Source of the DNA: Escherichia virus TH58 | Sequence record: MT446423.1 | Direction: 5' to 3' (one strand) | DNA: 64,000 bases | Shown: piece after piece, positions 1 to 64,000 of the stretch | Layout: the number at the start of each line of letters is the position of its first letter | How positions within the stretch are numbered: position 1 is the first letter of the stretch | The notes under the pieces: model-generated | Database searches by the model: none | What the model was told of the DNA's origin: nothing | What the model saw: the letters and a program-made list of their open reading frames with translations, nothing else | Translations under genes and position numbers: made by a program

Positions 1-348
1 GTTCTCGTTAATATGGTAAAGAATTTGGTCTCCACCAGCATTTGCATATTTCTGAATAGACGCTTGATACGCTGCTTCCTGAGATGTAATCCAACCATAA
101 TACGGGTCATAGTTATCGTTACACATCAAAAGGACCCAGTATAATTGAGGGTTGCCATAAATTATGTTTGATAGTTCTTCAGGACGTGGAGAGCCTTTAA
201 TGTAATAAGAACGTAATCTATAATTGGCAGCCACACGCTTAAAGTACTCTTTATAGTTACGAAATATGTCTGTCATAGGAATAGTAGGTGCATTCTTATC
301 AACTGTTTTAGCACTATATCCTATTGGGTCGAAGAATGTAAATAACAA
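1..348 (-). CDS. 53: Baseplate wedge protein gp53, N-terminal 116 codons; gene continues beyond window start
   Basis: Minus-strand frame open from TTG at 348 (AAGGAG RBS upstream) to position 1; reads MLFTFFDPIGYSAKTVDKNAPTIPMTDIF...; matches T4 gp53 N-terminus from memory; divergent to gene 4 as in T4. Absent from ORF track because partial. Confidence 0.75.
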   Translation of the reverse strand, partial: MLFTFFDPIGYSAKTVDKNAPTIPMTDIFRNYKEYFKRVAANYRLRSYYIKGSPRPEELSNIIYGNPQLYWVLLMCNDNYDPYYGWITSQEAAYQASIQKYANAGGDQILYHINEN

Positions 349-375
349 AATAGTCTCCTTCCAATATTAAATTGG

Positions 376-383
376 TATAAATA
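376..383 (+). promoter_or_regulatory. T4-type late promoter TATAAATA upstream of gene 4
   Basis: Exact TATAAATA about 27 nt upstream of the gene 4 start codon. Confidence 0.5.
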
Positions 384-409
384 ATAATACTATTTATAAG
401 GAGGACAAC

Positions 410-859
410 ATGGCCTACTCTGGTAAATGGGTCCCGAAAAATTTAAAAAAATACCGTGGAGACCATACCAAAATAACGTATCGTTCAAACTGGGAAAAAT
501 TCTTTTTCGAATGGTTGGATAAAAATCCGGAAATTATTGCATGGGGTAGTGAAACAGCAGTAATTCCATATTTTTGTAATGCTGAAGGTAAGAAACGTCG
601 ATACTATATGGACGTATGGATGAAAGATGCATCAGGTCAAGAGTTCTTTGTAGAAATAAAACCAAAGAAAGAAACTCAACCGCCTATTAAGCCTGCAAAT
701 CTTACTACCGCAGCAAAGAAACGTTATATGAATGAAATATACACCTGGTCTGTGAACTGCGACAAATGGAAAGCTGCTTCTGCTGTCGCAGAAAAGAGAA
801 ATATAAAATTTCGAGTTCTAACCGAAGACGGACTTAGGAAACTCGGATACAAGGGGTAA
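410..859 (+). CDS. 4: Head completion protein gp4
   Basis: 149 aa, AGGAGG RBS; size and position (53 | 4-2-3-1) as in T4. Confidence 0.75.
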
Positions 860-861
860 TT

Positions 862-1683
862 ATGAGCATATTCCAAATTATATCTGAAGGCGTACAAGCC
901 ACTAAGATTGCTCAGTCTATGAATGAAAGAAAATGGATTGAGATAGGATTAGAGTACAAGAAAGCTAAAGAGAAAGGAATCACTGCAAAAGCATTTGCAG
1001 AATCAAAAGGAATAAAATACTCGTCGTTTACATCTGCAATGTCTAGATATGCATCATCTATTAAGATTGCACAGAAAATTGAAACGCTTGAATCTAAACC
1101 TAAAAATAAACTCAATAAGCAAGAACGTCAACTTCTGATGATAAACTCGTTTCGCAGTTCAATACGAGAAAAGATTAGAAATGAAGGCGCAGCAGTAAAC
1201 AACAAATCATCTAAGTGGTTTGTTGAAACAATTAAGAAAAGTGTAAAAGGTCATAAAGTAGTCAAGCCTATGCCAGGCAAAATTTATACTTACGTGTATG
1301 ATGCTAAACATAAAGATACTCTACCATACTGGGACCGATATCCTTTGATTATTTATTTAGGATTAGGTAAACATAATTTGATGTATGGGTTAAACTTGCA
1401 CTATATCCCACCTAAAGCACGACAACAGTTTCTTGAAGAATTGCTGAAGCAATATGCTAGCACAACTACTATTACTAATAACACAAAGTTGAAGATAGAC
1501 TGGAGCAAGGTGAAAGGATTTCAAGGTGCTGACAAAATGATTAAAGCATACCTGCCAGGCCACATTAGAGGAACAATAACAGAAATCGCTCCTAAAGACT
1601 GGGCTAACATAATCATGTTACCTACTCAGCAATTTATGTCAAAAGGAAAACGTTTCTCTGCGAATACTGTTTGGAAATCTTAA
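862..1683 (+). CDS. 2: DNA end protector protein gp2
   Basis: 273 aa (T4 gp2 274 aa), synteny between gene 4 and gene 3. Confidence 0.75.
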
Positions 1684-1785
1684 TTCTATTCTCTTCCGTT
1701 CTTCTGATATTCTGTTAAACCGGATTAATGGAAGAGACCTAAAACCATTATACTGCATTTTTATTAAAGCGTTTTTGAGGTGCTT

Positions 1786-2370
1786 ATGACTCGTCCAGCG
1801 AGACAGATTTTTAACCAAACAAATATAACAAACTTTGTTGTGGATATCCCGGATAGTACACGAACTTCAGGTTTTGTGCTCAATGCCCAAACGGCTCCAT
1901 TACCTGGTGTGAGAATTCCTGTTGTTGAAACTGTGACGGGCACAATGGGGTTAGGACGTGCAATGCGCGCAGGCACTACATTTGAATATGACCCTTTTAT
2001 TGTACGATTTATAGTTGATGAAGACATGACGTCCTGGATGAACATGTATAAATGGATGCTCAGCACTAATAACTATATAACCGGTCATAATACAGCCCAT
2101 GCTGATGGTCCTGAGTTTGTTACTTTGCACATTTTAAACAACAATAAGACTGAAGTAGTTTTGACGGCGAATTTCTATAAACCATGGATTTCTGATTTGA
2201 GTGAAATTGAATTTAGTTACACCGAAGACTCTGACCCTGCCGTTACGTGCGTAGCAACTATTCACTATGCGTATATGACGATAGAAAAGGATGGTGAAGT
2301 CATTGTATCTCAACAACCACGTCAAGCAGTCGAATCTAAATCCATTTCTAGACACCCTTCCTTGCGTTAA
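1786..2370 (+). CDS. 3: Tail completion / sheath stabilizer gp3 (by synteny)
   Basis: ATG at 1786 preceded by GAGG; track ORF begins at in-frame GTG 1780; position between genes 2 and 1. Confidence 0.55.
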   Translation: MTRPARQIFNQTNITNFVVDIPDSTRTSGFVLNAQTAPLPGVRIPVVETVTGTMGLGRAMRAGTTFEYDPFIVRFIVDEDMTSWMNMYKWMLSTNNYITGHNTAHADGPEFVTLHILNNNKTEVVLTANFYKPWISDLSEIEFSYTEDSDPAVTCVATIHYAYMTIEKDGEVIVSQQPRQAVESKSISRHPSLR

Positions 2371-2423
2371 TCGCTTCTAGCTCCGTATGTTATAATCACT
2401 CATAAATTATATGAGGAAAACCT

Positions 2424-3158
2424 ATGGAGCTAATCTTTTTAAGTGGCATCAAACGTAGCGGTAAAGACACTACTGCTGATTACATCAATTCAAACTTTAA
2501 GTCCGTAAAATACCAATTGGCATATCCGATTAAAGACGCTCTAGCAATAGCCTGGGGACGTAAACATGCTGAAAACCCTGATGTATTCACAGAGTTGAAA
2601 TACGAATACTTTGAAGGTGTTGGATACGACCGTGAAACACCATTAAATCTCAATAAGTTGGATGTTATTGAATTATTGGAAGAAGCGCTAATTTATTTAC
2701 AAAGTCAATATTTACCAATTAATAATGTTAAAGTATTATCATCATTAGAAGGTGGGTATTCATATCTAGATATTAAACCATATGAAGCCCTGCGTGAAGC
2801 TATAAATAATATCAACGACACATGGTCAATCCGCCGTCTTATGCAAGCCCTCGGTACGGATGTTGTCGTTAATTTATTTGACCGTATGTATTGGGTTAAA
2901 CTTTTTGCATTAAACTATATGGATTATATTGGAAGTGATTTCGATTACTATGTTGTAACCGATACACGCCAAGTCCATGAAATGGAAACCGCTAGAGCGA
3001 TGGGTGCTACAGTTATTCATGTGGTTCGCTCTGGTACGGAATCCACCGATAAACATATTACAGAAGCTGGGTTGCCTATTGAAGAAGGCGATTTAGTTAT
3101 TACAAACGACGGCTCTTTAGAAGAGCTTTATTCTAAAATTGAAACAATCTTAAGGTAA
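2424..3158 (+). CDS. 1: Deoxynucleoside monophosphate kinase gp1
   Basis: N-terminal P-loop LIFLSGIKRSGKDTTADYI; 244 aa; T4 gp1-like. Confidence 0.85.
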   Translation: MELIFLSGIKRSGKDTTADYINSNFKSVKYQLAYPIKDALAIAWGRKHAENPDVFTELKYEYFEGVGYDRETPLNLNKLDVIELLEEALIYLQSQYLPINNVKVLSSLEGGYSYLDIKPYEALREAINNINDTWSIRRLMQALGTDVVVNLFDRMYWVKLFALNYMDYIGSDFDYYVVTDTRQVHEMETARAMGATVIHVVRSGTESTDKHITEAGLPIEEGDLVITNDGSLEELYSKIETILR

Positions 3159-3162
3159 TAAA

Positions 3163-3848
<686 letters not shown>

Positions 3849-3862
3849 TTTTCACAAAACAG

Positions 3863-3891
3863 TTTACATAAGGATGATGGTGTGTTACTAT
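3863..3891 (+). promoter_or_regulatory. Early promoter (GTTTAC -35, TACTAT -10) inside inverted repeat AGGATGA/TCATCCT
   Basis: GTTTAC at 3863-3868, 17-nt spacer, TACTAT at 3886-3891; inverted repeat flanks the -10 element. Confidence 0.5.
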
Positions 3892-3926
3892 CATCCTATC
3901 AAATAAACAACCAAATGGAACCTAAA

Positions 3927-4190
3927 ATGAAAACTTTCAACGAATTCATCTCAGAATCGTCTGGTGTGAAAATTAACAAAGCGGTTAATCAGGTTATTGC
4001 TGATATTCTTAATTTGTATAACATTGACTTAACTCCGCATATCACGCTTGGTAACAAACGAAACTTTTTTATATTTGACACATCCGAACTTGATGAAAAC
4101 CAGTTCAATAACATTCAACGTTTTGCGAATGATAAAGGTCTTCGACACGAGCCTGGCGGCTATAAAAAATACGCAATATATTTGAAATAA
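3927..4190 (+). CDS. Internal-protein-like ORF with capsid targeting sequence (IPI position)
   Basis: Starts MKTFNEFISE, matching the T4 IP capsid targeting signature MKTYQEFIAE; sits at the ipI position between 57B and the tRNAs. Confidence 0.55.
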   Translation: MKTFNEFISESSGVKINKAVNQVIADILNLYNIDLTPHITLGNKRNFFIFDTSELDENQFNNIQRFANDKGLRHEPGGYKKYAIYLK

Positions 4191-4192
4191 AG

Positions 4193-4222
4193 GTATACAA
4201 ACCTATAGGGATATGTTATAGT
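4193..4222 (+). promoter_or_regulatory. Early promoter variant (GTATAC -35, TATAGT -10) with flanking inverted repeat
   Basis: Motif ...GGGATATGTTATAGTAGTCCTATC, shared with several other intergenic sites. Confidence 0.45.
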
Positions 4223-4259
4223 AGTCCTATCAAAACAAATGAGTAAATGGAGAAATAAA

Positions 4260-4445
4260 ATGAAACGCGCTGAACTGATTCGTAATGTTGCTGTAGTAAT
4301 TGCTTCAGTAGCTTTTAGTTTTTCGATGTTTGTAGGATTCATTTGTGGACTACTGACAACAACAGAAAATTCTATCTCATTGGTAGTAGCATTTCTAATC
4401 GGCTTAATCGCTATCGTTATGGATAAAATTGCAAAAGGTGAGTAA
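4260..4445 (+). CDS. Small membrane protein
   Basis: ATG 4260 with GGAG RBS; hydrophobic stretch VAVVIASVAFSFSMFVGFICGLL. Confidence 0.45.
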   Translation: MKRAELIRNVAVVIASVAFSFSMFVGFICGLLTTTENSISLVVAFLIGLIAIVMDKIAKGE

Positions 4446-4446
4446 A

Positions 4447-4809
4447 ATGAAATATCATGTATATGCGGATTTTGAAGCAAATCCTTCTAAAGACCCTGAT
4501 TGTCGTTTGATACGCGAACCATTTGATTCAGCAGCTCAAGCATGGGCTTGGATTAAATCTAAATCGCCTGGTTATATGTTCTTTGAAGTAGTCGATGACA
4601 ATGGTACACTGCATCCAGAACCTACAGAAACTATTAATTTCCTTCTGTTTGCTGGTTACGACTGTTATCCTCTTGGTGGTATTGACGACCTTGTTGCTAC
4701 AGGAAAAACCGTTGAGGCTCTTCGCGAAATTTATAAAAACGCAGAAGAAAATTTTGACTGGTATCATATTGTTGATGCTCACACCTTTGAAGTGGTGGAA
4801 CACTCATGA
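4447..4809 (+). CDS. Hypothetical protein
   Basis: ATG 4447 after AAGGTGAG; 120 aa. Confidence 0.55.
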   Translation: MKYHVYADFEANPSKDPDCRLIREPFDSAAQAWAWIKSKSPGYMFFEVVDDNGTLHPEPTETINFLLFAGYDCYPLGGIDDLVATGKTVEALREIYKNAEENFDWYHIVDAHTFEVVEHS

Positions 4810-5096
4810 TTCTTTATGCTAAAGTAAAATCTGTTGAGAATGGATATGAAAGCGATCGACGTGCAGCTAAAGCACTAGTCGATGACTATGGTATTTTGAC
4901 CCACTTTGAGGTTGAAAAGGTTTACGTCGACCGTTCATCTTCACAGGTTAAATTACTTTGGGAAGACCGCAAATTTAATAGTGTGAACTTTGATTTCTTT
5001 ATTGAAACAGAAAAAGGCCCTCTTGAATATGATATTTTCAAGAATCCTTTGAAATTACGTTGCATTGAATATAATTACATTAATATGGTACGGTGA
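4806..5096 (+). CDS. Hypothetical protein
   Basis: Start overlaps upstream stop (ATGA coupling); 96 aa. Confidence 0.5.
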   Translation: MILYAKVKSVENGYESDRRAAKALVDDYGILTHFEVEKVYVDRSSSQVKLLWEDRKFNSVNFDFFIETEKGPLEYDIFKNPLKLRCIEYNYINMVR

Positions 5097-5100
5097 GTAA

Positions 5101-5616
5101 ATGAATATTTGTTTAGGCAGTACAATTCCTAAAGGTTACGTAATTGATGTCACTACTTGGGAAAATGATGGCGACAATTATAAAACCAAAACATTATTTG
5201 GTGTAGAAGAGCATGAGCTCCAACAGTTTAAATATCTCTTGAAGAAATTTAAGAGTCGCCATTCTAGCACTAAAGCTGAACGTTACTGTGGTAATACACC
5301 ATTCAGTGATTGCTCGCTTTTAATCTATGAATACTTGGTTGAAGGACTGTTCTCAGACCAGCTTTATCCAGAATTCATTAAAAAGGTCTTTGATATTGAA
5401 GTCGACCTCGGTAATAAATCTGAAGAAGACGAATCACGTGTATTTGACCTGTTCCGTGAGAATGGATATTTGGTATCAGAAGGTCTCACTGATATTCTTG
5501 GCCATGCTTCTGAATATTATGATTATGATTTCTTGCGTGTAGTTGAACGTGTTGAATTCGCTTATATTGAAGAAGAAATTGTTTTGCCGACTGTTAAAAT
5601 GATTGATTTGCTTTAA
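5101..5616 (+). CDS. Hypothetical acidic protein
   Basis: 171 aa ORF in the operon frame series. Confidence 0.55.
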   Translation: MNICLGSTIPKGYVIDVTTWENDGDNYKTKTLFGVEEHELQQFKYLLKKFKSRHSSTKAERYCGNTPFSDCSLLIYEYLVEGLFSDQLYPEFIKKVFDIEVDLGNKSEEDESRVFDLFRENGYLVSEGLTDILGHASEYYDYDFLRVVERVEFAYIEEEIVLPTVKMIDLL

Positions 5617-5695
5617 GAATTATGTGTTATTATTAATTCATACCCTCTATTACCAAAGGTGCTCTAAAGTGCCTTTCATAATAGAAAGTTATTTA

Positions 5696-5769
5696 GGCCC
5701 TGTAGCTCAATGGTTAGCAGCAGTCCCCTCATAAGGGAAAGGTTACCAGTTCGAATCTGGTCTGGGCCA
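5696..5769 (+). tRNA. tRNA with CAU anticodon (Met or Ile-type)
   Basis: Hand-folded cloverleaf: acceptor GGCCCTG/CTGGGCC (one T-T mismatch), T-arm ACCAG-TTCGAATC-TGGT, anticodon loop CTCATAA; no encoded CCA. Confidence 0.65.
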
Positions 5770-5775
5770 TATATT

Positions 5776-5852
<77 letters not shown>

Positions 5853-5870
5853 ACTTCAAATGAGGAAAAT

Positions 5871-6215
5871 ATGAAAGGCAATATTTATTTGGTAGTTCAT
5901 GATTTAACGTTTTATTTTAACGAACAGGATACAGTTATTTCCGACCGGTTGATTAATTCGTTATATCAACACGCTGATTACGTTTATTTTAAAAATGAAT
6001 TCGGACATTGGAAGTTTCTTAAAAACCGTTCCGGGTTAACTAGTTTTGAATACTTTGACCGTAAAGACCTTTTAAACGAAATCCCATTGCAACATCGGTT
6101 CCAGAAACGCGAATCATTATATTATTGCCGTCATATACCAAACGCAGAATGTGCTTATGAAGCGATTAATCTATGGCGTCGGCGTCGAGAACAAATTGAT
6201 GATATGCCAAAATAA
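5871..6215 (+). CDS. Hypothetical protein
   Basis: ATG 5871 with GAGGA RBS; the upstream part of track ORF 5823..6215 overlaps tRNA-Arg and is discounted. Confidence 0.5.
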   Translation: MKGNIYLVVHDLTFYFNEQDTVISDRLINSLYQHADYVYFKNEFGHWKFLKNRSGLTSFEYFDRKDLLNEIPLQHRFQKRESLYYCRHIPNAECAYEAINLWRRRREQIDDMPK

Positions 6216-6522
6216 GAAACCGGGTCGCTACCGGTAAGTCGTCGGACTGATGTTCCCTGGAGTATAGTTCCTCCCACAGTTTTACTGTGTTCTGGTTCTT
6301 TACTATCACAGCTGAAACGGCGCACAGAATTATCGATTCGAGGAAATATCTTTGCCGTAAGCCGAGTAGCGTTTTTGACGGAACGTTCGGATATGGTCGA
6401 GATATGGCCTTTTAAAAATATTGAGTAGCGTCAACTGCTTAATAACCGGGTTCGAATCCCGGCGTTTCGTACAAACACTTGCCTTAGCAGGTGGAACCCC
6501 GACAAGGTTGCCGCAAGGCATA
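6216..6522 (+). ncRNA. Candidate structured small RNA region (positional analog of T4 tRNA-associated stable RNAs)
   Basis: About 300 nt with no credible + strand ORF, GC-richer than surroundings, tRNA-like T-arm CCGGG-TTCGAAT-CCCGG at 6446-6462, ends at a strong terminator. Confidence 0.3.
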
Positions 6523-6554
6523 GCCCCTTCCGAAAGGTTGGGGCTTTTTTTTTT
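6523..6554 (+). terminator. Rho-independent terminator
   Basis: GCCCCTTCCGAAAGGTTGGGGC hairpin followed by T10. Confidence 0.8.
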
Positions 6555-6596
6555 GGCATAATAAATAGATAAGTTAATTAACTTAGGAAAAGCAAC

Positions 6597-7061
6597 ATGA
6601 AATCATACGCTGAATTTTTGACTGAACAATCTAGTTCAGATGTAAAAGCCGCTGCGATTGCAGCAATTCGAGCAGGTAAATATTCTTACAAAGACGCCTC
6701 TGATGAAGAACGTTTCCGTTTTATTAGAGATTTTAAAGCCGAAGGTTTTACTAATGCTAATACTGTTAGCCGAGTTTTTAAAAGCCTAGCTGCATCAGGT
6801 GAATTGTTCCAGAAAGCTACAGGTAAAGCACCTGCGCCAAAAGCGGACCCTAAAGCCGCTCAAGAAAAAAATATCGCCAAAGGAATTATTTCTAAGTATG
6901 AAGCAATTCTTAAAGAGCTTTTAGTAATCAAATCAGAAGGCCAGAAACTGGCACGAGCACATAGCTTCAAAGATAATCCTCACGCTCATAGCCTTGAGTA
7001 TGTTGAAGATATCCAAAAACTTATTAAAGACCGTATCTGGTCTGCTAAACAAATTAAATAA
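6597..7061 (+). CDS. Internal-protein-like ORF with capsid targeting sequence
   Basis: Starts MKSYAEFLTE (CTS-like); 154 aa; terminator directly downstream. Confidence 0.5.
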   Translation: MKSYAEFLTEQSSSDVKAAAIAAIRAGKYSYKDASDEERFRFIRDFKAEGFTNANTVSRVFKSLAASGELFQKATGKAPAPKADPKAAQEKNIAKGIISKYEAILKELLVIKSEGQKLARAHSFKDNPHAHSLEYVEDIQKLIKDRIWSAKQIK

Positions 7062-7067
7062 TAGAAT

Positions 7068-7095
7068 GCCCCTTCCTTACGGTTGGGGCTTTTTG
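7068..7095 (+). terminator. Rho-independent terminator
   Basis: GCCCCTTCCTTACGGTTGGGGC hairpin plus T5. Confidence 0.7.
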
Positions 7096-7184
7096 GTATC
7101 TAGGGCATAAAAATATTTCATAAAGATGTTTACTTCTTCTAAGGACATGATACTATAGACTTATCAACCACATAGGAAAATGTT

Positions 7185-7688
7185 ATGAGTCTTTATACTG
7201 AACTGAATAAAAAATCTGAAGAATCTGCTGAAACTATTTTTAAAAACGTGCAAAAACGTATTTTAGAAAAGATGTATAACGCTGCATCTAAAGGTGAAAA
7301 ATCTTGCCGGTTCCCGATGAGGTGTTCCTCCGATTTATGCGCAAATACTATTGAATGGCTGGAAAGTGAAGGTCTTACGGTAGAGAAAAACCCGGCGACT
7401 TCTATTGACAGCGAATCATATATTAGTATTTCTTGGGATAAATCAAGGGTAGAAGAGAAAGATGGTGATTGGGTTGTAGATGTTAAAACTTCTGATGGTG
7501 GACGTTCTGTTGAAGTTTCAGCTGTAGTTAAAGGTACCCACGAACAAAGGACTTGGGGTTGGGGTGGTGAAGAAAAAGAAATTGTTCTTAGTGTGATTGC
7601 CAGGTCAACTAGTAATAAAATTGCACAAAGCATCATTGACGCTGCAATTGCTGAAGCAGAAAAAATTTGCAAAATTAAAAATAAATGA
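7185..7688 (+). CDS. Hypothetical protein
   Basis: 167 aa, RBS AGGAAAA; bracketed by a terminator upstream and a promoter downstream. Confidence 0.55.
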   Translation: MSLYTELNKKSEESAETIFKNVQKRILEKMYNAASKGEKSCRFPMRCSSDLCANTIEWLESEGLTVEKNPATSIDSESYISISWDKSRVEEKDGDWVVDVKTSDGGRSVEVSAVVKGTHEQRTWGWGGEEKEIVLSVIARSTSNKIAQSIIDAAIAEAEKICKIKNK

Positions 7689-7745
7689 TGTACAAACGCC
7701 AAGGATGGTGATATGATTACTCCACCAACAAATGAGGAAAACAAA

Positions 7746-7994
7746 ATGTTTAAGTCTGATATCGAACAAGCTAAAGAAATCGCCTCAGAATACTTTGGTT
7801 CATTCTTACGTCTTTTTGGAGAAATTCCTGAATTTAATTCTGCATCAGAATCTGCGGAAGCTTTAAAGGCCATTGAAAATATTATTTTGGAAGACCTTAA
7901 ATCTTTCGACGGTTCTAATCTTTCGGCACTTCCTCGTATAATCGATATCCATGTTCTGGATAAAATGGAAGAGATTATTAATTCGTACAAATAA
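7746..7994 (+). CDS. Hypothetical acidic protein
   Basis: ATG 7746 with GAGGAAA RBS; the track start at 7713 lies inside the promoter-like cassette. Confidence 0.45.
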   Translation: MFKSDIEQAKEIASEYFGSFLRLFGEIPEFNSASESAEALKAIENIILEDLKSFDGSNLSALPRIIDIHVLDKMEEIINSYK

Positions 7995-8024
7995 GTGTAC
8001 AAACTCTTGAGAGCAGAGTATAAT
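7995..8024 (+). promoter_or_regulatory. Early promoter inside hairpin GAGAGC...GCTCTC (cassette repeated at 40344)
   Basis: ACAAACTCTTGAGAGCAGAGTATAATGCTCTC; near-identical copy at 40344-40380. Confidence 0.5.
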
Positions 8025-8066
8025 GCTCTCGTTGGATAATAAAACCACCAATTGAAAGGTAATAAT

Positions 8067-8660
8067 ATGAACACACTAAAGAAACTTGTTGAATTCATCC
8101 GCACTAAACTGGGTACTGCTATGGCTAAAAATCTGACTGTCGAAGAACAGTATAACGCAGCCGCAGATAAGTTGATTACCCAAATCAAAGAACTAAAAAC
8201 GGCTTCTGTTAAATCTATTAATGAAGAAAAACGTATTCGCGAACTTGCTAATGAAAAGAACAAGCAAGCTGCTTCTAAGGAACGTGAAATTCGTAAGCTC
8301 CTGGCTGAAGGACAAGATGTTACCATGCATGCTAAGCTTGGTCTTCTGTATCGTCGAACTGCCGAACAACTTAATACAAAAGCTGCCGGGTATGCCGCTA
8401 TGCGAATTGAAATTGCTCGTAAGGTGGTTGAACTTGATGATGCTCGTCAGAATCTGGCAATCAAACTCGAATACATTCGTGAAACTCGAGCAGCTAATGC
8501 CCTTGGTATCTCTACGGCTGATGATGTAATTGAAATCGCTGCACTGACTAAGGTTGATATCGAAGACACTCTGACTCGTGTTGAAACGTTCAATGGCACT
8601 CCAACCGGTGTCGAAACCACTTCTGCTGATGTACAAGAATATATTAACTCTTTGAAATAA
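8067..8660 (+). CDS. Coiled-coil protein, function unknown
   Basis: ATG 8067 after AAAGG; heptad-rich, K/E-rich sequence; 197 aa. Confidence 0.5.
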
Positions 8661-8709
8661 AATAATACGGAGGACTCCGGTCCTCCTTTTGGATAATAAA
8701 GGAGTTAAC

Positions 8710-9306
8710 ATGCGAAACCAAAATAATGATATTGACTCGATGTTCGAAGAGTTCCGAAATAAGGTAAATCCACCTACGTCTTTAGTTGATTCATTACGAT
8801 ATATTGCAACTGGACGTAAATGGTACTGGTCGTCTTCTTATGAGACAACTGAATATGCAAATAACCGAAAATCTTTATTAGCCCCAGGTATTATGATTCA
8901 TGATATCGGAGCTATTGCTAAACTAGTTGCAGACCATGATATTAGATTCACTGATTTCGTTGCTCCTACGTGGTCTGTTTGTTGTTTAAACACTGAATGG
9001 GACTATATCAGTGAACGCTCTGAAGATTATTATGGTTTTAGAGATAAGCTCTTAAGGTCTAACATGTTTTATATCGATACTGAAGTCCTAGTCGATAATA
9101 AAAAATATTACTTTACGTTAATCGTCGATTCTGAAACTATGTATGAAGGCAAGCCTTTGCTTAAAAGAGTTGATGCTTTAAGTGCTATTGATGCGCTTTA
9201 TGAAACTATGGTTGTTAGTCCTAATTTCACTAACAATTTAATCCTTGAGCAATTTATTATGGAATGTAGAGAATATGTCAAAGCCAACCCTATACATGCC
9301 AAGTAA
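8710..9306 (+). CDS. Hypothetical protein with C-terminal QFIMECR motif
   Basis: ATG 8710 after AAGGAG; C-terminal region shares the motif of the junction-cassette family. Confidence 0.55.
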   Translation: MRNQNNDIDSMFEEFRNKVNPPTSLVDSLRYIATGRKWYWSSSYETTEYANNRKSLLAPGIMIHDIGAIAKLVADHDIRFTDFVAPTWSVCCLNTEWDYISERSEDYYGFRDKLLRSNMFYIDTEVLVDNKKYYFTLIVDSETMYEGKPLLKRVDALSAIDALYETMVVSPNFTNNLILEQFIMECREYVKANPIHAK

Positions 9307-9670
9307 GCCCTGGGCATACGAATACAAACGTAAATTAATTCCTAATGAAGTGTTGTTTGGTCCTATTTTAGCTTTAGCATTTTTAATCTTTATGATTATA
9401 GGAGCTATTTTAGATTCCAATAAAGTTATATCGTCTGATGCAGTGTTTTTACTTATTATAGTCGGGTCGTTTATTGTACCATTTTTATTAATGCCTATTA
9501 ACTGGGTGGGATATTGGTACCAAGGACGTCATCATAGAGCCCGATTAAGAGAATGGAAAGTTCAGTGCGCAAAAGCCCAAGCTCAGTATGACGAAGCTGT
9601 TAAAAAGTATGAATATGAAGAAGCTATGGAATTCGTTAAGGAAATAAGATGCAAAAGCCTCAACTCTTAA
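9275..9670 (+). CDS. Small membrane protein with C-terminal EFVKEIRCK motif
   Basis: Two predicted TM helices; start assignment uncertain (ATG 9275 chosen). Confidence 0.45.
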   Translation: MSKPTLYMPSKPWAYEYKRKLIPNEVLFGPILALAFLIFMIIGAILDSNKVISSDAVFLLIIVGSFIVPFLLMPINWVGYWYQGRHHRARLREWKVQCAKAQAQYDEAVKKYEYEEAMEFVKEIRCKSLNS

Positions 9671-10008
9671 CCGTATGGCCTTCTCTTGGTGAGAACATTC
9701 TAATTTTTATTATGAGTATTGGCATGGGATTTGCCTTTGGACTAGTTGGATTTCTTATTGACGGTGTTGTGTTAGGATTTATAGGGAACACCGGTGGATT
9801 CACAGACCAATGGCAGGACTTACGGTATACCCAAGCCTTTGCATCCATCGCATCCTTTTGTACTGTAGTCTATTTTTACTATGATTTTATAAGCCATAAC
9901 AAGAAAAATAAAAAGGTTTACGCTTCTCAAATGATTAGTTATAATGAACTCCTAGCTAGACGTGAAAATGAAACAATAGAAAACTTTATTAAGGAATGTA
10001 GAAAATGA
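9649..10008 (+). CDS. Small membrane protein ending ENFIKECRK
   Basis: AAGGA RBS; two hydrophobic helices; conserved C-terminal tail. Confidence 0.55.
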   Translation: MQKPQLLTVWPSLGENILIFIMSIGMGFAFGLVGFLIDGVVLGFIGNTGGFTDQWQDLRYTQAFASIASFCTVVYFYYDFISHNKKNKKVYASQMISYNELLARRENETIENFIKECRK

Positions 10009-10310
10009 GTAAGATTATTGAAATTAAAGTACCAGAGTTTAATGATGCCAAATCCGCTTCAGATGCAATTTATAAACTTCTGAATCAAGCTGAACGTATC
10101 GAAGAAGAGGCAACAAAGATCGCAGACCAATACGCCGTATCATTTTCTGTAGGTGATTATGGTAGCGGTCGTACTTATTATCCTAAGGGTGAAATCGTAT
10201 CCCAGTGGATGAAAGATGAAATTGAAAATAATGGTGGCGATGTTAAGCGTGAAGGTAATGGTTACGTTATTACTGAAGGTGCTTGGGTTTCGTCTTCTGC
10301 GTTGTGCTAA
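10005..10310 (+). CDS. Small acidic protein, paralog 1 of 3 (C-terminal GAWVSSSALC)
   Basis: Start overlaps upstream stop; shared C-terminal motif with the next two ORFs. Confidence 0.55.
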   Translation: MSKIIEIKVPEFNDAKSASDAIYKLLNQAERIEEEATKIADQYAVSFSVGDYGSGRTYYPKGEIVSQWMKDEIENNGGDVKREGNGYVITEGAWVSSSALC

Positions 10311-10321
10311 GGGGAATCATT

Positions 10322-10594
10322 ATGTCTAAAGAACAAACCGAACTGGCTGAAGCTGTAGCAAAAATCTATGCAGCTATTGAGGCTGCCAAAGAAATTGCTG
10401 ATAAACAAAACACAACATTCGACTTGTGTCCAGCTTATGGTATGGGCGGAACCTATCATTCACCCGGACAACTTAAAGCCGATCTTGAACGTTGTACAAA
10501 AAACGGCTATGCTGAATGGGCTGACGTTTACCAATACGACTACAATCTGAGCCTCGAAACTGGTGGTTGGATTGCATCTTCTCACACTTGTTAA
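10322..10594 (+). CDS. Small acidic protein, paralog 2 of 3 (C-terminal GGWIASSHTC)
   Basis: ATG 10322 after AAGGGG RBS. Confidence 0.55.
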   Translation: MSKEQTELAEAVAKIYAAIEAAKEIADKQNTTFDLCPAYGMGGTYHSPGQLKADLERCTKNGYAEWADVYQYDYNLSLETGGWIASSHTC

Positions 10595-10603
10595 GGAAAC
10601 CAT

Positions 10604-10801
10604 ATGTCTCGTGAATTAGATTGTGCTGTACGTACGGCAGTAGCTGCTCTGGAAAACCTGTTCCAAATTGCAACAGAAGAACGCGAAGAAGTTACATTAT
10701 GGATTGAAGATAACGCAGGTCTGAATCTCCAGAACGCAATCTCGGTATCAAATAATAGTATTACTGTTCAAGGCTGGGTATCATCTAGTTATTCTTGCTA
10801 A
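10604..10801 (+). CDS. Small acidic protein, paralog 3 of 3 (C-terminal QGWVSSSYSC)
   Basis: AAGGAAA RBS; same C-terminal signature. Confidence 0.55.
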   Translation: MSRELDCAVRTAVAALENLFQIATEEREEVTLWIEDNAGLNLQNAISVSNNSITVQGWVSSSYSC

Positions 10802-10805
10802 AACA

Positions 10806-10835
10806 GTTTACAACAAGATAGGGCTATGTTATAGT
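10806..10835 (+). promoter_or_regulatory. Early promoter GTTTAC / TATAGT with inverted repeat GGACTAT...TAGTCC
   Basis: GTTTAC 10806-10811, 18-nt spacer, TATAGT. Confidence 0.5.
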
Positions 10836-10863
10836 AGTCCTATCAAATTAAATGGAGTCCACA

Positions 10864-11103
10864 ATGATTTATTACGAAAGTGTTGGAACCAAAGTGGTTG
10901 GTAAAACCATTACTCGTGAAAAGTTTGCTAAGATATTCGATATGCGTTATAAAAAATCTGAACACAAAGGCATTCGATTCGAAGATGCGCACTGTACAAT
11001 TTGCCCTTATAATGAAGACATAAATGGTACAATCGTTCCATTGGTAGAGGCTTCACACGATGACCTCTGGGATGAATATGATATCGCATGTCGTGAAATT
11101 TAA
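10864..11103 (+). CDS. Hypothetical protein
   Basis: ATG 10864 after GGAG; 79 aa. Confidence 0.45.
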   Translation: MIYYESVGTKVVGKTITREKFAKIFDMRYKKSEHKGIRFEDAHCTICPYNEDINGTIVPLVEASHDDLWDEYDIACREI

Positions 11104-11131
11104 GTTAATGAATTAATCCGAGGAAAATATT

Positions 11132-12088
11132 ATGATGTTAGTTATTGGTTCTCGTGCACTTCACTATCACGGTCTTATTGATTCTAATGCTATCAAAAAT
11201 AGTGACTGGGACTTTATTGCAGACCAAGGTTCTTGGAATGCATTTAAAAATCAAATGATGGGTGTATATGTTCATCAAGATAACCCTGATGTCCAAGTTT
11301 TCAAATGCTTCCATAACGGACGCGAAACTCATTTTGAAGCATATATTGTTCCGGCAATCACTAATGTCCGTGAATTAGTAGGTGAACTCACTCCTGAAGA
11401 TTTCACGTCTTCTTATGACCTTTTAAAATACGCCAAGAAAAATTTGTCTAAAGATCATTTGAACGGGTTTTACTGGGCAACTCCTGAGATGTGTCTTGCA
11501 ATTAAGATGTCTCATCGTTTCAAGAAAAATAATCCATTCTTTTTAAAGACTATGAACCATATTCAGTATCTTCGTGGTAAAGGTGTTACACTGAACGATG
11601 AACTTACTGAAATTATGCTGAAACGCCAGAAAGAAACCTTGAACTATGCTCACCCAGTTCTTGACACTTCTAAAAGTGCGTTCTTTAAAGATGACATCTA
11701 TACTTATGACCATGATACTATTCATGAAGCCATTGCACTAACAGACCGTCCAGCGTATACATTTTATATGAAAGACGGTTCTGAAGTCATGACCTCACGT
11801 GAGAAGTTCGAATCATTACCAGAAATGGTCAAATTGGCCGGTGTATATGAAGAATCATGTGTACTAGCATTAGAACGTTCTCAGATTCCTAATGACTTTA
11901 AAATTAACCCTGAAGCCAGTTTTATGATGGCATTGGAAAAAGTCTGTACAAGCATCACCTCCGGTTGGTTCCGTGAGTACGCATACGAGAACTATTATGA
12001 AGTAGTGGCTATGTATCATAAGCTCGGCAAAAATGATTACGTCAAACGTTTCAAACAAAATTTCCATATGGTAAAACCTTTCAAATAG
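11132..12088 (+). CDS. Putative nucleotidyltransferase-fold protein
   Basis: N-terminal VIGSRALHYHGL...SDWDF resembles the GS-x(n)-DhDh signature of pol-beta-superfamily nucleotidyltransferases; GAGGA RBS; 318 aa. Confidence 0.45.
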   Translation: MMLVIGSRALHYHGLIDSNAIKNSDWDFIADQGSWNAFKNQMMGVYVHQDNPDVQVFKCFHNGRETHFEAYIVPAITNVRELVGELTPEDFTSSYDLLKYAKKNLSKDHLNGFYWATPEMCLAIKMSHRFKKNNPFFLKTMNHIQYLRGKGVTLNDELTEIMLKRQKETLNYAHPVLDTSKSAFFKDDIYTYDHDTIHEAIALTDRPAYTFYMKDGSEVMTSREKFESLPEMVKLAGVYEESCVLALERSQIPNDFKINPEASFMMALEKVCTSITSGWFREYAYENYYEVVAMYHKLGKNDYVKRFKQNFHMVKPFK

Positions 12089-12100
12089 TTTCGCAAAGCT

Positions 12101-12130
12101 GTTTACAACATGATAGGACTATGTTATAGT
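12101..12130 (+). promoter_or_regulatory. Early promoter GTTTAC / TATAGT with inverted repeat
   Basis: GTTTACAACATGATAGGACTATGTTATAGTAGTCCTAT. Confidence 0.5.
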
Positions 12131-12158
12131 AGTCCTATTAAAACATGAGGAGAATATT

Positions 12159-12464
12159 ATGAAATTAGGCGAAACCAACCGAATTGGTCTTTTAACAATA
12201 TTTGCATCACCTTTTTACGCAGCTCTTTCTGTTGCAGTATTACAAAAGGCTTACGATATGGATGGTGTTCCTGGTTTTGTATTCTTATCGCCGTTTTTGC
12301 TATTCGTTGGAGCATTGTTATTATATGCCACGACTAGTTTCGACCATAATGTCTGGGTCAATTATAAATGTAAATTGTCTGAAGAAGAACACGCGGAAGC
12401 TCGTAAAAAAGCTATTGAATCTACCAATCTAGAAAATTTCATTAAAGAATGTCGAGGAAAATAA
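12159..12464 (+). CDS. Small membrane protein ending ENFIKECRGK
   Basis: Two TM helices; conserved C-terminal tail. Confidence 0.55.
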   Translation: MKLGETNRIGLLTIFASPFYAALSVAVLQKAYDMDGVPGFVFLSPFLLFVGALLLYATTSFDHNVWVNYKCKLSEEEHAEARKKAIESTNLENFIKECRGK

Positions 12465-12465
12465 T

Positions 12466-13152
12466 ATGAATAGTTCTAAAGTGTTTAATAGTCAAGCTCG
12501 TGCAGTAGGTGGTTTTGCTCATGCGATTAAAAACGACCAGATTAAAAACGAGCCTATGTTCTTTAACTGTGATTTGAATTTTGCTTTTGATAATGGCGGC
12601 CCAATTACTCGTAGCTTTATCCAAAATCTTCCCGACGATTGGAAAGACTCGGATGTAGTATTTGATTCACGAGTTCACATGCTGATGCCTGGTTGGTATC
12701 CTGCTATTCCTGGATATCACCATGATGATGTTCCTCGCCCTGATATTCCAGTTGGTCAACACTTTATTACTGCAGGACAACCTGATTATGACAACCCTCG
12801 TTACCATTCTGAACATATTCTTGGTCTTGTTAACGCTGATGTGTGTCCTACTCATTTTGCAACAGGAACTGCAGAGTTCAGTCAGATTCCTGATGGCGAA
12901 CTTATCTATCGCCAGTGGCACAAAGAAGTCCTCGAAAAAATCGAAAAAGGCGAACTAGAGAAATGGGAAGCTCCAGATCATACTCTTCTTCAGTTTGATT
13001 GGCAAACATGGCACACTGGTTCTCGTGCAATTAGTAATGGATGGCGTTGGTTCGGCCGTGTATCTCGTAATACAGACCGAGTTAAAAAGATTACCAATGA
13101 AATTCGTGTCAACGCTCAAGTTTATCTGGAATTCCCTATGGAAGGCTGGTAA
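12466..13152 (+). CDS. Hypothetical protein
   Basis: 228 aa, start 2 nt after upstream stop. Confidence 0.55.
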   Translation: MNSSKVFNSQARAVGGFAHAIKNDQIKNEPMFFNCDLNFAFDNGGPITRSFIQNLPDDWKDSDVVFDSRVHMLMPGWYPAIPGYHHDDVPRPDIPVGQHFITAGQPDYDNPRYHSEHILGLVNADVCPTHFATGTAEFSQIPDGELIYRQWHKEVLEKIEKGELEKWEAPDHTLLQFDWQTWHTGSRAISNGWRWFGRVSRNTDRVKKITNEIRVNAQVYLEFPMEGW

Positions 13153-13631
13153 TGATTAACAATAATATAGACGATGGCAATGAAGGTATTTCATACTATT
13201 CAGTAGATTGGACAGGATGTCCATCCTACTTAGTGAAACATATTTGCCAAGAATTTAAAATCGACCAGCCAGCAGGTATTATCGTGAACAGATACATTAA
13301 TGGATATCAACCTATCGATGAAGTAATACGAACAACTCAAGCTGAGCTTGAAAGGTTTTTCAATAAGTGCCAATGGATAACAGGATGGATTATATTTGTA
13401 CCATCTATATGGTTTTTCAGTACTAAGGTGAGTTCTTTCGGTTTTGTTGATATTATTGCTATCTTATTAGCATCTAGTATCATAAGTGTTGTTGGTGGCA
13501 TCATCGGCGGCGGTACCGCCGCCATCATTATTAATCTTATTAAAAGTAGTTTACAAGAACATAAAGACAAGATAAAGGCCAAGAATAATGAAGTTGAACG
13601 TTTTATTACCGAATGCAGGAATTTGAGATGA
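13152..13631 (+). CDS. Membrane protein ending ERFITECRNLR
   Basis: Hydrophobic and Gly-rich TM region; conserved C-terminal tail. Confidence 0.55.
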   Translation: MINNNIDDGNEGISYYSVDWTGCPSYLVKHICQEFKIDQPAGIIVNRYINGYQPIDEVIRTTQAELERFFNKCQWITGWIIFVPSIWFFSTKVSSFGFVDIIAILLASSIISVVGGIIGGGTAAIIINLIKSSLQEHKDKIKAKNNEVERFITECRNLR

Positions 13632-13864
13632 GTATAGCAATTTACATTAAATCAGAATCATGTGATTCTTATCTGTATTCCTATGATACCGGAACGTCAG
13701 AAGAGAAAATCAAAGAAGATTTAGAAAGCGACTTGGATATGTTCCGACCTATTTCTGATTATATGGTCCAAATATCTGATAGTGAAAGTCCGTCAACAGA
13801 AACATGTGTTGAAATTATTATACGAGATATCTTTAAACGATCATGGGACCGAGATGATGAGTAA
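13628..13864 (+). CDS. Small acidic hypothetical protein
   Basis: ATG overlapping upstream stop; 78 aa. Confidence 0.4.
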   Translation: MSIAIYIKSESCDSYLYSYDTGTSEEKIKEDLESDLDMFRPISDYMVQISDSESPSTETCVEIIIRDIFKRSWDRDDE

Positions 13865-14312
13865 GAAAAATAAAGTGAAAGAACTATCAGCCGGTATTAT
13901 TTTCCTTACCGAAGATAAAGAATTATTCATGGGGCGTGTAACTGGTTCTCGTCCTAAAGGTTCTTTAGCTCATCGGTGGGATATTCCTAAAGGTCATGTC
14001 GAGCCCGGCGAATCTCCTATTGAAGCCGCTATTCGTGAATGCGAAGAAGAAACTGGGTTTACACAATATGACCCTGCCTTCCTGAAAGACCTAGGTGAAC
14101 ATCGTTACTCAGACAATAAGAATATTCATCTGTTCCTATATACCATCCCTGTAGAGCACGAGCAATTCAGAAACAGTGTTTGTAATTCCTATCATACGTT
14201 CCCAGATGGTCGACAGATTCCTGAATTTGATGCATTCGCTTTAATTAAACCTTCTCAATGGGAATATGTAATGGGCAAATCATTATATAAGGTGCTCACT
14301 ACCATCCTATAA
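13857..14312 (+). CDS. nudE: Nudix hydrolase NudE
   Basis: Nudix box GHVEPGESPIEAAIRECEEETGF; 151 aa; adjacent to e as in T4. Confidence 0.8.
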   Translation: MSKKNKVKELSAGIIFLTEDKELFMGRVTGSRPKGSLAHRWDIPKGHVEPGESPIEAAIRECEEETGFTQYDPAFLKDLGEHRYSDNKNIHLFLYTIPVEHEQFRNSVCNSYHTFPDGRQIPEFDAFALIKPSQWEYVMGKSLYKVLTTIL

Positions 14313-14346
14313 GTAATAAATACCTCCTATAAACGTGGGAGGTATT

Positions 14347-14835
14347 ATGAATATATTTGAAATGCTTCGTAATGACGAAGGTCTTAGACTGTCTTTATAC
14401 AAAGACACTGAAGGCTTTTGGACGATTGGCATAGGTCATTTAGTAACAAAGAACCCGTCTTTAGCCGTAGCTAAAGCTGAACTTGACAGAATGATCGGAC
14501 GTAAATGCAATGGTACAATTACCCTTGATGAGGCTGAAAAGCTATTTAATGAAGACGTTGATAAAGCCGTTCGCGGAATCTTGGGTAATGCTAAACTTAA
14601 ACCGGTATATGATTCTTTAGATGCAGTTCGTCGATGTGCATTGGTCAATATGGTCTTCCAAATGGGTGTAGCAGGCGTCGCTGGTTTTACTAATTCTCTT
14701 CGTATGCTTCAACAGAAACGTTGGGACGAAGCGGCAGTAAATCTAGCCCAATCTAAATGGTATCGTCAGACACCTAATCGCGCGAAACGCGTAATCTCAA
14801 CATTTAAAACAGGAACTTGGAAAGCGTATATATGA
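14347..14835 (+). CDS. e: Endolysin (T4 lysozyme)
   Basis: [32 protein letters not shown]... is the T4 lysozyme N-terminus; 162 aa; GGGAGG RBS. Confidence 0.9.
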
Positions 14836-15113
14836 AAACATATAGTGAATTTTTATCAGAATCTATTCTTAACGAAGCTACTGACACATTTGCAACTAAG
14901 CTAGGTGCAGCTTTGGTTGAAGCTGAAAGTCTATTAGCACGTATTTCTGAACTTGCTAGTAAGATAGATACTCGCAAATTTGAGCGCACCAGTGATATCG
15001 TTAAGCTTGAAGCCTTGTTGCGTATGTGCGATAAACCGGAAGAAATCGCTAAGAACGGCTCGCTGATGAAACAACGTCTTGAAAAATATATTTCAGGCGC
15101 TTCAGAAAAATAG
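14832..15113 (+). CDS. Internal-protein-like ORF with capsid targeting sequence
   Basis: Starts [11 protein letters not shown]; 93 aa; ATGA overlap with e stop. Confidence 0.5.
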
Positions 15114-15114
15114 T

Positions 15115-15144
15115 GTTTACTTCCTCCAAGGACTTTGATACTAT
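15115..15144 (+). promoter_or_regulatory. Early promoter upstream of denV
   Basis: GTTTAC 15115-15120, TACTAT about 18 nt downstream. Confidence 0.45.
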
Positions 15145-15171
15145 ACATTCATCAACTACTTGGAGGAAATT

Positions 15172-15585
15172 ATGACTCGTATCAATTTAACACTTGTTTC
15201 TGAACTGTCCGACCAACATCTTATGGCTGAGTATCGTGAATTACCACGCGTATTTGGTGCAGTCCGTAAACATGTTCAAAACGGTAAATGTGTAAAGGAT
15301 TTTAAAATCTCCCCGACATTTATCTTAGGCACAGGTCATGTAACATTCTTTTACGACAAACTCGAATTTTTACGTTTACGTCAAATCGAGCTAATCGCTG
15401 AATGCTTGAAACGTGGTTTCAAAATCAAGGACACGACTGTCCAAGATATTTCCGACATCCCTGCCGAATTTCGTAATAATTATGTCCCGACCGAAGCGTC
15501 CATTGCGATAAGTCAAGCTCGTTTAGATGAAAAAATTGCTCAACGTCCTACTTGGTACAAATACTATGGTAAATCAATTTACTAA
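15172..15585 (+). CDS. denV: Endonuclease V (pyrimidine dimer DNA glycosylase)
   Basis: [34 protein letters not shown]... matches T4 endonuclease V; 137 aa. Confidence 0.9.
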
Positions 15586-15616
15586 GGAAAAAGGTTGCGA
15601 TGGTAAAGCTTAAACA

Positions 15617-15646
15617 GTTTACGCTTAAGTATTAATATGGTATAAT
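15617..15646 (+). promoter_or_regulatory. Early promoter (GTTTAC, TATAAT)
   Basis: GTTTAC 15617-15622, 18-nt spacer, TATAAT 15641-15646. Confidence 0.55.
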
Positions 15647-15676
15647 TACTCTATCAAAACAAACAAGGAAACAAAA

Positions 15677-15979
15677 ATGAAAACATATCAAGAATTTATT
15701 ACTGAAGCGCGAGTGAGTGCAGGTAAATTAGAAGCCGCTATAAATAAAAAGGCCTATTCATTTCACGATTTGTCCGATAAAGACCGTAAGAAACTTGTAA
15801 GCCTTTATATTGACAAAGAGCGTATTCTCGCTCTTCCTGGCGCTAATGAAGGTAAACAGGCCAAGCCTTTGAATGCTGTCGAAAAGAAAATTGATAACTT
15901 TGCTTCTAAATTCGGTATGTCTATGGATGACCTTCAGCAAGCGGCTATCGAAGCAGCTAAAGTAATTAAAGGTAAATAA
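15677..15979 (+). CDS. ipII: Internal protein II-like
   Basis: Starts MKTYQEFITEA (capsid targeting sequence); 100 aa as T4 IPII; follows denV. Confidence 0.65.
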   Translation: MKTYQEFITEARVSAGKLEAAINKKAYSFHDLSDKDRKKLVSLYIDKERILALPGANEGKQAKPLNAVEKKIDNFASKFGMSMDDLQQAAIEAAKVIKGK

Positions 15980-16061
15980 CAGTTTACTTTCTCCTAGAAT
16001 TGTGATAGTATATTCATAATTACTTGGATGGGTAAAATGACTCAATGAAAAAATTTTAATG

Positions 16062-16100
16062 AAGCCACACTGGTATAAGTATTACGGCAAAAATATTTAC
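16062..16100 (+). pseudogene. Remnant of a denV-like 3' end
   Basis: Encodes KPHWYKYYGKNIY, similar to the denV C-terminus [12 protein letters not shown]; no upstream coding body. Confidence 0.3.
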
Positions 16101-16153
16101 ATTCAAATAACATGGGAACAACCTGGACCTCATGATTCTATGAGGGATTCCCG

Positions 16154-16250
16154 CCAACCTGTAATAAGGTCGAGCCCAAGTGCGGTAATGGGTAAATACA
16201 GAAATGGACAATTCATGTGCCATGGAATGGCCCAAACCTAGAGAGAACAA
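16154..16250 (+). repeat. Copy A of a roughly 100 bp intergenic direct repeat
   Basis: Blocks CCAACCTGTAATAAGGTCGAGC..TGCGGTAATGGGT and ATGTGCCAYGGAATGGCCCAAACCT shared with 16651-16750. Confidence 0.6.
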
Positions 16251-16251
16251 A

Positions 16252-16581
16252 ATGAAAACATATCAAGAGTTTATCACTGAAGTTACATTATCTGCGGAAC
16301 AGAAAGCTGCTATCGAAGAAGCTAAAAATCCCAAAGTAACATATAAAGTAAATAGTAAAGGCGTTTTTGATGACTTGGTTCAAGACCCTGAATTGAAAAA
16401 AGCTCTTTCTAAAACTAATGCGTACTTTGCTCCTAAATTTAACACAGCCGGCGTACTTATTGGATTGGATGTATTCAACTCTAAAGGTGTTCTATCTAGT
16501 GCCTTTGGTTATGCCGCTAACAAAATTACCAAAGCCGCATGGGAATCCAATACCAAACAAGCTCAAAAGCCTAGAGTATAA
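16252..16581 (+). CDS. Internal-protein-like ORF with capsid targeting sequence (ipIII position)
   Basis: Starts MKTYQEFITEV; 109 aa. Confidence 0.55.
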   Translation: MKTYQEFITEVTLSAEQKAAIEEAKNPKVTYKVNSKGVFDDLVQDPELKKALSKTNAYFAPKFNTAGVLIGLDVFNSKGVLSSAFGYAANKITKAAWESNTKQAQKPRV

Positions 16582-16650
16582 TTCTTGCCTAATAAAGGGA
16601 AACGCAACCTCTCCTTATGAACGTCGAGTCCTCTAAGTGATGTACCTTTT

Positions 16651-16750
16651 CCAACCTGTAATAAGGTCGAGCGCAATGCGGTAATGGGTTTACATAGCGA
16701 GTCGAAGGACCTAACATGTGCCACGGAATGGCCCAAACCTTAAGAGAAAT
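16651..16750 (+). repeat. Copy B of the roughly 100 bp intergenic direct repeat
   Basis: See copy A; ends immediately upstream of the ATG at 16754. Confidence 0.6.
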
Positions 16751-16753
16751 AAT

Positions 16754-17293
16754 ATGAGAACATTTTTAACTGGACCTTATCTATCCCTGATGAATGCTTT
16801 TACACACCATTCTGATGCTAGAGTAGAAGAAATTTGTAAGAACGGTTATGTCCCGCCGTTTGAAGACGTACTCAAGCAGTACTGTACACTTCGTTTAGAC
16901 GGCGGCCGACAATCAGGTAAATCAATTGCTGTGACTAACTTTGCTGCTAATTGGCTGTATGACGGTGGAACAGTTATTGTTCTTTCTAATACTTCAGCTT
17001 ATTCTAAAATTTCTGCCTGCAACATTAAAAAAGAATTTTCTCGTTATTCTAGCGATGATATTCGATTCCGTTTATTTACTGATTCTGTCCGTAGTTTTAT
17101 TGGCAATGAAGGTTCTAAATTCCGTGGATTAACGCTTTCTCGTATTCTGTATATAATTGACGAGCCTATTAAAGCTCCTGATATGGATAAGATTTACAAT
17201 GTCCATATTAAATCAGTACAGCACTGCTGCAAAAGCAAATATTGCATCGGCGGTAATGCTCGTCCTCAATTTTTTGTGATTGGAATGCAATGA
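16754..17293 (+). CDS. Small P-loop NTPase
   Basis: Walker A LDGGRQSGKS and Walker B-like ILYIIDE; 179 aa. Confidence 0.5.
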   Translation: MRTFLTGPYLSLMNAFTHHSDARVEEICKNGYVPPFEDVLKQYCTLRLDGGRQSGKSIAVTNFAANWLYDGGTVIVLSNTSAYSKISACNIKKEFSRYSSDDIRFRLFTDSVRSFIGNEGSKFRGLTLSRILYIIDEPIKAPDMDKIYNVHIKSVQHCCKSKYCIGGNARPQFFVIGMQ

Positions 17294-17598
17294 TGACAAC
17301 TATTGAAGTTTTTGAATATTGTTATAATAGCCCAGTATGCAATAAAAGGGCCCTTGTAGAAAATTACGAGATTTACCATTTTAAACCTAAACGATATCGT
17401 TTGACTAAAGGCCCGTTCGCAGGGCAGCAGGTTCTTTGTACTGCTCCTAATGAGCGGTTGATGACTAGTATTCCGCATTTCAAAATGGAATTTATTGATG
17501 GGCCATTTAAGGGATTAATCACTCAAAGTTTAATGGCGTTTAATTCCGACCCATTTTTGATTAAAGAAAAAACTTGGATAAATTTATTTTCTAATTGA
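17290..17598 (+). CDS. Hypothetical protein
   Basis: 102 aa; ATGA overlap. Confidence 0.45.
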   Translation: MMTTIEVFEYCYNSPVCNKRALVENYEIYHFKPKRYRLTKGPFAGQQVLCTAPNERLMTSIPHFKMEFIDGPFKGLITQSLMAFNSDPFLIKEKTWINLFSN

Positions 17599-17604
17599 GG
17601 TTAT

Positions 17605-17967
17605 ATGAAAGCATATCAAATTCTTGAAGGTGCACATAAAGGCACTATTTATTTTGAAGACGGTACTCAAGCCCGGATTATCGTCTCTAAGACTTTTAAA
17701 GAAGACGCTATTGTAGACCCGGAAATTTTCTACGGTTTGAATGCCCGTGAAATTGAAATTGAACATCAACCTAAAGTTAAAATTGAAGGTGGTCAACACC
17801 TGAACGTTAACGTTCTGCGTCGTGAAACTCTGGAAGATGCAGTTAAGCATCCAGAAAAATATCCGCAGCTGACCATCCGTGTATCCGGTTATGCGGTTCG
17901 CTTTAACTCTCTGACTCCAGAACAGCAGCGCGACGTTATCGCTCGTACCTTTACTGAGAGTCTATAG
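17605..17967 (+). CDS. Autonomous glycyl radical cofactor (GrcA/YfiD-like; T4 Y06I-type)
   Basis: C-terminal glycyl-radical motif [29 protein letters not shown]; 120 aa. Confidence 0.85.
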
Positions 17968-18191
17968 TGGCTAAATTGATTATAGAAGGGTCTGAAGATG
18001 TTTTAAAATGTTTTGCCGCCTGGTTTAGTTGCTCAGGCGAGCAATCATTCACTGAAGCATTTAGAATGGGTGATATTACTGGAAACTATCCGACAACTGA
18101 TATCACTGTACGTGGATATGGTATTAATGAGCCTATCCAATTGGTCGAATATGACCTTGCCACCGATGAGGAAATTCCTTATGTCGATTGA
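17967..18191 (+). CDS. Hypothetical protein
   Basis: 74 aa; overlapping start. Confidence 0.45.
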   Translation: MAKLIIEGSEDVLKCFAAWFSCSGEQSFTEAFRMGDITGNYPTTDITVRGYGINEPIQLVEYDLATDEEIPYVD

Positions 18192-18447
18192 AGATATTAA
18201 AGGTTACAAACCGCTCACCGATGACAAAATCGGCAAAGTGAACGCTATTAAAGATGCAGAAGTCCGTCTTGGATTGATGTTTGATGCTCTGATTGAAGAA
18301 GCATATATCTTGAAAGAAAATGAATCAGAGCAACAAACCAAAGAAGATATGGATGCAGTGCAGGCTCTTAAGTATGCTAAGCAACATCTAAAAGAAGCCA
18401 GTATGTGGGCATGTCGTGCAGTATTTCGACCTGAGGAAAAATACTAA
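18181..18447 (+). CDS. Hypothetical protein
   Basis: ATG 18181 after GAGGAA; in frame with track ORF 18013..18447. Confidence 0.4.
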   Translation: MSIEDIKGYKPLTDDKIGKVNAIKDAEVRLGLMFDALIEEAYILKENESEQQTKEDMDAVQALKYAKQHLKEASMWACRAVFRPEEKY

Positions 18448-18662
18448 TGGCTTCTACTATTACTGGGTTATTGGACTTTCAAGAAAAGGTCAACAAAATT
18501 TGTAGTGAATACTTAAAGTATCTTGAAGAAGACCTTGAAGATTGTAAGGAAGAAGGCGAAGAAGACTATGCTGACCAGCGTCGTCGCCAAATCGAAGAGA
18601 TGAGGCATTTCACCGATATAGTATCTAAAGAATCTTGGGCTTTAACTCCATTTTATCAATAA
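18447..18662 (+). CDS. Hypothetical acidic protein
   Basis: 71 aa; ATGA-type overlap. Confidence 0.45.
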   Translation: MASTITGLLDFQEKVNKICSEYLKYLEEDLEDCKEEGEEDYADQRRRQIEEMRHFTDIVSKESWALTPFYQ

Positions 18663-18666
18663 AGTA

Positions 18667-18695
18667 GTTTACTTCTCCTCTAGTTGTGTTACTAT
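18667..18695 (+). promoter_or_regulatory. Early promoter inside 10-bp inverted repeat CCTCTAGTTG/CAACTAGAGG
   Basis: GTTTAC 18667-18672, TACTAT 18690-18695; palindrome flanks the -10. Confidence 0.5.
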
Positions 18696-18723
18696 AGAAC
18701 TGTCAACTAGAGGAGAAATCAAA

Positions 18724-19182
18724 ATGACTATCAATTCAGACGTTTTTATCCGCCGTAATAAACTCCGTCGAATCTTTGAAACGGAGTTCCGCAAAATAAA
18801 TGCCGGTATAAAAGATGCTGCAAAGTCTCTTGGACTACCAGGCTTTCATATCAAGTATTCTCAACATCTCTTAGATCGTGCCATCCAGAGAGAAATAGAT
18901 GAGAACTACGTTTTTGAATTATTTCATAAAGTAAAAAATCATGTTAAAGAAGTTGCAGAATTTTTATCAATGCCGGCACGTCCGGATGTTGATGAAGATT
19001 TTGACGAAGGTGTCGAATATCGCCCAGGCCGTTTAGAAATAACTGATGGAAATCTTTGGTTAGGACTTACAGTTTGTCGCGAAAATCCGGCATTCAAAAT
19101 GAAGACTCTTCAATGCAGAATGGCTATTATTAACAGTAAACGATTACCAGGAAAAGCTTCTAAAGCAGTGATTAAAATCTAG
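18724..19182 (+). CDS. regB: RegB endoribonuclease
   Basis: MTINSDVFIRRNKLRR...SQHLLDRAIQREIDE...LPGKASKAVIK matches T4 RegB; 152 aa. Confidence 0.9.
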   Translation: MTINSDVFIRRNKLRRIFETEFRKINAGIKDAAKSLGLPGFHIKYSQHLLDRAIQREIDENYVFELFHKVKNHVKEVAEFLSMPARPDVDEDFDEGVEYRPGRLEITDGNLWLGLTVCRENPAFKMKTLQCRMAIINSKRLPGKASKAVIKI

Positions 19183-19190
19183 AGGTAAAC

Positions 19191-19733
19191 ATGAGAAAAG
19201 CACTACTCGCTGGTCTATTTGCTCTTTCATTATCAGCACATAGCTCCGAGCATACTTTTAGTAATGTCCAACTCGATAACTTGAATTATGCTTATCAGTT
19301 TGGGGAACAGTTTTCTAAGGACGGAAAATTTAAAACGCATGAAAATATGCATAAGAAAGGACTTGGATACATAATGGCCGCAATACTATGGCAGGAATCA
19401 TCTGCCGGTATTAATCTTAAAGATAAGAAAGGTCACCATGCGTATGGAATGTTCCAAAATTATCTACCAACAATGAGGGCAAGAATTAACCAGCTTGGTT
19501 ATAATATGTCTGATGCCCAAATTAAGAAAATGCTATCTAAGCGGTCTAATTCAGCCAGATGGGCTTATATCGAATTTTCTTATTGGTTAAATATACATAA
19601 CGGGGATATAAGAAAAGCTATATCCTCATATAATGCGGGATGGAAGACAAGTGCTGGAAGTAAATATGCTTCTGAAGTCCTAGAAAAGGCTAATTACCTT
19701 AAATCAAATAAACTACTGGAAATAAAAGAATGA
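19191..19733 (+). CDS. Secreted lytic transglycosylase-like protein (SLT domain)
   Basis: N-terminal signal peptide; SLT-like motifs WQESS, AYGMFQ, SYNAGW. Confidence 0.55.
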   Translation: MRKALLAGLFALSLSAHSSEHTFSNVQLDNLNYAYQFGEQFSKDGKFKTHENMHKKGLGYIMAAILWQESSAGINLKDKKGHHAYGMFQNYLPTMRARINQLGYNMSDAQIKKMLSKRSNSARWAYIEFSYWLNIHNGDIRKAISSYNAGWKTSAGSKYASEVLEKANYLKSNKLLEIKE

Positions 19734-20077
19734 CCAAAATGTTGGCTTTAATAGTTGGCTTGGTTTCATTTAACGCTCTTGCTAATACTACATATACTGA
19801 TGTAACGGAGTATACAAACAGAACGGCGTCTGATTATTGTGGTCAAAGTCAAGAGTGTAAAGTAGATTTTTCACAAAAATTGTTATATGCGTATAAAGAC
19901 GGAGAAAAAGATGGGGCGTCTAGTAGGTTCAAGGCGTCTACCTTAATTAAAAGATACTATAAAAAATGGCAAATATTAGAATGCTCGGTGGCGGAACCTA
20001 AAGATAAGGCAGCATGCAATTCTATGGTGGACCGTCTAGTTGACTCTTATACTAGAGGACTTGCAGCAAGTGATTAA
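19730..20077 (+). CDS. Secreted protein, function unknown
   Basis: Signal peptide MTKMLALIVGLVSFNALA; 115 aa. Confidence 0.5.
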   Translation: MTKMLALIVGLVSFNALANTTYTDVTEYTNRTASDYCGQSQECKVDFSQKLLYAYKDGEKDGASSRFKASTLIKRYYKKWQILECSVAEPKDKAACNSMVDRLVDSYTRGLAASD

Positions 20078-20537
20078 AAACTATATCAAGGGCGATATTG
20101 TCGCCCTGTTTTCTAAAGGTAATAATATTGCTCATGGGTGTAATTGTTTTCATACAATGGGCGCCGGCGTGGCAGGACAATTAGCAAAGGCTTATCCAAA
20201 AATTTTAGAAGCCGATAAACTTCAAACCGAATTCGGAGACGAGTCTAAACTCGGGACTTATTCGGTTTATGAAAAATATTTTAAGACACATAAAGCTTAT
20301 TGCTTTAATCTTTATACACAGTTTGAGCCGGGACCTAATTTTGAGTACTCTGCTTTAATGAATTGTATAATAGAATTAAATGAATTCGGAAAGAATAAGA
20401 TAACAAAGCCTGTAATTTATATGCCAAGAATTGGTGCAGGTATCGGTGGTGGAAACTGGGATGTCATCGAAGAGATTTTAGATACGTATTCCACTAAACT
20501 AGAAATTGTGATTGTTGATTGGGAACCATTATTATGA
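20070..20537 (+). CDS. Macro-domain protein (ADP-ribose binding or processing)
   Basis: Motifs NIAHGCNCFHTMGAGVAGQLAKAYP and MPRIGAGIGGGNW resemble macrodomain glycine-rich loops; start uncertain (GTG 20070 or TTG 20040). Confidence 0.5.
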   Translation: MIKNYIKGDIVALFSKGNNIAHGCNCFHTMGAGVAGQLAKAYPKILEADKLQTEFGDESKLGTYSVYEKYFKTHKAYCFNLYTQFEPGPNFEYSALMNCIIELNEFGKNKITKPVIYMPRIGAGIGGGNWDVIEEILDTYSTKLEIVIVDWEPLL

Positions 20538-20746
20538 ATATACATTATCCGCATCCATATGACCCAAAGAATAAGGCAGTAATTATTCGACAATGGGAAC
20601 GCATTTGTCGTACCAAATGTCCAATTAATAGTCCACATGATGTAGATAAAGACTACATCGGAACATTCGTTGAATATACCTTTATTGATAAGAAAGGTCG
20701 TAAACAGCATGTAGAAGAATACTGCTTAAAGGTGACATGGTTATGA
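20534..20746 (+). CDS. Hypothetical protein
   Basis: ATG 20534; 70 aa. Confidence 0.4.
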   Translation: MNIHYPHPYDPKNKAVIIRQWERICRTKCPINSPHDVDKDYIGTFVEYTFIDKKGRKQHVEEYCLKVTWL

Positions 20747-20928
20747 GTTTAAGCAAAGAACAAAAAGACAAACTCTTTTCTCTTATCCACGAAGTTATGG
20801 ATAAAAACAGTGAATTGGAAAAAGTTTGTGATGAATGCGGTCCTTTTAATGCAAACGAGTACGAAGAACTTTCTAAAGAATTCGATAATAAAGAACAAGA
20901 ACTTATTAATTATATAAATTCCTTATGA
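20737..20928 (+). CDS. Small acidic protein (tandem paralog A)
   Basis: 63 aa; similar in size and charge to the next ORF. Confidence 0.45.
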   Translation: MVMSLSKEQKDKLFSLIHEVMDKNSELEKVCDECGPFNANEYEELSKEFDNKEQELINYINSL

Positions 20929-21122
20929 TTACTCGCGAACAAAAGAACGAAATATTATTTTTAGTTGGTGAAATTATTAGTTTAGAAAAGGATTTGTCTT
21001 TTGAATTATCTTCTGATTATGGAGATGCCGAAACATATTACGAATTAGTAAAATCTATCGATAAAGCTGAAAATGATTTAGAAACATATTTAGAAAATTT
21101 AACTAAGGACTCTTATGGCTAG
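20925..21122 (+). CDS. Small acidic protein (tandem paralog B)
   Basis: 65 aa; REQK..L...E motif shared with 20737..20928. Confidence 0.45.
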   Translation: MITREQKNEILFLVGEIISLEKDLSFELSSDYGDAETYYELVKSIDKAENDLETYLENLTKDSYG

Positions 21123-21696
21123 TTTAATTTTTACATATGCCGCTATGAATGCTGGTAAGTCTGCTTCATTACTTACTGCCGCACATAACTATAAAGAACG
21201 TGGCATGGGTGTATTAGTTCTTAAACCGGCTATTGATACTCGCGATTCAAAAGGTGAAATAGTCTCTCGTATTGGTATTCGTCAAGACGCCAATATAATT
21301 ACAAAAGACATGGATATCTTTGAATTCTATAAATGGGCTGCAGCACAAAAGGATATTCATTGTGTATTTGTTGACGAAGCTCAATTCTTAACTACTGAAA
21401 AGGTGTATCAACTTAGTCGTATTGTTGACGTATACAATGTGCCGGTAATGGCATATGGACTACGAACAGATTTTAAAGGTAATCTATTTGAAGGTTCTCA
21501 AGCATTAATGGCTATTGCCGATAAGCTTGTTGAACTTAAAGGTGTCTGTCATTGTGGTAAAAAGGCCACAATGGTAGCTAGAGTCACGGAAGACGGACTT
21601 CCAATTACAGATGGCAGTCAAATTGAAATTGGTGATACTGATAGATATGTGTCATTATGCCGGAAGCATTGGAATGATTTGACAGGGTTGTTATAA
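21115..21696 (+). CDS. tk: Thymidine kinase
   Basis: P-loop AMNAGKS, zinc-ribbon CHCGKKA...CRKH; 193 aa. Confidence 0.9.
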   Translation: MASLIFTYAAMNAGKSASLLTAAHNYKERGMGVLVLKPAIDTRDSKGEIVSRIGIRQDANIITKDMDIFEFYKWAAAQKDIHCVFVDEAQFLTTEKVYQLSRIVDVYNVPVMAYGLRTDFKGNLFEGSQALMAIADKLVELKGVCHCGKKATMVARVTEDGLPITDGSQIEIGDTDRYVSLCRKHWNDLTGLL

Positions 21697-21723
21697 ATAC
21701 TAATATCTAACCAAGAGGTATAT

Positions 21724-21936
21724 ATGCAGCAATTAAACGAAAGACAACTTCGTAATCTTACTGTAACCCAATTGGATGAAATCCGAAGAGAATTAGGACA
21801 TTCTATTTCTCATTTAAACGAGGATATCCGTCAAACTGGTTCTAAAGCTGATTATACACGCAAGCGCAAGCTGGAAAAATACCTCACAGATGTTAAGGCC
21901 GTCCAAAGGCGAAAAATAAATACTGGCCAAAATTAA
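21724..21936 (+). CDS. Hypothetical basic protein (rI.-1 position)
   Basis: 70 aa; AAGAGG RBS. Confidence 0.5.
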
Positions 21937-21948
21937 CAGGAGGCCTAT

Positions 21949-22252
21949 ATGGCCTTAAGAGCGATAGCTGTCATGGCGATGCTGGGGTTTTTTTGCAGCA
22001 ACAACTCCTATCGTTGGTACTGCACATATTGACCCATATTTTGATAACTTTATGGAATCAGGGATTAAAAACGTATATACTTTGTTTGAAATTCAAAATG
22101 TCGAGAATTCTGAAAAATTCTATAAGTATATGGCAAAGCATTACAAAAATAGCCCCTGTGATGATGCATTTGAATGTCATGAACAAGGCATAAAAACTGC
22201 CAGACAATTTGCCGAGTTCATGAAAATAAAATTAGAGCCTACATCTATCTAA
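21949..22252 (+). pseudogene. rI: rI lysis-inhibition regulator (antiholin), reading frame broken at a T7 tract
   Basis: AGGAGG-ATG at 21949 encodes signal-anchor MALRAIAVMAMLGFF, then stops at 22030; frame +1 from 21995 continues AATTPIVGTAHIDPYFDNFMESGIK...KIKLEPTSI, which matches T4 RI; frames join if the T run 21988-21994 had 6 rather than 7 T. Confidence 0.6.
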
Positions 22253-22259
22253 TTTACCT

Positions 22260-22287
22260 GCCCCTTCCGAAAGGTTGGGGCTTTTTG
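22260..22287 (+). terminator. Rho-independent terminator
   Basis: GCCCCTTCCGAAAGGTTGGGGC plus T5. Confidence 0.75.
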
Positions 22288-22295
22288 TATAAATA
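22288..22295 (+). promoter_or_regulatory. Late promoter TATAAATA
   Basis: Exact TATAAATA 25 nt upstream of the ATG at 22320. Confidence 0.5.
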
Positions 22296-22319
22296 TCCTT
22301 GTAAACTAAGAGAGGATAT

Positions 22320-22877
22320 ATGAAATTTTTAAAATATGTAAGTTGGGTTGTTCTTGTTCCTATAGATTGGATCGCAGCGATTTTAGCAATTATTCTAGCG
22401 CCATTTGTAGTTCCATTCCATAGTGAAAAAACCGGTAAACTACCTTATGGCTTTAACTGGATGATGACTTACGATAATCCTATCGATGGTGACCGCGGCC
22501 ATGTTGAACGTTGGTCTAAAATACGTAAAATTCCTGTTATAGGTAAATATGCTCAACGCGTAGCTTGGCTATGGCGCAACAAAGCATATAATTTTTCGTA
22601 TCATGTTTTAGGTCGCGAAGCTTCATCAGAATGGCATTATAAAGGCAACGCCGAAACTAAATCTGGATCTCCTGATCCAGCACATCATGGATATCTTTTA
22701 GTTTGGAACGAGTCGGCATGGGGATTATTCGCTGCTATACCTTATCTTAAGGTTGGTGGTATTACATTTTATCTGCGTGTTTACTGTGGTTGGAAACTTA
22801 AGAGTCTTTTGAGTCGTCCTATTCCACGCGCAATGCTTTCATTCCATATCAACCCTTTACGATATTACAAAAACTAA
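22320..22877 (+). CDS. Membrane protein, likely late-expressed (rI.1 position)
   Basis: N-terminal TM helices; 185 aa; flanked by two terminators and preceded by a late promoter. Confidence 0.55.
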   Translation: MKFLKYVSWVVLVPIDWIAAILAIILAPFVVPFHSEKTGKLPYGFNWMMTYDNPIDGDRGHVERWSKIRKIPVIGKYAQRVAWLWRNKAYNFSYHVLGREASSEWHYKGNAETKSGSPDPAHHGYLLVWNESAWGLFAAIPYLKVGGITFYLRVYCGWKLKSLLSRPIPRAMLSFHINPLRYYKN

Positions 22878-22882
22878 TCAAA

Positions 22883-22910
22883 GCCCCTTCCGAAAGGTTG
22901 GGGCTTTTTG
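22883..22910 (+). terminator. Rho-independent terminator
   Basis: Same hairpin GCCCCTTCCGAAAGGTTGGGGC plus T5. Confidence 0.75.
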
Positions 22911-22920
22911 GCATCTATCA

Positions 22921-22950
22921 GTTTACTTCTCCTCAGGTTGTGTTATAGTA
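22921..22950 (+). promoter_or_regulatory. Early promoter GTTTAC / TATAGT
   Basis: GTTTAC 22921-22926, 18-nt spacer, TATAGT 22945-22950. Confidence 0.5.
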
Positions 22951-22976
22951 GTCCTTACTTAATAGAGGAGAATGTT

Positions 22977-23156
22977 ATGACACGTAAAGAAAAAATTTCT
23001 AAGTTAATGTTTTTGATTGAAGAGTATGCTAATGCGGTGTCTGATTGGGAAAATGCTCATGGTTGTGAAGATGGAGACATCGACATTAACAGAGCTATGA
23101 AAAAGATGGCTGAAGCCCACACCGAATTGCAAATGTATGTTAACGAGATTATGTGA
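22977..23156 (+). CDS. Small hypothetical protein
   Basis: ATG 22977 after AGAGGAG; 59 aa. Confidence 0.45.
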   Translation: MTRKEKISKLMFLIEEYANAVSDWENAHGCEDGDIDINRAMKKMAEAHTELQMYVNEIM

Positions 23157-23163
23157 GGATATT

Positions 23164-23328
23164 ATGCTTTACGATTATACTGGAAAATCTGAAGACGGTG
23201 TACTTGAACTTTTACCTGAAAGCGCTGAAGATGATATGGTGGTGATATATTGTGTTGGTTGTCAATCAATGCATGATGAAATTTTTAAACGTGAACCAAG
23301 AAACTGTTGGCACAGGAGCATGAGATGA
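23164..23328 (+). CDS. Small Cys-containing protein (paralog A; MLYDYTGKSEDGVLEL)
   Basis: GAGGA RBS; CVGC motif. Confidence 0.45.
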   Translation: MLYDYTGKSEDGVLELLPESAEDDMVVIYCVGCQSMHDEIFKREPRNCWHRSMR

Positions 23329-23419
23329 TTTATTATCTTGAACCTTGGGCTTGGTTAACAATGGCTGTAGGACCTGTTTTAATTGGTTTATTCTTTTCAT
23401 GGTTAGCGAGGAAACTGTA

Positions 23420-23635
23420 ATGTTATATGACCCAAGCGGTTGTTCTGAAGATGGTGTGATTGTTCTGGAGCCTGAGCATCCAGTTGGTGATGTATATCGC
23501 ACCGTTGAAGTATGCGAATGTAATTTCGTTGAAGGTAATACTGGCGGAATTTCCATTGAGCAAGATGATGATGTTATTTACCTGGATGCAAGCCAAGTTG
23601 AAGAGCTTTATCAACATTTAAAACACAATCGGTAG
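23420..23635 (+). CDS. Small protein (paralog B; MLYDPSGCSEDGVIVL)
   Basis: GAGGAAA RBS; N-terminus homologous to 23164 ORF. Confidence 0.5.
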   Translation: MLYDPSGCSEDGVIVLEPEHPVGDVYRTVEVCECNFVEGNTGGISIEQDDDVIYLDASQVEELYQHLKHNR

Positions 23636-23664
23636 TTTACGTTTTGGTAGGACTATGATATAGT
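23635..23664 (+). promoter_or_regulatory. Early promoter GTTTAC / TATAGT with inverted repeat TAGGACTAT...TAATCCTA
   Basis: GTTTAC 23635-23640; TATAGT 23659-23664. Confidence 0.5.
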
Positions 23665-23692
23665 AATCCTACCAAAACAAATGGAGAACAAA

Positions 23693-23803
23693 ATGAAACT
23701 TTTGCTTATCGCTTATGTTGTAGTACAATACAATTATCCGATGTTTACTTATAACATGGTAAACGGCATAGTGAATCTTATTGAAACGAGTATGGTAAAA
23801 TGA
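23693..23803 (+). CDS. Small hydrophobic peptide (36 aa)
   Basis: GGAG RBS then ATG; MKLLLIAYVVVQYNYPMF...; below the track length cut-off. Confidence 0.3.
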   Translation: MKLLLIAYVVVQYNYPMFTYNMVNGIVNLIETSMVK

Positions 23804-23979
23804 CCCGTGAACAAGCTAATAAATTGATGGACCTTATCCATGACTTACGTGAAGCTGATTCAGATTTGAATGATGTAGCTTATCATGCGGTAAATGATAA
23901 CGGAGATTTTTATGAAAATCAGGTTGATGCTTGCCAGAATGCTTTGGTGAATTTTGTTGAAACTTTAATTGGTGAATAA
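23800..23979 (+). CDS. Small acidic protein (59 aa)
   Basis: ATGA overlap with preceding peptide; below the track length cut-off. Confidence 0.3.
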   Translation: MTREQANKLMDLIHDLREADSDLNDVAYHAVNDNGDFYENQVDACQNALVNFVETLIGE

Positions 23980-23980
23980 T

Positions 23981-24511
23981 ATGAAAACTGTAATTGAAAC
24001 AACCGAGTTGTTTGGTGATTTATGTATCGAAAAACGTGGTTATGTGTATGTTCTAACACAAGAAGATGATGCTGCTACTATTCTTCCTATGGAACTGGAC
24101 AAGATTTTGAAACTCAATCCACCAGGTCATGCATCTGTAATTAACATCGGTGAAGACCTCCAAGTTCGTTTTTATCATGGACTTTATAGTGGGGTTAATA
24201 TCGAAACTGAAGACGAATGTTTTTCTATTAATAATTGGAAAACATTCGTCACTAAGGTGAAAGAATTAATGGAATCTGAAACAGCCAAAAAGGCCAAACT
24301 TCAATGGGCTAAATGCCGTAATGCTTTTATTACAAATCAGGACCGCCCTGACTATACAACAGTCCTAGGCGTTAATCCTTCTTATGAAGATGGTGATGTC
24401 GTAGTTATTCGTCAAATTGATGACCTTCGTCAACATATCATTACATTAGACAAAGATGAAGCAGTTGCTCTTAAAGCTTATCTTGATTCTATTATCCCGA
24501 CTTTGAAATAA
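23981..24511 (+). CDS. Hypothetical protein
   Basis: ATG 23981; 176 aa. Confidence 0.5.
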   Translation: MKTVIETTELFGDLCIEKRGYVYVLTQEDDAATILPMELDKILKLNPPGHASVINIGEDLQVRFYHGLYSGVNIETEDECFSINNWKTFVTKVKELMESETAKKAKLQWAKCRNAFITNQDRPDYTTVLGVNPSYEDGDVVVIRQIDDLRQHIITLDKDEAVALKAYLDSIIPTLK

Positions 24512-24520
24512 GGAATTATT

Positions 24521-24994
24521 ATGATTATCAATGAAAACTCTTGGCACTTTAAAATTTATGCCGCGTTCAATAGTACATGGAATCGCCCTAAAACATTATG
24601 TGCTTATTTTTGGAAAACGTTAATCCCGGTATTGTCTGTTTCAATTATCGGATTTGCGATTTTAGCAGCAGTAACAATCATTGGCCAGGAAATTTTAACT
24701 AAATTCTTTGTTTTTAGCAGTCTATGGACATTAGTTCCAGCCTCAATTGGCGTAGGCATTTTAATGACATCGGTCATGGCTTTTATTTCTGCCGGGTTGA
24801 TAATTGGTCCGTCTTGGTTGTTAGACAAATATAACGACAGAAAATATTATAAAGAAATTGAGTTCATTGCGAAAAACCAAGAACGAATTAAAAATGGACT
24901 TGAGCCTATTGAACGTAAGAAATCATTAATAGGTGAATACCTTAAAGCTCGTAAAGAAAAAGTCTGTCCTACTCTTGAATATAAGGCTAAATGA
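24521..24994 (+). CDS. Membrane protein
   Basis: Three predicted TM helices; 157 aa. Confidence 0.55.
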   Translation: MIINENSWHFKIYAAFNSTWNRPKTLCAYFWKTLIPVLSVSIIGFAILAAVTIIGQEILTKFFVFSSLWTLVPASIGVGILMTSVMAFISAGLIIGPSWLLDKYNDRKYYKEIEFIAKNQERIKNGLEPIERKKSLIGEYLKARKEKVCPTLEYKAK

Positions 24995-26004
24995 TGAAAA
25001 CAATTGTGAAAACTTATTTTGGTAGCCACCTTTATGGAACGTCTACCCCAGAATCTGACGTCGATTTTAAAGAAATTTATGTCCCTCATGCTCGTGATAT
25101 CTTGACCGGTAACGTTAAAGAACACATGAGCAAGAACACGAATAACACATCTTCTAAGAACACAAAAGACGACGTGGACCATGAGTTGTATAGTCTCAAA
25201 TATTTCTTTAAACTAGCTGCTGAAGGCGAAACCGTTGCTCTGGACATGATTCACACACCGGCTGAAATGGTGGTTAAATCTGATTTACCTGATGTATGGA
25301 AATTTATCCAAGACAATCGTTCACGCTTCTATACAACTAACATGAAAGCCTATTTAGGGTACGTCCGTAAGCAAGCTTCTAAATATGGTGTTAAGGGTTC
25401 TCGTCTGGCTGCTCTGCGTGGTGTACTGGCTATCGTTAACCAGATTCCTGAACAATGGGTTGATTATCAAGAAGGAATCCCTGATAGACTTCGTCGTACT
25501 AAAGTAGAAGATATCAAACACAGACTCCCTGAAAACGAGTTCTGTGAATGGGTATTCCATAACCATGAGAAAACAGGCCCACAAACGTTCTATACTGTTC
25601 TCGGACGTAAGTACCAAACAACGTTATCAATTACAGAGCTCAAGCAATCTCTGAATAAGCTTGATGCTGAATATGGTGAACGTGCTCGTAAGGCAGAAGC
25701 TAACGAAGGTATTGACTGGAAAGCATTGAGTCATGCATGTCGTGGTGGACTTCAACTATTAGAAATTTACAAAACCGGCGACCTGGTTTACCCACTTCAG
25801 GATGCTCCATTTATTCTCGATGTTAAGCTTGGTAAACATACGTTTAAAACTGTACAAGAATTCCTAGAAGATATCGTTGACCAAGTTGAACATGCGTCAG
25901 AACAAGCTGCCAAGAATGGTATGCAGCAAAAAGTAGATATGAGTTTCTGGGATGACTTCCTTGAACAAGTTTACTTAGAAAACCACAATTCGTACTATAA
26001 ATGA
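24991..26004 (+). CDS. Putative nucleotidyltransferase-fold protein
   Basis: N-terminal YFGSHLYGTSTPESDVDF (GS...DhD signature); 337 aa; hairpin GGGCCTTCGGGCCC downstream. Confidence 0.5.
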   Translation: MMKTIVKTYFGSHLYGTSTPESDVDFKEIYVPHARDILTGNVKEHMSKNTNNTSSKNTKDDVDHELYSLKYFFKLAAEGETVALDMIHTPAEMVVKSDLPDVWKFIQDNRSRFYTTNMKAYLGYVRKQASKYGVKGSRLAALRGVLAIVNQIPEQWVDYQEGIPDRLRRTKVEDIKHRLPENEFCEWVFHNHEKTGPQTFYTVLGRKYQTTLSITELKQSLNKLDAEYGERARKAEANEGIDWKALSHACRGGLQLLEIYKTGDLVYPLQDAPFILDVKLGKHTFKTVQEFLEDIVDQVEHASEQAAKNGMQQKVDMSFWDDFLEQVYLENHNSYYK

Positions 26005-26051
26005 TAAGGGCCTTCGGGCCCTTTAGGGGGTCAAAATATTTTTAAAAAGTA

Positions 26052-26080
26052 GTGTACATGCTTTTAGGATATGTTATTAT
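26052..26080 (+). promoter_or_regulatory. Early promoter variant (GTGTAC, TATTAT) with AGGTCTAT-type hairpin
   Basis: GTGTAC 26052-26057, TATTAT 26075-26080. Confidence 0.4.
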
Positions 26081-26118
26081 AGACCTATCGAAACGAAATG
26101 AGTAAATTGGAGAATAAA

Positions 26119-27099
26119 ATGTTCAACGTTCAAATCAAAAAAGGTATCTATCGTAATAACGAAATCTCTGGTTCTTATGTTGCCACAAAGACATGGTTCC
26201 CGGCAAAGCTTAATCCTGAATGTTCCCACTTAGGTGACGGTAAAATTTTCGTTATGATCGATGGTTCTGAACGTGGAGTATGGGTCTTCAAATCAGACAT
26301 CGTAATGGAAGGAGTTGAGACGTCACCAGTTGCAGTTGTTGAAAGCACTGAAGATATGAAAACTCGTATCAACAAACGCTTTAAAGTAATGAACATGATG
26401 ACGAACGGCATTATCGATGGCAAAATTCGTTCACTCATTATTTCAGGTGCAGCTGGTATTGGTAAGACGTATTCTCTGGATAAAGCACTTAATAATGCTA
26501 ATGATAATGGTTTCATCAAATACAAAAGCATTAATGGTAAAATCTCCGGTATTGGCCTTTACGAACAACTTTGGCTCAACCGTGATGCAGACAGCGTTCT
26601 CTTAATCGACGACGTTGACGTATTCTCGGATATGGACATCTTGAACCTTCTTAAAGCAGCATTAGATACCGGTGATAAACGCAAAGTTTGTTGGAGCACT
26701 GCGTCATCTTATCTCGATGATAAGGGTATTGATAAAGAATTTGAGTTTGAAGGTACTATCGTTTTCATTACAAACGTTGATATCGATAAAGAGTTAGAAC
26801 GTGGTTCGAAACTTGCTCCACACCTTCAAGCTTTAGTATCTCGTTCAGTGTATCTCGACCTTGGAGTACACTCTAATGAAGAGATTATGGTTCGAGTTGA
26901 AGATGTAATATTATCTACTGACATGATGCAGAAACGTGGTCTGACGGATGCAGAAACGTATAAAGCATTGTCCTGGATGAAGGCTAACGTATCTCGTCTT
27001 CGCAATGTATCATTACGTACGGCTCTTTATGTAGCAGATTTTATTTCAACTGATAAAGATGGTTGGGAAGAAATCTCGGAAGTTACTTTACTGAAATAA
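26119..27099 (+). CDS. AAA-type ATPase
   Basis: Walker A GAAGIGKT, Walker B VLLIDDVD; ATG 26119 after GGAG. Confidence 0.6.
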   Translation: MFNVQIKKGIYRNNEISGSYVATKTWFPAKLNPECSHLGDGKIFVMIDGSERGVWVFKSDIVMEGVETSPVAVVESTEDMKTRINKRFKVMNMMTNGIIDGKIRSLIISGAAGIGKTYSLDKALNNANDNGFIKYKSINGKISGIGLYEQLWLNRDADSVLLIDDVDVFSDMDILNLLKAALDTGDKRKVCWSTASSYLDDKGIDKEFEFEGTIVFITNVDIDKELERGSKLAPHLQALVSRSVYLDLGVHSNEEIMVRVEDVILSTDMMQKRGLTDAETYKALSWMKANVSRLRNVSLRTALYVADFISTDKDGWEEISEVTLLK

Positions 27100-27237
27100 G
27101 CTTATAGGAAGTTCTGAGGTAACAAAAGCCATAAAGATGAATAATCATATGGCTTACCTCAAAGAAGGACACCAGGAACCTACTGAGGGCATAGAAATAT
27201 TTAAAAATAATGATGTACAAATCAAAGAGGATATGTT

Positions 27238-27525
27238 ATGGATTTTATGCAAAAAATTAAAGCCGCAGTCGAACTGTATGCTCATCGTATGGTTAGTTCT
27301 ACGATGCAATATAGCGAGGATGTTCGCCAGGACTCTTCCTTGAAAGGAAAAACTAAAGCCTTAATTACCTTAGATCGTTTGCAAAAGAATGCCATAGAGA
27401 TGCTCCAGTACGACAAGGATGCATATAAGAAAGAACAGGAAGAGAAACTTAAATCTGAAAAATTACAGAAAATTCCGAAATCGGTTTGGTTCAGTGGAAA
27501 AAATACCGAAAAAAGTTTCTTTTAG
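27238..27525 (+). CDS. Hypothetical basic protein
   Basis: AGAGGA RBS; 95 aa. Confidence 0.5.
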   Translation: MDFMQKIKAAVELYAHRMVSSTMQYSEDVRQDSSLKGKTKALITLDRLQKNAIEMLQYDKDAYKKEQEEKLKSEKLQKIPKSVWFSGKNTEKSFF

Positions 27526-27527
27526 TT

Positions 27528-27556
27528 GTTTACAAGGTCTATGGTTATGTTATTAT
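27528..27556 (+). promoter_or_regulatory. Early promoter GTTTAC / TATTAT with hairpin AGGTCTAT...ATAGACCT
   Basis: GTTTAC 27528-27533, 17-nt spacer, TATTAT 27551-27556. Confidence 0.5.
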
Positions 27557-27583
27557 AGACCTATCAACTACTGGAGGTAAAAC

Positions 27584-28112
27584 ATGAACGCTAAAGATAT
27601 TTTCAACCTGGTAAATTATAACGACGGTAAATTTAAATCTGAAGCACAAAGCAAGTTCTTTAACGACGTTGCTTATGGTAACGAGATTACCGTGGACGGA
27701 GGTCAGATTTTCAAATCTCGCTGGAATTGGATTGCTATCATCGATTCAGTTGGAATTGTGGAAGTCTACAAAAACACTAGCAAAAAAACGTACATTATTC
27801 TGGTCTCGTGAAACTAACGAGCAGTACAAAAAGGATAAAGCATCTCGTTTATCCAAAGTAACCCAGGAAGATATCGAGTTTATCAAGAAAGATATCGAGA
27901 TGTACGAAAATTTAATCGCTGAAGACCAGGCAGTACTCGATAAGTTTGATGAAATTAAAGCTTCTCGTGAAATCCCTGACTTCATGAAAGAAACAGTAAA
28001 CGAACGATACGCTCTCACTTCAGAACGTATTGCAAACTATACAAAACAGAAAGCAGAACGTATTAGTACTCTTCGGAAATTTGAAGAACGTTTAAAGACG
28101 GTTCACGCATAA
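27584..28112 (+). CDS. Hypothetical protein, apparently split by a +1 frame change at an A7 tract
   Basis: ORF 27584..27811 (GGAGG RBS) and ORF continuing to 28112 overlap across the A run 27782-27788; the downstream segment has no credible own start. Confidence 0.4.
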
Positions 28113-28174
28113 ACGCTTTACCCAAGGACGGGTTATAATGGTTTTGAGTTCCAATTCAATCTGAGGAAATAGTT

Positions 28175-29170
28175 ATGAGCATTACATCTGATGCGGTAAA
28201 ACATGAAATTAACGGTTTATGTGCTTCACAGATTAAAGTGTGGTTTAAAGACCATAATGATCGCAGAGCACTTAATTATGAGCAAATTGCTATCCAAGTT
28301 CATCAATTACTGACTAGTAAATTTGATTTTCATATGCCATCTGAAATCTATACTAATCTACCGCGAGCGCTTATTAAAGCGTGTAAAGGTTACGGAAAAT
28401 CAATGGCCGATGGAATCTTCAGCGCGCTGAATAAACTTAACGTTCTATCGATGATTAACTCTAACAACATCCTGCGTAATCTAGGACGTACTGATTTGTT
28501 CGGTCGTGAACAGTGTAAAATGCCTTTGAAATGGATTGTTGCTCATCTTAACGAGAACCAAACACGTTTTCTGGCCGTATCAGCACGCTTACAAATGGGC
28601 CTAGATCGTCAGATGAACTTTAAAACTCATCCACGTTATTCAGGTTCAACAGACTTTTATAAATGTGAGCTTCAAAAGGTTGCAGGTAAAACTGTCTTAG
28701 TAGTTCGTGTAACGTTTGAAGGACGACGTCAAGGATATTTTGACCTAATCGGCTCCGGTCTTAAACATTGTGGATTTATTGTCGAAGTTGATATCAAGCG
28801 AGACGGCATTGGATACCGTATTGGATATGTTTGTACTCTTAAAGAAGAGATTTCAGGACCAGCACCAGGACTAAAAGACGTTAGATATAAAGACGAGCTC
28901 GTTGAAGAAATAAAAGAAGTTGAATATGATATCAACCAAGAAGATGCTCTTAAAGACCTTATTGATGAACTAAACCAAGACGTTATTCCGGTTCAGAAAT
29001 TTGAATCAAAACATGCTGAGCAAATCAAATACTTTGAAGCTTTGATTAACGAACTTAATGTAACTATTCAACAGACTGACGACGAAATCTCACGATTAGC
29101 AGGCTTAAACGGTAAAAATAAAACAGAACGAGCTAATCTTATTCAAGTAGTAAAACTTCTTAAGGAATGA
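28175..29170 (+). CDS. Hypothetical protein
   Basis: 331 aa; GAGGAAA RBS. Confidence 0.55.
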   Translation: MSITSDAVKHEINGLCASQIKVWFKDHNDRRALNYEQIAIQVHQLLTSKFDFHMPSEIYTNLPRALIKACKGYGKSMADGIFSALNKLNVLSMINSNNILRNLGRTDLFGREQCKMPLKWIVAHLNENQTRFLAVSARLQMGLDRQMNFKTHPRYSGSTDFYKCELQKVAGKTVLVVRVTFEGRRQGYFDLIGSGLKHCGFIVEVDIKRDGIGYRIGYVCTLKEEISGPAPGLKDVRYKDELVEEIKEVEYDINQEDALKDLIDELNQDVIPVQKFESKHAEQIKYFEALINELNVTIQQTDDEISRLAGLNGKNKTERANLIQVVKLLKE

Positions 29171-29199
29171 TGTACAACCAAGGATGGTTGGAGTATAAT
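29171..29199 (+). promoter_or_regulatory. Early promoter cassette ACAACCAAGGATGGTTGGAGTATAAT (hairpin CCAACC/GGTTGG)
   Basis: Near-identical cassette repeated at 30163 and in variant form at 7690. Confidence 0.5.
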
Positions 29200-29225
29200 A
29201 AATTTTTCAACATGAGGAATATAAA

Positions 29226-30158
29226 ATGGCTTCTATTACACGTAGAGAACTTATCAAAGAATTTACCTCGAACGCATATACCCCAGGTCCTAATCCTATC
29301 CGTATGCCTGTAAAGACTCCTGAAGAGATTGAGGAAGTCTGTTCATATTATGGGATTACTTCTCGTAAGTTTACTCAATTTGAATGCGTTACTAACACAC
29401 CCGTTAAAGAGTTCATTAAAAATGGTGAGTTCAGCCGTTTATTAGCCAAACAGAAACTTCGTAATTTTTGTATCGGCGGCTACGGACAATATTTTGCTAA
29501 ACAGTTCAGAAATAACCTTAACAATCTGATGGCCATTGCTTCTCGTATTCGTCCTCAAGCAATTAACATGAAACATTTGAAATATACTTACGATAAGTTA
29601 GAAATCATGGTTATCAGTGAGAATGAGTTCACTCTTACGTATAAACCTAAGAATGATAACGTTGCTCGTGTATTCCACCAAGCGTTGGAAGTTTTAGGTG
29701 ATAATATCCACCAGATTAAAGCAATTTATTCTCGTGAGCTTAATATTATCGACCCTATCAAGAATAAGGGCCATATCGCTATCCAGGCTCGTGTATCTGT
29801 TGGTAAAAAGGTTCCTGCTCCATGGTGGCACAAAGACTCTGAATACTATCAAAATCTTAAAAAGGAAAATGCAACGTTCGAAGCGTCAATTATTGTTGCC
29901 CCAACTATCGGTAAGATTAATGCAGCTTCAGCACAACCTGTTATGTTTAATGGCACGCCGTCGACTAAACTGGAAATCTCTAATGGTCTTCTTCCTGCCG
30001 AAGATTACTATTATAATCAAATCAAAGCCACTGTGGACCAACTGTCTGTTGAACTTGACAAAGCACAAGCTAAACTTCGTGATGCTCAACAAGTAGTTAC
30101 CAAGCTCCAGTTGCAGTACTCTAAACTTTTTACCGCAATGAATGCGTTAAAATCATAA
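29226..30158 (+). CDS. Hypothetical protein with C-terminal coiled coil
   Basis: 310 aa; GAGGAA RBS. Confidence 0.55.
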   Translation: MASITRRELIKEFTSNAYTPGPNPIRMPVKTPEEIEEVCSYYGITSRKFTQFECVTNTPVKEFIKNGEFSRLLAKQKLRNFCIGGYGQYFAKQFRNNLNNLMAIASRIRPQAINMKHLKYTYDKLEIMVISENEFTLTYKPKNDNVARVFHQALEVLGDNIHQIKAIYSRELNIIDPIKNKGHIAIQARVSVGKKVPAPWWHKDSEYYQNLKKENATFEASIIVAPTIGKINAASAQPVMFNGTPSTKLEISNGLLPAEDYYYNQIKATVDQLSVELDKAQAKLRDAQQVVTKLQLQYSKLFTAMNALKS

Positions 30159-30162
30159 ATCA

Positions 30163-30192
30163 GTTTACAACCAAGGATGGTTGGAGTATAAT
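30163..30192 (+). promoter_or_regulatory. Early promoter cassette (GTTTAC...TATAAT), repeat of 29171 cassette
   Basis: GTTTACAACCAAGGATGGTTGGAGTATAAT. Confidence 0.55.
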
Positions 30193-30220
30193 CTTTCTAT
30201 CTTAACGAGAGGAAAATATT

Positions 30221-31171
30221 ATGACACGTTCACATTACATTGATTATTTTGCAGGTCTTATCGCTAACGTTCATGCCCAACGTGCTTCTGGTTCATTAGG
30301 ATTTGATGTTCCACACCGAGTTGTAGTAAGTGGTATTCTTCGCGATTTTTGTACATACACAGGCCAAGAAAATCATATCTGTAAAGATACTCAGAATGCG
30401 TATTCTCATTCATTAGGGACACTGCTTCAATGGTTCAAACGTTCTCGTTTATTATCTTCTACTGTAGCTCGCGATAACATTAAAAACTTTATGAAGCCTA
30501 GCTTTATTAAATCTGTGACATCTAAAACCGATTTGGTTGAATTCACTATTGTTAATGATGTTAAAAAGACTCATTTGGCTGATTGGTTATCTACCATTCC
30601 TGAAACTAAATTCGCTGATAAATTTGCTTGTGAATTCAATAACCAAGTGAATATGCTTTTTAAACATTCTCGTAAATTATTCACTGGCGGTGATGGCCGT
30701 ACAAATAAAGTTCATGTTAAAGATTGGGTTACTGCAGTATTCAAACCAACTGGTAATGGTAACGCATCATTGTCAATTGATATCCAGGTTCCTTATTACT
30801 ACTCACGTAATCTCGGTACCATGAAAGCCGAAGAAATTAATAAGCACAACAAAACCGTTCGTTCGCTGTCTTATAAACTTCGTATGATGTTACAGACTAT
30901 GGATGTTGTTGAAATGTTCAGCGAAACCGAAGATAACGGTTCAATGTTATTCAGTTCTCGTATTCAAATTAAGCTGAAGAACCCTAACGAGTATAAGCCT
31001 AAGCCTATTAAAGAGCCTAAAGCAGAAAAAGTTGATAACTTAAGAGAAGAACGCGAATATCTCAAATCTCGTCTGAAAGAAGTCGAAGCCCAGATTGCAG
31101 AACAAACTAAATCATTAAAAGCTCTGAATGCAAAAGCTGATGGTTTACGAAATGCCATTGAGGTGTTATAA
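30221..31171 (+). CDS. Hypothetical protein with C-terminal coiled coil
   Basis: 316 aa; GAGAGGAAA RBS. Confidence 0.55.
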   Translation: MTRSHYIDYFAGLIANVHAQRASGSLGFDVPHRVVVSGILRDFCTYTGQENHICKDTQNAYSHSLGTLLQWFKRSRLLSSTVARDNIKNFMKPSFIKSVTSKTDLVEFTIVNDVKKTHLADWLSTIPETKFADKFACEFNNQVNMLFKHSRKLFTGGDGRTNKVHVKDWVTAVFKPTGNGNASLSIDIQVPYYYSRNLGTMKAEEINKHNKTVRSLSYKLRMMLQTMDVVEMFSETEDNGSMLFSSRIQIKLKNPNEYKPKPIKEPKAEKVDNLREEREYLKSRLKEVEAQIAEQTKSLKALNAKADGLRNAIEVL

Positions 31172-31476
31172 TGAAACTACGTCTTTTAGAGGATATTGAC
31201 ATGAGCACTAATCACAGCTTGGTTAAGTTTATTGACTATAGTTCAAAGATTGAATTTGTTCAGCGAGATAAAATCCACGGTGAAGAAGAGTTCGTTCCTC
31301 CGGCATGGAACGAAATAATGAAAATGGTTGAACGACGTGAAAATGCTGCCAAATCGGCAGCAAAACATCCATGTCCGGAATGTGGAACTATCCAAGTCCA
31401 ACTGGTTAACTGGACCACTGATAACTTGAAATTGAAATGCCGTAAATGCTTCCACAAATTTGAGAGAACATTATAA
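31171..31476 (+). CDS. Zinc-ribbon protein
   Basis: CPEC...CRKC four-cysteine motif; 101 aa. Confidence 0.5.
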   Translation: MKLRLLEDIDMSTNHSLVKFIDYSSKIEFVQRDKIHGEEEFVPPAWNEIMKMVERRENAAKSAAKHPCPECGTIQVQLVNWTTDNLKLKCRKCFHKFERTL

Positions 31477-31889
31477 TGAGATATAGCCTTCGTTGTTTTA
31501 TTGCAGCTTTAGTTTTTGCCATAATTCCATTCATTTGGAATAGCCAGAATACTTACATGGAAACTAAAGTAATTCCTGTGGAGGTAGTGGAATTAATCTC
31601 AGGCCAATCTACAGGAAAATATTCTAAATTAGAATTTATTGCCGTCTATAAAGATGAGCAAGGACGAGTTTTTGACAGGCATGTATCACCGTCGTTTTAT
31701 ACGCTTCTGAATAAAGGTGATACGATAGCTATAGAAATTCGTGAGATGGATATCAAACAAACTACTAAAGATAACTTGATTTGGTTCTTTGGTACAGTGT
31801 TGTTGGTTTCTATCTGTATCACAGGTTTTATTACATGTATTGTATTTGGCGTTGCATATTTAATCGATGAAAGGAAAAATAATGTTTAA
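31476..31889 (+). CDS. Membrane protein
   Basis: N- and C-terminal TM helices; 137 aa. Confidence 0.5.
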   Translation: MRYSLRCFIAALVFAIIPFIWNSQNTYMETKVIPVEVVELISGQSTGKYSKLEFIAVYKDEQGRVFDRHVSPSFYTLLNKGDTIAIEIREMDIKQTTKDNLIWFFGTVLLVSICITGFITCIVFGVAYLIDERKNNV

Positions 31890-32145
31890 AGTGTACGGGT
31901 ATGACTCTACTATTCATAAATGCATTTATTGCGATAATGCGAAACGATTGCTGACTGTTAAGAAACAGCCATTTGAATTCATTAATGTTATGCCAGAAAA
32001 AGGTGTGTTCGACGATGAGAAAATTACTGAGCTTCTGGTTAAGCTTGGTCGTGAATCACAAGTCGGATTGACTATGCCTCAAGTGTTTGCTCCTGATGGA
32101 ACTTCGATCGGTGGCTTTGACCAACTACGAGAATATTTTAAATGA
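31882..32145 (+). CDS. nrdC: Glutaredoxin NrdC
   Basis: MFKVYGYDSTIHKCIYCDNAKRLL... with CxxC active site; 87 aa as T4 NrdC. Confidence 0.85.
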   Translation: MFKVYGYDSTIHKCIYCDNAKRLLTVKKQPFEFINVMPEKGVFDDEKITELLVKLGRESQVGLTMPQVFAPDGTSIGGFDQLREYFK

Positions 32146-32489
32146 CATATTCATTAAATCTTAAAGATTTCCAAGATGTATACGAAGTTTGTGCCAATGA
32201 ACTTGGTCCTGATGCTCCAACTATTATTGAAGTTTTAAATGTGCTCCCTTCATCATTAGCTTACGAAGCCAAATCATGGGGTTGGAACGACACTGTCGTT
32301 CGTGATGACCTTTACGTCCTGATGAACGATATGATGGTTAAAAAGCCTGAAACAATGGTTACTATTACTGTTGAAGAATATAATCGCCTGCAAGCCATTG
32401 AAGAGCTTCTGTGGAACATTGAATGTGACCTGCCGTCAGGGCTAGAATCCTGGATTGATTATGAAGAGCTCAATAAACTCCGGGGCTAA
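32142..32489 (+). CDS. Hypothetical acidic protein
   Basis: 115 aa; ATGA overlap. Confidence 0.5.
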   Translation: MTYSLNLKDFQDVYEVCANELGPDAPTIIEVLNVLPSSLAYEAKSWGWNDTVVRDDLYVLMNDMMVKKPETMVTITVEEYNRLQAIEELLWNIECDLPSGLESWIDYEELNKLRG

Positions 32490-32617
32490 ACCGTGGTATT
32501 CGGCTCGATGGGAGACAGTCGAGCCAGACGTCGAAACAGTTTACAATGACGAAGAAACGTGTTATGATGAACCTTCAATAAATGAATTAATTGATATGGA
32601 AATGGGAAGAGATTATT

Positions 32618-32788
32618 ATGCAAGTTAAATTATTGTACCGTTTATTAAAAAATGGCAAGCATGATTGGTATTTGCTTATTAAAACCGATCCGAATTTTTT
32701 CTCTGGACAACCATTTACAGTTCGTCCTACTAAACGTCAGCTTCGCAAAGCTAAACGTTCTCATCGTAACTTTTATAGAGAATATTGA
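32618..32788 (+). CDS. Small basic protein
   Basis: ATG 32618 after GGGAAGAG; 56 aa. Confidence 0.4.
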   Translation: MQVKLLYRLLKNGKHDWYLLIKTDPNFFSGQPFTVRPTKRQLRKAKRSHRNFYREY

Positions 32789-32789
32789 T

Positions 32790-33215
32790 ATGAATATTTC
32801 TGAAACTCGCGGTAAATGGTTCAAGATTGTTAAAGAAGACGAAGAACTCCAATATAAGTTTCCTGAATTAAAGAAAGATACGATCATCAAGGTAATTGGT
32901 ACTACTGCCGAAGATGGTTATGGCGACCATGGAATTATCGAAGTGATGTTGAACACAGGTGAGAAACTTTGCATCTATGACCGTGATACTTCTCTTTGGT
33001 GCTTCTGGGAATCCCATTCAATAGATGAACTCGAAGAAATTGATTCGGCTGATATTGCTGGTGTGCTAGGTAGTAAACTTGGCGAATTCGAAGGTGAACG
33101 TATTTCTTATGCATTAGCTAAATTAGCCGGACAAGAAAATAACGACGGCTATGAAGGTAATCTGATGCAAGCCGCAGCGGAATACATTGAATATTTAGAA
33201 AGACGTTTAAGTTAA
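32790..33215 (+). CDS. Hypothetical acidic protein (at the T4 pin position)
   Basis: 141 aa immediately upstream of gene 49; identification by position only. Confidence 0.45.
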   Translation: MNISETRGKWFKIVKEDEELQYKFPELKKDTIIKVIGTTAEDGYGDHGIIEVMLNTGEKLCIYDRDTSLWCFWESHSIDELEEIDSADIAGVLGSKLGEFEGERISYALAKLAGQENNDGYEGNLMQAAAEYIEYLERRLS

Positions 33216-33250
33216 TAAATACCCTTATCTATTTAAGGTAAGGGTTTATC

Positions 33251-33724
33251 ATGTTATTATCAGGCGCAAAATATAAAGAAGAAAAACAAAAATTTTATGA
33301 TGCACAGAATGGTAAGTGTCCTATTTGCCACCGTGAATTAGACCCTGATGTTCAAGGTAACCATCTTGACCACGACCACGAATTAAACGGGCCAAAAGCA
33401 GGTAGAGTTCGTGGGTTACTCTGTAATCTGTGCAACGCAGCAGAAGGTCAAATGAAGCATAAGTTCAACCGTTCCGGTCTTAAAGGACGTGATGTTGACT
33501 ACCTCGAATGGCTTGAAGCTCTTCTTGCTTATTTGAAACAAGATTATTCTGATAATAATATCCATCCTAATTTTGTTCCAGACAAAACTAAAGAGTTCTC
33601 AAGACTAGGTAAAGAGGAAATGATGGCTGAGATGCTTCAAAGAGGATTTGAATATAATGAATCTGATACCAAAACACAATTAATAGCTTCATTCAAAAAG
33701 CAGCTTAGAAAGAGTTTAAAATGA
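33251..33724 (+). CDS. 49: Endonuclease VII (Holliday junction resolvase gp49)
   Basis: CPICHREL...HLDHDHELNGPKAGRVRGLLCNLCN zinc and HNH-like motif of T4 endo VII; 157 aa. Confidence 0.9.
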   Translation: MLLSGAKYKEEKQKFYDAQNGKCPICHRELDPDVQGNHLDHDHELNGPKAGRVRGLLCNLCNAAEGQMKHKFNRSGLKGRDVDYLEWLEALLAYLKQDYSDNNIHPNFVPDKTKEFSRLGKEEMMAEMLQRGFEYNESDTKTQLIASFKKQLRKSLK

Positions 33725-34258
33725 AAATTGAAAAAGAAATTGAAGGATTAATTCATAAAACTAATAAAGATCTTTTGAACGAGAATGCTAATAAAGATTC
33801 TCGTGTTTTTCCAACTCAACGGGACCTTATGGCTGGTATTGTGTCTAAGCACATTGCTAGAAATATGGTCCCGTCTTTTATTATGAAAGCACATGAAAGC
33901 GGAATTATCCATTTCCATGATATTGATTATTCCCCTGCTCTTCCGTTTACTAATTGCTGTTTAGTAGATTTAAAAGGAATGCTTGAGAATGGATTTAAAT
34001 TAGGCAATGCTCAAATTGAAACGCCTAAATCTATTGGCGTTGCTACTGCAATTATGGCACAAATTACTGCACAAGTTGCTTCACATCAGTACGGCGGAAC
34101 GACTTTTGCTAATGTAGATAAAGTACTTTCTCCTTATGTTAAACGCACCTATGCAAAACATATTGAGGATGCAGAAAAATGGCAAATCGCTGATGCGTTG
34201 AATTATGCCCAATCTAAAACAGAAAAAGACGTATACGATGCATTCCAAGCTTATGAGT
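33721..34258 (+). CDS. nrdD: Anaerobic ribonucleotide reductase NrdD, exon 1
   Basis: Frame continues to predicted 5' splice site after T34258 (P1: exon ATGAGT pairs with intron GCTCAT 34272-34277, U-G at splice site); in-frame TAA follows in intron. Confidence 0.75.
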
Positions 34259-34469
34259 TAATTTAATTCAGGCTCATGTAAAACCGGTCTAAACGGGGAA
34301 CCTCTCTAGTAGACAATCCCGTGCTAAATGTTCTTTTGAACTAAATGCCTAACGACTAACCGTGATGAATGTAGCGGTGTAGAATAGAAGCTAATGCTAT
34401 TCGAAACGGCCGGCATCGAAAGATGAAGATATAGTCTAATCTGCATGGCGACATGCAGCAGTCATCTTG

Positions 34470-34477
34470 TATAAATA
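34470..34477 (+). promoter_or_regulatory. Late promoter TATAAATA inside the intron, upstream of the homing endonuclease ORF
   Basis: Exact TATAAATA about 30 nt before the ATG at 34507. Confidence 0.45.
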
Positions 34478-34506
34478 AGATTATCTTATGAATACGAGGT
34501 GAAACA

Positions 34507-35277
34507 ATGAAATGGATAAAAAGACGTTGTACTAAAATAAAAGATAAAGACGCATTTACATACTTAGTTAAGTTTTCTAATGGCGACATTTATATCGGTT
34601 ATAAAAAATTTAGAACAATTAAAAACAAGCCCACAAACTGGAAAACTTACACAACGTCATCTAAGTATATAAATGAACGCTTAAAAACTGATACACCTAC
34701 TAAATGGATAATTTTAAAAACATTTGATAGTTATAAAGACGCATTAAAACATGAAGAAGAGGTCATACGTAAATATTTTTATAACAAAAAATGTTTAAAT
34801 AAATCCATAGGCGGTAAAAAGTTTTATAAGCATCCGGATACTGAAGAACATATTCAAAAATTAAGAGATGCTCATAAGGGTAAAGTGTTATCCGAATCTC
34901 ATAAAAACAATATAAAATCTTCTGTAGCTGAATATTATGCTAAAAACGGAAGATCTAAGGAACATGTGCAAAATAATATCAATAGTCGAAAAAGTAAAAA
35001 ACAAGTATCGATAAAGCTTAAAAATAAAACTTTTAGAAGTTTTAAAAAAGCGGCGGAATATTTAAATTGCACTGAAAGTGAAGTCGAAACTCATCCTCTT
35101 GTTTTGAGTATTAAGACTACTATTCATAAAGTTCCTGAATATGTGGTTGTTGACGGTATTAAGTATACGTCTTATATAGAAGCAGCTAAAGCGCTAAATT
35201 TTCATCCTAGCACTATAAAAGAACGTTGCATATCTATGGACTATCCAAATTTTGTTGTTTCATATAAACGGGCATGA
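34507..35277 (+). CDS. Intron-encoded GIY-YIG homing endonuclease (I-TevII-like)
   Basis: N-terminal FTYLVKFSNGDIYIGYKK (GIY-YIG), NUMOD-like repeats, C-terminal HTH-like tail; 256 aa; GAGGTGA RBS. Confidence 0.75.
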   Translation: MKWIKRRCTKIKDKDAFTYLVKFSNGDIYIGYKKFRTIKNKPTNWKTYTTSSKYINERLKTDTPTKWIILKTFDSYKDALKHEEEVIRKYFYNKKCLNKSIGGKKFYKHPDTEEHIQKLRDAHKGKVLSESHKNNIKSSVAEYYAKNGRSKEHVQNNINSRKSKKQVSIKLKNKTFRSFKKAAEYLNCTESEVETHPLVLSIKTTIHKVPEYVVVDGIKYTSYIEAAKALNFHPSTIKERCISMDYPNFVVSYKRA

Positions 35278-35291
35278 ATTTGCGACTCATG

Positions 35292-36583
35292 CTGAATATA
35301 ATGATGAAGTAAATACACTTTTCAGCTCTAATGGACAAACGCCTTTTGTAACAATTACATTTGGAACAGGAACTGACTGGACTGAACGAATGATTCAAAA
35401 AGCAATTCTGAAAAATCGTATTAAAGGTCTTGGACGTGACGGGATAACTCCTATTTTCCCTAAACTTGTTATGTTCGTTGAAGAAGGTGTTAATCTTTAT
35501 AAAGACGACCCGAACTACGATATTAAGCAGCTTGCTCTAGAGTGTGCAAGCAAAAGAATGTATCCTGATATTATTTCGGTTAAGAATAATAAAACTATCA
35601 CCGGTTCTTCAGTTCCTGTTTCTCCAATGGGCTGCCGTAGTTTCTTGAGCGTATGGAAAGATTCGACTGGTAATGAAATTCTTGATGGACGTAATAATCT
35701 TGGCGTTGTAACACTGAATCTTCCTCGTATTGCATTAGATTCTTATATTGGAACACAATTCAATGAACAGAAATTTGTTGAGTTATTTAATGAACGAATG
35801 GATCTGTGTTTTGAAGCCTTGATGTGTAGAATTAGTTCCTTAAAAGGAGTTAAAGCGACTGTTGCTCCTATTCTTTATCAAGAAGGTGCATTTGGGGTTC
35901 GTCTTAAACCTGATGATGACATAATTGAGTTATTTAAAAACGGTAGAAGTTCGGTGTCTTTAGGATACATTGGTATTCATGAATTGAATATTCTTGTCGG
36001 ACGTGATATTGGGCAAGAAATTTTAACTAAAATGAATGCTCGTCTTAAGCAGTGGACTGAAAGAACTGGTTTTGCTTTTAGCTTGTATTCTACTCCCGCT
36101 GAAAACCTTTGTTATCGCTTCTGTAAACTTGATACCGAGAAATATGGAAGTGTAAAAGATGTTACTGATAAAGGCTGGTACACTAATAGTTTCCATGTTT
36201 CAGTAGAAGAAAATATCACTCCGTTTGAAAAGATTTCTCGCGAAGCACCATATCATTTCATTGCGACCGGCGGACACATTTCTTATGTTGAACTTCCTGA
36301 TATGAAAAATAACTTAAAAGGACTTGAGGCTGTATGGGATTATGCCGCACAACATTTAGATTATTTTGGTGTTAATATGCCAGTAGATAAATGTTTTACA
36401 TGTGGAAGTACCCATGAAATGACTCCTACCGAAAACGGATTTGTTTGTTCTATTTGTGGAGAAACTGATCCTAAAAAGATGAACACAATAAGAAGAACAT
36501 GCGGTTATCTCGGAACTCCTAGCGTTGTTCCGTGGAATTTAGGTAAAATGAAAGAAATGGTAAAACGAGTAAAACATGCATAG
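35292..36583 (+). CDS. nrdD: Anaerobic ribonucleotide reductase NrdD, exon 2
   Basis: Contains C-terminal glycyl-radical motif RRTCGYLG and Cys-rich zinc site CFTCGSTHEMTPTENGFVCSICG; spliced product about 609 aa. Confidence 0.8.
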
Positions 36584-37406
36584 GTATTATATAATTTATA
36601 AAATAACAAATATAATTAATTCAAAGGAATATATCGGTGCGCATAGCACCGATAACATAAATGACGGTTATATGGGGTCAGGAACATTGATTCGTGCCGC
36701 TTTATTAAAATATGGTAGAAAAAATTTTAATAAAGAAATTTTACATGTTTTTGATAATGAAAAACAAATGTATGATAAAGAAGCTGAACTTGTAACCGAA
36801 GAGTATTGTCTAAAAGAAAATACATATAATATTAAACCTGGTGGAAAAGGTGGAACTGCCTATGAACAGACACTTGAACATCGCCGCAAAAATAGTTTAG
36901 CAAATAAAGGTAAAAAGAGAACAGAAGAAACTAAAATAGCTATTTCACGTGCTTTAAAGAAATATAAACGTACGCCAGAGCATCAAGCAAATTTAAATAA
37001 AGCCGTAAGCATAGCTATGAAGCGAAAAGATGTTAGAAGTAAATTAGCTGGAGAGCGGTCTGAGAAAGATAAATTATCTATATCAAACGGTGTTAAAAAA
37101 TATTACAATTCTTTGAGTGAAGAAGAACGCGAACTTCATCGCAAGCGAATTATTGAAGGTAAAAAGAATTCTCCCATGTCATTGGAATCTAGACAAAAGC
37201 TTTCAAAAGCTTTAAAAGGACTTCAAGTTGGTTCAAAAAATCCAATGTATGGAAAAATTTCTCCGACTAGCAAAACCGTTTCAGTTGACGGTATTAAATA
37301 TGATTCAATTAAAAAGTGCTCAAATGCCATAAAAGTTTCTAGACATCTTATACTAAAACGCTGTAATTCTACTGATGAAGCTTGGAAAAATTGGGTATTA
37401 TTATGA
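36576..37406 (+). CDS. Free-standing GIY-YIG homing endonuclease (seg-like)
   Basis: YYIIYKITNIINSKEYIGAHS...YMGSGTLIRAALLKYGRKNF; NUMOD3-like repeats; overlaps nrdD stop and nrdG start (ATGA at both ends). Confidence 0.75.
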   Translation: MHRYYIIYKITNIINSKEYIGAHSTDNINDGYMGSGTLIRAALLKYGRKNFNKEILHVFDNEKQMYDKEAELVTEEYCLKENTYNIKPGGKGGTAYEQTLEHRRKNSLANKGKKRTEETKIAISRALKKYKRTPEHQANLNKAVSIAMKRKDVRSKLAGERSEKDKLSISNGVKKYYNSLSEEERELHRKRIIEGKKNSPMSLESRQKLSKALKGLQVGSKNPMYGKISPTSKTVSVDGIKYDSIKKCSNAIKVSRHLILKRCNSTDEAWKNWVLL

Positions 37407-37873
37407 ATTATGATAGATTTTATCCTTGCGATTTTGTGAATGGTCCTGGTTGCAGGGTTGTTCTTTTCGTTACAGGGTGTTTGCATAAATGCGAAGGGTG
37501 TTATAATAAATCAACATGGAATGCTAGAAATGGTATTCCATTCACTGGTGAAACACTAGAGCAATTAATTGAATGTTTGAATAATGATTATATAGAAGGA
37601 TTAACTATAACTGGAGGAGACCCTCTCTATCCTGATAACCGAGATGTTGTTCATTGCATCGTTCAAACAGTAAAAAATCTTTGTCCCAATAAAAGCATTT
37701 GGTTATGGACAGGATATAAGTTTGAAGATATTAAACAACTAGAAATGCTTAAATATGTTGATGTTATTATTGATGGGAAGTATGAGAAAAATCTTCCGAC
37801 CAAAAAACTGTGGCGAGGATCAGATAATCAGCGACTTTGGTCAAATACCGATGGGGTGTGGAAACATGATTAA
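37403..37873 (+). CDS. nrdG: Anaerobic ribonucleotide reductase activating protein NrdG
   Basis: Radical-SAM-like CxxxCxxC (CLHKCEGC) near the N-terminus; 156 aa. Confidence 0.85.
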   Translation: MNYDRFYPCDFVNGPGCRVVLFVTGCLHKCEGCYNKSTWNARNGIPFTGETLEQLIECLNNDYIEGLTITGGDPLYPDNRDVVHCIVQTVKNLCPNKSIWLWTGYKFEDIKQLEMLKYVDVIIDGKYEKNLPTKKLWRGSDNQRLWSNTDGVWKHD

Positions 37874-37987
37874 ATTGAATTATATTATGGATACTATAAA
37901 TGATATGATTTTTCATTTTGGTCCAGAATTTTATTCGCAGTATAGTTTGGTGTTTATCAATGTTTGGTTAATCAATTAAGGGTAAAT

Positions 37988-38203
37988 ATGTATAAATTTC
38001 GTAAAGGTTTAGCTGATTTTCTTACAACTGTAACGTTCTTTTTGTTTATGGCAGTTGGAGCTATTTTTCTTATTCCTTTTACTGTTGTATTTTTCGTGAT
38101 TAGTTTAATTTCTCCTGAAAAGGGTTTATCCTCCAGCGAATTCAATGAACGTTTGGACAAAATTACTAATAAACTGAATTCTGTTCTTGATAAAAAGGCT
38201 TAA
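37988..38203 (+). CDS. Small membrane protein
   Basis: ATG 37988 after AAGGG; single long TM segment. Confidence 0.5.
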   Translation: MYKFRKGLADFLTTVTFFLFMAVGAIFLIPFTVVFFVISLISPEKGLSSSEFNERLDKITNKLNSVLDKKA

Positions 38204-38205
38204 TT

Positions 38206-38517
38206 ATGATTAGATTTGAAGAATATGTTGTAACAAAATGGAATGAATGGGACAAGTTCGGTGATGAATGGTATTTCCATGATTGTGACCTGAACCCAGA
38301 GTTCTTTGTCGGTAAAGAAGACGACCTTAAAGACATCTATGCGTTGTCTGAGATTCATGGTATTAAGCCTACGGTTTATTTCAGCTTCGACGATACCGGA
38401 TTCCTTATCCAGGTTTATGTTCCTTATGAAACCGTTGATGAAGAAGCTGTTTGCGAAGAAGTTCTAAAAACCTGGAACTATCAAGGGGTAATTTCCTGTG
38501 GGTCAAAACTTAATTGA
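38206..38517 (+). CDS. Hypothetical acidic protein
   Basis: 103 aa. Confidence 0.5.
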   Translation: MIRFEEYVVTKWNEWDKFGDEWYFHDCDLNPEFFVGKEDDLKDIYALSEIHGIKPTVYFSFDDTGFLIQVYVPYETVDEEAVCEEVLKTWNYQGVISCGSKLN

Positions 38518-38806
38518 AATTTATGGCATCCCTGAAGAAGTAGGACGTTGTCCAGGATGTTATACTGTTACAAAACTTTTAAAGGAGCTCAATGCTCCTT
38601 ATACATTTTATAAAGTCCTCACTAATAATGGTAAGATTGAATATGACCGTCCTTTAATCGTATCTCTTGCTAAACGTGCAGGATTCACTTCACTTAATAT
38701 TCGTTATCCTGTCATATTTTTAAATGGTAAGAAACAAAAGAATATTGCAGAGTTTAAAAAGTCCTTGATTTCATTAGGATACGACTCTGATATCATAGAA
38801 GATTGA
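38498..38806 (+). CDS. Glutaredoxin-like protein (NrdH-like)
   Basis: GTG start after AAGGGG; CPGC redox motif near the N-terminus; 102 aa. Confidence 0.5.
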   Translation: MGQNLIEIYGIPEEVGRCPGCYTVTKLLKELNAPYTFYKVLTNNGKIEYDRPLIVSLAKRAGFTSLNIRYPVIFLNGKKQKNIAEFKKSLISLGYDSDIIED

Positions 38807-38830
38807 CCAGGTGCCGCCTGGTCTTCTTTA
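38807..38830 (+). terminator. Putative terminator hairpin
   Basis: CCAGGTGCCGCCTGG followed by T-rich TCTTCTTT. Confidence 0.4.
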
Positions 38831-38971
38831 TCCCATTTCTAATATAATCCATTGGAATCTTCATTTCACTATCTCCTTGTGCCCCTCTCAAATCAAAAAT
38901 ATTTTCATAAAACAGTTTACATCCTCAATAGATGTGTTAAGATTAAACCATCTACTATAGAGGAAAACAAA

Positions 38972-39154
38972 ATGACAATTGAAGATAAAGAAATTAAGGT
39001 CGACCAGTACTATTCTGTCAACGGTAATGCAGTACAGATAACCAGAGTTTCAAGCCTGGATGTTTGGTACCGTTCGATCAAACATCCAGAAATTGGTGAA
39101 ATGCTTTGTGACCGTAGTATCTTCTGTTCAATTGCGAAGGAAATTAAGCCATGA
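38972..39154 (+). CDS. Small hypothetical protein
   Basis: ATG 38972 after AGAGGAAA; upstream GTTTAC promoter at 38915. Confidence 0.45.
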   Translation: MTIEDKEIKVDQYYSVNGNAVQITRVSSLDVWYRSIKHPEIGEMLCDRSIFCSIAKEIKP

Positions 39155-39399
39155 CTAGTTTAGATTCAAAGAAAGTTGTTCTAACTCTTAATGTAAACAA
39201 CGAACGTCTGATATTCATTACCATTTCCGATTTGAACGTTGAAATTGCTAATGGCGTCCGTACTTATCAAACGTCTAAAACACAATGGGACTATATCCCA
39301 ATGTTGACGCTTACTCAGCGTTTAGAATCAATCGGTCTTAAAGACCTTTCAGTAAGTGAAGTGAATTTTATCAAACGCATTGTATCAATCAACCTCTGA
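39151..39399 (+). CDS. Hypothetical protein
   Basis: 82 aa; ATGA overlap. Confidence 0.5.
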   Translation: MTSLDSKKVVLTLNVNNERLIFITISDLNVEIANGVRTYQTSKTQWDYIPMLTLTQRLESIGLKDLSVSEVNFIKRIVSINL

Positions 39400-39406
39400 G
39401 GTACTT

Positions 39407-39700
39407 ATGGGTAAAACGTATCGTCGTAAAGATTTGAAAGTTCGTGATTACGACTATTTTGGTAAACGTAAAGCTCCTGACGGTGTTAGCCACAAAGACA
39501 TGGTTGAAAATATTTTCCGCTCAGATAAATGGAAACGTATGAAAGGTGTTGATTCTGAAGTCAAGAACGAAATGAATCGACAACTTCGCAAAGAAGTTCG
39601 TAAGTTGAAAAAAGATGTTTACAGTAAAGAAGAGTATGATTATAATACTTCTCATACTGAAGCCAAACGTAAAGCTAACGAATGTTATCGTTACAGTTGA
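39407..39700 (+). CDS. Small highly basic protein
   Basis: ATG 39407 after GAGG; K/R-rich. Confidence 0.5.
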   Translation: MGKTYRRKDLKVRDYDYFGKRKAPDGVSHKDMVENIFRSDKWKRMKGVDSEVKNEMNRQLRKEVRKLKKDVYSKEEYDYNTSHTEAKRKANECYRYS

Positions 39701-39707
39701 GGAAATT

Positions 39708-39842
39708 ATGAATATCAAACGAATGCTTTTTAAGCAGGGATTATATACTTTAAATGTTAATCCAAAGGGTGATACAACTAAATGGTCTGTAAATGACTGG
39801 ATTAAGTTCATCGATGAAAATGGGGCGTGGAACACAAAATGA
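39708..39842 (+). CDS. Small protein (44 aa)
   Basis: ATG 39708 after GAGGAAA. Confidence 0.35.
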   Translation: MNIKRMLFKQGLYTLNVNPKGDTTKWSVNDWIKFIDENGAWNTK

Positions 39843-40039
39843 ATCCTGAAAATATTGTGTCATGGCAACTTCGTGAAGAACGTGCCGAATTCTTTGCCAA
39901 TATGAAACTCAACGGCGTTGAGGACGAAGACTTCTTACGCTGGTTCTGGATTTACAAATACAAAGAATGCCAGCACGCTGTACTACTGACTTGTGCAGTT
40001 ATGTATGAAGGCTGGAAAGGCGCTAAAAAGTTCGGTTAA
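39839..40039 (+). CDS. Small hypothetical protein
   Basis: ATG 39839 overlapping upstream stop. Confidence 0.4.
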   Translation: MNPENIVSWQLREERAEFFANMKLNGVEDEDFLRWFWIYKYKECQHAVLLTCAVMYEGWKGAKKFG

Positions 40040-40102
40040 TAATGTACAACGATAGGAAGATAATAACATGTCTTCCTATCGTCTTAAAATGAGGAAAATA
40101 TC

Positions 40103-40342
40103 ATGACCCAAGAATTAGATTTTATCAAATTCAAAAAACACCTCGACGTTAAAATTGGGGATTCAAATGTTAGGATTGAGTATGACATTTTAACAGATGC
40201 TATTACTGTTAGTTGTGATGGAAATAGTTTCAGCTTCGATACAACCGAAAACAAATACCCAATCTATAAAGGCATCTTTGATATGGGTGTTGATATTACT
40301 CCACGTGATACAAATTACTTACTTTTCATGCTTAAAAAATAG
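40103..40342 (+). CDS. Hypothetical protein
   Basis: GAGGAAA RBS; upstream hairpin ATAGGAAGA...TCTTCCTAT. Confidence 0.5.
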   Translation: MTQELDFIKFKKHLDVKIGDSNVRIEYDILTDAITVSCDGNSFSFDTTENKYPIYKGIFDMGVDITPRDTNYLLFMLKK

Positions 40343-40343
40343 T

Positions 40344-40372
40344 ATAACAAACTCTTGAGAGCAGAGTATAAT
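40344..40372 (+). promoter_or_regulatory. Early promoter cassette, repeat of the 7995 cassette
   Basis: ACAAACTCTTGAGAGCAGAGTATAAT identical to 7998-8024. Confidence 0.5.
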
Positions 40373-40411
40373 TCTCTCTCATTGGATAATAAAATAACCG
40401 AGGAAAATAAT

Positions 40412-40744
40412 ATGTCTACTAAAATCAAAAACGTAGTTAATTCTTTCGCTTTCGATAAAGTTGTTGCTCTTCTGGAATCCGGCAATATTGTTACTCCTCA
40501 AGTTCTTGACGCGTGGGAATTCCGTCTTTATGAAAACATGCAAAAACACGATCAGAAAATTGGACGTAATTCTATTCGTGAAATTCTAGTACAATATATT
40601 CTTTCTGAATTTGACGTTGCTGCATTTGGTGTTGAATCTAAAGCTTATCAGAAACATGAAATCTCTGAAAAGACTATCCGTCGTATGAAAAATCAACGTA
40701 AGAAAAAATTCGTTGACCTGAAAATTGTTAAGGCGGTAAAATGA
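40412..40744 (+). CDS. Hypothetical protein
   Basis: ATG 40412 after GAGGAAAA; 110 aa. Confidence 0.5.
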   Translation: MSTKIKNVVNSFAFDKVVALLESGNIVTPQVLDAWEFRLYENMQKHDQKIGRNSIREILVQYILSEFDVAAFGVESKAYQKHEISEKTIRRMKNQRKKKFVDLKIVKAVK

Positions 40745-40968
40745 GCGTATTAACAGAAGCTTTGATTAATGACCTGCGTCTAGCTGGTTACGAAGTTGGT
40801 ACAAATAGCCTAGGTCTTCCTCAGATTGAAGGTCCTGGATTTATCCTAGAATATGAATTCAAACAATGGTGGTTATATGCTACGGTTGACGATGCGTTGA
40901 ATATTGATTTCGTTGACCAATTTGATTCGCTGGATGCTGCTCTTGAAGCAGCAAAGGAACTAGAATGA
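40741..40968 (+). CDS. Small acidic protein
   Basis: 75 aa; ATGA overlap. Confidence 0.5.
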   Translation: MSVLTEALINDLRLAGYEVGTNSLGLPQIEGPGFILEYEFKQWWLYATVDDALNIDFVDQFDSLDAALEAAKELE

Positions 40969-41059
40969 AACCATCTCGAATCACTATAACCGAATAAAAG
41001 TTTAGGTGAATTTTAAGTCGTCAACTTTATGAAAGTTACGTATCTTTGATAGTATCTCG

Positions 41060-41096
41060 TGCTTTAAGATAGGTCTCTAAATATTATGATATAATA
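41060..41096 (+). promoter_or_regulatory. Candidate MotA-dependent middle promoter upstream of gene 55
   Basis: MotA-box-like TGCTTTA at 41060-41066 followed by an AT-rich -10 region. Confidence 0.3.
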
Positions 41097-41124
41097 GACC
41101 TATGAATTGAGCTAAGAGGTACTT

Positions 41125-41682
41125 ATGACTGAACAAAAACCTAAAAATAATTATGTGAATAATAAAGAGCTTCTCGCCGCTATAATCGAGTGGAAAAAGG
41201 AGCTCTTAAATAATAAAGACCCAAACAAAATTATTCGTCAGAATGATACCATCGGTTTAGCAATTATGCTTATCGCCGAAGGCCTGTCCAAACGTTTCAA
41301 CTTTTCAGGATATACCCAGTCTTGGAAGCAGGAGATGATTGCAGATGGGATTGAAGCCTCTATTAAGGGACTTCATAATTTCGACGAAACTAAGTACAAT
41401 AACCCACATGCATACATAACTCGAGCTTGTTTTAATGCTTTTGTCCAACGTATCAAAAAAGAACGTAAGGAAGTTGCAAAGAAATATAGTTACTTCGTTC
41501 ATAATGTCTACGACAGTCATGACGATGATATGGTAGCGTTGGTAGATGAAACGTTTATTCAAGACATCTACGATAAAATGACGCATTATGAAGAATCCGC
41601 TTATAAAGCTCCTGGGGCTGAAAAGAAGGAAGTTGTTAGCGATTCGCCTAGTTTGGATTTTTTATATGAGGATGACAATTGA
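41125..41682 (+). CDS. 55: Late transcription sigma factor gp55
   Basis: 185 aa; [26 protein letters not shown]... matches T4 gp55 from memory. Confidence 0.85.
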
Positions 41683-41881
41683 CATCTCTAACTACTTAGA
41701 AGAACCTTTTGACGAAGCAATCCCTTATTTGGTAAAACTGTTGGGTCGTGAATTTAAAATTAATTTTGACATCGACCCTTTGAACCCACATGACGTGTCA
41801 TTTTCGATAAATGGGACTCCAGTTGAGTATGAGTTCCGTATTGAAGAGGATGGACGTTTTTATTTTAATTTAATGAGATAA
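41666..41881 (+). CDS. Small hypothetical protein
   Basis: Overlaps the end of gene 55; start uncertain. Confidence 0.35.
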
Positions 41882-41882
41882 T

Positions 41883-42206
41883 ATGACTACCGAGATTATT
41901 GAAAATAAAGAAGCAGAAGATGCAGTAGCTAAAATGCTACAAGAAATCCAAAAGAAAAATGAAGCTGAAGCACGTAAAAAATCTGAAAAGATTCTTAAAA
42001 AGAATCGTTTTGAACTAAACCGTCTTTATGCTCATGCTCAAGAAGCAGCAATTCAAAACAACTTCGAAGCTTACGAATATGCTATTAAGAAATCTCGGGA
42101 TATTCTACGACAACCATATAATGACAAGTTAATTAAAATCCAGTGGATTACTACTCGTCAGGCTATTGAGGACATCATTAATGGCGCTAGTTCAAACAAA
42201 GTTTAA
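41883..42206 (+). CDS. Hypothetical coiled-coil protein
   Basis: 107 aa. Confidence 0.5.
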   Translation: MTTEIIENKEAEDAVAKMLQEIQKKNEAEARKKSEKILKKNRFELNRLYAHAQEAAIQNNFEAYEYAIKKSRDILRQPYNDKLIKIQWITTRQAIEDIINGASSNKV

Positions 42207-42387
42207 ACGTCTTAATCTGAACGCAGGATTCTCCCTTAAATTGGGAGGTCCTCTTTGTGTTAAAATCTCTGAAAAGGAATATCACGACGGTTCTATTACA
42301 GAAATTTGTCCGCCTATTGTAAAGGCAGACCCAAAACAACTCGTGTGGGTTGATTCATTTCAAGTTAAGAAATGGTGGAAACGATGA
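42181..42387 (+). CDS. Small hypothetical protein
   Basis: ATG 42181; 68 aa. Confidence 0.4.
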   Translation: MALVQTKFKRLNLNAGFSLKLGGPLCVKISEKEYHDGSITEICPPIVKADPKQLVWVDSFQVKKWWKR

Positions 42388-42426
42388 GAGAAATCGATTT
42401 AGGTATTTTCTGAGAGGTGATTATGC

Positions 42427-42600
42427 ATGACGAACGACCTGACCTCTGAAAATTTCGATAAAATCCGTAAAGGCAAAGCAGAAAGAATGAGACGTTTTAA
42501 AGAGTCTTATGATAAAGCTAAAGCCGAAGGAACTATTACATACAAGCCTATTCGATTTAAAAGTTCAAATGAGCCTCTGTATGGTGTACTATGTGGATAG
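42427..42600 (+). CDS. Small basic protein (57 aa)
   Basis: GAGAGGTGA RBS; followed directly by a strong terminator. Confidence 0.4.
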   Translation: MTNDLTSENFDKIRKGKAERMRRFKESYDKAKAEGTITYKPIRFKSSNEPLYGVLCG

Positions 42601-42627
42601 GAACTCTTCGGAGTTCCTTTTTTTTTG
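42600..42627 (+). terminator. Rho-independent terminator
   Basis: GGAACTCTTCGGAGTTCC hairpin plus T9. Confidence 0.75.
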
Positions 42628-42673
42628 CTTTATATTTGGGATGATAAAATGAACCAACTAATGAGGAAAACAT

Positions 42674-42817
42674 ATGATTATATTTTTAGGTGTGACTATA
42701 TTGATATTAGCCTTCTATCTATTCACTAGGGCGTGTTGGATAGGTTTCTTTAGTACCCCAGATGGATTAATTTCTATGGTTTTATTTTGCATTGCGATAA
42801 TGGCGTTAGACTTATGA
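42674..42817 (+). CDS. Small membrane peptide (47 aa) coupled to gene 47
   Basis: GAGGAAAA RBS; two hydrophobic segments; ATGA overlap with gene 47 start. Confidence 0.4.
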   Translation: MIIFLGVTILILAFYLFTRACWIGFFSTPDGLISMVLFCIAIMALDL

Positions 42818-43833
42818 AAATTTTGCACTTAGGCGACTTCCATATCGGAGTCAAACAAGACGACCCATGGGTTCAAGATATTCAACGTGATGGTATTCGT
42901 CAAGCAATTGAATACTCTAAGAAACATGGGATTAAAACTTGGATTCAGTACGGTGATTGGTTTGACGTCCGTAAAGCAATAACACATCGTACAATGGAAT
43001 TCAATCGTGAAATCGTTGATATGATTTCTAAAGCAGGCATTCACGTTCATGTCACGATAGGAAACCATGACATGGCGTTTAAGAATACAATAACACCTAA
43101 CACTGTTTCTGAATTGTTAACTCAATTTGAAAACTTTACTATTTACGAGCATCCAACTACTGTAGATTTTGACGGATGTCTGATTGATATCGTTCCATGG
43201 ATGTGTGAAGAAAATACAGGTGAAATCTTAGAGCACATCAAGACTTCTTCCGCAGCGTATTGTGTTGGGCACTGGGAACTGAATGGCTTTTATTTCTATA
43301 AAGGAATGAAGTCTCATGGGCTTGAACCTGATTTCTTAAAGACCTATAAACAAGTCTGGTCCGGCCACTTCCACACAATCTCTGAAGCTGCTAACGTCAA
43401 ATATATTGGGACACCATGGACCCTTACTGCAGGCGATGAGAACGACCCTCGAGGATTCTGGGTATTTGACACTGATGTTGAACGTATGGAATTTATTCCT
43501 AATGAAACAACATGGCATCGACGAATCACTTATCCGTTTAAAGGCAAAATCAATTATTCTGATTATACTAATCTAGCCATACGTGTTATAGTATCAGAAA
43601 TTGATTCAGAGTTGACTAAGTTTGAATCTGAACTTGAAAAAGTAGTTCACTCTCTTCGTATGGTTTCTAAAGTTGATAACAGTGTTGAATCTGATGATGA
43701 CCAGGAAATCGAGATTAAATCACTTCAAGATATCATTAAAGAATATATTGACGCGATTCCAGATATCTCAGATGAAGATAGAGAAGCGCTGGTCAAATAT
43801 TCCAACGAACTTTATATTGAGGCAACACAATGA
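42814..43833 (+). CDS. 47: Recombination endonuclease subunit gp47 (Mre11/SbcD-like)
   Basis: MKILHLGDFHIGV... phosphoesterase motifs; 339 aa as T4 gp47. Confidence 0.9.
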   Translation: MKILHLGDFHIGVKQDDPWVQDIQRDGIRQAIEYSKKHGIKTWIQYGDWFDVRKAITHRTMEFNREIVDMISKAGIHVHVTIGNHDMAFKNTITPNTVSELLTQFENFTIYEHPTTVDFDGCLIDIVPWMCEENTGEILEHIKTSSAAYCVGHWELNGFYFYKGMKSHGLEPDFLKTYKQVWSGHFHTISEAANVKYIGTPWTLTAGDENDPRGFWVFDTDVERMEFIPNETTWHRRITYPFKGKINYSDYTNLAIRVIVSEIDSELTKFESELEKVVHSLRMVSKVDNSVESDDDQEIEIKSLQDIIKEYIDAIPDISDEDREALVKYSNELYIEATQ

Positions 43834-44087
43834 CTTTAGATGAATTTAACAATGCTGGTCTCAGGCTTGAAGTCGAAATGGACGTTAAAGATGATGATGG
43901 ATTCGAGAACACTATCAAGTATTGGATTGAGCCGTTACGCGTTGAAGGCAATGAAGTTAAAGCAGTTCATGTCTGCACCGACTGGGCTATTGAATTTAGC
44001 TTTAATATAATGGACAACGATACTCCTGGCTCTATTCTTAAAATGGCTGAAGCATGTATTGAGGACGCGTATAATGACGAAGACTGA
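43830..44087 (+). CDS. Small acidic protein
   Basis: 85 aa; between genes 47 and 46. Confidence 0.5.
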   Translation: MTLDEFNNAGLRLEVEMDVKDDDGFENTIKYWIEPLRVEGNEVKAVHVCTDWAIEFSFNIMDNDTPGSILKMAEACIEDAYNDED

Positions 44088-44313
44088 TTATGAAATCCAT
44101 CGTCATGAATTTAGTATTGGTGACGGTTATATTGGTGTCGTTGAATGGACTGAGAATTACGAGGAATCAACTCCTCGTTTCTTTGGAACAATGTATGTTA
44201 CCTGTGAGTACGCACCGGGTGTTGTTATGTATGCAGAACTAGATGAATATTTTGCTGATAGAGATGTCATGTTAAAATATGTAGAGGACTTCATTCGAAG
44301 AGAATACATATGA
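44074..44313 (+). CDS. Small hypothetical protein
   Basis: ATG 44074; 79 aa. Confidence 0.45.
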   Translation: MTKTDYEIHRHEFSIGDGYIGVVEWTENYEESTPRFFGTMYVTCEYAPGVVMYAELDEYFADRDVMLKYVEDFIRREYI

Positions 44314-45998
44314 AATCATTTAAATTAAATCGTGTTCGTTATCAAAACATCATGTCGGTAGGTGGGAATCCTATTGATATCCAATTAGATAAAGTCCAAA
44401 AGACATTAATCACTGGTAAAAATGGCGGTGGTAAATCTACGATGTTAGAAGCCATTACTTTCGGACTTTTCGGTAAACCATTTCGTGATGTTAAGAAAGG
44501 GCAAATCATTAATAGCACGAACAAGAAAGAGCTCTTAGTTGAGCTTTGGATGGAATTCGATGGTAAAAAATACTTCATTAAACGTGGCCAAAAGCCCAAT
44601 ATTTTCGAAATCTCCGTTGACGGTGTTCGTCTTGATGAATCTGCCAGCAGTCGTGACTTCCAAGAAGAATTTGAACGTAGCATCGGAATGTCATACGCGT
44701 CTTTTAAACAAATCGTTGTGCTTGGGACGGCAGGGTATACCCCTTTCATGGCTCTTAGCACCCCTGCTCGCAGAAAACTGGTCGAAGACCTTTTAGAAGT
44801 CGGCACACTCGCTGAAATGGATAAAATCAATAAGTCTCTAGTTCGAGAACTTAATTCCCAGGGACAAGTTCTCGATGCCAAGAAAGATGGTGTTATCCAA
44901 CAAATTAAGATTTATAACGAGAATATCGAACGTCAAAAGAAATTATCTGGTGATAATGTAGCGCGTCTACAGAATATGTATGACGACCTAGCCAAAGAAG
45001 CTCGTTCATTAAAAGCAGAAATCGAAGAAGCTAATGAGCGACTACTTAATATCGTTCTTGATGAAGACCCTACTGAGGCATTCAACAAGATCGGACAAGA
45101 AGCATTCTTGATTAAATCTAAAATCGACTCATATAACAAAGTTATTAAGATGTATCATGATGGTGGCACATGTCCTACTTGTGCATCACAGTTGCACCAG
45201 GGTGATCCTATTGTCTCTAAGATTACCGATAAGCTTCACGAATGTAATCACTCATTCGAGCAACTTACATGTCACAGAGATAATCTGAGTGTCCTAGTGG
45301 ACGAATATAGAGCTAATGTTAAGACTAAACATGACCTTGCATCCGATATTCGTACCAAGAAACAAGCAATGATTGCCACTATTGATAAAGCTAAGAAAGT
45401 TAAAGCTGCAATAGAACAAGCCTCAGCTGAATTTATCGACCATGCCGATGAGATAGCTTTGCTTCAAAAAGAACTTGATAAAATCATTAAAACAAAATCT
45501 GATATCGTTCTTGAAAAATACCATCGTGGTATTATCACAGATATGTTAAAAGATTCTGGTATTAAAGGTGCTATCATTAAAAAATATGTGCCTCTGTTCA
45601 ACAAGCAGATTAACCATTATCTTAAAATCATGGAAGCTGATTATGTGTTTTCTATTGACGAAGAATTCAATGAATCTATAAAATCACGTGGTCGTGAAGA
45701 TTTTAGTTATGCTTCATTTAGTCAAGGTGAAAAGGCACGTATCGATATCGCATTGTTGTTTACATGGCGAGATATTGCTGAAAAGGTCTCTGGTGTTAGA
45801 ATCAATACATTAATTATGGACGAAGTCATGGATTCCGCTACTGATTCTGAAGGTATTAAAGCTATTTCAACAATTCTTAACTCTCTAACCGATGCAAACG
45901 TGTTTATAATTAGTCATAGAGACCATGACCCACAAGCTTATGGACAACATCTTCAAATGAGCAAAGTTGGACGATTTACAGTAATGACTGTTTCATAA
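44310..45998 (+). CDS. 46: Recombination endonuclease subunit gp46 (Rad50/SbcC-like ATPase)
   Basis: Walker A GKNGGGKST, zinc-hook CPTC, signature and Walker B (LIMDEV); 562 aa. Confidence 0.9.
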   Translation: MKSFKLNRVRYQNIMSVGGNPIDIQLDKVQKTLITGKNGGGKSTMLEAITFGLFGKPFRDVKKGQIINSTNKKELLVELWMEFDGKKYFIKRGQKPNIFEISVDGVRLDESASSRDFQEEFERSIGMSYASFKQIVVLGTAGYTPFMALSTPARRKLVEDLLEVGTLAEMDKINKSLVRELNSQGQVLDAKKDGVIQQIKIYNENIERQKKLSGDNVARLQNMYDDLAKEARSLKAEIEEANERLLNIVLDEDPTEAFNKIGQEAFLIKSKIDSYNKVIKMYHDGGTCPTCASQLHQGDPIVSKITDKLHECNHSFEQLTCHRDNLSVLVDEYRANVKTKHDLASDIRTKKQAMIATIDKAKKVKAAIEQASAEFIDHADEIALLQKELDKIIKTKSDIVLEKYHRGIITDMLKDSGIKGAIIKKYVPLFNKQINHYLKIMEADYVFSIDEEFNESIKSRGREDFSYASFSQGEKARIDIALLFTWRDIAEKVSGVRINTLIMDEVMDSATDSEGIKAISTILNSLTDANVFIISHRDHDPQAYGQHLQMSKVGRFTVMTVS

Positions 45999-46000
45999 AC

Positions 46001-46024
46001 GCTTTAACACGATGTGGTTATAAT
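46001..46024 (+). promoter_or_regulatory. Promoter with hairpin GTGGTTATAATGACCAC
   Basis: GCTTTA...TATAAT with inverted repeat flanking the -10. Confidence 0.45.
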
Positions 46025-46052
46025 GACCACATCAAATTAAATGGAGAACAAC

Positions 46053-46241
46053 ATGGAGTATTCAACCGGCCAACATCTTCTCGTTGTCCCTGAAATTAAA
46101 AAATATGTTTTGACCAATACTTTTTCAGGTGAAGAACATATTGTTACTGAACAAATGCTCAAATCTGCTTTTAAAGATGAGTATAATAAAATAATGTCTA
46201 ATCGCAATTCCGCATGGACAGTTACCGACTTCTACGAATAA
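46053..46241 (+). CDS. Small hypothetical protein
   Basis: ATG 46053 after GGAG; 62 aa. Confidence 0.45.
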   Translation: MEYSTGQHLLVVPEIKKYVLTNTFSGEEHIVTEQMLKSAFKDEYNKIMSNRNSAWTVTDFYE

Positions 46242-46253
46242 GAGAGAAATAAT

Positions 46254-46670
46254 ATGTTTACTACTGCTAAAGGTTTCACTGCTGCTGATCTGAAAGTTAC
46301 TTCTATCCGTACTGACGCTAACCCACATAACCATAATCGTGTTCGTAAAGCATGGGTCCTGCATTGTGATGACGCAAGTGCTAAAAAACTCCAATCTTTG
46401 CCACAAGAAACTCGTTTTATGATTTATGGTTTTATTGATAACGATGTATCTGATATGTGGATTCATCTGATGCGTAAGCACTATAAAGATTCTATTGAAG
46501 CCGGCGGAAAAATCGTTCTTGATAAAGATGGTTCTGAGCGTCTGGAAGATTTCTACTGTGTTGATGCAGACGAACAACTAATTGCAGCCGGCGAAATTGT
46601 TGCTTCTAAAATTCCAGAATATATTGAATCACTGCCTGAAGCTATTAAAAAGCAGATGGTTTCTGCTTAA
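46254..46670 (+). CDS. Hypothetical protein at the T4 rpbA position
   Basis: 138 aa immediately upstream of gene 45; assignment by position only. Confidence 0.45.
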   Translation: MFTTAKGFTAADLKVTSIRTDANPHNHNRVRKAWVLHCDDASAKKLQSLPQETRFMIYGFIDNDVSDMWIHLMRKHYKDSIEAGGKIVLDKDGSERLEDFYCVDADEQLIAAGEIVASKIPEYIESLPEAIKKQMVSA

Positions 46671-46712
46671 TAAATTTGTTATAAACTTTGAATTGTCTTG
46701 AAAGGAAATAAA

Positions 46713-47399
46713 ATGAAACTGTCTAAAGATACTATCGCTATTCTGAAAAACTTTGCCTCTATTAACTCCGGCATTCTGCTGAGTCAAGGTAAATTTATTA
46801 TGACTCGTGCAGTTAATGGCACCACTTATGCGGAAGCAAATATCTCTGATGAAATTGATTTTGACGTAGCACTTTATGATTTGAATAGCTTCTTAAGCAT
46901 TTTGAGTCTAGTGTCTGATGATGCTGAAATTTCAATGCACACCGATGGCAATATTAAAATTGCAGATACACGTTCCACGGTTTATTGGCCTGCCGCTGAC
47001 AAGAGCACCATTGTTTTTCCTAATAAGCCAATTCAATTCCCAGTGGCTTCTGTGATTACTGAAATTAAAGCTGAAGACCTTCAACAATTGCTTCGAGTTT
47101 CACGTGGACTTCAGATTGATACAATTGCTATTACAAATAAAGATGGCAAAATTGTTATCAATGGTTATAATAAAGTTGAAGATTCTGGACTAACTCGTCC
47201 TAAGTATTCTTTGACTCTTACCGATTATGATGGTTCTAACAATTTTAACTTCGTAATCAATATGGCTAATATGAAAATCCAGCCAGGTAACTATAAAGTA
47301 ATGTTGTGGGGAGCTGGTGATAAAGTTGCAGCCAAGTTTGAAAGCTCTCAAGTAAGTTATGTTATTGCGATGGAAGCTGATTCTACTCACGACTTCTAA
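46713..47399 (+). CDS. 45: Sliding clamp gp45
   Basis: ATG 46713 after AAAGGAAA; MKLSKDTIAILKNFASINSGILL...; 228 aa as T4 gp45. Confidence 0.9.
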   Translation: MKLSKDTIAILKNFASINSGILLSQGKFIMTRAVNGTTYAEANISDEIDFDVALYDLNSFLSILSLVSDDAEISMHTDGNIKIADTRSTVYWPAADKSTIVFPNKPIQFPVASVITEIKAEDLQQLLRVSRGLQIDTIAITNKDGKIVINGYNKVEDSGLTRPKYSLTLTDYDGSNNFNFVINMANMKIQPGNYKVMLWGAGDKVAAKFESSQVSYVIAMEADSTHDF

Positions 47400-47474
47400 G
47401 TCAAAGCTTTACGTTTAATGTAGTACTATTATGGAGGAGAAATCCTCCAGTTTAATGATAATGAGGAAAATTAC

Positions 47475-48437
47475 ATGATTACTATCAATTCCAAAGAACA
47501 CATTCTAGAACAGAAATATCGTCCTTCTTCCATTGACGAATGTATTCTGCCTGCGTATGACCATGAAACATTCAAGTCTTTAGTATCTAAAGGAAAACTT
47601 CCTCATATTATTTTACACTCTCCATCTCCTGGTACAGGTAAAACAACCGTAGCAAAAGCATTATGTAACGATATCAACGCCGAAATGATGTTCGTCAACG
47701 GTTCTGATTGTAAAATTGATTTTGTACGCGGCCCGTTAACCGCATTCGCTCGTTCAGTCTCAATGGAAGGCAAGCCGAAAGTTATCGTTATCGATGAATT
47801 TGACCGTAGTGGCCTTGCTGAATCACAACGGCACCTTCGTACATTCATGGAAGAATTCTCTAGTAACTGTTCTATTATTATTACTGCTAACAACATCGAT
47901 GGAATTATTGAACCATTACGTAGTCGTTGTCGAGTTATCGAATTCGGACGTCCAACCGAAGAAGATAAAATCTCGATGATGAAGAAGATGATTCATCGTA
48001 TGGTTGAAATCTGTAAGAACGAAAATATCGAAATCGCTGATATGAAAGTTGTTGCAGCTCTGGTTAAAAAGAACTTCCCGGACTTTCGTCGTACAATTGG
48101 TCAATTAGACCGGTACTCGTCTAAAGGTGTTCTTGATGCAGGTATTTTGTCGATTGTAACCAATGATCGTGGCACGGTAGATGATGTCATAGAAGCAATG
48201 AAAAATAAAGATATCAAACAGCTTCGTGCATTAGCTCCAAAATACGCCGCAGATTATTCATGGTTCATCGATAAATTAGTTTCAGAATGTTATGACAAAG
48301 TTGCACCTGGTAAAAGTATTATTTCACTTTACGAAATTGCAGGCGAAAACAATAAGTTTCATGGATTAGCAAGTAATATTGAATTACATGTTATGTATAT
48401 GCTTCTTCAACTAACCTGCGAACTGACTTGGAAATAA
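47475..48437 (+). CDS. 44: Clamp loader large subunit gp44
   Basis: Walker [14 protein letters not shown] box, SRC motif; 320 aa. Confidence 0.9.
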
Positions 48438-48438
48438 T

Positions 48439-49002
48439 ATGAACTTATTCGATGATGACGTCCGGCTTAACGAGCACCAAATTGCATGGAAGTCTAATGA
48501 CGCTGATGCGATTCAAAAATGTGCTGATATGTTTAAAGAAAAACCTGAGAATGAATTCTTTAAAATCATTAATGCTATTAATGAAAAGAAATCTATGTCA
48601 ATTGCTCAGGTCGACTACTCAAAATTTATGGTTGAGAACTCATTATCCCAGTTCCCAGAATGTATGCCAGCTGTTTACATGATGAACTTAGTCGGTTCTG
48701 AATTAAGTGATGAAGCGCACTTCAACTATATGATGGCGGCAATTCCGCGTGGTCGTCGATTCTCTAAATGGGCTAAACTAGTCGAAGACACTTCAGAGTT
48801 ACTAGTTATCAAACTGTTGATGAAACATTACACAATCAACATGAATGATGCTACCGAGTATAAGCGGCTCCTTGAAAAAAATAACAAGTTGCCAATAGTC
48901 CTTAAAGAACTGAAGGCCATGGTCACTGATGAGTTTCTCAAAGAAGTTACAAAAAATGTGAAAGAACAAAAACAATTTAAAAAAATAGCATTGGAATGGT
49001 AA
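48439..49002 (+). CDS. 62: Clamp loader small subunit gp62
   Basis: 187 aa directly after gene 44. Confidence 0.85.
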
Positions 49003-49004
49003 AA

Positions 49005-49373
49005 ATGATTGAAATTAAATTGAAGAACCCTGAAGATTTTCTGAAAGTCAAAGAGACTTTGACCCGTATGGGCATCGCTAATAACAAGGATAAAGTCCTT
49101 TACCAGTCTTGTCATATCCTCCAAAAGCAAGGTAAGTACTATATCGTCCACTTTAAAGAAATGTTGCGTATGGATGGACGTCAGGTTGATATTGACGGTG
49201 AAGATTATCAGAGACGTGATTCGATTGCCCAGTTGCTTGAAGACTGGGGATTGATTGTTATTGAAGACTCTGCTCGTGAAGATCTATTTAGCCTGACTAA
49301 TAACTTCCGAGTTATCTCTTTTAAACAGAAAGATGTCTGGACTTTGAAAGCAAAATATACAATTGGTAATTAA
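49005..49373 (+). CDS. regA: Translational repressor RegA
   Basis: MIEIKLKNPEDFLKVKETLTRMGIANNKDKVLYQSCHILQK... matches T4 RegA; 122 aa. Confidence 0.9.
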   Translation: MIEIKLKNPEDFLKVKETLTRMGIANNKDKVLYQSCHILQKQGKYYIVHFKEMLRMDGRQVDIDGEDYQRRDSIAQLLEDWGLIVIEDSAREDLFSLTNNFRVISFKQKDVWTLKAKYTIGN

Positions 49374-49455
49374 AGCAATGGGACTTCGGTCCCATTTGGA
49401 GTATAATAAGTTCCATCAACAAACAAAAGACAATAACTCGTCTAAAGGAAATTAA

Positions 49456-52167
49456 ATGAAAGAATTTTACCTAACGGTTGAACAGATTGGTGATTCAATT
49501 TTTGAACGTTACATCGATTCTAATGGCTGTGAACGTACTCGTGAAGTAGAGTATAAGCCATCATTGTTTGCACATTGTCCTGAAAGTCAGGCCACGAAAT
49601 ATTTTGATATCTACGGTAAACCTTGTACTCGTAAACTGTTCGCTAACATGCGTGATGCCTCCCAATGGATTAAACGCATGGAAGATATCGGACTTGAAGC
49701 ACTTGGTATGGACGATTTCAAATTGGCGTATTTGTCTGACACTTATAACTATGAAATCAAATACGACCATACAAAAATTCGTGTGGCTAACTTCGACATC
49801 GAAGTAACATCTCCGGATGGGTTCCCTGAGCCGTCGCAAGCAAAACATCCGATTGATGCTATCACCCATTATGACTCAATTGACGACAGGTTCTACGTAT
49901 TTGATCTATTGAATTCTCCATATGGTAATGTGGAAGAATGGTCTATCGAAATTGCAGCTAAGCTTCAAGAACAAGGTGGTGATGAAGTTCCATCCGAAAT
50001 TATCGACAAAATCGTTTATATGCCGTTCGATAACGAAAAAGAATTGTTGATGGAATATCTCAACTTCTGGCAACAGAAAACTCCTGTCATTTTGACTGGA
50101 TGGAACGTTGAGTCATTTGATATTCCATATGTGTATAACCGAATCAAGAATATTTTTGGCGAATCTACTGCGAAACGTTTATCACCACATCGTAAAACTC
50201 GTGTTAAAGTTATCGAAAACATGTATGGTTCTCGTGAAATCATTACATTGTTCGGTATCTCTGTTCTTGATTACATTGACCTTTACAAAAAATTCTCTTT
50301 TACCAATCAACCGTCGTATTCTCTGGATTACATTTCAGAATTTGAATTGAACGTTGGTAAACTGAAATATGACGGCCCTATTTCTAAGCTTCGTGAAAGC
50401 AATCACCAACGATATATTTCTTATAACATTATCGACGTGTATCGTGTATTGCAAATTGATGCTAAGCGTCAGTTCATCAACTTGAGTTTGGACATGGGTT
50501 ATTATGCTAAGATACAGATTCAATCTGTGTTTAGTCCAATTAAAACATGGGATGCTATTATTTTTAATAGCCTTAAAGAGCAGAACAAGGTGATTCCACA
50601 AGGTCGTTCTCATCCGGTTCAACCTTATCCTGGCGCTTTTGTTAAGGAACCTATTCCAAATCGATACAAATATGTAATGAGTTTCGACCTTACATCTCTG
50701 TATCCAAGTATTATTCGCCAAGTGAATATTAGCCCAGAAACAATAGCAGGAACGTTTAAAGTAGCTCCATTGCATGATTATATTAACGCTGTTGCTGAAC
50801 GTCCTTCTGATGTGTACAGTTGTTCTCCTAACGGCATGATGTATTATAAAGACCGTGATGGTGTAGTTCCAACTGAAATCACTAAAGTCTTTAATCAACG
50901 TAAAGAACATAAAGGTTACATGCTTGCAGCTCAACGTAATGGTGAAATAATTAAAGAGGCATTGCATAATCCTAATCTTTCTGTCGACGAACCATTAGAT
51001 GTTGATTATCGTTTCGACTTCAGTGATGAGATTAAAGAAAAGATTAAAAAGTTGTCTGCTAAATCTCTTAATGAAATGTTGTTTAGAGCTCAACGTACTG
51101 AAGTTGCAGGTATGACTGCCCAAATTAACCGTAAATTGCTTATCAACTCACTTTATGGTGCACTTGGCAACGTTTGGTTCCGTTATTATGATTTGCGTAA
51201 TGCTACCGCAATCACAACATTTGGTCAAATGGCTTTACAGTGGATTGAACGTAAAGTTAATGAATATCTGAATGAAGTTTGTGGTACAGAAGGTGAAGCT
51301 TTCGTTCTATATGGTGATACAGACTCTATTTACGTATCTGCTGATAAAATTATCGATAAGGTTGGTGAATCTAAATTCCGTGATACCAACCATTGGGTAG
51401 ACTTCTTAGATAAGTTTGCACGTGAACGTATGGAACCAGCTATTGATAGAGGTTTCCGTGAAATGTGTGAATACATGAACAATAAACAACACTTAATGTT
51501 CATGGACCGAGAAGCTATCGCTGGTCCTCCGCTCGGTTCTAAAGGTATTGGTGGATTCTGGACTGGTAAGAAACGTTATGCATTAAACGTGTGGGACATG
51601 GAAGGTACTCGTTACGCTGAGCCTAAACTCAAAATAATGGGTCTAGAGACTCAGAAATCTTCGACTCCTAAAGCAGTACAGAAAGCTCTTAAAGAATGTA
51701 TTCGTCGTATGCTTCAAGAAGGTGAAGAATCATTACAAGAATATTTTAAAGAGTTTGAAAAAGAATTCCGTCAATTGAATTATATTAGCATCGCGTCGGT
51801 ATCTTCTGCGAATAACATTGCTAAATATGAAGTAGGTGGATTCCCGGGTCCTAAATGCCCGTTCCATATTCGTGGAATTCTGACGTATAACCGGGCTATC
51901 AAAGGTAATATCGATGCACCGCAAGTTGTAGAAGGTGAAAAAGTATATGTTCTGCCTTTACGTGAAGGAAACCCATTCGGTGATAAATGTATCGCATGGC
52001 CTTCTGGTACTGAAATCACAGATTTAATTAAAGACGACGTACTTCATTGGATGGACTACACTGTTCTCCTTGAGAAGACATTTATTAAACCACTTGAAGG
52101 ATTCACATCAGCAGCGAAACTCGATTACGAGAAGAAAGCATCTCTGTTCGATATGTTCGATTTTTGA
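49456..52167 (+). CDS. 43: DNA polymerase gp43 (family B)
   Basis: 903 aa; exonuclease motifs FDIEV and YNIIDV, polymerase motifs DLTSLYPSII, KILINSLYGALG, YGDTDS; N-terminus RB69-like from memory. Confidence 0.95.
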   Translation: MKEFYLTVEQIGDSIFERYIDSNGCERTREVEYKPSLFAHCPESQATKYFDIYGKPCTRKLFANMRDASQWIKRMEDIGLEALGMDDFKLAYLSDTYNYEIKYDHTKIRVANFDIEVTSPDGFPEPSQAKHPIDAITHYDSIDDRFYVFDLLNSPYGNVEEWSIEIAAKLQEQGGDEVPSEIIDKIVYMPFDNEKELLMEYLNFWQQKTPVILTGWNVESFDIPYVYNRIKNIFGESTAKRLSPHRKTRVKVIENMYGSREIITLFGISVLDYIDLYKKFSFTNQPSYSLDYISEFELNVGKLKYDGPISKLRESNHQRYISYNIIDVYRVLQIDAKRQFINLSLDMGYYAKIQIQSVFSPIKTWDAIIFNSLKEQNKVIPQGRSHPVQPYPGAFVKEPIPNRYKYVMSFDLTSLYPSIIRQVNISPETIAGTFKVAPLHDYINAVAERPSDVYSCSPNGMMYYKDRDGVVPTEITKVFNQRKEHKGYMLAAQRNGEIIKEALHNPNLSVDEPLDVDYRFDFSDEIKEKIKKLSAKSLNEMLFRAQRTEVAGMTAQINRKLLINSLYGALGNVWFRYYDLRNATAITTFGQMALQWIERKVNEYLNEVCGTEGEAFVLYGDTDSIYVSADKIIDKVGESKFRDTNHWVDFLDKFARERMEPAIDRGFREMCEYMNNKQHLMFMDREAIAGPPLGSKGIGGFWTGKKRYALNVWDMEGTRYAEPKLKIMGLETQKSSTPKAVQKALKECIRRMLQEGEESLQEYFKEFEKEFRQLNYISIASVSSANNIAKYEVGGFPGPKCPFHIRGILTYNRAIKGNIDAPQVVEGEKVYVLPLREGNPFGDKCIAWPSGTEITDLIKDDVLHWMDYTVLLEKTFIKPLEGFTSAAKLDYEKKASLFDMFDF

Positions 52168-52207
52168 TATAATGACATGGACGGTAAACTAATTAAATGA
52201 GAGAAAT

Positions 52208-52843
52208 ATGAAAACTACTCCTATTACTATCGCTATTGACGCAATCATAAAACAAGCTTCTTCTTTGGCCGCTATGGCCAAAGTAATTAGTCAAAACCCT
52301 GCTCGTTATAATGCTATTCTAGAAACTCTTCGACGCCCAGGACTTAGTAATTATGAAAGTCGTGTAATTATTACAGGTGTTGGTAAGAACGCTAATATCG
52401 CAACTAAAGCTTCTGAGACTTTTGCTTCATTAGGTATTCCTAGCATGTATTTGAACACCGGGCATTATTCTCACGGCGATGCAGGATTCATTGCGCCTAA
52501 TGATGTGTTGATTCATATTAGTCGTTCTGGTAAAACTGAAGAAATGATAGGCGTGGCTAAGCATCTTAAAATGATTCGTCCGAACGTCAAACAGATTCTG
52601 TTGCATTGTAACCCAGACATTCCACAAGAAAATGAAGCCCTTTTTGATTACTCTTTCTGTACAGGCATCGCAGTAGAGGTTGATGAGAATTCTCTGGCTC
52701 CGACTATGTCCACTACATTGTTGTTAGCGCTTATCGATACGTTTGCTATCAACCTTTCGTCTGAACGTGGATTTACCTCTAATGACTTCCTTAAGTTCCA
52801 CCCTGGTGGTGCACTAGGTGCCATGTTACGAGGCGAACAATGA
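52208..52843 (+). CDS. SIS-domain sugar-phosphate isomerase (KdsD/GutQ-like, probable arabinose-5-phosphate isomerase)
   Basis: ITGVGKNANIATKASETFASLGIPSMYLNTGHYSHGDAGF...HISRSGKTEE...HPGGALG follows the KdsD SIS pattern; 211 aa, no CBS domains. Confidence 0.65.
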   Translation: MKTTPITIAIDAIIKQASSLAAMAKVISQNPARYNAILETLRRPGLSNYESRVIITGVGKNANIATKASETFASLGIPSMYLNTGHYSHGDAGFIAPNDVLIHISRSGKTEEMIGVAKHLKMIRPNVKQILLHCNPDIPQENEALFDYSFCTGIAVEVDENSLAPTMSTTLLLALIDTFAINLSSERGFTSNDFLKFHPGGALGAMLRGEQ

Positions 52844-52983
52844 AAGCAATAACAATAGGACTTTTACTATTGATGCTTGTCATGACTATCTACTGGAGCT
52901 TAACGGCTCCAGTAATGATTCCAACACTTGTAATCGGATGGATTATGATTGGACTACAAGCAAAGTATGAATGCTTTAACTAG
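52840..52983 (+). CDS. Small membrane peptide (47 aa)
   Basis: ATGA overlap with SIS gene stop; GAGG RBS; two hydrophobic segments. Confidence 0.35.
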   Translation: MKAITIGLLLLMLVMTIYWSLTAPVMIPTLVIGWIMIGLQAKYECFN

Positions 52984-52996
52984 AATAGTGTACAAT
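52972..52996 (+). promoter_or_regulatory. Candidate MotA-dependent middle promoter
   Basis: TGCTTTA at 52972-52978, 12-nt spacer, TACAAT 52991-52996; upstream of ATG 53025. Confidence 0.45.
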
Positions 52997-53024
52997 ACTC
53001 CTACTTACCAATGAGGACCACAAC

Positions 53025-54710
53025 ATGAAAAAAGCTGTTATTCTTGGTGCTGGACTGGCAACTCGTTTGTATCCAATAACGCATCATATTCCTAAGGTGC
53101 TTGTTAACTATAAACAAGACACTATTCTGAGCAATTTGTATACAATTTATTCTGACCTTGGCGCAGATGAAATTATTGTAGTAGTTCATTCAAAATTTGC
53201 TGAAACCGTTCGAGCTTATTGTGAGCAAGAAGGGTTCAATGTGACTATTCGTACAGTTGATGAAGCATATGGTTCTGCTTATGCTCTTGCTAAATTGCAC
53301 AAAGATTTAGACGGTCATAATGTAATTGTTAACTGGTGTGATATTATTCCCGATTTTGGTTCATGGTCTTGGAATGTTAACGCAATCTATGTTAAGGGTG
53401 ACGAATGTCGATATAATTTCGACGGTGAAAATATCACTAACGTAGGTTCAACAGGTGGTAATGTTGTAGGAATTTATCAGTTCAAAGACTGGGAATTCTA
53501 TATGGGTTCTACTGATGAGGAAATTCATGAATACTGCAAAGGACGTGATTTCGTAGAATTCCTTTACGGCAGCGCATTCAATAAATCAGAGCTTATGAAT
53601 CTAATTGATTTAGGTGATATGCCTAAACTTGAAAAGGCTCATGAAGTTCGTGAACTTAATCGTAGTTTTAATGCGGTTGAAATTGGTGAAGAAACTGTAA
53701 CTAAATTCGCATTAACCGAACAGGGCCGATCTCTTCAGAAAGATGAGATTTCATGGTATCTTAAAGTGAAATCAGATTCAGTTCCTCAGTTAGTTTCTGT
53801 TAATGAAAATAACTTTGAAATGGAACGCATTAAAGGTAAGCCGGCATTTGAATATATTAAATCCAAATCGAGTCTTGCTCGTCCACAAATTGTTGATGCA
53901 ATTTTAGATGCACTGAAATTCAGCACAGACACTTATTTTGTAAGTCCTGAAACTGTTCGTCGTGATTTCACTAAAGAATTCTATACTAAAGTCATCGATC
54001 GTTGTGAAAGTATTCAACCATTGATTGATTCATTTGGTAAAATCACACATGTGAACTACACTAAGATTGGACGTCTGAAGCCAATGTTGAAACAAGCTTT
54101 AGAACACCTTATTCGTTATCATAACCGTTCTCAGGGACAGTACTCTGTTATTCATGGTGACCCGAACTTCAGTAATACTATGATTACTGATAATGGTGAA
54201 GTAAAGTTTATCGACCCTCGTGGATATTTTGGTGAAACCAAGATTTACGGGCCAAAATTGTATGACGAAGCTAAAGTGCTTTACGCTGTTTCAGGTTATG
54301 ATGAATTCAACGCCAATCCGACCTGGGGACAGTTTACTATTGATGAAATAACCTGTAATGTGACTATTAACATCAATCCATTAGTTTACAAATATGGAAA
54401 GATGAGTTCGTTTAACGTGTATCATCATTTGGCAGTGGCAATTATCTGGATTGCATTAGGTGGTTATTTCAAGAATAATCCACTTAAAGCGGTAGCCGCA
54501 TATTATAAAGGTATGGAACTTCTGACTAAGCAATTACGTAACATGGGCCGTGTACTTCAGGACGGCACTATTAGTTATGATGTAGCAGAACCTGTAACGG
54601 CTACTCTGATTACAAAAAATCCTGGTAAATGGGTACTAACTGATAAAGAAACTGGTGTTTCTTATCGTCCAATCGGTGGCGATAACACTCATCAATGGGA
54701 ACGAATCTAA
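53025..54710 (+). CDS. Bifunctional sugar-1-phosphate nucleotidyltransferase / sugar kinase
   Basis: N-terminal MKKAVILGAGLATRLYPIT (NDP-sugar pyrophosphorylase G-loop); C-terminal HGDPNFSN and FIDPRG (APH/choline-kinase-like motifs); 561 aa. Confidence 0.65.
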   Translation: MKKAVILGAGLATRLYPITHHIPKVLVNYKQDTILSNLYTIYSDLGADEIIVVVHSKFAETVRAYCEQEGFNVTIRTVDEAYGSAYALAKLHKDLDGHNVIVNWCDIIPDFGSWSWNVNAIYVKGDECRYNFDGENITNVGSTGGNVVGIYQFKDWEFYMGSTDEEIHEYCKGRDFVEFLYGSAFNKSELMNLIDLGDMPKLEKAHEVRELNRSFNAVEIGEETVTKFALTEQGRSLQKDEISWYLKVKSDSVPQLVSVNENNFEMERIKGKPAFEYIKSKSSLARPQIVDAILDALKFSTDTYFVSPETVRRDFTKEFYTKVIDRCESIQPLIDSFGKITHVNYTKIGRLKPMLKQALEHLIRYHNRSQGQYSVIHGDPNFSNTMITDNGEVKFIDPRGYFGETKIYGPKLYDEAKVLYAVSGYDEFNANPTWGQFTIDEITCNVTININPLVYKYGKMSSFNVYHHLAVAIIWIALGGYFKNNPLKAVAAYYKGMELLTKQLRNMGRVLQDGTISYDVAEPVTATLITKNPGKWVLTDKETGVSYRPIGGDNTHQWERI

Positions 54711-55096
54711 TGCACCGTGTAAAAAACATGCTTAATCTTTGTTTTGACGTCGATGATTGTATAACAGAGTGGAATAACAATCGTGATTACGTGAACTTCA
54801 AACCGGACGTCGAAATGGTGTCTGCCATTAATGCCCTGTATGATGCAGGGCATACCATAACGCTTTACACTGCTCGCGGTATGAAGTCAGTCGGTCCTGG
54901 TCGTATAGCAATTGACATTCTCCCAAGTCTGATTCAGAACTTGGCAAACATTGGATTGAAGTACCATAATTTGCTAACACATAAACCAGTATATGATTGG
55001 ATTATCGACGACAAAGCTATGCGTCCTGACGAATTCAAAGCTCTTATGAATAAAGGCGAATTCGAAACATTTAAATCATATAAACCGAATCTATAA
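54710..55096 (+). CDS. Small HAD-superfamily phosphatase
   Basis: Motif I LCFDVDDCIT, motif II TLYTARG, motif IV WIIDDK; 128 aa. Confidence 0.55.
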   Translation: MHRVKNMLNLCFDVDDCITEWNNNRDYVNFKPDVEMVSAINALYDAGHTITLYTARGMKSVGPGRIAIDILPSLIQNLANIGLKYHNLLTHKPVYDWIIDDKAMRPDEFKALMNKGEFETFKSYKPNL

Positions 55097-55150
55097 TAAT
55101 TTAAGTAAGACCTGCAAAAACCATCGCAACAATTAACGCGAGATGCAAAA

Positions 55151-56311
55151 ATGAATACCTTTAAAATCGGAACGAATTTTGATTTAGCTCTTCTTGATAA
55201 AATCGTAGAGCTCAATAAAACTTATCCTAATAGCTTGATAAACGAAGTATACGGCTCTACAAGAGAAATGGCTTTTGTAGCAGCCAGACCTGATTTTAGG
55301 CTTCCTGACGTTGACAAAAAGATGTTAGAAGATTACGTTAAACGTTGTAACGAATTAGGTATTTGCTTTAACTATACACTCAACACGATAAATCCTGGTT
55401 CAAAAAGAGAACTAGTTGAGTGGAAGAAGAAAGCTATTCAGGATTATGTTCAGTATCTTTGGTCAATAGGTGTATGGCGTATTACTATCGCTAACCCTGT
55501 TGTTATGGAAATTGTTCGTGAAGTCAATAAAGACATTGAGATTGAAGTTTCAACAATTCTACATGTCGATGCTGTAACTCAAATCAAATACTTGCATGAC
55601 CAATATAATATCAAAAAGGTCTGCTGTGGAATTCACAAGAACCGTTCAGTTTCTTTCCTGAAGCGTGCAGCAGAGTTTTGCAATAAGAACAATATAATAT
55701 TTGAAGTTCTTGTAAATGAGTTCTGTTCTAATGCTGGTAAAGGGTATACAACACATTGTAGTTATCGTGACTCTTGCTATATTTTCCATAGCACCGATGT
55801 TACAGTAGATGATGCCAAATCCTTAAATGGATATCCAATGCAACACTGTATTAAAGCTCGTGATACAGATCCATTTAACTGGTTGAGAACTCGTTTTGTT
55901 CGTCCTCAAGATTTGAAACTTTATAATGATATTGGTATCACTCAATTCAAAGTTTCAGGACGTACAGGTAGCACAGACTACATTTTGAAAGTTCTTGAAG
56001 CATACGCTTCTGAAAAGTTTGAAGGTAATTTGTTAGAACTGTGGAAGCCTTTAGAGACTATTTTCACTCTTGAAAACGAAACTGAGTTTTCACATACAGT
56101 AAATATTGAAACCTCTTTGTTAGATGGCTTTTTAGAAAAAAGGTGGTTCAAACATCCAGATTTCGATTGTGCTAATGAAATCTGCGGGACGACGTGTACA
56201 TATTGTGAAAGATATTATAAACGTCAGTTATCTAAAAATGGGTTATCAGAAAACTCTATATCTATTATTGATATAACTAACTCTGACGACGCTTTGAGGT
56301 ACCCAGAATGA
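55151..56311 (+). CDS. Uncharacterised protein with C-terminal 4-Cys cluster (possible metal or Fe-S site); weak U32-family resemblance
   Basis: C-terminal CANEICGTTCTYC (C-x4-C-x3-C-x2-C); GITQFKVSGR resembles a U32-family K-I-E-G-R segment; the U32 signature itself is not matched; 386 aa. Confidence 0.35.
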   Translation: MNTFKIGTNFDLALLDKIVELNKTYPNSLINEVYGSTREMAFVAARPDFRLPDVDKKMLEDYVKRCNELGICFNYTLNTINPGSKRELVEWKKKAIQDYVQYLWSIGVWRITIANPVVMEIVREVNKDIEIEVSTILHVDAVTQIKYLHDQYNIKKVCCGIHKNRSVSFLKRAAEFCNKNNIIFEVLVNEFCSNAGKGYTTHCSYRDSCYIFHSTDVTVDDAKSLNGYPMQHCIKARDTDPFNWLRTRFVRPQDLKLYNDIGITQFKVSGRTGSTDYILKVLEAYASEKFEGNLLELWKPLETIFTLENETEFSHTVNIETSLLDGFLEKRWFKHPDFDCANEICGTTCTYCERYYKRQLSKNGLSENSISIIDITNSDDALRYPE

Positions 56312-56457
56312 TTTCTAGAAAAACTTTTAACCACCAACTTAATGAAGAGATTTTGACTACGAAAATTAACAGCAACGAACAAATTCTTAAAAAGGCCCTT
56401 ATTGGCCTGTTTGAAACTAAAGCGGCTAAAGTGATTAAAGAACCTGTTCAATTGTAA
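56308..56457 (+). CDS. Small ORF (49 aa) ending at an in-frame TAA followed by 30 more open codons
   Basis: ATGA overlap with upstream gene; frame stays open after the TAA at 56455-56457 until 56546. Confidence 0.3.
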   Translation: MISRKTFNHQLNEEILTTKINSNEQILKKALIGLFETKAAKVIKEPVQL

Positions 56458-56589
56458 TACTACGCTGATGCATTTCTTCATAGTGTTCTTGGAAATATCG
56501 ATGCTGAAGCTTTACGTTATATCAACACCGCTAAGAAATTCAAATAAGCTTTATGAATTGAGTATATAATAAATTGTATTGAGGTAAAC

Positions 56590-57306
56590 ATGGGAAAACA
56601 TAACACAATGAAATATATTAAAGCCGCAGATTTTCAATCCGCATTTAAAGCTGTCAATCGTGAAATTTTAGAAAACCCGGAATTCGTTACTGATTCTCGT
56701 ATTGGACGTTGTAATGAAATTGGGTCTATGACAGTAGTTGTTGACACTCCATCATCATTCAAAATGACCGACCCACGTATTAACCGCATCTCTTATGAAT
56801 ATGCTGAAGATTTCTGGAAGTTTATGATTTCTGGCGGTACCGACGCAGAAGAAGCATTTAAGGCATATCCTAATGTCGCTAAATTTATTTCTAAACCAAA
56901 ATCAGATGCTTTGCCTGCGAACTTCAACACTTTCTATGGTCCACGAATTGCGGCCCAGTTACCAGCTCTTCTCAAAGAACTTAAAGAGAAACCTAATTCA
57001 CGAAGAGTTGTGTTCCAAATTCTAGAAAGTTCAGATCAGGCTTTGCTTGATTCGGACGAAACACTTGAATATCCATGTACTGACTCAGTGACTTATTATA
57101 TTCGTGATGGTAAGCTTTATACCCACTGTCATATGCGTTCTCAGAACTGTGCTGTTGTTATGCAGTTGGATTTTTATCTCCAAGGAAAATTACTTCATTA
57201 TATCGCTAACGAATGTGGTGTAGAAGTTGGTGATTATACTCATACCATGGTAAGTGCCCATGTGTTTGAACGTGATTTTGATTATGTTAAAGGATTCCTT
57301 GACTAA
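56590..57306 (+). CDS. Thymidylate-synthase-fold pyrimidine hydroxymethylase (divergent gp42 analog)
   Basis: Catalytic-Cys region EYPCTDSVTYYIRDGKLYTHCHMRSQN parallels TS and dCMP hydroxymethylase; downstream Asp (MQLDF) at the specificity position; 238 aa. Confidence 0.6.
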   Translation: MGKHNTMKYIKAADFQSAFKAVNREILENPEFVTDSRIGRCNEIGSMTVVVDTPSSFKMTDPRINRISYEYAEDFWKFMISGGTDAEEAFKAYPNVAKFISKPKSDALPANFNTFYGPRIAAQLPALLKELKEKPNSRRVVFQILESSDQALLDSDETLEYPCTDSVTYYIRDGKLYTHCHMRSQNCAVVMQLDFYLQGKLLHYIANECGVEVGDYTHTMVSAHVFERDFDYVKGFLD

Positions 57307-58205
57307 TGGCTATTTTCCGCGTACCTATCTTGAGTATGCGGTCTTATGAAACTGGTCAGTATGCTATCCTTAAGGATGGTAACTTCCAACTTCATTTGCA
57401 CCGTGCTAATCCAGGTGATGTGATTACATATCCACGTAATGCATCTGATATTAAAGAATGTGAACGTCTTTTCCCAGAATTTAAGTTTGTTCCATTATGG
57501 TATAAAGATAACGCGTATAACACTCGTAAATATTTCTGGTCTGAAAATGAATTTGTGGTTGATTCATTAATTGCTTATTATGATTGTGATTTTCTAATCA
57601 CAGATATCACTGGATATGACGGCGCTTTTGATGTGGAATTCAATTTCAATATCACTGCAGACCCTAATAAACCGCGTTTTTATATTGACGAATTCTTAAA
57701 AACCGACATGTTGTCGGTTAATCGTTCACTTCAAACTACTGTGTTGAATGAACGTCAAAAGGAAGTGCTGGTTAACGCTGGTGCGGATGGTAATAAGATT
57801 ATCGTAACGCAGAAAGTTATACGTCCTTCCATCATGCAGCGTCTTGTAGGTGATTTGGCTCCTATTCATCTAGATGGTATTTTTCATCCATTTCGAATTA
57901 GTGACCCGTGCTATCGTTTTGAACAAGTGGTTGAATGTGCAATTCAATTAGGTCAACCGCTTTATATAACCGATCCAAATAATAGCTTCGACAGAAATAA
58001 GTATCCTGAAGAAGCGCTGATTCGAATTTTTAAACCAACTAAAACTGAGTACTATCAAATTCTTAAAGGTCGGCCGAAGATTCAATATTTCGAAAATCCT
58101 GAAGAAGTATTCCATCCAGGTCTTGGCGAGTTCATCTACTTTAACGCTTTAATTTCTTCGCCGTATAATATACCTAAATATGAAGATGTCGTAATCGAGG
58201 AATAA
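57306..58205 (+). CDS. Uncharacterised protein (candidate DNA sugar transferase by context)
   Basis: 299 aa; no motif recognised; sits between the hydroxymethylase and a kinase where T4 has beta-gt. Confidence 0.4.
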   Translation: MAIFRVPILSMRSYETGQYAILKDGNFQLHLHRANPGDVITYPRNASDIKECERLFPEFKFVPLWYKDNAYNTRKYFWSENEFVVDSLIAYYDCDFLITDITGYDGAFDVEFNFNITADPNKPRFYIDEFLKTDMLSVNRSLQTTVLNERQKEVLVNAGADGNKIIVTQKVIRPSIMQRLVGDLAPIHLDGIFHPFRISDPCYRFEQVVECAIQLGQPLYITDPNNSFDRNKYPEEALIRIFKPTKTEYYQILKGRPKIQYFENPEEVFHPGLGEFIYFNALISSPYNIPKYEDVVIEE

Positions 58206-58206
58206 A

Positions 58207-58755
58207 ATGGCTAAAATTATTTTAGTAGATGGCCCGGATAATGCTGGTAAAACAACTTTCATTAATGACATAATGGAAATTAGTGAAAGATATGTAAAGA
58301 TTGATTTCCCTAAACGAACAGTTGACGGACGTTTCGATGTTAAGTCTCGAAATGAAGTTGGTTGTTTCGAAACGATGTTGAATTATTTAGATCCTACTAA
58401 GATTTATCTGTTAGACCGTGGATATATTAGTAACTGGGTTTATGGACGTATTCGTCAAGATGCTGACTCGGTTCTTGACGTTTATGAACAGGATTATGTT
58501 CGTCTTTGCCAAAACCACGATGTGTTCACAATTATTTTAACACGTAACGAAATGACTGAAAGTTTTGAAGACGACCTTATTACTTTGTCTTCATTCGGTT
58601 TTAATACAGTAATTTCATATTTTGAAGAGTTTGCAATCCATAACGAAATCCAAACGTATCAATTACTTAATCATGATGGTGCTAACAAAGTTATAGGATT
58701 TAATGCAAGCGAACGTAATAATTTGATTACAGAAATTATCAAATGGGCTCGTTAA
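58207..58755 (+). CDS. P-loop nucleoside/nucleotide kinase-like protein
   Basis: Walker A ILVDGPDNAGKTT and LLDRGYIS (dNK/TMPK-like DR(Y/S) motif); 182 aa. Confidence 0.5.
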   Translation: MAKIILVDGPDNAGKTTFINDIMEISERYVKIDFPKRTVDGRFDVKSRNEVGCFETMLNYLDPTKIYLLDRGYISNWVYGRIRQDADSVLDVYEQDYVRLCQNHDVFTIILTRNEMTESFEDDLITLSSFGFNTVISYFEEFAIHNEIQTYQLLNHDGANKVIGFNASERNNLITEIIKWAR

Positions 58756-58777
58756 GAGCCTGTTTAAAGTTTTAAAT

Positions 58778-58802
58778 GCTGTATAACCCTTAGTATATAA
58801 TC
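58778..58802 (+). promoter_or_regulatory. Candidate MotA-dependent middle promoter for uvsX
   Basis: TGCTGTA (MotA-box-like) 58778-58784, 12-nt spacer, TATAAT 58797-58802. Confidence 0.45.
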
Positions 58803-58854
58803 GTCTTATCTTTTAAACATGAGTAAAATATAATGATGCCTATGGAAAAATACA

Positions 58855-60027
58855 ATGTCTGATTTAAAATCTCGTCTGATTAAAGCTTCTACTTCTAAAA
58901 TGACTGCAGACTTGACTAAGTCTAAGTTGTTTAATAATCGTGATGAAGTCCCTACTCGTATTCCGATGTTGAATATTGCATTAGGTGGTGCACTGAATGC
59001 TGGGTTGCAATCAGGCTTAACTATTTTTGCTGCTCCTTCTAAACACTTTAAAACGTTGTTTGGACTGACCATGGTTGCAGCATATATGAAGAAATATAAA
59101 GATGCAATTTGTTTGTTCTATGATTCAGAATTTGGTGCTTCAGAATCTTATTTTCGTTCAATGGGTGTTGATTTAGACCGTGTAGTTCATACTCCTATTC
59201 AATCTGTCGAACAACTTAAAGTTGATATGACTAATCAGCTTGACGCGATTGAACGCGGTGATAAAGTTATTATCTTTATCGATTCAATCGGTAATACTGC
59301 ATCTAAGAAAGAAACTGAAGATGCATTGAACGAGAAAGTCGTAGGTGATATGTCTCGTGCTAAGGCACTTAAATCTCTTTTCCGCATTGTGACTCCTTAT
59401 CTGACTATTAAAGATATTCCGTGTGTTGCAATTAACCATACCGCAATGGAAATCGGTGGATTGTATCCTAAAGAGATTATGGGTGGTGGTACAGGTATTC
59501 TTTACTCTGCTAACACTGTATTCTTTATCTCTAAACGTCAGGTTAAAGAAGGTACAGAATTGACGGGTTATGACTTCACGTTGAAAGCAGAAAAATCTCG
59601 CACCGTTAAAGAAAAATCTACTTTCCCAATCACGGTTAATTTTGATGGCGGTATTGACCCATTCAGTGGCTTGTTAGAAATGGCAACTGAAATTGGTTTT
59701 GTAGTTAAGCCTAAAGCTGGTTGGTATGCTCGTGAATTCCTTGACGAAGAAACAGGCGAAATGATTCGTGAAGAGAAATCGTGGCGTGCTAAAGCTACTG
59801 ATTGTGTAGAATTCTGGGGACCATTGTTTAAACACAAACCTTTCCGAGATGCAATTGAAACTAAATATAAACTAGGTGCTATCTCTTCTATTAAAGAAGT
59901 TGATGATGCTGTTAACGACCTTATTAATTGCAAAGCAACAACTAAAGTTCCGGTTAAAACTTCTGATGCTCCGTCTGCAGCAGATATTGAAAACGACCTT
60001 GACGAAATGGAAGATTTCGATGAATAA
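58855..60027 (+). CDS. uvsX: RecA-like recombinase UvsX
   Basis: Walker A region and RecA core; 390 aa. Confidence 0.9.
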   Translation: MSDLKSRLIKASTSKMTADLTKSKLFNNRDEVPTRIPMLNIALGGALNAGLQSGLTIFAAPSKHFKTLFGLTMVAAYMKKYKDAICLFYDSEFGASESYFRSMGVDLDRVVHTPIQSVEQLKVDMTNQLDAIERGDKVIIFIDSIGNTASKKETEDALNEKVVGDMSRAKALKSLFRIVTPYLTIKDIPCVAINHTAMEIGGLYPKEIMGGGTGILYSANTVFFISKRQVKEGTELTGYDFTLKAEKSRTVKEKSTFPITVNFDGGIDPFSGLLEMATEIGFVVKPKAGWYAREFLDEETGEMIREEKSWRAKATDCVEFWGPLFKHKPFRDAIETKYKLGAISSIKEVDDAVNDLINCKATTKVPVKTSDAPSAADIENDLDEMEDFDE

Positions 60028-60361
60028 TCTCGATGATTTGAATCTAGAAATCGTTGATGAATCCCCTTCTTCGGAAGGGGAAGACATTCGCAAAGAACGA
60101 GTGTTTAATGAATCTCTTAAAATTATCCGTTCAGCAATGGAAAATGTCATTCAAGAGATTCTGATTACACTTGAAGACGGTTCCCATCATATAGTCTATA
60201 TTACAAAACTAGACTGGGTTGATGGTAAAATCGTAATGGACTTTGCAGTTCTTGACCAGGACAGAAAAGCAGAACTTGCACCACATGTTGAAAAATGTGT
60301 TACAATGCAAGTACAACAAGCTTTTAATGAACGGACCAAGAAAAAATTTAAATTCTTTTAA
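60020..60361 (+). CDS. Hypothetical protein at the T4 gene 40 position
   Basis: ATG 60020 overlapping uvsX stop; 113 aa; assignment by synteny only. Confidence 0.45.
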   Translation: MNNLDDLNLEIVDESPSSEGEDIRKERVFNESLKIIRSAMENVIQEILITLEDGSHHIVYITKLDWVDGKIVMDFAVLDQDRKAELAPHVEKCVTMQVQQAFNERTKKKFKFF

Positions 60362-60370
60362 GGAGTTATC

Positions 60371-61813
60371 GTGGTAGAAATTATTTTGTCTCATCTAGTA
60401 TATGACCAGGCTTATTTTTCTAAGGTCTGGCCTTATATGGATTCTGAGTATTTTGAGCGTGGACCGGCAAAAAATGTCTTTAAAATTATAAAGAGCCACG
60501 TTAACGAATATAATGCAATGCCATCTATTAATGCGTTAAAGGTGGCTTTAGATAACAGTTCTTTAACTGAAGCCGAATACAAAGGAACTTCAGACCTAAT
60601 TGAAAAATTGGCTGATACTCCTGAAGACCACGAATGGTTGGTTAAAGAAACTGAGAAATATGTCCAGCAAAAAGCGATGTATAATGCTACATCCAAAATC
60701 ATTGAGATTCAGTCTAATGCTGAACTACCTCCAGAACAACGTAACAAGAAAATGCCTGACGTAGGAGCTATTCCTGATATTATGCGTCAAGCACTTTCAA
60801 TTTCGTTTGATAGTTATGTTGGGCATGACTGGATGGAAGACTACGAAGCACGCTGGCTTTCTTATCTAAATAAAGCACGTAAGGTCCCGTTCAAATTAAA
60901 CATTCTGAATAAAATCACTAAAGGTGGTGCTGAAACCGGTACGCTGAATGTTTTAATGGCCGGTGTTAACGTTGGTAAATCTTTAGGCCTTTGTTCACTT
61001 GCTGCAGATTATCTTCAAACAGGTCATAATGTTCTTTATATTTCCATGGAAATGGCCGAAGAAGTTTGTGCTAAGCGTATAGATGCAAACATGCTTGACG
61101 TATCACTCGATGATATCGATGATGGTAACGTATCTTATGCTGAATATAAAGCTAAGATGGAAAAATGGCGTTCAAAATCCACATTAGGACGTTTAGTAGT
61201 TAAACAGTATCCTACTGGCGGAGCTAATGCTAATACATTCCGTGCGTTGCTTAATGAATTGAAACTCAAGAAGAACTTTGTGCCATCTGTAATCATGGTT
61301 GATTACTTAGGTATTTGTGGGTCTTGTCGTATCAGAGTTTACACTGAAAATAGCTACACATTAGTTAAAGCTATCGCAGAAGAACTTCGTGCATTAGCAG
61401 TAGAATCTGAAACAGTTCTATGGACTGCAGCTCAAGTAGGACGTGCAGCATGGGATGCTTCAGACATGAACATGAGCGATATTGCAGAATCAGCAGGTTT
61501 ACCAGCAACTGCAGATTTCATGTTGGCCGTAATTGAAACCGAAGAACTTGCACAAGCTGAACAACAACTTATCAAACAAATCAAATCACGATACGGTGAT
61601 AAGAATAAGTGGAATAAATTCCTGATGGGTGTACGCAAAGGCAACCAGAAATGGGTTGAGATTGAGCAAGAAGGCATGAACACACCTAACACAGTAAATG
61701 AAAACGCAGGTGCTCAGATGCGTCAGGCAGAGGTGAATCGTACGGAACGCGTAGGTAAAGCCAAAGCAACACGTGCTGACCTAGATAGCTTAGCCAATGA
61801 GTTAAAATTTTAA
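60371..61813 (+). CDS. 41: Replicative DNA helicase gp41 (DnaB family)
   Basis: GTG start after AAGGAG; Walker A GVNVGKS; 480 aa. Confidence 0.9.
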   Translation: MVEIILSHLVYDQAYFSKVWPYMDSEYFERGPAKNVFKIIKSHVNEYNAMPSINALKVALDNSSLTEAEYKGTSDLIEKLADTPEDHEWLVKETEKYVQQKAMYNATSKIIEIQSNAELPPEQRNKKMPDVGAIPDIMRQALSISFDSYVGHDWMEDYEARWLSYLNKARKVPFKLNILNKITKGGAETGTLNVLMAGVNVGKSLGLCSLAADYLQTGHNVLYISMEMAEEVCAKRIDANMLDVSLDDIDDGNVSYAEYKAKMEKWRSKSTLGRLVVKQYPTGGANANTFRALLNELKLKKNFVPSVIMVDYLGICGSCRIRVYTENSYTLVKAIAEELRALAVESETVLWTAAQVGRAAWDASDMNMSDIAESAGLPATADFMLAVIETEELAQAEQQLIKQIKSRYGDKNKWNKFLMGVRKGNQKWVEIEQEGMNTPNTVNENAGAQMRQAEVNRTERVGKAKATRADLDSLANELKF

Positions 61814-61819
61814 TAAAAA

Positions 61820-61838
61820 GGAGACTTCGGTCTCCTTT
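61820..61838 (+). terminator. Putative terminator hairpin
   Basis: GGAGACTTCGGTCTCC followed by TTT. Confidence 0.4.
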
Positions 61839-61842
61839 CGGG

Positions 61843-61872
61843 GTTTACATCTTCCTCTAGGCATGGTATGAT
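61843..61872 (+). promoter_or_regulatory. Early promoter GTTTAC / TATGAT
   Basis: GTTTAC 61843-61848, 18-nt spacer, TATGAT 61867-61872. Confidence 0.5.
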
Positions 61873-61901
61873 AGACTTACACCAACCAAGAGGAGAACAA
61901 A

Positions 61902-62219
61902 ATGAAAACCATCGATTGTAAAGCAGAATTTAAGATTTTTTATCACGGTTCAAGTAGTTCAGCTAACATCGAAAACATGCTTTGCCCTCCTGAAGAAACA
62001 GGAGTTCTGTCTGAAACTGGACGTAAGAAAAACTTGGATCGTGTATTCTTTACTGAAGATATCGGTTTAGCAAAGATTTATGCAGGACGAGCAGCACGCT
62101 CTTATGGAGGTGAACCACGTCTCTATCGAGTAATTTCTCCGGTGGACGTAGTTCAAATGAATAATACTAAAGGTGCTACAGTTTATCACGCTGAATGGGC
62201 ATTTTGCGAGGAAATATGA
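61902..62219 (+). CDS. Hypothetical protein with F-Y-H-G-S motif
   Basis: 105 aa; AAGAGGAG RBS; FYHGSSSS is reminiscent of H-Y-E class ADP-ribosyltransferases but the protein is short. Confidence 0.45.
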   Translation: MKTIDCKAEFKIFYHGSSSSANIENMLCPPEETGVLSETGRKKNLDRVFFTEDIGLAKIYAGRAARSYGGEPRLYRVISPVDVVQMNNTKGATVYHAEWAFCEEI

Positions 62220-62407
62220 GCAAATTAACTAAAGTTACTTTTATCGGTTGGTTTAAAAGCGGCGAGATGTTCACTAAAGATATCATGTTATCAGGTGATC
62301 GCGAAGAAATCGAGTGGGTTGCGGTACAACTTGCTGAAGTGAACAACGCATTAGTTAAAGCATTTGTTAATGACGAGAAAGTTTTTGAAGCTGATTTCAG
62401 AGGATAA
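62216..62407 (+). CDS. dmd: Dmd (discriminator of mRNA degradation; antitoxin against RnlA/LsoA)
   Basis: MSKLTKVTFIGWFKSGEMFTKDIM...EVNNALVKAFVNDEKVFEADFRG resembles T4 Dmd from memory; 63 aa. Confidence 0.65.
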   Translation: MSKLTKVTFIGWFKSGEMFTKDIMLSGDREEIEWVAVQLAEVNNALVKAFVNDEKVFEADFRG

Positions 62408-62408
62408 T

Positions 62409-62621
62409 ATGTATTCAACTGTGTTTAAACCATCAACATACGAATTTGCATCAACTACACAATGGAAAGCTCTTATTCTGGAAGGATGGGAACTAATGAT
62501 GGACTGTGAAGCATCTGAAAAGTTTCCACACGGCAAAGTGGACTTCGTTAAATTTGCTGTACGTCCGACTAAACGACAGATTCGTCAAGAAAAACGCAAA
62601 TTTCGCAAAAGTTTAAAATAA
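62409..62621 (+). CDS. Small hypothetical protein with basic tail
   Basis: ATG 62409 after AGAGGA; 70 aa. Confidence 0.45.
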   Translation: MYSTVFKPSTYEFASTTQWKALILEGWELMMDCEASEKFPHGKVDFVKFAVRPTKRQIRQEKRKFRKSLK

Positions 62622-62623
62622 CT

Positions 62624-62653
62624 GTTTACAAGCATCGCATACTGTGTTACTAT
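62624..62653 (+). promoter_or_regulatory. Early promoter GTTTAC / TACTAT
   Basis: GTTTAC 62624-62629, TACTAT about 18 nt downstream. Confidence 0.45.
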
Positions 62654-62681
62654 CTTTCTATCAACTACAGAGGAAATTGAA

Positions 62682-63050
62682 ATGAAAAAATTAATCGCTT
62701 TAGCAATGGTATTTGGATTAACCGGATGTGGTGCCCATGGCTTTATCCCTAATAACGTTGGCCAACTGATTTACAATCCGAATGTTAAACAGTATGACCA
62801 ACCTAAAGTTGAAGTGGAAGACCCGGTTACTGTAGGTAATCGAATGATTCAAGCTGATGCTCATGCTCAACGTTATCGTGACTCTGATACTGTAGCATTG
62901 TCAAAAGAACAACGCGTTAAAGAACATTGTCTACAGGCTACTGAAATCGCATTCATTCGCTATGTTGAAACAACTGGTAAAGAGCCTACCCAGAAACAAA
63001 TCGCGAATAACTACGTCCAGTGTATTGAACGTTTAAACAAATTTAATTAA
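62682..63050 (+). CDS. Lipoprotein
   Basis: Signal peptide with lipobox LTGC; 122 aa. Confidence 0.55.
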   Translation: MKKLIALAMVFGLTGCGAHGFIPNNVGQLIYNPNVKQYDQPKVEVEDPVTVGNRMIQADAHAQRYRDSDTVALSKEQRVKEHCLQATEIAFIRYVETTGKEPTQKQIANNYVQCIERLNKFN

Positions 63051-63111
63051 TTGGTTTACACCAAAGTTAAAATAAGATATTATAAACATAACAAATCAAG
63101 AGGAAATTAAC

Positions 63112-63360
63112 ATGGAATTATTCGTAGCTAGTTCAGTAGCAGTTTTAATCGCAGGTATTGGTTCAATCATCATTTACATGTTGCCTTGGGTAATCGCACT
63201 TATTCGTGGCACAAAAAGCACAACAGCAATCTTCTTTGTATCTTTACTCTTTAACTGGACGATGATTGGTTGGATTGGAACTTTAATTTGGTCTATCGTT
63301 GCCGAAAAGAAATCTGCTCAGCAGCCTCAACAAGTAATTATTATTCGCGAAAAAGAATAA
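63112..63360 (+). CDS. Small two-TM membrane protein (possible superinfection-immunity-like)
   Basis: 82 aa; two long hydrophobic helices; AAGAGGAAA RBS. Confidence 0.5.
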   Translation: MELFVASSVAVLIAGIGSIIIYMLPWVIALIRGTKSTTAIFFVSLLFNWTMIGWIGTLIWSIVAEKKSAQQPQQVIIIREKE

Positions 63361-63364
63361 ACTT

Positions 63365-63394
63365 GTTTACATTATAGATGGACTATGGTATAGT
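63365..63394 (+). promoter_or_regulatory. Early promoter GTTTAC / TATAGT with GGACTAT...TAGTCC hairpin
   Basis: GTTTACATTATAGATGGACTATGGTATAGTAGTCCTATC. Confidence 0.5.
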
Positions 63395-63423
63395 AGTCCT
63401 ATCAAATCAACTAAGGAGTTAAA

Positions 63424-63717
63424 ATGAAAAAGTTATCATTGGCAGCAATCTTACTTGCAGTATCATGTGCACCAGCTCCAGTTACGGCAGGTTATGATAA
63501 AGACCTCTGTGAGTGGTCAATGACTGCAAATCAAGAAGATGTTGAACAACAAATCTTCTCTGATATCATGAACATCACTAAACGAGACCGTCCTAATATG
63601 GTTAATAAAGTTGTTGGACAACTTAAGTCTGGCGGTATCATGCAGTACAACTATGTTTTGTATTGTGACCCTAATTTCGATAACAAAGATATCGTAACCG
63701 AAATCACAGGTGAATAA
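63424..63717 (+). CDS. sp: Spackle-like periplasmic protein (superinfection exclusion; T4 gene 61.3)
   Basis: Signal peptide; 97 aa, same length as T4 Sp; ...GYDKDLCEWSM...YNYVLYCD... resembles T4 Sp from memory. Confidence 0.5.
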   Translation: MKKLSLAAILLAVSCAPAPVTAGYDKDLCEWSMTANQEDVEQQIFSDIMNITKRDRPNMVNKVVGQLKSGGIMQYNYVLYCDPNFDNKDIVTEITGE

Positions 63718-63718
63718 T

Positions 63719-64000
63719 ATGATTTATTATATGCACAAAAATGCACCGTTTAAATATGGTAAATTTCCTAATGCACAATGTTATAATATAACGCCGAATG
63801 AAAATAATAACGGATATCATATTGGTGTAATTTTTGTAATTGTTAAAGATAACGAAATCGTTGCCTGGGCAGATTTTAAAGGTACAACATATGATGTTAA
63901 TCCTGTGCCTTTCACATATTACAATATAATGGATTTGGCATATGATTATAATTGGTTTACTCATGACACGTTGGATCATATTGAAGGTGTAGGATTTGAC
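63719..64000 (+). CDS. Hypothetical protein, 5' part (continues beyond window end)
   Basis: ATG 63719; frame open to the last base of the window. Confidence 0.45.
   Translation, partial: MIYYMHKNAPFKYGKFPNAQCYNITPNENNNGYHIGVIFVIVKDNEIVAWADFKGTTYDVNPVPFTYYNIMDLAYDYNWFTHDTLDHIEGVGFD

What the first reader, a model, noticed from the sequence alone, without database searches (positions are those of the whole stretch)
56590..57306. Divergent thymidylate-synthase-fold hydroxymethylase instead of a canonical gp42
The protein keeps the catalytic-Cys context (PCTDSVTYYIRDGKL...HMRSQN) and an Asp at the base-specificity position, but outside these segments it differs strongly from the T4 dCMP hydroxymethylase sequence as I recall it. 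It may be a distinct lineage of pyrimidine hydroxymethylase, possibly with altered substrate.
Basis: partly seen in the sequence, partly recalled or inferred. Interest (0 to 1): 0.6.

Follow-up and report, generated by a model that had tools for sequence, protein, structure and literature searches.

The report
Phage dCMP 5-hydroxylase with thymidylate-synthase fold
This gene encodes a thymidylate-synthase-like enzyme that puts a hydroxyl group, not a hydroxymethyl group, on dCMP so that an RB69-type phage can sugar-coat its cytosines; the enzyme is remarkable, but it was characterised and published in 2025-2026.

Summary
The ORF at 56590..57306 (+, 238 aa) is real.

The protein is 237/238 identical to RB69 gp48 and 236/238 identical to the phage HY126 enzyme solved as PDB 9IQC/9IR2. 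Lee et al. (NAR 2026, PMC13326640), who also cite He et al. (Nat Chem Biol 2026), showed that these enzymes are "5hodCMP synthases". They convert dCMP to 5-hydroxy-dCMP using O2 and a flavin (FMN), not methylene-tetrahydrofolate.

The window protein has the published diagnostic signature: catalytic Cys163, Glu160, Asp194 and Asn186 (ThyA D169N). It sits in the complete RB69-type arabinosylation cluster.

The nucleotide substrate is unchanged; the co-substrate and the chemistry differ.

Novelty: already known.

One side lead may be new. The neighbouring peptidase-U32 gene belongs to the RlhA/TrhP family of prephenate-dependent pyrimidine C5-hydroxylases. In at least seven related phage genera it is paired with a chorismate mutase gene, which suggests a second, O2-independent route to 5-hydroxycytosine.

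The parts
56590..57306 (+). TS-fold dCMP 5-hydroxylase (5hodCMP synthase), the ortholog of RB69 gp48 and of the HY126 enzyme (PDB 9IQC). Key residues: Cys163 (nucleophile), Glu160 (ThyA L143), Asn186 (ThyA D169), Asp194 (ThyA N177).
   Evidence: function taken from PMC13326640.
56548..56570 (+). Possible MotA-type middle promoter: GCTTTA at 56548..56553, then 11 nt, then TATAAT at 56565..56570. A GAGG Shine-Dalgarno sequence follows at 56582..56585.
   Evidence: Read directly from the sequence. The sequence is identical in RB69. The sigma-70 scan finds no -35/-10 pair on the + strand here. The MotA-box consensus is recalled from my own knowledge and was not tested.
57306..58205 (+). DNA arabinosyltransferase 1 (RB69 gp46:47). 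Its ATG overlaps the TAA of the hydroxylase by one base.
   Evidence: It matches RB69 at 99-100% identity in two pieces, because the reference ORF is split. It hits PHROG 3891. The function is predicted in PMC13326640, Table 1.
58207..58755 (+). Thymidylate-kinase-like nucleotide kinase (RB69 gp45). Its role in the pathway is untested.
   Evidence: 98.9% identical to RB69 gp45. Hits PHROG 761 at 5e-45. Listed in Table 1 of PMC13326640.
55151..56311 (+). Peptidase-U32-family protein (RB69 gp50). Its function is unassigned in the literature I could read. Here I propose it as a prephenate-dependent, O2-independent C5-hydroxylase.
   Evidence: Pfam PF01136 gives 6.3e-11, 42.4 bits against a cut-off of 22.4. 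hhalign against E. coli TrhP/RlhA/UbiU/UbiV gives probability 92.9%, E = 3.8e-7. It is linked to a chorismate mutase gene in relatives.
56308..56547 (+). Homolog of RB69 gp49 (79 aa, unknown function), interrupted in the window by an in-frame TAA at 56455..56457 (codon 50).
   Evidence: The homolog is also truncated in DCP548 (by a frameshift) and in HY126.
54710..55096 (+). HAD-type sugar phosphatase (RB69 gp51, analogous to HY126 AfhF), which converts Araf-1,5-P2 to Araf-1-P.
   Evidence: 98.5% identical to RB69 gp51. Hits NCBIfam TIGR01689 at 4e-13. Role taken from PMC13326640.
53025..54710 (+). Bifunctional sugar kinase and UDP-arabinose pyrophosphorylase (RB69 gp52:53, analogous to HY126 AfhE). 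It is a single ORF in the window.
   Evidence: Pfam NTP_transferase plus kinase-like hits. 98-99.5% identical to the two RB69 pieces. Role taken from PMC13326640.
52208..52843 (+). Arabinose-5-phosphate isomerase (RB69 gp55).
   Evidence: 100% identical to RB69 gp55. Hits NCBIfam KpsF/GutQ at 2e-32.
49456..52167 (+). DNA polymerase gp43, which incorporates 5hodCTP into DNA.
   Evidence: 99.7% identical to RB69 gp43. Its role is inferred from the pathway described in PMC13326640.

Best explanation
The gene encodes a flavin- and O2-dependent dCMP 5-hydroxylase (5hodCMP synthase) built on the thymidylate-synthase fold.

Mechanism, with the inferred steps marked:
1. As in every TS-family enzyme, the Cys163 thiolate adds to C6 of dCMP and makes C5 nucleophilic (inferred from the conserved Cys).
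2. Asp194 reads the cytosine N3/N4 edge (inferred from ThyA N177D and T4 D179).
3. C5 does not attack the methylene of CH2-THF. It attacks an oxygen delivered by a reduced flavin plus O2, presumably as a flavin C4a-hydroperoxide held in the remodelled folate pocket. The remodelling is Asn186 for Asp, Val190 for Gly, and, less certainly aligned, Ala for Trp80 and Phe for Glu58.
4. Elimination of the Cys releases 5-hydroxy-dCMP.

Downstream pathway: 5hodCMP is phosphorylated by the phage dNMP kinase, which lies outside the window, and by host NDP kinase. It is then incorporated by gp43. The 5-OH in DNA is arabinosylated by the transferase encoded immediately downstream, using UDP-arabinofuranose made by the three genes upstream. 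The resulting DNA resists restriction.
For: Identity to characterised enzymes:
- 237/238 identity to RB69 gp48.
- 236/238 identity to PDB 9IQC/9IR2. That PDB sequence is 100% identical to Escherichia phage HY126.

Published experiments on RB69 gp48 (PMC13326640):
- Co-expression of gp48 with the dNMP kinase puts 5hodC (243 Da, confirmed by co-injection with an authentic standard) into E. coli DNA.
- 18O2 labelling gives a 245 Da product.
- The purified protein is yellow, absorbs at 370 and 455 nm, and releases FMN.
- The paper cites He et al. for a flavin-bound HY126 crystal structure and an in vitro reconstitution.

Diagnostic D169N signature: I checked it independently. All seven sampled members of the clade have Asn at this position, including the Pootjesviridae phage Atu_ph04. 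The three gp42-type enzymes, which sit next to glucosyltransferases or belong to hmC phages, keep Asp, as does ThyA.

Gene context: it is the RB69 arabinosylation cluster at 98-100% protein identity.
Against: No activity was measured for this exact allele, which differs from RB69 gp48 by S17T. Flavin binding cannot be tested with sequence tools. My single-sequence AlphaFold model was unusable, with pLDDT 41. The chemical steps (Cys addition, flavin hydroperoxide) are inferred. I could not read He et al. or Mahler et al., so details of the structure come second-hand. The N-terminal half aligns weakly to ThyA, so the W80 and E58 equivalences are tentative.
Confidence: 0.95

Rival explanations
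1. The protein is a divergent folate-dependent dCMP hydroxymethylase, functionally a gp42, that makes 5hmdCMP, which is then arabinosylated. That was the 2018 model for RB69.
For: It has the TS fold, the catalytic Cys, Asp at the N177 position and an acidic residue at the L143 position, as gp42 does. It occupies the gp42 map position between gp43 and uvsX. Thomas et al. 2018 counted it as a dCMP hydroxymethylase homolog. Many GenBank records annotate it that way.
Against: The 99.6%-identical RB69 gp48 gives 5hodC, not 5hmdC, in the same assay in which T4 gp42 gives 5hmdC. The oxygen comes from 18O2. NMR and MS of RB69 DNA show arabinose joined to C5 through an ether oxygen with no methylene. 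The folate-site Asp169 is replaced by Asn. The protein is only 25% identical to gp42.
Confidence: 0.02
2. It is an ordinary thymidylate synthase (dUMP to dTMP), as many database records name it.
For: It hits Pfam PF00303 and several NCBIfam 'thymidylate synthase' models. Dozens of phage records annotate it as 'thymidylate synthase'.
Against: Every NCBIfam TS equivalog score is far below its cut-off, for example 69 against 174.6 bits and 50 against 325 bits. The dUMP-specifying Asn177 is Asp, the water-excluding Leu143 is Glu, and Asp169 is Asn. Experimentally the product is 5hodC.
Confidence: 0.01
3. It is a hydroxylase with a different preferred nucleotide, for example dUMP, CMP or dCTP, or it acts at the DNA level.
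For: Its best full-length PDB relative outside the clade is MilA, a CMP hydroxymethylase, at E = 1.2e-11 over residues 14-237. Substrate range has not been tested on this allele.
Against: Asp194 specifies cytosine. RB69 gp48 needs the dNMP kinase for robust incorporation of 5hodC, and RB69 dNMP kinase converts 5hodCMP to 5hodCDP. This places the reaction at the deoxy-mononucleotide level.
Confidence: 0.02

Closest known systems
RB69 gp48 (RB69p048, NP_861738.1), a 5hodCMP synthase (Lee et al., NAR 2026, PMC13326640)
   Same: 237/238 residues are identical. The length, the map position and the neighbouring genes are the same, and all signature residues are identical.
   Different: There is one conservative substitution, Ser17 here against Thr in RB69. 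In the RB69 reference two neighbouring genes are split by sequencing errors, whereas they are intact here.
Escherichia phage HY126 enzyme, PDB 9IQC / 9IR2 / 9IQU (deposited as 'Thymidylate synthase'; He et al., Nat Chem Biol 2026, as cited in PMC13326640)
   Same: 236/238 residues are identical. The PDB sequence equals HY126 PP658200.1. It is reported to carry a flavin in the crystal and to use O2 in vitro.
   Different: There are two surface-type substitutions, E30Q and E88K. I could not read the primary paper.
T4 gp42, dCMP hydroxymethylase (folate-dependent)
   Same: It shares the TS fold, the catalytic Cys, Asp at the cytosine-specificity position, an acidic residue at the ThyA L143 position, a similar length (246 aa) and the same genome neighbourhood (gp43 ... 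uvsX).
   Different: Identity is 25%. gp42 keeps Asp169, Gly173, Trp80 and Glu58, whereas the window protein has Asn, Val, Ala and Phe. gp42 transfers a one-carbon unit from CH2-THF and is followed by a glucosyltransferase. This enzyme inserts oxygen from O2 through a flavin and is followed by an arabinosyltransferase.
MilA, CMP 5-hydroxymethylase of mildiomycin biosynthesis (PDB 5JNH, 5B6D)
   Same: It is the best full-length structural relative outside the clade, at E about 1e-11 over residues 14-237. According to PMC13326640 it has Asp at both the N177 and the L143 positions.
   Different: MilA acts on the ribonucleotide CMP and is a folate-dependent hydroxymethylase.
TrhO/TrhP dual tRNA U34 hydroxylation and RlhA (ho5C2501) in E. 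coli (Sakai et al. 2019, PMC6599085)
   Same: The chemistry is the same, C5-hydroxylation of a pyrimidine. There is an O2-dependent route and a prephenate-dependent peptidase-U32 route. The window cluster likewise holds an O2-dependent hydroxylase next to a U32 protein.
   Different: The O2-dependent enzymes are unrelated: a rhodanese-family protein against a TS-fold protein. The substrates are RNA against a deoxynucleotide. The phage U32 role is only a hypothesis.

Membership tests
5hodCMP synthase clade of the TS superfamily (RB69 gp48 / HY126 / DLP3 gp80) | Thymidylate-synthase fold or homology | tested here: met
   Pfam PF00303 gives 2.4e-15. PHROG 160 gives 6.7e-47. PDB TS and MilA chains match at about 1e-11.
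5hodCMP synthase clade of the TS superfamily (RB69 gp48 / HY126 / DLP3 gp80) | Catalytic Cys equivalent to ThyA C146 | tested here: met
   Cys163 aligns with ThyA C146 and T4 C148.
5hodCMP synthase clade of the TS superfamily (RB69 gp48 / HY126 / DLP3 gp80) | Asn at the ThyA D169 position (the published diagnostic D169N) | tested here: met
   Asn186 occupies this position. All 7 sampled clade members have Asn, whereas T4, Aeromonas phage 31, AB2I3 and ThyA have Asp. The criterion comes from PMC13326640.
5hodCMP synthase clade of the TS superfamily (RB69 gp48 / HY126 / DLP3 gp80) | Asp at ThyA N177 (dCMP specificity) and an acidic residue at L143 | tested here: met
   Asp194 and Glu160 occupy these positions.
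5hodCMP synthase clade of the TS superfamily (RB69 gp48 / HY126 / DLP3 gp80) | Close identity to an experimentally validated member | tested here: met
   237/238 identical to RB69 gp48. 236/238 identical to PDB 9IQC, which is HY126.
5hodCMP synthase clade of the TS superfamily (RB69 gp48 / HY126 / DLP3 gp80) | Embedded in a cluster with NDP-arabinose synthesis genes and a DNA glycosyltransferase | tested here: met
   The arabinose-5-phosphate isomerase, kinase/pyrophosphorylase, HAD phosphatase, glycosyltransferase and kinase genes are all present at 98-100% identity to RB69.
5hodCMP synthase clade of the TS superfamily (RB69 gp48 / HY126 / DLP3 gp80) | Binds a flavin (FMN) and hydroxylates dCMP with O2 | not testable with these tools
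   Only the literature on the 99%-identical orthologs addresses this. My AlphaFold model was too poor to use.
T4 gp42-type dCMP hydroxymethylase | Folate-site residues retained (ThyA D169, G173, W80, E58) | tested here: not met
   The window protein has Asn, Val, Ala and Phe at these positions. All three gp42-type proteins keep Asp, Gly, Trp and Glu. The W80 and E58 columns lie in the weakly aligned N-terminal half.
T4 gp42-type dCMP hydroxymethylase | Recognisable sequence similarity to gp42 beyond the superfamily level | tested here: not met
   Identity is 25% over 218 aa. That is no closer than to ThyA or MilA, which match at about 1e-11.
T4 gp42-type dCMP hydroxymethylase | Partnered with hmC glucosyltransferases | tested here: not met
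   There is no beta-gt homolog in the window. The neighbouring gene is the RB69-type arabinosyltransferase.
Thymidylate synthase ThyA (EC 2.1.1.45) | Passes curated equivalog thresholds and has Asn177 | tested here: not met
   All NCBIfam TS models score far below their cut-offs, the best being 69.2 against 174.55 bits. Position 177 is Asp.
Peptidase-U32 prephenate-dependent hydroxylases (RlhA/TrhP/UbiU/UbiV): the neighbouring gene at 55151..56311 | U32 domain with the essential Glu-Cys-Cys motif (TrhP E162, C170, C177) | tested here: inconclusive
   The Pfam U32 score is above the gathering cut-off. hhalign (probability 92.9%) pairs E185, C203 and C209 with the motif, and all three are invariant in 8 phage homologs. 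MAFFT pairs a different Cys and misses C177. BLASTP against the E. coli paralogs gives nothing significant.
Peptidase-U32 prephenate-dependent hydroxylases (RlhA/TrhP/UbiU/UbiV): the neighbouring gene at 55151..56311 | Functional dependence on prephenate | not testable with these tools
   The only evidence is indirect. A chorismate mutase gene lies near U32 in Kanagawa-, Marfa-, Winkler-, Teguna-, Gualtar- and Mosugukvirus and in Thanatos. There is no chorismate mutase gene in this window.

The most novel reading that the evidence does not exclude
The cluster may encode two independent routes to 5-hydroxycytosine. The known one is the O2/flavin-dependent TS-fold enzyme at 56590..57306. The proposed second one is an O2-independent, prephenate-dependent route carried out by the adjacent peptidase-U32 protein at 55151..56311. 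This would let phages of facultative anaerobes keep modifying their DNA in the anoxic gut, and it would be a DNA-precursor counterpart of the TrhO/TrhP dual tRNA pathway.

Support:
- The phage U32 protein is homologous to RlhA, TrhP and UbiU/V, and the Glu-Cys-Cys motif is plausibly kept.
- A chorismate mutase gene with conserved catalytic residues stays next to or near U32 in at least 7 genera, even where gene order is rearranged, as in Thanatos.
- The U32 gene was not found in the Acinetobacter phage locus examined and is absent from the published DLP3 cluster. Acinetobacter is a strict aerobe, and these phages still make arabinosyl-5hoC.

Caveats:
- JS98, an E. coli phage, lacks U32.
- The Mosigvirus cluster examined here has no chorismate mutase gene and would have to rely on host PheA/TyrA.
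- I could not read He et al. 2026 or Mahler et al. 2025, which may already address this gene.
Probability: 0.3. Interest if true: 0.65.

Novelty: already known. Interest (0 to 1): 0.3.

Why it matters
The enzyme shows that the thymidylate-synthase scaffold, long regarded as a one-carbon transferase, can swap folate for a flavin and insert oxygen. It founds a whole family of O-glycosylated 5-hydroxycytosine DNA modifications that protect phages from restriction enzymes, CRISPR and other defences. All of this was published in 2025-2026, so the window adds one more Mosigvirus allele and no new biology.

There are two practical points:
- More than 150 GenBank phage records still label this gene 'thymidylate synthase', 'dCMP hydroxymethylase' or 'hypothetical protein'.
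- The unassigned U32 and chorismate mutase genes next to it may hide an anaerobic hydroxylation route that is worth testing.

Tried and rejected
1. Structure route. A single-sequence AlphaFold2 model had mean pLDDT 40.9, so I ran no fold search. I judged a 13-CPU-hour homolog search for an alignment unnecessary, because a 99%-identical crystal structure already exists.
2. Primary literature. He et al. 2026 (PMID 41922540) and Mahler et al. 2025 (PMID 40578341) are not held. A text search for '9IQC' found nothing relevant. I tied the PDB entry to HY126 by sequence identity instead.
3. I first thought RB69 gp49, the small ORF between U32 and the hydroxylase, was a decayed chorismate mutase. I rejected this. 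It has no Pfam hit and no BLASTP similarity to the Entb_45 chorismate mutase. Its true homologs are a separate small ORF that coexists with the chorismate mutase in Yersinia and Serratia phages.
4. A search for close U32 relatives in 185,579 bacterial and archaeal genomes found none. phmmer of U32 against the PDB also found none.
5. The sigma-70 promoter scan found no + strand site upstream of the gene. The MotA-type reading rests on direct reading of the sequence and on recalled consensus only.
6. Literature searches linking U32, prephenate or chorismate mutase to phage 5hoC found nothing in the held library.
Full report
**Observation.** The window has an ATG-to-TAA ORF of 238 aa at exactly 56590..57306 on the + strand. 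A GAGG ribosome-binding site precedes it. Its stop codon overlaps by one base the ATG of the next gene at 57306. The protein matches Pfam Thymidylat_synt (PF00303) at E = 2.4e-15, but only over its C-terminal half, residues 122-235. It matches PHROG 160 'thymidylate synthase' at 6.7e-47. Against T4 gp42 (fetched) BLASTP gives only 54/218 identities (25%) with 28 gaps. No T4 gp42 chain appears among the 60 PDB matches listed. An alignment with E. coli ThyA (fetched) and T4 gp42 puts Cys163 on the catalytic ThyA C146 / T4 C148, and Asp194 on ThyA N177 / T4 D179. The ORF is the only TS-fold gene in the window, and no beta-glucosyltransferase homolog is present.

**What it is.** The protein is 237/238 identical to RB69 gp48 (RB69p048), differing only by S17T. 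It is 236/238 identical to PDB entries 9IQC/9IR2, and 9IQU is an N-terminally shortened form. A query with the PDB sequence returns Escherichia phage HY126 (PP658200.1) at 100% identity. At the DNA level the gene is 95-99% identical to 153 phage records, all Mosigvirus (RB69-like). The last 24 kb of the window are about 97.5% identical to RB69, HY126 and relatives.

Lee et al. (NAR 2026, PMC13326640) showed several things about RB69 gp48:
- When co-expressed with the phage dNMP kinase it puts 5-hydroxy-2'-deoxycytidine into E. coli DNA. The product has a mass of 243 Da and its identity was confirmed by co-injection with a standard.
- 18O2 labelling shifts the product to 245 Da.
- T4 gp42 in the same assay gives 5hmdC instead.
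- The purified enzyme is yellow, absorbs at 370 and 455 nm and releases FMN.

The same paper cites He et al. (Nat Chem Biol 2026) for a crystal structure of the HY126 homolog with a flavin cofactor, and for an in vitro reconstitution confirming O2 as the oxygen source. RB69 DNA carries arabinose linked directly to C5 of cytosine through an ether oxygen derived from 5-hydroxycytosine. The gene is therefore a dCMP 5-hydroxylase ('5hodCMP synthase') and not a hydroxymethylase.

**Independent check of the signature.** The paper proposes Asn at the ThyA D169 position as diagnostic, together with N177D and L143E. I fetched TS-like genes from nine other phages and aligned them with T4 gp42 and ThyA.
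- The hydroxylase-type sequences are the window protein, RB69, Entb_45, JS98, Thanatos-1, Lazarus and the 34%-identical Agrobacterium phage Atu_ph04. All have Asn at D169 and Val at G173. All have Glu at L143, Asp at N177, and the Cys.
- The gp42-type sequences are T4, Aeromonas phage 31 and Acinetobacter phage AB2I3. They keep Asp169 and Gly173, as does ThyA.
- In the less securely aligned N-terminal half, the hydroxylase clade has Ala or Ser at W80 and Phe at E58, where gp42 and ThyA keep Trp and Glu.
- The signature tracks gene context. Acinetobacter phage Lazarus (Asn) sits among arabinose-5-phosphate isomerase and pyrophosphorylase genes. Acinetobacter phage AB2I3 (Asp) sits next to glucosyltransferases.
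- The replaced residues are, from established ThyA structural knowledge, contacts of the folate cofactor. This fits a switch from folate to flavin, but the link is an inference.

**Context.** The neighbours are the RB69 arabinosylation cluster at 98-100% protein identity:

| Window coordinates | Gene product | RB69 equivalent |
|---|---|---|
| 52208..52843 | arabinose-5-phosphate isomerase | gp55 |
| 53025..54710 | bifunctional kinase / UDP-sugar pyrophosphorylase | gp52:53 (AfhE-like) |
| 54710..55096 | HAD phosphatase | gp51 (AfhF-like) |
| 55151..56311 | peptidase-U32 protein | gp50 |
| 56308..56547 | small unknown protein | gp49 |
| 56590..57306 | dCMP 5-hydroxylase | gp48 |
| 57306..58205 | arabinosyltransferase | gp46:47 |
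| 58207..58755 | thymidylate-kinase-like protein | gp45 |
| 58855..60027 | UvsX | UvsX |

The two genes that are split in the RB69 reference are single ORFs here, which agrees with the paper's statement that the splits are sequencing errors. The dCTPase (gp56) and the dNMP kinase (gp1 homolog) needed for the pathway lie outside the window.

**Mechanism.** Published work on near-identical orthologs establishes the substrate dCMP, the product 5hodCMP, O2 as the oxygen source and a flavin cofactor. The following steps are inferred:
- Cys163 adds to C6 to activate C5, as in all TS-family enzymes.
- Asp194 selects cytosine.
- The activated C5 attacks a flavin-bound oxygen species in the former folate pocket.
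- The Cys is eliminated.
- The source of reduced flavin is unknown.

**Comparison and verdict.** The clade is sharply bounded: about 340 phage records are at 60% identity or more, and then there is a drop to about 30%. The 'altered substrate' idea is off in that the nucleotide is unchanged while the second substrate differs. That interpretation matches the 2018 view of RB69, which has since been superseded. The enzyme class is remarkable, but it was published in 2025-2026. The finding is therefore already known, and this window adds only another allele. GenBank annotations for this gene remain inconsistent ('thymidylate synthase', 'dCMP hydroxymethylase', 'deoxycytidylate 5-hydroxymethyltransferase', 'hypothetical protein', and in one record 'peptidase').

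**Side lead.** The U32 gene (RB69 gp50) is listed only as 'sugar or heterocycle reductase' in the NAR paper and is not discussed there. The peptidase-U32 family contains RlhA (ho5C2501 in 23S rRNA) and TrhP (ho5U34 in tRNA). These are prephenate-dependent, O2-independent pyrimidine C5-hydroxylation factors, and TrhP works alongside the O2-dependent TrhO (Sakai et al. 2019, PMC6599085). My findings are as follows.
1. In Enterobacter phage Entb_45 the gene between U32 and the hydroxylase is a genuine chorismate mutase: Pfam CM_2 gives 2.4e-10 and several NCBIfam chorismate mutase models match.
2. tblastn with it finds 51 phage records. In the rows whose annotation names the genes, the match overlaps or abuts the hydroxylase and/or U32 gene.
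3. The order U32, (small ORF), chorismate mutase, hydroxylase recurs in Marfa-, Winkler-, Teguna-, Gualtar- and Mosugukvirus. In Thanatos-1 the cluster is rearranged, yet U32 and the chorismate mutase remain adjacent.
4. The phage chorismate mutases keep invariant Arg, Arg, Lys, Glu, Ser and Gln with the spacing of the E. coli chorismate mutase catalytic residues. The residue numbering for the E. coli enzyme comes from my own knowledge.
5. A profile of 8 phage U32 proteins matches a profile of E. coli TrhP, RlhA, UbiU and UbiV with hhalign probability 92.9% and E = 3.8e-7 over 202 columns. It pairs the invariant E185, C203 and C209 with the essential TrhP E162, C170 and C177. MAFFT gives a different pairing, and BLASTP finds nothing significant.
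6. U32 occurs in 221 phage records, all from Enterobacterales or Shewanella hosts among those listed. It is absent from the Lazarus locus (Acinetobacter), from the published DLP3 cluster and from JS98, and DLP3 nevertheless makes arabinosyl-5hoC. It is therefore accessory.

Taken together this suggests, but does not show, an anaerobic prephenate-dependent route to 5hoC. The window itself has no chorismate mutase gene, so in Mosigviruses host chorismate mutases would have to supply prephenate. The small gene after U32 (gp49) is not a chorismate mutase. In this window it carries a premature TAA at codon 50. It is also disrupted in DCP548 and HY126, so it is probably dispensable. None of the open-access papers I could search links U32 or chorismate mutase to this pathway. 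The two key subscription papers could not be read.

**Scores.** Confidence that the gene is the known dCMP 5-hydroxylase is 0.95. Novelty is 'already known'. Interest is 0.3, given for a correct and instructive flag on a striking enzyme that is already described, plus an untested side hypothesis.

Noticed in passing
window 55151..56311 (U32); related loci L005 5614-7022, L007 10151-11541, L015-L019: The peptidase-U32 gene next to the hydroxylase is paired with a bona fide chorismate mutase gene in at least 7 related phage genera. The two stay adjacent even where gene order is rearranged, as in Thanatos-1. The U32 family includes the prephenate-dependent C5-hydroxylation factors RlhA and TrhP, which suggests an O2-independent route to 5-hydroxycytosine. 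U32 is absent from the Acinetobacter phage locus I examined and from JS98.
   Followed up: partly
window 56308..56547, with the stop codon at 56455..56457: The RB69 gp49 homolog (79 aa, PHROG 8601, unknown function) has an in-frame TAA where RB69 has GAA at codon 50. DCP548 has a +1 frameshift, and HY126 annotates only 40 aa. Its homologs in Yersinia and Serratia phages are a separate small ORF lying between U32 and the chorismate mutase.
   Followed up: yes
window 53025..54710 and 57306..58205: Two genes that are split in the RB69 reference genome (gp52/53 and gp46/47) are single intact ORFs here, of 561 and 299 aa. This supports the published view that the RB69 splits are sequencing errors.
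   Followed up: yes
window 56548..56570: GCTTTA, then 11 nt, then TATAAT lies just upstream of the hydroxylase and overlaps the end of gp49. It resembles a T4 MotA-dependent middle promoter and has no sigma-70 -35 element. The sequence is identical in RB69.
   Followed up: partly
window 56168..56206 (U32 residues 340-352, DCANEICGTTCTYC): The C-terminus of the U32 protein carries a CX4CX3CX2C cysteine cluster that is invariant in 8 phage homologs. It is absent from the E. coli TrhP, UbiU and UbiV sequences aligned, and RlhA showed no equivalent in the aligned columns. It may be an extra Fe-S site, and its last three Cys have radical-SAM-like spacing.
   Followed up: no
window 58207..58755: A thymidylate-kinase-like gene is present in most of the arabinosyl-5hoC clusters examined. 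It is usually just after the arabinosyltransferase, but lies upstream of the hydroxylase in JS98 and probably in Marfavirus P545. Its substrate is untested. The published assays used the separate dNMP kinase (RB69 gp159).
   Followed up: no
window 5696..5769 and 5776..5852: Two adjacent tRNA genes are present on the + strand, tRNA-Met(CAT) and tRNA-Arg(TCT). Both ARAGORN and Rfam find them.
   Followed up: no
GenBank records matching window 56590..57306: The same gene is annotated variously as thymidylate synthase, thyA, dCMP hydroxymethylase, deoxycytidylate 5-hydroxymethyltransferase, hypothetical protein and, in one record, peptidase, across more than 150 Mosigvirus genomes. None of the records listed reflects the demonstrated hydroxylase activity.
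   Followed up: partly

Follow-up and report, generated by a model that had tools for sequence, protein, structure and literature searches.

A predicted minimal ADP-ribosyltransferase-fold protein at the head of an early anti-toxin operon in the RB69-type phage TH58

In phage T4, gene 41 directly precedes dmd and the interval between them holds no ORF. In Escherichia virus TH58 (sequence record MT446423.1; the window analyzed is a stretch of 64,000 nucleotides), the same interval carries a gene for a protein of 105 aa, ORF105 (61902..62219; this and all other features described here lie on the + strand). The gene is therefore extra relative to T4, as a first-pass annotation of this sequence had proposed, and the make-up of the 609 phage records that match it points to its absence from the rest of T4 as well. 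That annotation also took an F-Y-H-G-S motif in the ORF as a hint of an ADP-ribosyltransferase (ART), a hunch that it rated as weak. What does this additional gene encode, and what might its role be at the head of a run of genes that counter host toxins?

The surroundings of ORF105 are familiar. The window belongs to a Mosigvirus that is 98% identical in DNA sequence to RB69 and related phages and shares their gene order. On sequence, the stretch 3' of gene 41 is the early “anti-toxin / superinfection-exclusion” island of the T-even phages in the form that RB69 has, with the order ORF105, dmd, tifA, imm.1, imm, sp and the start of adfA. The identities of the island genes are close to certain. 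The dmd gene (62216..62407), encoding the antitoxin against RnlA/LsoA, belongs to PHROG 2102, and its product matches the Pfam Dmd profile PF17587 over its full length (E 2.4e-20; 73 bits, cut-off 27) and is 55% identical to T4 Dmd. The adjoining tifA (gene 61.4; 62409..62621) encodes the ToxN toxin inhibitor; TifA matches Pfam DUF7279 (3.5e-20, 72 bits), is 57% identical to T4 gp61.4 and keeps the basic RPTKRQIRQ-KR-FRK cluster, and the RB69 protein has been shown to inhibit ToxN (PMC9391042). The imm.1 product (62682..63050) is a predicted lipoprotein (Pfam DUF5481, 3.7e-9; PHROG 1754; RB69 annotation) whose translation contains the lipobox L-T-G-C with Cys16, and imm (63112..63360) encodes the membrane protein of immunity to superinfection, with two TM stretches in the translation and a full-length match to Imm_superinfect (1.5e-15, 57 bits; PHROG 1039; RB69 annotation). 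Spackle, the periplasmic superinfection-exclusion protein encoded by sp (63424..63717), has a signal peptide with a hydrophobic N-terminus, matches T4_Spackle over its full length (3.7e-42, 143 bits) and shows 66% identity with T4 Sp across 97 aa. The last gene, adfA (gene 61.2, anti-DarT factor A), is assigned by homology and runs past the end of the window, so that only its 5' part is included (63731..64000); the first 90 aa share 98% identity with RB69 gp61.2 and 59% with T4 gp61.2, and a published Cas13 guide against adfA-RB69 matches exactly at 63761-63791 (PMC11257639).

All ORFs listed in the first-pass annotation are present, and its recognition of dmd and of a Spackle-like protein agrees with the curated profiles and the identities to T4 given above. 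The lipoprotein that it described as another possible exclusion factor is Imm.1, and its guess that a two-TM protein acts in exclusion was right, because this protein is Imm, the classical superinfection-immunity protein. The genes that it named were correct, whereas tifA and the 5' part of adfA were overlooked. It also did not recognize that the whole island has been published. Since an “anti-TA island” including tifA and adfA is already in the literature (Srikant, Guegler & Laub 2022, PMC9391042), little of the finding is new, and a paper from the LeRoux laboratory also covers the T4/RB69 island (PMC11257639). By itself the island is thus textbook and recent-literature knowledge and offers nothing new. 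The remaining genes of the region were explicitly flagged by Srikant et al. as counter-defence candidates (PMC9391042). In published T4/RB69 work, Dmd neutralizes RnlA/LsoA, TifA does so for ToxN and AdfA counters DarT, and Imm and Sp stop DNA entry by later-arriving phages.

The pattern of T4-type early promoters occurs 11 times in the window, always on the + strand, against 0.37 copies expected, and four of these lie within the island. The first (61843..61872; GTTTACA-N17-TATGAT, TG-extended) precedes ORF105-dmd-tifA, and the others precede imm.1 (62624..62653), imm (63054..63083) and sp-adfA (63365..63394). These promoters would fire within the first minutes of infection and would yield four units: ORF105-dmd-tifA, imm.1, imm and sp-adfA. 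Directly past the gene 41 stop codon and directly 5' of the first promoter is a hairpin with a UUCG tetraloop (61817..61838; RNA fold -12.8 kcal/mol, z -2.5), a candidate terminator or PeSL-type stem-loop (PMC2839356, PMC4122927) that is identical in RB69; an Rfam search of positions 60300-64000 found no RNA family. The RB69 counterpart of the first promoter drives ORF041c, which is deleted in TH58, and ORF105 is therefore fused to the ORF041c promoter. Since ORF041c is absent from TH58 and 8 other phages, it is dispensable. Besides this early promoter, ORF105 has its own Shine-Dalgarno sequence. In the sequence, its stop codon overlaps the dmd start as ATGA, and a single base separates dmd from tifA.

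Conservation shows ORF105 to be a genuine gene maintained by selection. The encoded protein has the same sequence as RB69ORF040c, belongs to PHROG 2110 (E 7e-60), and shows a dN/dS of ~0.10 against Dhakavirus and Tegunavirus homologues. Matches at 63-100% identity are found in 609 phage records, comprising T4-like phages of Escherichia, Klebsiella, Acinetobacter, Aeromonas and Vibrio, and 27 residues are invariant in the close family. With this conservation ORF105 ranks among the most conserved accessory genes of the non-T4 Straboviridae. Direct scans of Pfam, NCBIfam (E <= 1) and PADLOC with ORF105 gave no match, PHROGs returned the unannotated family only, and searches of the literature on RB69ORF040c, Arr-like phage ARTs and counter-defence ARTs of T4-like phages found no characterization of the family. 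NARP3 was considered and set aside as unrelated. The gene 3' of ORF105 is dmd in Mosigvirus and Dhakavirus and sp in Tegunavirus, whereas KP15, Aes012 and Acj133 have small ORFs there that are unrelated; in Yersinia phage TG1 the homologue lies directly before sp, and dmd is absent. The operon link to dmd and tifA is consequently not universal, the gene lying near srd in KP15 and Aes012. Across the phage loci compared, no conserved neighbor, partner, immunity or antidote gene was found for the family.

To which fold does this protein belong? An ART fold and a relationship to the rifampin ADP-ribosyltransferase Arr are both very probable, and three independent lines converge on an ART: a structure search, a profile-profile alignment to Arr, and transitive matches of relatives to Pfam Arr-ms. 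The AF2 model of ORF105 (pLDDT 87) is predicted by Foldseek to have the split β-sheet ART fold. Structural similarity is highest to the NAD+ lobe of the RNA 2'-phosphotransferase KptA/Tpt1 (PDB 9LD3, 6E3A, 7KW9), and this lobe and Arr are the closest structural relatives of the model. The Foldseek E-values against the PDB are weak (0.013-0.018). An exhaustive HMMER scan gathered 219 relatives (120 close and 99 distant). Pfam Arr-ms (PF12120; NF033144 in NCBIfam) is matched by 32 of the 47 relatives with multiple fused domains, the best at 1.8e-9; several exceed the gathering score, at 27-29 bits against 25, over profile positions 1-67 of 99 only. Aligned by hhalign, the ORF105 family profile matches Arr-2 with 92% probability (E 6e-7). 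A PDB sequence search with the single sequence and the close-family profile gave no match; Arr was reached by the broadened profile only, as its top hit (2HW2/9IAF) at an E-value of just 0.017. By the same hhalign comparison the family does not match four Tpt1 NAD+ lobes significantly (3.3% probability) and does not match T4 ModA and ModB, and a Pfam scan of ORF105 gave no PTS_2-RNA match. Arr thus appears to be the closest relative in sequence. With its single domain, ORF105 belongs to a branch of the ADP-ribosyltransferase superfamily that is restricted to phages, and as far as fold and homology are concerned the early hunch holds.

The F13-Y14-H15-G16-S17 stretch (61938-61952) is probably a genuine ART β1 motif. 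Its H15-G16-S17 (61944-61952) lies at the end of β1 at the position of the NAD+-binding histidine, is invariant as H-G-[ST] in the 120 close and the 99 distant relatives, and aligns to H19-G20-T21 of Arr-ms, the HGT motif of Arr. A Glu-x-Gly-Arg sits in the loop after the motif, and E38 and D53 are conserved. Two aromatic residues of the ART type follow, F49 (97-100% conserved) and Y60 (100%), in an F-X10-Y spacing; diphtheria toxin has the matching spacing Y54-X10-Y65. F49 aligns with Tyr49 of Arr, so that ORF105 has an invariant Phe at a position that Tyr occupies in Arr with 87% conservation (PMC6092378). The canonical catalytic acid is missing. Position 93, at the start of β5, where the H-Y-E enzymes carry their catalytic Glu, is Thr/Ser throughout the T4-like clade, and just ~23% of the distant relatives have Glu/Asp there; the family alignment contains no invariant acidic residue in residues 80-93. 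Sequence alignment also finds no equivalent of the Arr catalytic Asp84 and its DPN[VL] motif, and the corresponding segment has no invariant acidic residue: the HMM and hhalign alignments end at residues 83-84, just before that motif, and an ungapped extension places N87 at Asp84, where Asn is only ~60% conserved. Arr rifampin-binding site 1 (residues 87-95) is not alignable, and site 2 (residues 126-133) falls beyond the ORF105 C-terminus. The concern in the first-pass annotation that the ORF might have no conserved catalytic residues is thus half justified, because the NAD-binding His-Gly-Ser/Thr is invariant and the catalytic Glu/Asp is missing; for the same reason fold membership is supported, and enzymatic activity is a possibility. 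Since the canonical triad is incomplete, ORF105 may be a pseudo-enzyme or a ligand binder.

The company kept by the longer relatives is also informative. They are located on large-phage contigs, and in the 47 multidomain relatives the ORF105 domain is fused to ART-PolyVal, NUDIX, 2H/Acb1-like, Toprim, GNAT, PcfJ and portal domains, which is the architecture of polyvalent proteins (compare PMC5512222, PMC9503650). A reading of these proteins as bacterial polymorphic toxins was rejected: the contigs are phage-like and the partner domains are of the polyvalent-protein type, a search of plasmids gave no match, and among 185,579 species genomes the family has only 6 loci, three of which are T4-like phage contigs.

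Taken as a whole, the best explanation combines the island with ORF105 as an NAD+-dependent early effector, and we consider it modestly probable. In this proposal ORF105 would bind NAD+ and move ADP-ribose onto a host component immediately after infection, using the elements that it appears to keep (His-Gly-Ser/Thr, Glu-x-Gly-Arg and the aromatic-X10-aromatic pair F49...Y60). It could then serve as a counter-defence or host-takeover effector by analogy with Alt, AcrF11 and the ejected ART domains of polyvalent proteins. A classical protein target, of the kind that depends on a catalytic Glu, would be a less likely acceptor than a nucleophilic hydroxyl or phosphate group or a substrate that itself assists the reaction. 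The parts of this proposal differ in strength: catalytic activity is evenly balanced between yes and no, and a role in counter-defence or takeover falls a little below that. More tentative still, and on the unlikely side, is its most specific form, in which ORF105 founds a phage-restricted minimal ART family without the canonical Glu/Asp, modifying a universal non-protein or substrate-assisting acceptor (for example a phosphate end of RNA/DNA, or a small molecule such as an immune signal derived from nucleotides), and acts as a fourth, enzymatic factor of the anti-TA island and a recurrent polyvalent-protein module.

Could the target instead be a protein? An anti-defence ART that inactivates a specific host immune or toxin protein has precedents, as AcrF11 ADP-ribosylates Cas8f and T4 Alt modifies MazF. 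However, such enzymes normally need the Glu/Gln of an H-Y-E or R-S-E motif, which ORF105 lacks, and it has no sequence relation to ModA or ModB. Its conservation is also very high across phages of unrelated hosts (the proteins of Aeromonas and E. coli phages share 63% identity), which favors a universal target over a strain-specific defence protein. A protein-targeting ORF105 is for these reasons unlikely. The same low standing is given to a non-catalytic binder of NAD+ or ADP-ribose derivatives, be it a pseudo-enzyme, a “sponge” for an immune signal based on ADPr or a decoy that engages a host factor recognizing ART folds. The loss of the catalytic acid beside invariant NAD-pocket residues and the very small, single-domain form agree with binding, and phage sponges for NAD-derived signals are known in Tad1 and Tad2. 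Yet the domain occurs beside other enzymes (ART-PolyVal, NUDIX, 2H) in polyvalent proteins, where an enzyme module fits better, Arr and Tpt1, the two families nearest to it, work as enzymes although they have no catalytic Glu, and the distant relatives that do carry Glu/Asp at the β5 position argue in the same direction.

Less probable again is a KptA/Tpt1-like end modifier, which would place ADP-ribose onto RNA/DNA phosphates and so repair, or protect from, damage by toxin RNases. The structural similarity to the KptA/Tpt1 lobe stands against the non-significant profile match, the 2H fusion is found in only 1 of 47 relatives, and the N-terminal RNA lobe is missing. [quoted passage not shown] A genuine Arr that ADP-ribosylates rifamycins, and thereby shields the host RNA polymerase needed by the phage, is very improbable: Arr is the closest family by sequence and ARTs of the Arr family have been described from further phages (PMC9503650), but the relatives score 26 bits against a 130-bit equivalog cut-off, the alignment ends before DPN[VL], neither rifampin site is retained and Tyr49 is replaced by Phe. 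Finally, a functionless ORF, whether decaying or arisen by chance, for which its shortness and the lack of a direct match in curated domain libraries might speak, is refuted by the low dN/dS, the 609 phage records, the 27 invariant residues, the Shine-Dalgarno sequence and early promoter, and the confidently predicted fold, and retains practically no credence.

The preferred reading, an NAD+-dependent early effector, gains its interest from where the gene and its domain occur. ORF105 leads an operon encoding two proven toxin inhibitors, and its domain recurs in polyvalent proteins predicted to be injected with the DNA by other phages. Once the acceptor of this minimal ART is shown, it would provide a new enzymatic mechanism of counter-defence or host takeover, yield the smallest ART module so far known to function in phages and explain a polyvalent-protein domain so far without a role. 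RB69 can be manipulated genetically through Cas13 counter-selection, which opens the question to a direct test.

Compared with the T4/RB69 anti-TA island, TH58 has the same genes in the same order 3' of gene 41, driven by early promoters, and dmd and tifA are co-operonic here too. The island proteins are 55-66% identical to those of T4 and 98-100% identical to those of RB69. As in RB69, dmd is preceded by an extra ART-fold gene and imm.1-imm is inserted between tifA and sp, a pair that T4 carries between genes 42 and 43; unlike RB69, TH58 is without ORF041c.

Among the enzymes, Arr (PDB 2HW2, 9IAF) is bacterial, whereas the ORF105 family is phage-restricted, and ORF105 is ~40 residues shorter, with Phe for Tyr49 and without Asp84/DPN and rifampin sites 1 and 2; its relatives stay far below the NCBIfam equivalog cut-off. 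In contrast to the two-lobed KptA/Tpt1, ORF105 is a single domain of 105 aa with no N-terminal RNA lobe. The anti-CRISPR ADP-ribosyltransferase AcrF11 (PDB 6KYF) has no detectable sequence relationship to ORF105, and it targets Cas8f, part of a system of narrow range, whereas the ORF105 family is kept across phages of many host genera. Other phage ARTs act at the very start of infection, as ORF105 would, and the ORF105 domain shares polyvalent proteins with ART-PolyVal; ORF105 differs from them in belonging to another ART clade and in being expressed here from an early promoter rather than packaged in the virion.

The island 3' of gene 41 has in part been described. Srikant, Guegler and Laub reported that TifA inhibits ToxN, the RB69 TifA being the more potent allele, and proposed an "anti-TA island" of dmd, tifA and adfA whose other genes are attractive candidates (PMC9391042); the island as such is therefore already published. 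Most of what the first-pass annotation described here was likewise known, and the residual interest lies in an Arr-related mini-ADP-ribosyltransferase (mini-ART), ORF105, the sole gene of the island that lacks characterization. A literature search found no paper on ORF105, and a few GenBank records name its homologs "ADP-ribosyl transferase" without supporting evidence.

The ORFs of the first-pass annotation are all present where it placed them, and its observation is confirmed, and its interpretation is supported by profile matches to Dmd and Sp and by the ART fold and Arr kinship of ORF105. ORF105 (61902-62219; 105 aa; protein identical to RB69ORF040c) is followed by dmd (62216-62407; Pfam Dmd, 73 bits; 55% identity to T4 Dmd) and tifA, gene 61.4 (62409-62621). 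Next come imm.1 (62682-63050), encoding the anticipated lipoprotein (DUF5481, lipobox LTGC), imm (63112-63360), encoding the two-TM protein (Pfam Imm_superinfect), sp (63424-63717), whose Spackle-like product scores 143 bits against Pfam T4_Spackle and shares 66% identity with T4 Sp, and adfA, 61.2 (start 63731; 98% identity to RB69 gp61.2, 59% to T4 gp61.2). Two of these genes, tifA and adfA, had been missed; positions 63761-63791 are a perfect match to a Cas13 guide published for RB69 adfA. The 2.3 kb surrounding the island is 98% identical to RB69, HX01, JN02 and ~150 further Mosigvirus genomes, in which the annotated order is gp41, ORF041c, ORF040c, dmd, 61.4, imm.1, imm, sp, 61.2; the window has the same order minus ORF041c. 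In T4, dmd lies directly 3' of gene 41, so ORF105 is, as had been noted, additional to the T4 gene set; T4 imm and imm.1 are located between genes 42 and 43. The HX01 RefSeq record (NC_018855; locus L002, 2640-3281) names the TifA homolog 'DNA polymerase', and Imm.1 is called 'iduronate sulfatase' in both the HX01 and T4 RefSeq records, evident annotation errors.

The 64-kb window contains 11 copies of the pattern GTTTACA-N17-TANNNT, which has the shape of a T4 early promoter, all of them on the + strand (0.37 expected by chance). The positions (3862, 10806, 12101, 16688, 30163, 32539, 39617, 61843, 62624, 63054, and 63365) provide a map of candidate T4-type early promoters across the window. 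Four of the 11 fall inside the 1.6-kb island, each with a start codon 30-40 nt downstream, and the island comprises four transcription units: ORF105-dmd-tifA, imm.1, imm and sp-adfA. Within the first unit, the ORF105 stop and the dmd start overlap in an ATGA, and tifA follows dmd after a single base; in T4, too, the dmd-tifA pair is served by one early promoter (PMC9391042). A UUCG hairpin (61817-61838) lies 3' of the gene 41 stop codon, and the arrangement of hairpin and early promoter is that of the PeSL cassette of Arbiol et al. (PMC2839356, PMC4122927). RB69ORF041c (124 aa) is absent (window 61843-61920 compared with 1640-2150 of locus L001). Its 430-bp cassette, flanked by two similar early-promoter/RBS/start-codon segments, has been lost cleanly, so ORF105 is now under the ORF041c promoter. 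Eight other Mosigvirus records share this arrangement (SQ17, 348Ecol098PP, EP02SG, NHEP36, CEV1, ZQ3, VIPECOMC06, and JQD51) and ~150 retain ORF041c; PeSL-type modular gene loss is thus seen here in a natural setting.

ORF105 is a real gene under constraint. It differs from RB69ORF040c by synonymous nucleotide changes only, and dN/dS is 0.10 against the Dhakavirus homolog and 0.095 against that of Tegunavirus. Searches with tblastn found homologs of 63-100% identity in 609 phage records, all T4-like, with hosts including Escherichia, Klebsiella, Acinetobacter, Aeromonas, Enterobacter, Cronobacter, and Vibrio; 27 residues are invariant in the family alignment (n = 28 sequences). In Mosigvirus, Dhakavirus and Tegunavirus the gene comes directly 3' of gene 41; the copy of Acinetobacter phage 133 is in the same 41-61 interval, with four other ORFs separating it from gene 41. 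No neighboring gene is conserved across genera. In Yersinia phage TG1 (L020, 1501-2108) the order is gene 41, mini-ART and sp, the last two overlapping by 4 nt, with neither dmd nor tifA in between; in several genera, therefore, the ART keeps the post-gene-41 slot more persistently than any other gene. In KP15 (Slopekvirus; L003, 1593-4196) and Aes012 (Tulanevirus; L004, 1681-4572) srd is found a few genes downstream of the mini-ART, and in T4 modB and modA are directly upstream of srd.

ORF105 alone matches nothing in Pfam, NCBIfam, PADLOC or PDB sequences. AlphaFold2, given the family alignment, predicts its structure with confidence (mean pLDDT 87, pTM 0.78), and Foldseek searches of the PDB and BFVD agree on an ART fold; in BFVD, close family members are followed in the ranking by a 94-aa phage protein named "Ms Rifampin ADP-ribosyl transferase". 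Exhaustive scanning by HMMER with the profile of the family recovered 219 relatives, many of them stand-alone proteins of 100-150 aa and others domains within proteins of 200-3,900 aa. Pfam Arr-ms is matched by 32 of the 47 multidomain relatives (best 1.8e-9; several exceed the gathering score), confined to profile positions 1-67 of 99. For a broadened profile (A3), the best PDB matches are Arr (2HW2/9IAF, E 0.017), and this profile aligns with Arr-2 over ORF105 residues 6-84 (hhalign, 92% probability, E 6e-7; residues 13-88 of the Arr-2 sequence used were verified against the PDB search). The earlier hunch of an ART is thus supported by predicted fold and profile alignment; no relation to T4 ModA or ModB was found.

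The family is restricted to phages. Contigs of distant relatives show features typical of phages: genes for ribonucleotide reductase, thymidylate synthase and SNF2 helicase, and series of small ORFs. Fusion partners include ART-PolyVal, NUDIX, 2H/Acb1-like phosphoesterase, Toprim/primase, GNAT, PcfJ, ParB-like and portal domains, the architecture of "polyvalent proteins", which Iyer et al. predicted to be co-injected with phage DNA for an early role in conflicts (PMC5512222, PMC9503650). No match was found in 72,556 plasmids, and only six loci emerged when 185,579 species genomes were scanned with a pattern. Three are contigs encoding T4-like-family homologs (63-70% identity), two of them 167-178 kb, as T4-like phage genomes are. 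Two are stand-alone ORFs of ~145 aa in Patescibacteria genomes (L016, 3902-4348, on a Ca. Kaiserbacteria chromosome; L017, 3923-4354), the only apparently chromosomal homologs in that set; an IS-type integrase gene adjoins one of them.

What might ORF105 do, given what is shown of its fold and kinship, its conservation, its place in the operon and its restriction to phages? It would bind NAD+ and, within minutes of infection, could transfer ADP-ribose onto a host component as a counter-defense or takeover step. Of its two nearest relatives, Arr acts on a small-molecule hydroxyl and Tpt1 on a phosphate, and ORF105 lacks the Glu typical of protein-modifying ARTs; a non-classical acceptor is therefore ranked somewhat above a protein target. 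The rival reading as a protein-targeting anti-defense ART, like AcrF11 or Alt, has that missing Glu against it. At its place in H-Y-E ARTs, the start of β5 (position 93; window 62178-62180), the T4-like clade has Thr/Ser and ~23% of distant relatives have Glu/Asp in the motif G-[ST]-E-V-[YF], perhaps a remnant of an ancestral triad; the family possibly mixes 'complete-triad' and 'degenerate-triad' members. No invariant acidic residue occurs within residues 80-93, and ORF105 could alternatively be a non-catalytic binder of an NAD/ADPr ligand. It might also be a KptA-like modifier of nucleic-acid ends; the family profile scored 3% probability against four Tpt1 NAD+ lobes, which is not significant. 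A true rifamycin-modifying Arr is essentially excluded: of the Arr hallmarks, an HGT motif, Tyr49, catalytic Asp84 within DPN[VL] and rifampin-binding sites at 87-95 and 126-133 (PMC6092378, PMC8492726), the first has a counterpart in H15-G16-S17, but Tyr49 is replaced by an invariant Phe, all alignments end just short of the Asp84 motif, the C-terminus precedes the second rifampin-binding site, and relatives score 26 bits on the NCBIfam Arr equivalog against a 130-bit cut-off. ORF105 therefore belongs to an Arr-related branch of the ART superfamily.

The favored reading remains an Arr-related mini-ART with a non-classical acceptor, a variant phage effector whose catalytic competence is uncertain. 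In Tpt1, it is through the HG[ST] motif that the NAD+ ribose is contacted (PMC6333775). Close and distant clades share Y14, H15, G16, [ST]17, P29-P30, E38, G40, R41, K43, N44, F49, T51, D53, A57, Y60, R63, G69-G70, and G91. Among these, the spacing F49-X10-Y60 resembles the Y-X10-Y pair that stacks NAD in diphtheria toxin.
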